Assembly: GCA_051382305.1 (NCBI GenBank)
Contig: JBBCAV010000326.1
Coordinates: 1-10,273, forward strand
Direction: 5' to 3'
Length of the DNA: 10,273 nucleotides
Source: Bdellovibrionota bacterium FG-2
GTDB lineage: Bacteria; Bdellovibrionota; UBA1018
Shown here: positions 1 to 10,273 of the stretch, piece after piece
Numbering within the stretch: position 1 is the stretch's first letter
Layout of the letters: every line of letters starts with the position of its first letter
Notes under the pieces: model-generated
Database searches by the model: none
Seen by the model: the letters and a program-made list of their open reading frames with translations, nothing else
What the model was told of the DNA's origin: nothing
Made by a program: the position numbers and the translations under genes

Positions 1-6
1 CACTTA

Positions 7-12
7 TATAAT
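7..12 (+). promoter_or_regulatory. Possible sigma70-type -10 hexamer upstream of the cluster
   Basis: Exact TATAAT at 7-12 in an AT-rich stretch, ending 53 nt before the ATG at 66. Any -35 element would lie outside the window. Confidence 0.35.
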
Positions 13-65
13 ATACAGATTTATCACAGAGCGAATGGGCGATATTTTTTTGGGGGATTCTTAGA

Positions 66-1364
66 ATGAGTGGGTTCGAGGCTGCAGATTCGGACAAAGT
101 CGTTAGAAATATTTTAGATCTTCTATCCGAAATCGAGTTAGGGAATTTTTCTAAAAAAATTGGAGATGCCGAGGACTACGGCATTTTTGCCCCAGTTATT
201 GCAAAGCTCAATTCATTTGTTCATTCCCAGGAAATGAATGGCATTTTTCGCGGCATTATCATGTCGACACAAGACTCCATTCTCATGATGGATTCGGATG
301 GGCGAATCACATATTGGAATCCCGCTGCCGAGAAGTTGTTCGGCTACACAAAGGCCGAGGCCGTGGGGAACAATTTGCATACCTTGCTAGTGCCCGCAAA
401 GTATCATGCTTCCTTTGAAGGGGCCTTTCCGAACTTCTTGTTAACAGGGCAGGGGGGGCTAATTGGAAAAACGATTGAAGTCGCTGCCTTGCACAAAAAG
501 GGGCATGAGATTCAAGTTGAACTTTCCTTATCCGCAGTTCGCATGAATGACTCTTGGCACTCTGTCGGGATCATTCGCGATTTGACCGAGCGCAAGGCGC
601 AAAAAGTAATGATCGAAAGCCAACAGTCGAATTTGATGAGTACGCAAGAGCAGCTTTTTCAGACTTTGAAGCTTGCGACTTTAGGTGAAATGGCTGCGGG
701 GATGGCCCATGAGATGAATCAGCCTTTGTCTGGGATTATGCTAGCTGCCCAAATGATTAAAAAGCTAAAAGAGAAGAATTTGCTGACTGACGAAGAATTA
801 AAAGAAAATTTGGGCAAAATTCAACAAAGTGTAGAGCGATGCACTAAAGTGATCGAGCACGTTCGGACGTTTTCTCGGCAGGAAAAGCCAAAATTCAGCG
901 ATGTAGCCGTCAATGAAACCCGCGAATCTGCCCTGATTCTGCTGGGTGAGCAGCTCAGACTTCGCGGCATCGAGGTTGTTAGAACTCTTGATGTTGCACT
1001 CCCGAAAATTCAGGGAGACCTTCATCAACTCGAGCAGATCTGGATCAATCTGCTTACGAATTCTCGGGATGCGCTTGCGGATCGAGGTGGACAGGGAAAG
1101 CAGATCACGATTAAAACTAAGGTCAACTTTGGAAACATTCTTGTAGAGATTGCGGATAATGGAGTTGGGATGTCTCCTGAGGTTCTGGAAAAAGTGTTTG
1201 AGCCCTTTTTTACGACCAAGCCTCCTGGAAAAGGCACGGGCCTGGGGATGTCGATTATTCATGGGATCGTCGAAGCGCATCGTGCAATCATCGAAGTTAA
1301 GAGTGAGCCTCAAAAGGGGACGACGGTAACTGTGGGGTTTCCCTGTGGCGAGGAAGGCGGTTGA
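66..1364 (+). CDS. Cytoplasmic PAS-domain sensor histidine kinase (HisKA + HATPase_c, FixL/NtrB/DctB-like H box); class A1 core
   Basis: 432-aa ORF with GGGGA SD-like motif near 52-57. PAS motif [24 protein letters not shown]...[10 protein letters not shown] box AHEMNQP (CAT 708-710); N box [14 protein letters not shown]1 DNGVG; F box FEPFFTTK; G2 GTGLG. No hydrophobic TM stretch. Confidence 0.95.
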
Positions 1365-1373
1365 GGAAGTTCA

Positions 1374-2513
1374 ATGAATAATTCAAAAATCTTGGTCATC
1401 GATGATGAGGAGACCATTCGCGAAGGGCTGGCGAAGCTTTTGAAACTTGATGGATATGAAGTGCTCACCGCCGTGGATGGTCCGCATGGTCTTGAGGCTT
1501 TTGATCGATTTGATCCGAATATTGTGCTTACGGATATCAAGATGCCCCACATGGATGGGATAGAGGTTCTTAAAAGAATTAGGGAAAAATCCCAACAAAC
1601 CGGCGTGATTTTAATCACGGGCCATGGAGACCGCGACTTGGCCATCAGAGCTTTGCGGGATGGGGCGTTTGATTTTTTTAACAAGCCGGTCGACTTTGAT
1701 AAGTTAAGTCACTTGATCAAACGCAAACTTGAGGCGCAGGAGCTTGATCGAGAGCGGGAACGTCTACAGGTTCAATTGTTTCAATCTTCTAAGCTTGCAA
1801 CTATTGGGACATTGGCGGGGGGCGTGGCCTATGAGCTTAATAGCCCATTGGCGGTGGTCGTGGCTTACGTTGACGAGGTCCGGGCTATGATCGAGGATCG
1901 ACAGGTTGGATCGAAGAAGGTAGAGGAACTCGCTGCAAATCTTGGGATGATTGGCAAATCAGCTGCTCGTATGCAGGCGATTGTCAAACACCTGCTGACT
2001 TATTCACGTCAATCAGATGCTTTGGATTTTCGCGATATCAATCTGAATGATGCCATTAGTAACGCGTTCATGTTTTTTCACAAAAGCTTTCAAAAAGGGA
2101 TGATTTCGGAGGTGTTTTCATTAGCTGAAGATCTGCCTCACGTTTGGGGGGATTTAGGAAAACTTGAAAGTGTCTTTGTGAGCCTCTTTACCAACAGTCG
2201 TGACGCGTTTGAGACGATTACGGACAAGCGTGAGAAGTGTGTTACGATTTCGACCTCGCGCCATTCAAATGGTGGAGTGATGGTCGTCTATAAAGACAAC
2301 GCAGGCGGCATGAGCGCTGAAATCGTGCAGAAAATTTTTGAACCTTTTCTTGGTACCAAGAAAGCGGGAAAAGGGGCCGGTGTCGGAATGGCTGTGACCA
2401 ATGGGGTGGTCGGGGCGCACAAAGGGACAATCGCGCTTGAGAGCGAAATGGGTCAGGGTACTCAATTCACGCTGACTTTTCCCGCCTATCAGCAAGGGGG
2501 CACCAGTGAGTAA
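1374..2513 (+). CDS. N-terminal receiver fused to a degenerate histidine kinase (His->Tyr; candidate pseudokinase); class B core
   Basis: 379 aa with GAGGA SD at 1363-1367. Intact REC (IDDE, LTDIKMP, ITGHG, FNKP). H box reads AYELNSP (TAT 1830-1832); N box SLFTNSRDA; F/G2 region EPFLGTKKAGKGAGVG. Confidence 0.92.
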   Translation: MNNSKILVIDDEETIREGLAKLLKLDGYEVLTAVDGPHGLEAFDRFDPNIVLTDIKMPHMDGIEVLKRIREKSQQTGVILITGHGDRDLAIRALRDGAFDFFNKPVDFDKLSHLIKRKLEAQELDRERERLQVQLFQSSKLATIGTLAGGVAYELNSPLAVVVAYVDEVRAMIEDRQVGSKKVEELAANLGMIGKSAARMQAIVKHLLTYSRQSDALDFRDINLNDAISNAFMFFHKSFQKGMISEVFSLAEDLPHVWGDLGKLESVFVSLFTNSRDAFETITDKREKCVTISTSRHSNGGVMVVYKDNAGGMSAEIVQKIFEPFLGTKKAGKGAGVGMAVTNGVVGAHKGTIALESEMGQGTQFTLTFPAYQQGGTSE

Positions 2514-3678
2514 GATTCTAGTGATCGATGATGAGGAAATGATTCGCGATCTTCTGGCTGAGATTCTGGGATTGGATGGTCACGAAATTCTGAAAGCAGA
2601 GGACGGTGAAGAAGGGGTCAGGATTTGCGGGGAGGCTGAGCCGGATGTGGTGATTTCGGATCTCACTATGCCCAAGATGGGCGGGCTGGAGGTTCTAAAA
2701 AGAATCAAGGAAAACGCCCTTGCAAACGGCCAAAGTGGACCCGGCGTGATTTTATTGACCGGCCAGGGAGACTCCGCAACAATCGTTGAAGCCCTGCGCC
2801 TTGGGGCTTTTGATTTTGCCAGCAAACCGGTTGATTTTGACAAACTTTGGGTTTCGATTAGGCGTATTCTAGAACTTCAAACTGCTGAGCGGGAACGAGA
2901 GCGATTGAAAGGGCAATTGTACCACTCCGCAAAACAAGCCTCTGTGGGGACGCTCGCGGCCGGAATTGCTCACGAGTTGAACAATCCGCTAGCGGTGGTC
3001 GTAGCGTATGTGGAACAGTTTTTGGCAGCTCTTAAAGAACCGCTATCGGGACCGCGGGATAATGGCAAAAGTGCAACGATGGCGCCCGATAAACTCGAGG
3101 AGATCGAGGGATATCTGAGCATGATCGCTAAGTCTACGACGCGTATGAATTTGATAGTCAATAATTTATTGGCCTATGCGCATCAATCCGAGTCCACGGT
3201 TTGGCGTGAGGTAGATGTCAATGAAGTGATAAGAAGTTCGCTTTTGTTTTTAAAAGGGAGCTTCGAAAAAAATCACATCGCCTCGCCTTTTGTTCTGGGC
3301 AGTGACTTGCCGCCCGTTTGGGGAGATACGGGACAGCTTGAGAGTGTTTTTACGAATCTTATGGCCAACTCACGTGATGCATTCGAAACCGTTAAGGACG
3401 ATCGTGAGAAGCAAGTAACACTTTCGTCTGCTCGCTCGGCAAAGGGTGACGTGCTTATTGTCTATGAAGACAATGCGGGTGGAATGACCGCCGAGACCTT
3501 GCAAAGAGTTTTTGATCCTTTCTTTACGACGAAAGAAGTCGGAAAAGGGACGGGCTTGGGGATGTCCGTGACCTTTGGTGTAGTTGAAAACCACAAGGGC
3601 ACAATCTCAGTTGAAAGTGAATTTGGAAAAGGAACTAAGTTTACGCTGACCTTTCCGGCCTGTCAGGCGAAGAACTAA
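2506..3678 (+). CDS. Hybrid REC-histidine kinase; class B core
   Basis: GTG start overlaps the previous stop (GTGAGTAA, 2506-2513). REC (IDDE, ISDLTMP, LTGQG, ASKP); H box AHELNNP (CAC 2971-2973); N box NLMANSRDA; DNAGG; FDPFFTTK; GTGLG. Confidence 0.95.
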   Translation: MSKILVIDDEEMIRDLLAEILGLDGHEILKAEDGEEGVRICGEAEPDVVISDLTMPKMGGLEVLKRIKENALANGQSGPGVILLTGQGDSATIVEALRLGAFDFASKPVDFDKLWVSIRRILELQTAERERERLKGQLYHSAKQASVGTLAAGIAHELNNPLAVVVAYVEQFLAALKEPLSGPRDNGKSATMAPDKLEEIEGYLSMIAKSTTRMNLIVNNLLAYAHQSESTVWREVDVNEVIRSSLLFLKGSFEKNHIASPFVLGSDLPPVWGDTGQLESVFTNLMANSRDAFETVKDDREKQVTLSSARSAKGDVLIVYEDNAGGMTAETLQRVFDPFFTTKEVGKGTGLGMSVTFGVVENHKGTISVESEFGKGTKFTLTFPACQAKN

Positions 3679-3717
3679 TGTCATATTTTTGGCGCCGCTT
3701 CTTATCGGCTAAAGGCA

Positions 3718-3783
3718 TTGCCAAAGATCTCGCCTAATCTTTATAGAACACTTACAATTGTGGAGTATTCACCATATTGGAGG
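3718..3783 (+). promoter_or_regulatory. Possible internal promoter and RBS in the only sizeable intergenic gap
   Basis: 113-nt gap (3679-3791) containing TTGCCA (3718-3723), TATAGA (3742-3747), TACAAT (3753-3758) and a GGAGG SD (3779-3783) 8 nt before GTG 3792. The promoter matches are imperfect; the RBS is good. Confidence 0.3.
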
Positions 3784-3791
3784 GGCTTTGA

Positions 3792-4899
3792 GTGAACAGT
3801 GATTCTCAAGATCGGACTGACAGCGAATTCAATCGAAGTATTGTCGAATCCCTGAGCGATATGTTGCTAGTCCTAAATCTTGATGGAACGATCAAGAAGG
3901 TGAATCGTTGGGTTGTAAAAACTTAAGTTCGCGGAAAGCGAGCTTATTGGTAAACCCGTTTATGAAATCGCTGACGGTTTGAAGACGAGATTCATGGCCG
4001 TCGACGCGGTAGAGCGCATTGTAGCAATGCTGCCAGAGTACAAAGAAGAAAATTTTCATACCAAGGATGGGGATCGAGTTCCCGTGCTTTTGTCTCACTC
4101 GGTATTTCATGATGACAAAAATGAAGTCAGCGGCGTCGTTTGGTTGGCCAGAGATATCTCTGAGTTGAAGTCGTCTACGGCTCAGCTCGTTCAGATGGAT
4201 AAACTCAGTGCCATGGGGGAGCTGACTGCCGGGGTGGCTCATGAACTCAATCAGCCGCTAAACGGCATCAAGTTGATCGCGCAAGGCCTGCGTCGGGATC
4301 TGGAGAAGAAGCGGTTCAGTGAAGCGACGCTAGGAGAGGAGATTGCGAGCATAATTCTCCAAGTGGATAAAATGTCAGAAATCATCACCCATATGCGGAT
4401 TTTCACGCGAAAAAGCGACGGCCCGATCACCGACTTGATTAGTCTCAATGATCCTATCACGGGGGTCTTTAAGCTATTTGGAAAACAAATTGAAACGCAC
4501 GGGATCGGTGTCACGATCGAGCTTCAGCCTGATCTACCGAAAATCAGAGGTGACGCCATTCGAATTGAGCAGGTGTTGTTGAACCTTATCGGGAACGCTC
4601 GAAATATTCTGGAGACTTCTAAGAAGCAAGGCGCGAAAATCTGCGTGAAAACCTTAACAAGCGCCGATGGCAAGAGTGTGGAAGCCTGGGTAGTCGATAA
4701 TGGGCCAGGGATCTTGGAGCGGAACAAGAAGAAGATGTTTGAGCCCTTCTTTACCACCATGGCCCCAGGCAAAGGGACAGGTTTAGGATTGAGTGTCTCA
4801 AAAAAGATTGTTGAGGAGCATGGGGGCGCGATCACTTTTGTGACTAAAGAGGGTGAGGGCACGACTTTTAAAGTGGTGCTTCCGGTGGCTATAGTATGA
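3792..4899 (+). CDS. PAS-domain sensor histidine kinase, class A2 core, frameshifted at about 3917-3926 (sequencing error or pseudogene); about 369 aa if repaired
   Basis: GTG 3792 frame reads MNSDSQDRTDSEFNRSIVESLSDMLLVLNLDGTIKKVNRWVVKT* (TAA 3924-3926), which is the first half of a PAS domain. The frame of the 3979-4899 ORF is open from 3919 and reads KLKFAESELIGKPVYEI..., the PAS continuation. Downstream: HELNQP (CAT 4240-4242), NLIGNAR, DNGPG, FEPFFTT, GTGLG. Confidence 0.88.
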
Positions 4900-4927
4900 G
4901 TATGAGCTTCAGTATAAGGACAATACT

Positions 4928-6148
4928 ATGAGAAGAGTTTTGCTGATCGAAGATGATGAAACGGCCCGAACCACGTTAGGCAAGGTTCTTAGTAAAGAGG
5001 GCTTTGACGTCAGCGTTGCGGTAGACGGCAAAGAGGGACTCGAGAAGTTTCAAAAGGATTTTCCTAGTATCGTGATCACGGATTTACGGATGCCCAATGT
5101 TGATGGCATGGAGGTGTTGCGGAGGATCAAGCAACGCTCTCGCGATACCGAAGTGATTGTGATCTCAGGCCATGGCGACTATGACGTCGCCATTGACGCC
5201 TTACGTGCGGGTGCGACGGATTATCTCAAAAAACCAGTCAATTTAGATGATCTTCTTCTTGCGGTTGAGTGTTGCGTGGAGAGAATCGCCAAAAGAACGG
5301 CTGTGGTAGTGAAACCGGTCGTTCTTGTCATTGAGGATGAGGAGCAGGCAAGAGATCTTTTGTGTGAGCAAATGACCAAGGAAGGCTGGACCGTGCTCGC
5401 TGCCGGAGATGGCGAGGAGGGAATGAAGATTTTCGGAGAGCAACGCATTGATGTAGTACTTACGGACATCAGGCTTCCTAAAAAGGACGGAATGACTTTT
5501 CTTGAGGAAGTAAAAGCCGGAAATGAATGCGAAGTGATCGTGATGTCCGGCCACGGGGATGAGGCGACAACCATCAAGGCAATGCGACTAGGCGCTAATA
5601 ACTTCATCCGAAAACCTCTGGATTTGGATCATGTGTTGATCTCTGTTGAACGGGCATTTGAGAAACTGCAGTTAAAGCGGGCCAATCGCTTTCGTGCCCG
5701 AGAGGTGGAGCTCGCTAATCAGATCATTGCTAAAATCTCGGGTGGTGCGCATTCGGTGGACTTTGAAAAGTTGGAAAAAGTGGAAAAACTGGAAAAGGTG
5801 CAATCCATTGATCTTCTTTCCGTTAAAAACCTATTCGATTCTACTGCTATTGCCTGTCTGCTTGTCGGGAAGGATATGGAGATCGCCTATGGCAATCCTC
5901 AATCCGTCGCGGTATTGGGCGGGAAGCCCACGAGTTTTGGAATTTCAGAATTGCTGGCGCTTTCCGGCGCGTCTTTAGATGAAGATGCAGCCAAAGTCAT
6001 CATCGGTAACGTTCAAAAAATTGTGGGCGTTCCCTCAGTTTTAAAAGCTATCCATGTGGGAAGGGCTTCGACAATGGTTGTCCTTTCCGTTTCTATTCCT
6101 GATCTGGTAGCCGTCTTTTTTAGGCCTTCAAATGGAGCTATTGTGTAA
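4928..6148 (+). CDS. Tandem-receiver (REC-REC) response regulator with helical linker and unassigned, possibly PAS-like C-terminal domain
   Basis: 406 aa with AAGGA SD at 4916-4920. REC1 (IEDDE, ITDLRMP, ISGHG, LKKP) and REC2 (IEDEE, LTDIRLP, MSGHG, IRKP). The C-terminal LFDSTAIACLLVGKDMEIAYGNPQSVAVLG resembles a PAS N-terminal half. No HTH or enzymatic output recognised. Confidence 0.9.
   Translation: MRRVLLIEDDETARTTLGKVLSKEGFDVSVAVDGKEGLEKFQKDFPSIVITDLRMPNVDGMEVLRRIKQRSRDTEVIVISGHGDYDVAIDALRAGATDYLKKPVNLDDLLLAVECCVERIAKRTAVVVKPVVLVIEDEEQARDLLCEQMTKEGWTVLAAGDGEEGMKIFGEQRIDVVLTDIRLPKKDGMTFLEEVKAGNECEVIVMSGHGDEATTIKAMRLGANNFIRKPLDLDHVLISVERAFEKLQLKRANRFRAREVELANQIIAKISGGAHSVDFEKLEKVEKLEKVQSIDLLSVKNLFDSTAIACLLVGKDMEIAYGNPQSVAVLGGKPTSFGISELLALSGASLDEDAAKVIIGNVQKIVGVPSVLKAIHVGRASTMVVLSVSIPDLVAVFFRPSNGAIV
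5765..5800 (+). repeat. In-frame 9-nt tandem repeat x4 encoding EKL-EKV-EKL-EKV
   Basis: GAAAAGTTG GAAAAAGTG GAAAAACTG GAAAAGGTG read directly from the sequence. Confidence 0.85.
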
Positions 6149-7781
6149 TGGCTGAAAATATTCTTGTGGTCGACGACGACCCAATGGTTTTAGAGTATCT
6201 GTCAGCAGAGTTGAAGAGGCACTTTTTTAACCCGATTTGCGTAGGGACGGGCGCCGAAGCTTTGGCGCGACTTCCCGAAGCCCAAATTGTTTTCTTGGAT
6301 CTAAAACTTCCTGATATGGACGGGGTCGATATTTTGATCAAAATCAAAGAGCGAAACGCGACTAATCCTCATGTCGAAACTATTGTGATCACGGGTTTCG
6401 GAAACCAGGAAATCGCTATTCGTGCCTTGCGTCTTGGCGCTATTGACTATATTGAAAAGCCGATTCAACTCGAAGAGCTCCGGGCGGCCCTTGGGCGGGC
6501 GCAGGAGGTCCTCTCAAAAAAAACGAATCTTACCGCGATCGATACGATTCTCGTAATTGATGACGAAATCGAAATAGCGGAAAAAATCCGGAGTATCCTG
6601 AAAAAGAAGGTTATCAGGCGTTTTGTTGCCCCAGTGGTCGCGAAGGGCTTGATATTATTTCAAGACAGAAGGTCGACGTTGTGCTCACGGATATCAACAT
6701 GAAGGAGATGAGTGGGCTTGAAGTCTTGAGGCAGGCTAAGCTGCTCTACCCTGATATTGAAGTGATCATGACGACGGGCTTTGGAGGACATGAACTCGCC
6801 GTTCAGAGTCTACGGGCCGGGGCTTTGGATTATCTGCCGAAGCCTGTTAATCTAGACCAGCTTTTGTGGTCGGTTCAAAAGGCGACGGAGAAAATTAGGC
6901 TTTATCGGAGCTCCCTGTATCGGAACCGAGAGCTAAAACTTTCGTCTGAAATCATGGCCAAGATGAACGAAGAGCAAGAGAAGATCATTGCGGAACGAAC
7001 AGCGAAGTTGACCCAGACGCAGGCGAGTCTCATTCAGACTTCAAAATTGGCGACCTTAGGAGAGATGTCTGCTGGGATGGCGCATGAGTTGAATCAACCG
7101 CTCGGTGGGATTTCGCTTGTTTCGCAGACAATGCGAAAACTAAAAAGCAGAAACCTTTTGACGGACGAGGAGCTGGATAAATCGCTCAAAGATATCGATA
7201 CCTGTGTCAAGCGCATGACCAAAATCATCCAGCACGTGCGTACATTTGCAAGGCAGGAGAATCTGAAGTTCACTGAGGTGGATGTGAATGAGACGATCGA
7301 GTCGGCAATCATGCTGCTCGGGGAGCAGCTCCGAATTCACGGAATCGAGCTAACTAAGACTTTCGGGGCTGCGCTGCCTAAGATCGTCGGCGAACCCTAT
7401 CAGTTAGAGCAAGTTTGGATTAATCTGATCACGAACTCGAGAGACGCACTTGATGAGATGGGTGCTAAGCACCAAGCAGAAAAAACTGAGTTTACGAAGA
7501 AGCTCTCTCTTCGCACGTGGTTTGAGGAAACTGAGTTAAGGGTAGAGGTCATCGACAATGGGATTGGGATGACTCAGGACCAATTAGAAAAAGTTTTTCA
7601 ACCCTTCTATACTACGAAGCCTGTTGGAAAGGGGATGGGTCTAGGGATGTCAATTACTTACGGTATTCTTGAAGCCCATAAAGGGAAAATTGAAATTCAC
7701 AGCGAAAAAGGCAAAGGGACCACGATTCTTGTCAAACTGCCGGTGGCATTAAAGAATGAAACAAAGAATGGTGTAATCTGA
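6148..7781 (+). CDS. REC-REC-histidine kinase, class A1 core, frameshifted at the A5 run 6601-6605; about 544 aa if repaired
   Basis: Start coupled to the previous stop (TAATG). Frame 1 gives REC1 and the start of REC2 (ILVIDDEIEIAEKIRSILK). The -1 frame from 6603 continues KEGYQAFCCPSGREGLDIISRQKVDVVLTDINMK into the 6681-7781 ORF, which has HELNQP (CAT 7083-7085), NLITNSRDA, DNGIG, FQPFYTTK and GMGLG. One extra A restores LKKEGY. Confidence 0.9.
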
Positions 7782-8905
7782 TGCAGACGCACAAAATTCT
7801 TTTGATTGATGACGAGGAGATCATTCGTGAGCGAATTTCGAAACTGCTGATTTTGGATGGCTATGAAGTCATCACCGCAGAGGACGGTCGCCTAGGGCTT
7901 GAGAGCTTCGAGAAGAACTCGCCAGATGTGGTGGTGTCGGATATTAAAATGCCCCACATGGATGGGATTGAAGTCCTTCGAAAGATCAAAGAAAAATCCC
8001 TCGATGCGGGCGTGATTCTACTCACAGGACATGGAGATATGGAGTCCACGATCGAAGCCTTGAGAATCGGGGCTTTTGATTATCTTAGTAAGCCTGTCGA
8101 ATATGAGGAACTTGCGATATCAATCAGGCGTCTGCTGGATCTTCAGTCAATGGAGAAGGACCGCAAGGTGCTTCAGTCTCAACTCTTTCAGTCCGCTAAA
8201 CTTGCATCCGTGGGGACATTGGCAGCCGGAATTGCCCATGAATTAAATAATCCTCTGGCGGTGGTTGTGGCCTATGTTGAGGAGGTCCTGAATTTATTGA
8301 AGGCGCCTCCTTTTGATACGCCGAAGGTTGAGGAGATGACAAAGTTTCTCGAAATGATCGGCAAGTCCTCCGCGCGCATGCAGACGATTGTCAAGCATAT
8401 GTTGGCCTATTCTCGGCAATCGAGTTCGCCCGAAGGGCGGGCAATTGATATCAATGATGTGATCAATAACTCGTTTCTATTTGTGAAACGCGACTACGAA
8501 AAGTTCGATATTGCAGCCGCCTTTGAACTCGCCAGCGGAATCCCTCAAGTTTGGGGCGATTCGGGGCAATTTGAGAGCGTCTTTGTGAATCTCATGGGGA
8601 ACTCGCGCGATGCTTTTGGAACTCTTAAAGATGACCGCAAAAAGAGTGTGAGGGTGTCCTCTTCCGTTCATGAGGACGGGGGGGTGTTAATTGTTTATGA
8701 AGACAACGCCGGTGGAATGAGTGCCGAAACAGTACAAAGGATCTTTGACCCTTTTTACACCACTAAAGAAGTCGGCAAGGGCACAGGCTTAGGGATGTCT
8801 GTAACCTTAGGCATTATCGAGAATGCCAAGGGGACGATCACGGTTCAAAGTGATCTGGGCAAGGGTTCAAAGTTCACGCTCAAATTTCCAGGGCACAAGC
8901 CATGA
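7781..8905 (+). CDS. Hybrid REC-histidine kinase; class B core with intact catalytic motifs
   Basis: 374 aa, TGATG coupling. REC (IDDE, VSDIKMP, LTGHG, LSKP); HELNNP (CAT 8237-8239); NLMGNSRDA; DNAGG; FDPFYTTK; GTGLG. Confidence 0.95.
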   Translation: MQTHKILLIDDEEIIRERISKLLILDGYEVITAEDGRLGLESFEKNSPDVVVSDIKMPHMDGIEVLRKIKEKSLDAGVILLTGHGDMESTIEALRIGAFDYLSKPVEYEELAISIRRLLDLQSMEKDRKVLQSQLFQSAKLASVGTLAAGIAHELNNPLAVVVAYVEEVLNLLKAPPFDTPKVEEMTKFLEMIGKSSARMQTIVKHMLAYSRQSSSPEGRAIDINDVINNSFLFVKRDYEKFDIAAAFELASGIPQVWGDSGQFESVFVNLMGNSRDAFGTLKDDRKKSVRVSSSVHEDGGVLIVYEDNAGGMSAETVQRIFDPFYTTKEVGKGTGLGMSVTLGIIENAKGTITVQSDLGKGSKFTLKFPGHKP

Positions 8906-10169
8906 TGAAATGGCTGTCCAATCTCCCTTTGTCTAAAAAGTTGAATTCGATCATCATCATGTTTTTGGTGGGCACGCTTGCGATGGCGGGCCTCAGCACG
9001 TTGGGGATGAAAGTGCTCTCGGGCACGAGGGCCTTTGTCGGCGCCGAAGGACAATGGGCGAAAGCGCAAAAAGAAGCCGTATATTCTCTTTATAGTTATG
9101 TCTCAACTCACGACGAGAGGTGGTATCGGCGCTTTCAAGAATTTTTGAAAGTACCAAACGGGATGGAAGTGTTTCGTGTGGAGATGGAGAAACCCGACCC
9201 CGATATGAAAGTGGCTCTTAACGGCTTGATTGCGGGGCACAACGCCCCTGAAGATTTTGATGACATGGCCAATTTGTTTAGACGGTTTCGTGGTTTTGGC
9301 CACATCGATAAGGCAATCCACATCTGGGCCGATGCGGATCTTGCGATAGACGAACTCGAGAGCCTTTCCGGACGTCTGTACACTCACCACGTTACTCACA
9401 AGTCGCACCTCGATGCCGAGGATCAAAAAGAGGAAGCTTTGCTTTCGAGTCAGATTCACACCGTAAATGATAGACTCATTGAGCATGAGAATAACTTCTC
9501 CCGAACTCTGGGTGAAGCCTCGCGGTGGGCCAAAGGTGTTCTTTTGGCCGGAATTCTTTTGTGTATGGCTCTTGTCGCGGCTTTTGGTTTTCTTTTTTTA
9601 CGTCTAATCATCAAAGATCTCACTCATAGAACTCGAATTCTTGTGCAGGGCATGGAAGCCGTGGCAAAGGGCGAGCATAATCTAAGATGTGACGACAGCG
9701 CAAAAGATGAGATCGGTGTTGCCGCGGCTTCTTTTAACAAAATGACTGCAAAGTTGCAGGAAACAACCGTTTATCTGGTTCAATCAGAAAAACTCAACGC
9801 GTTGGGGGAGCTCACCGCCAGCATCTCTCACGAACTCAAGAACCCTTGAACATTATCCAGATCATCTCGCAGGGGCTGGAAATGGATATCAAGAAGAACC
9901 GACTAAAAGAAGATGAACTCAAGACAGGCCTATCAGACGTACGGGTGCAGATCGCTCGAATGTCCGAAATTATCGAACATATGCGGCTTTTCACGCGGCG
10001 AGCGGAATTTGCCATGGAGAAGCACAATGTGAATGCGGTAATCGAGCAGACATGTAAGTTTTTTACCCAACAACTTACCAACCGCAGCATTGAATTGACA
10101 AAAACTCTTGAGACGGATCTCCCTTCTTCTATGCTTGATCCGATTCAACTTGAGCAGGTGGTGATCAAT
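8902..10169 (+). pseudogene. Membrane sensor histidine kinase (TM-extracytoplasmic domain-TM-HAMP-HisKA), class A2 core, with an H-box frameshift at about 9841-9849 and HATPase domain interrupted at the N box
   Basis: ATGA coupling. TM1 IIIMFLVGTLAMAGL; TM2 VLLAGILLCMALVAAFGFLFL; HAMP ...MEAVAKGEHNLR...DEIGVAAASFNKM. SHELKNP (CAC 9829-9831) is followed by TGA, while the -1 frame continues LNIIQIISQGL...LEQVVIN. Kinase homology ends at AAT 10167-10169 and the frame stops at 10211. Confidence 0.82.
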
Positions 10170-10273
10170 CCGGCGCCGCTCACCAAAAAGGACCCACTTG
10201 CGCTCAGTTAAAGGGACCCACCCAGGACTTAGCCGCGTAGCATAGTCGCAAAAAACCCCACTGCAGCACGAAG
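10170..10273. mobile_element. Probable end of an inserted element (IS21-family-like terminal region), running off the window
   Basis: Kinase homology is lost abruptly in the middle of the N box and is followed within 8 nt by two 21-nt direct repeats. Tandem transposase-binding repeats are typical of IS21 ends. No transposase is in the window and there is no terminal TG dinucleotide at the junction. Confidence 0.55.
10177..10221 (+). repeat. Two imperfect 21-nt direct repeats, 24-nt period
   Basis: CGCTCACCAAAAAGGACCCAC (10177-10197) and CGCTCAGTTAAAGGGACCCAC (10201-10221); 17/21 identical. Confidence 0.9.

Follow-up and report, generated by a model that had tools for sequence, protein, structure and literature searches.

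A conserved relative of Rec-controlled histidine kinases with tyrosine at the phospho-acceptor position, a putative pseudokinase of uncultured Oligoflexia

The window, by which we mean the whole stretch of 10,273 nucleotides that was analysed (Bdellovibrionota bacterium FG-2, contig JBBCAV010000326.1), contains the gene examined here, gene Y. This gene lies in a cluster of seven kinase-type genes. The features relevant to the analysis are the following.

66..1364, forward strand: PAS sensor kinase with the H box AHEMNQP (Pfam PAS, HisKA and HATPase_c)
1374..2513, forward strand: gene Y, a REC-alphaS-DHp-CA protein of 379 aa (ORF and translation, Pfam, full-length match to LvrB 8vc9, AF2 model)
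1374..1733, forward strand: receiver domain of gene Y, residues 1-120 (Pfam Response_reg, E 2.7e-31)
1734..2018, forward strand: alphaS linker and DHp helical hairpin of gene Y, residues 121-215 (AF2 helices, omega 0.064, conserved spacing)
1827..1847, forward strand: H box of gene Y, AYELNSP (Tyr153 at the phospho-acceptor position, Ser157 at H+4)
2019..2510, forward strand: CA (HATPase_c) domain of gene Y (Pfam HATPase_c, E 2.4e-16)
2506..3678, forward strand: paralog B, a His-bearing Rec-HK (AHELNNP) with a GTG start, overlapping the end of Y by 8 nt
4928..6148, forward strand: REC-REC protein with two Pfam Response_reg stretches and a C-terminal part of about 150 aa without a Pfam match
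7781..8905, forward strand: paralog C, a His-bearing Rec-HK (AHELNNP), omega 0.043

A gap of 9 nt separates the PAS sensor kinase gene from Y, which follows it. G001, a genome of the same genus, has these genes in the same order, and in G019, which represents a third genus, the PAS kinase precedes a fusion protein that is described below. The PAS kinase could be the upstream kinase that serves the receivers of Y, B and C. The REC-REC protein, conserved in G001, G018 (another genus) and G019, may act as a downstream receiver of the cluster. Neighbouring kinase genes in the window are interrupted by three small deletions, at sites near 3915, 6600 and 9845; hence either the assembly contains errors or the cluster is undergoing decay in the genome. 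Promoter and terminator scans of the window remained at chance level (9 found versus 10.5 expected, and 15 versus 10.5).

The initial annotation had described Y as a full-length frame with Tyr153 (TAT, 1830-1832) in AYELNSP, against AHELNNP in both paralogs. The sequence agrees with this description, and the ORF has zero internal stops. Y is 55% identical to paralog B and 56% to paralog C, which are presumably active, to judge only by their intact motifs. The protein begins with its receiver, and Pfam finds no PAS domain in it. The HisKA domain of Y scores 22.7 bits in Pfam, which is under the cut-off of 26.9, compared with 40.4 and 42.1 bits in the two window paralogs. The mean pLDDT of the AF2 model of Y is 79.9. 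Because the phospho-acceptor His is absent, Y would belong to the Rec-HK family by descent and not as a kinase member. With Tyr in its place the protein should not be able to autophosphorylate at the canonical site; the predicted loss of autokinase activity follows from the missing His alone. We are highly confident that Y is a conserved non-kinase member of this family.

Four further catalytic sites had been listed along with Tyr153 as differing from the paralogs, and all five differences are seen: the others are Ser157 at H+4, Ser270 at the first N-box position (AGC at 2181-2183), the F box PFLGTK and the G2 box GAGVG. The use of H+4 Ser and N-box Ser as signs of a pseudokinase did not hold up, however. 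The fourth paralog, D, bears His (HEFNSS in the genome of the window, HEINSP in G001) and has Ser at H+4 and Ser or Ala for the first N-box Asn; neither residue therefore marks catalytic decay. A Rec-HK-like gene upstream of D (L004:1902-3077) was considered as a second His-less member and rejected, as it has AHEINNP.

The phospho-acceptor position is occupied by Tyr in all three Y orthologs (window, G001 and G018); the codon is TAT in two of them and TAC in one. A protein from a further assembly (P0002) differs from the G001 Y protein in one residue. The His-to-Tyr change arose once, before the two genera diverged. Within the genome of the window, His is present in 25 of the 26 DHp domains of the subfamily, the sole Tyr being that of gene Y. 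The best homologs comprise 274 DHp domains, of which 270 have His, three have Tyr (all of the Y clade) and one has Arg. The protein library, which is organized in 50% clusters, was searched with P0001 and the best 150 of 52,693 matches at E ≤ 1e-30 were considered; further Tyr members may sit within these clusters or below the best 150. A second, word-index search with P0005 as the query gave no new Tyr member among 5 proteins at E ≤ 1e-80. Y is known from two genera with three species-level genomes in total, all of them MAGs of uncultured Oligoflexia.

We analyzed the phylogenetic relationship of Y and its homologs in a tree of 23 rows. The Y proteins form one group (support 100/100), as do the B proteins (100/98). 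The Y clade is nested among His-bearing Rec-HKs of Oligoflexia, its closest relatives coming from the same genomes. This position indicates that Tyr arose independently of DivL, the pseudokinase of Caulobacter crescentus, as the initial annotation had proposed, and within a His-bearing REC-DHp-CA family. Y is not an ortholog of alphaproteobacterial DivL.

Gene Y is under purifying selection although its phospho-acceptor has been lost. Omega (NG86) between Y and its G001 ortholog is 0.135 (bootstrap 95% CI 0.092-0.186; top of 1000 replicates 0.212), a value from the single pair of window and G001 with a dS of 0.64. The most constrained part of the gene is alphaS+DHp with an omega of 0.064, and the corresponding values for REC and CA are 0.175 and 0.144; the CA domains of B and C both have 0.051. 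Y is under weaker constraint than C (bootstrap P = 1.0) and probably also than B (P = 0.965), which is compatible with a changed function but also with a partial relaxation. We defined conserved sites as residues held in at least 10 of the 11 His-bearing paralogs. The Y clade retains 34 of 38 such sites in REC, 23 of 34 in alphaS+DHp and 34 of 55 in CA. Only four changes at conserved sites are fixed in the clade (V144I, H153Y, Q263K and D323E), and the losses in CA cluster in lid residues 325-340 and are specific to each lineage.

These data bear on the trivial explanation that the Tyr codon is a C-to-T error at 1830, or that Y is a duplicate drifting to loss. Coverage is low (contig word depth about 5-6), neighbouring genes in the window are disrupted by three indels, and Y evolves faster than B and C. 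On the other hand, Tyr occurs in independently assembled orthologs of two genera and in two different codons, which contradicts a read error or artefact. Moreover, the ORFs of the orthologs are intact at 378-387 aa, His is found in the remaining DHp domains of the same assembly, and an omega of 0.135 with an upper limit of 0.186 is not that of simple decay. We consider this explanation so improbable that it deserves hardly any weight. The initial annotation had already argued against a single C-to-T error, and had named His in close orthologs together with a dN/dS near 1 as the signature of decay; neither was observed. For the reads at 1830, which it had proposed to inspect, the answer is partial: the contigs of one sequencing run show no differences from the window, and this run is probably the source sample and not an independent one. 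One contig piece of the run begins at 1828, two bases ahead of the Tyr codon.

The receiver of Y is canonical, as had been claimed: D10, D11, D54, T82 and K104, all five catalytic positions, are intact in the three orthologs. The AF2 model shows one continuous helix over residues 108-174, followed by a second over 180-212. Y, B and C have the same spacing between KP and the H/Y position, and Glu154 as well as the hydroxyl residue Ser157 at H+4 are kept in all three Y orthologs. The identity of helix 1 to both paralogs, also pointed out before, was confirmed, as Y, B and C share the same PLAVVVAYV yet encode it by different codons. Gene conversion was considered as its source and rejected on account of these codons, which indicate that selection keeps a shared surface. 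DHp helix 2 of paralog C is nearly identical to that of Y. The base and the loop of the DHp hairpin diverge strongly among Y, B and C, with an 11-residue loop insert in B.

The CA domain gives a mixed picture. The F box of Y has degenerated, as has its ATP lid (residues 322-340, nt 2337-2393), which takes a different form in every Y lineage; lid residues 330-337 have a pLDDT below 50 in the AF2 model. The altered F and G2 boxes, listed in the initial annotation among the catalytic differences, are real, but in the window copy the Mg-binding Asn274, Asp308 of G1, Lys329 and the GxGxG pattern of G2 persist, all of which are also kept in the G001 Y protein. With these residues the window copy may still bind nucleotide. 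The Y protein of G018 has N274Y and G336E and has lost the F box, and the lid appears free to decay in the Y clade. One could imagine that Y still is a phosphodonor, which autophosphorylates Tyr153 or another residue, or whose CA domain transfers phosphate in trans to the His of a partner subunit. The residues kept in the window and G001 copies would allow this, and PDB entry 4q20 is still titled 'tyrosine kinase (DivL)'. However, the loss of the Mg-binding Asn, a G2 glycine and the F box in G018 suggests that catalysis is not the property conserved in the clade, and alpha1 of Y has no second His downstream of the H box. According to excerpts of PMC4211667, autokinase activity of DivL is absent in vitro, and DivL functions without phosphorylation of its DHp. 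A phosphodonor role for Y is very improbable.

The best PDB match of Y, by sequence (E 4.4e-32, residues 13-373) as well as by fold of the AF2 model (8vc9 chains, E 5e-26, 386 columns), is LvrB (8vc9); the sequence match to DivL (4q20) has an E of 4.8e-15. LvrB of pathogenic Leptospira is presented in the available part of PMC13269768 as the prototype of a Rec-controlled histidine kinase, in which phosphorylation of the receiver frees the CA domain. Like Y (379 aa), LvrB (382 aa) has the order REC-alphaS-DHp-CA. Y shares with LvrB the receiver Asp and the pivot Gly (Gly145 of Y aligns with Gly153 of LvrB). His161 of LvrB is aligned with Tyr153, and the ATP lid of Y is degenerate. The NCBIfam LvrB model aligns to Y end to end with 144 bits against a cut-off of 500; hence Y and LvrB are not orthologs. 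A Rec/anti-sigma partner resembling LvrC was not seen in the window.

DivL shares with Y the Tyr at the phospho-acceptor position and the Pro at +5. As in Y, the Tyr is conserved across DivL orthologs (excerpts of PMC4211667), and the HK fold and the DHp docking face are retained while the nucleotide site of CA is weakened. The same excerpts describe DivL as binding DivK~P on the DHp docking face, with neither kinase nor phosphatase activity; it works through its contact with a phosphorylated receiver, without phosphotransfer, and we adopt this model by analogy for Y. The two proteins differ in architecture and setting. DivL is alphaproteobacterial, has N-terminal PAS domains and no receiver, and has DivK and CckA as its partners. 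In Y the proposed input is the phosphorylation of its own receiver.

Selection keeps Y intact in spite of the His-to-Tyr change, and Y probably regulates its sister kinases by binding and not by passing phosphate. The mechanism that we propose draws on analogy with LvrB, DivL and RetS. The receiver of Y, like those of B and C, would be phosphorylated by the PAS- and HAMP-type sensor kinases of the cluster. The ensuing rearrangement of alphaS, DHp and CA could not finish in phosphorylation of a His, and for this reason Y is proposed to act by binding. Its receiver would be a sink that drains phosphoryl groups. Its DHp docking surface, the same as in B and C, would hold or read the receiver that these kinases serve, depending on the phosphorylation state of Y itself. 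With modest confidence, we judge from sequence and analogy that Y is a Rec-controlled histidine pseudokinase of the LvrB-type family, which acts by binding and originated independently of DivL. That the combination of sink and decoy is its main mode of action is a more tentative proposal.

Since Ser157 resembles a Thr that supports phosphatase activity, Y may also have a catalytic role as a phosphatase. It could then be a kinase-dead but phosphatase-competent protein, a receiver-gated off-switch that dephosphorylates the receiver served by B and C or the own receivers of B and C. The excerpts of PMC3510030 report that CrdS H371A keeps most of its phosphatase activity (CrdA~P half-life of 2.6 min, versus 0.7 with the wild type and 53.5 without CrdS) and that this activity relies on Asn or Thr at H+4; Y has Glu154 and Ser157 in all three orthologs, and DHp is its most constrained domain. 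In addition, RetS turns transmitter phosphatase activity on GacS (excerpts of PMC5992135). However, the same parts of PMC3510030 describe CrdS N375A, N375Q and N375D as dead and N375T as partly active, H+4 Ser not being among these substitutions, and PleC H610A as having lost both activities. The phosphatase activity of EnvZ and HK853 is stimulated by nucleotide and the ATP lid, according to the available part of PMC7005713, and the G018 Y protein has neither the lid nor the Mg-binding Asn. DivL, with the same Tyr, is described as lacking phosphatase activity (PMC4211667, excerpts). Overall, a phosphatase function is unlikely.

The fourth genome with the cluster, G019, has no Tyr gene. In the same place it encodes an extra receiver fused to a B-type paralog in which His is replaced by Arg. 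The N-terminal receiver of this fusion groups with the Y clade with a support of 76/83.8, which is under the support mark of the tree tool; its placement with C was not rejected (p-AU 0.17) and that with B was weakly rejected (p 0.035). This is a hint only of an origin from the Y clade. Exactly one His-less Rec-HK-type protein is present in each of the four genomes that hold the cluster, with Tyr in three and the Arg fusion in G019.

The arrangement in G019 is also relevant to the idea that Y mainly hetero-oligomerises with B (or C) through DHp and thereby blocks or tunes the autophosphorylation of its partner, as RetS does with GacS. The excerpts of PMC5992135 and PMC8498467 portray RetS of Pseudomonas aeruginosa as a receiver-bearing protein of the kinase family that damps its sister kinase without autophosphorylation of its own: it drains phosphate as a sink, has transmitter phosphatase activity and blocks the autophosphorylation of GacS. 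A solved structure of the RetS-GacS DHp heterocomplex (PMC8498467, excerpts) provides a precedent. Like Y, RetS belongs to a network of many kinases (the GacS multikinase network; seven kinase-type genes in the cluster of Y), but it is not closely related to Y, and it is a membrane hybrid kinase whose receivers lie at the C-terminus. The genes of Y and B overlap in all three genomes, by 8 nt in the window and by 4 nt in both G001 and G018, and the poorly supported Y-like receiver of G019 is fused ahead of a B-type protein. Against this stands the strong divergence of the DHp hairpin base and loop among Y, B and C, including the loop insert of B. This region reportedly sets dimer specificity, from work on EnvZ and RstB. 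Furthermore, the B-type part in G019 itself has Arg for His, so that no B kinase is left there to regulate, and a placement of the receiver in front of it with clade C was not rejected. Hetero-oligomerisation as the main function of Y seems to us quite unlikely.

Returning to regulation by binding, one may speculate further that the multikinase cluster needs exactly one His-less Rec-HK subunit, and that this state was reached twice, with Tyr in an old paralog of two genera and with Arg in a B-type paralog that is fused behind a Y-like receiver in the third. In this view the live kinases would depend on the dead subunit as an allosteric partner that is switched by its receiver. We regard this extension as rather doubtful.

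A conserved histidine pseudokinase without the H-box His is also found in Streptomyces venezuelae, namely PsmA (PMC12963549). In contrast to the Tyr that is fixed in Y, the residue at its His position varies with the species (Glu, Asp, Gln, Val, Tyr); its H box has no E/DxxT/N motif, whereas the rest of the H box is kept in Y; and PsmA has a hybrid architecture and binds DivIVA (PMC12963549). The open-access literature, the Rec-HK survey in Supplementary Fig. 4C of PMC13269768 aside, yielded DivL, PsmA and ChrS and no His-less Rec-controlled kinase.

To our knowledge, histidine pseudokinases are known from few cases (DivL, PsmA), and their mode of action is only partly understood. Y adds a second, independent His-to-Tyr replacement of the DivL type that has been kept by selection. 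It differs in architecture in that its putative input is its own phosphorylatable receiver, for which the activation mechanism has just been solved in LvrB. Because the hosts are uncultured, tests are limited to heterologous expression. Y allows a comparative test of whether Tyr is specifically needed or any non-phosphorylatable residue suffices, and of how a receiver-driven conformational switch can be reused for binding once catalysis is gone. The conserved cluster, in which seven kinase-type genes stand together and each of four genomes has exactly one dead member, offers a small natural example of a multikinase network. If the cluster indeed needs one dead subunit, it would be a bacterial counterpart of the eukaryotic pairs of pseudokinase and kinase, and the fact that Tyr is strictly retained, as it is in DivL, would suggest that the Tyr hydroxyl specifically serves to read a phospho-aspartate.

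Every gene in the window, which is one entire contig (G000:C326) of a genome that is 85% complete in 433 contigs, lies on the + strand.

Kinase cluster of the window
66-1364, + strand: PAS kinase
1374..2513, + strand: gene Y
2506-3678, + strand: paralog B
3979-4899, + strand: listed ORF, the 3' part of a PAS kinase
4928-6148, + strand: REC-REC protein
6148-7781, + strand: REC-REC kinase, split in the window
7781-8905, + strand: paralog C
from 8902, + strand: HAMP kinase

The ORF of Y at 1374..2513 (+) encodes 379 residues with Pfam matches to Response_reg (E 2.7e-31) and HATPase_c (E 2.4e-16). HisKA scores 22.7 bits in Y, under the cut-off of 26.9, and 40.4 and 42.1 bits in B and C, to which Y is 55% and 56% identical. 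The substitution on which the initial annotation was built is present: TAT at 1830-1832 encodes Tyr153 in the H box AYELNSP, where B and C have AHELNNP. The remaining changes that it listed at catalytic positions are also found in Y (Ser157, Ser270 encoded by AGC at 2181-2183, PFLGTK and GAGVG), but two of them are no marks of a pseudokinase. A fourth full-length paralog, D (contig G000:C282, 47% identity, H box AHEFNSS), retains the His, and D paralogs share the Ser at H+4 and replace the first N-box Asn by Ser or Ala.

The start of B lies inside the end of Y, with an overlap of 8 nt in the window and of 4 nt each in a genome of the same genus (G001) and in one of another genus (G018). Several of the neighbouring genes are interrupted. 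The PAS kinase after B, a single 369-aa ORF in G001, lacks 2 bp near 3915 beside an A-run, and its true start is likely the GTG near 3793. The REC-REC kinase is a single ORF in G001 (548 aa) and in G018 (550 aa); in the window a 1-bp deletion near 6600, again beside an A-run, breaks it into 6148-6702 and 6681-7781, and the cause may be a misassembly or a genuine frameshift. In the HAMP kinase, whose G001 counterpart is 528 aa long, a 1-bp deletion near 9845 falls within the H-box codons. The final ~100 nt (10175-10273) bear no relation to G001; an insertion or a chimeric end of the contig may account for them. Three small deletions at A-runs, which break neighbouring kinase genes, argue for caution with this assembly. 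The caution does not extend to the Tyr, because orthologs confirm it.

Tyr153 is neither an error nor a chance event. When the window's own genome was scanned in six frames with a profile of the subfamily's DHp, 25 of 26 DHp domains had His, and the Y ORF alone had Tyr. We then pooled the listed matches of a word-index search (120) and of a full HMMER search of 1.84 billion representatives (150), giving 263 proteins; 259 of these contained a DHp match and 4 had none. The acceptor position of the 274 DHp domains among the matches listed was His in 270, Tyr in three (P0001, P0002 and P0005) and Arg in one (P0121). The homolog search proposed for Tyr-bearing REC-HK proteins recovered orthologs from the same genus and from another: P0002 differs from the G001 ortholog by one residue, and P0005 is the Y ortholog of G018. 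Their H boxes are AYELNSP in P0002, AYEFNSP in G001 and GYELNSP in G018, and the Tyr codon across Y orthologs is TAT, TAT and TAC. Among the matches listed, the Tyr form occurs in three species-level genomes only. The suggested read check was made on contigs of the single run in which the sequence was found; this run is probably the source sample, and its contigs show no differences but are not independent.

The closest solved relative of Y is LvrB of Leptospira (8vc9; E 4.4e-32, residues 13-373), with Tyr153 aligned to LvrB His161. Y has the same architecture as LvrB without being an LvrB ortholog, since the NCBIfam LvrB model aligns from end to end but scores 144 bits, far under its cut-off of 500. 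An AF2 model from a 32-sequence alignment (mean pLDDT 79.9) comprises the receiver, a single helix at 108-174 followed by another at 180-212, and a CA domain of alpha/beta fold whose ATP lid (330-337) is of low confidence. In a Foldseek search with this model six LvrB chains ranked on top (E 5e-26 to 6e-25), followed by HK853, with DivL (4q20) at rank 10. LvrB is reported as the prototype of the Rec-controlled kinases; its phosphorylated receiver drives an alphaS coiled coil and frees a CA domain to phosphorylate His161 (PMC13269768). By descent Y is a relative of these kinases in which the defining His is missing.

Maximum-likelihood analysis of 23 Rec-HK proteins over 379 columns united the three Tyr proteins in a single clade at 100/100 support, while clades B (100/98) and C (99/97) stand apart from it; the tree does not resolve how Y, B, C and D branch relative to one another. 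Because the Tyr proteins are monophyletic, the change from His to Tyr occurred once, in an old paralog, within a family whose remaining members have His. Adding up the branch lengths from each window protein to its G018 ortholog gives paths of 0.88 (Y), 0.71 (B) and 0.50 (C); Y has been retained despite its faster evolution. The purifying selection for which a test had been proposed is evident from Nei-Gojobori estimates against G001 (bootstrap 95% CI): omega is 0.135 (0.092-0.186) in Y, with dN 0.087 and dS 0.643, 0.080 (0.054-0.115) in B and 0.043 (0.026-0.065) in C, and ranges from 0.038 to 0.139 across the other six cluster genes compared. Constraint within Y is tightest in alphaS+DHp (0.064), followed by CA (0.144) and REC (0.175); for CA, B and C each have 0.051. 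That Y is an artefact or a decaying gene is hardly credible.

The receiver, described initially as intact, retains D10, D11, D54, T82 and K104 in all three Y orthologs, and the spacing from its KP motif to the H/Y position is the same in Y, B and C. At sites where at least 10 of 11 His-bearing paralogs share a residue, all three Y proteins keep 34 of 38 in REC, 23 of 34 in alphaS+DHp and 34 of 55 in CA. Only four changes are fixed across the Tyr clade: V144I, H153Y, Q263K and D323E. Losses in CA are concentrated at residues 325-340, the F box and ATP lid, where the sequence is lineage-specific in Y (PFLGTKKAGKGAGVGM, PFCASKISAKGTGVGM, PLSSVNDEGKGVESGM), and the Mg-binding Asn is gone as well in the G018 protein (N274Y). 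N274, D308, K329 and GxGxG persist in the window copy; residual kinase activity of Y is nevertheless improbable. Y acting as a phosphatase only is a less remote reading, though still unlikely. Most phosphatase activity is reported to survive in CrdS H371A (PMC3510030), and the H+4 residue of Y carries a hydroxyl; however, Ser is not among the H+4 substitutions described for CrdS in the available text of that paper, and the nucleotide site is gone in G018 Y (cf. PMC7005713).

The identity of helix 1 noted at the outset was confirmed: PLAVVVAYV follows the H box in Y as it does in B and C. Helix 2 of Y closely resembles its counterpart in C. Gene conversion is ruled out as the source of the shared helix 1, as the codons differ among the paralogs; the identity is therefore upheld by selection.

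No Tyr gene occurs in G019, a genome of a further genus. The slot after its PAS kinase is occupied by a 576-aa protein (L022:7980-9710, identical to P0121) in which two canonical receivers, separated by a short helical stub, precede a DHp and a CA domain that looks intact; its H box is VRELGDP, with Arg replacing His. The C-terminal part falls inside clade B (100/98). The N-terminal receiver joins the Y clade with a support of 76/83.8, under the mark set by the tree tool; placement with C was not rejected (p 0.17) and placement with B was weakly rejected (p 0.035). The protein looks like a Y-like receiver fused to a B-type paralog. In all four genomes with the cluster there is exactly one Rec-HK-type protein that lacks the His, and the His was lost twice, independently, in this small family. 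Because the B-type kinase of G019 is itself dead, conservation seems to apply to a dead network member with a receiver and not to a regulator specific to B.

In searches that scored the best 15-26 candidates per genome, 4 of the taxonomic family's 75 genomes, the window's own among them, proved to contain the paralog family (3 of the 74 others), as did 3 of its 48 genera and, at the class level, 4 of 127 genomes. RpoB identity to the window's genome is 97% for G001, 88% for G019 and 85% for G018. The distribution of the cluster is patchy, because several genera equally near or nearer by RpoB lack it, for example G003 (89% identity, 94% complete). The three genera that have the cluster are not the nearest three by RpoB, a pattern that points to recurrent loss or transfer among members of the family.

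A conserved module of three genes adjoins the kinase cluster in G001 (L020:10812-13615) and G018 (L021:230-3185); the window's genome has it on a separate contig (C389). Its products are a protein of 409-411 aa whose C-terminal domain is archaeal-actin MreB-like (E 1.8e-7) and two proteins of 173-177 aa and 330-372 aa without Pfam match. In G018 a Fic/DUF4172 gene (L021:3356-4474) stands between this module and the Y ortholog, in the slot of the PAS kinase in G001 and the window. Among the cluster's receiver proteins the REC-REC protein at 4928-6148 alone is not a kinase, and it is a candidate output; its C-terminal part of ~150 residues matches neither Pfam nor NCBIfam.

Y is a conserved, selected, receiver-bearing relative of the Rec-HK proteins without a phospho-acceptor. 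Sensor kinases of the cluster would phosphorylate its receiver, and a rearrangement of the LvrB type would then alter the surfaces exposed by its DHp and CA; as Y has no His, the output would be binding. We tentatively favour Y as a sink and, in addition, a decoy or reader of a receiver common to B and C. This proposal builds on what is known of RetS and DivL. RetS is reported to act on GacS as a phosphate sink, as a transmitter phosphatase and, through a DHp-DHp complex, as a blocker of autophosphorylation (PMC5992135, PMC8498467). Control of B or C by Y through heterodimers seems slightly less probable than the phosphatase reading. DivL is described as binding DivK~P on the DHp docking face, with weak nucleotide binding and neither kinase nor phosphatase activity; its Y550H change impairs function and leaves DivK~P binding unchanged (PMC4211667). 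In the one respect readable from sequence Y may function like DivL, but it is no member of that family: it lacks the PAS region, has other nearest relatives and comes from another bacterial class. PsmA of Streptomyces is reported to be a conserved pseudokinase too, with an acceptor position that varies by species (PMC12963549), whereas the Tyr is fixed in Y. We found no description of a His-less Rec-controlled kinase in the open-access texts available. Histidine pseudokinases are a known kind, to which Y adds a version from the Rec-controlled family.
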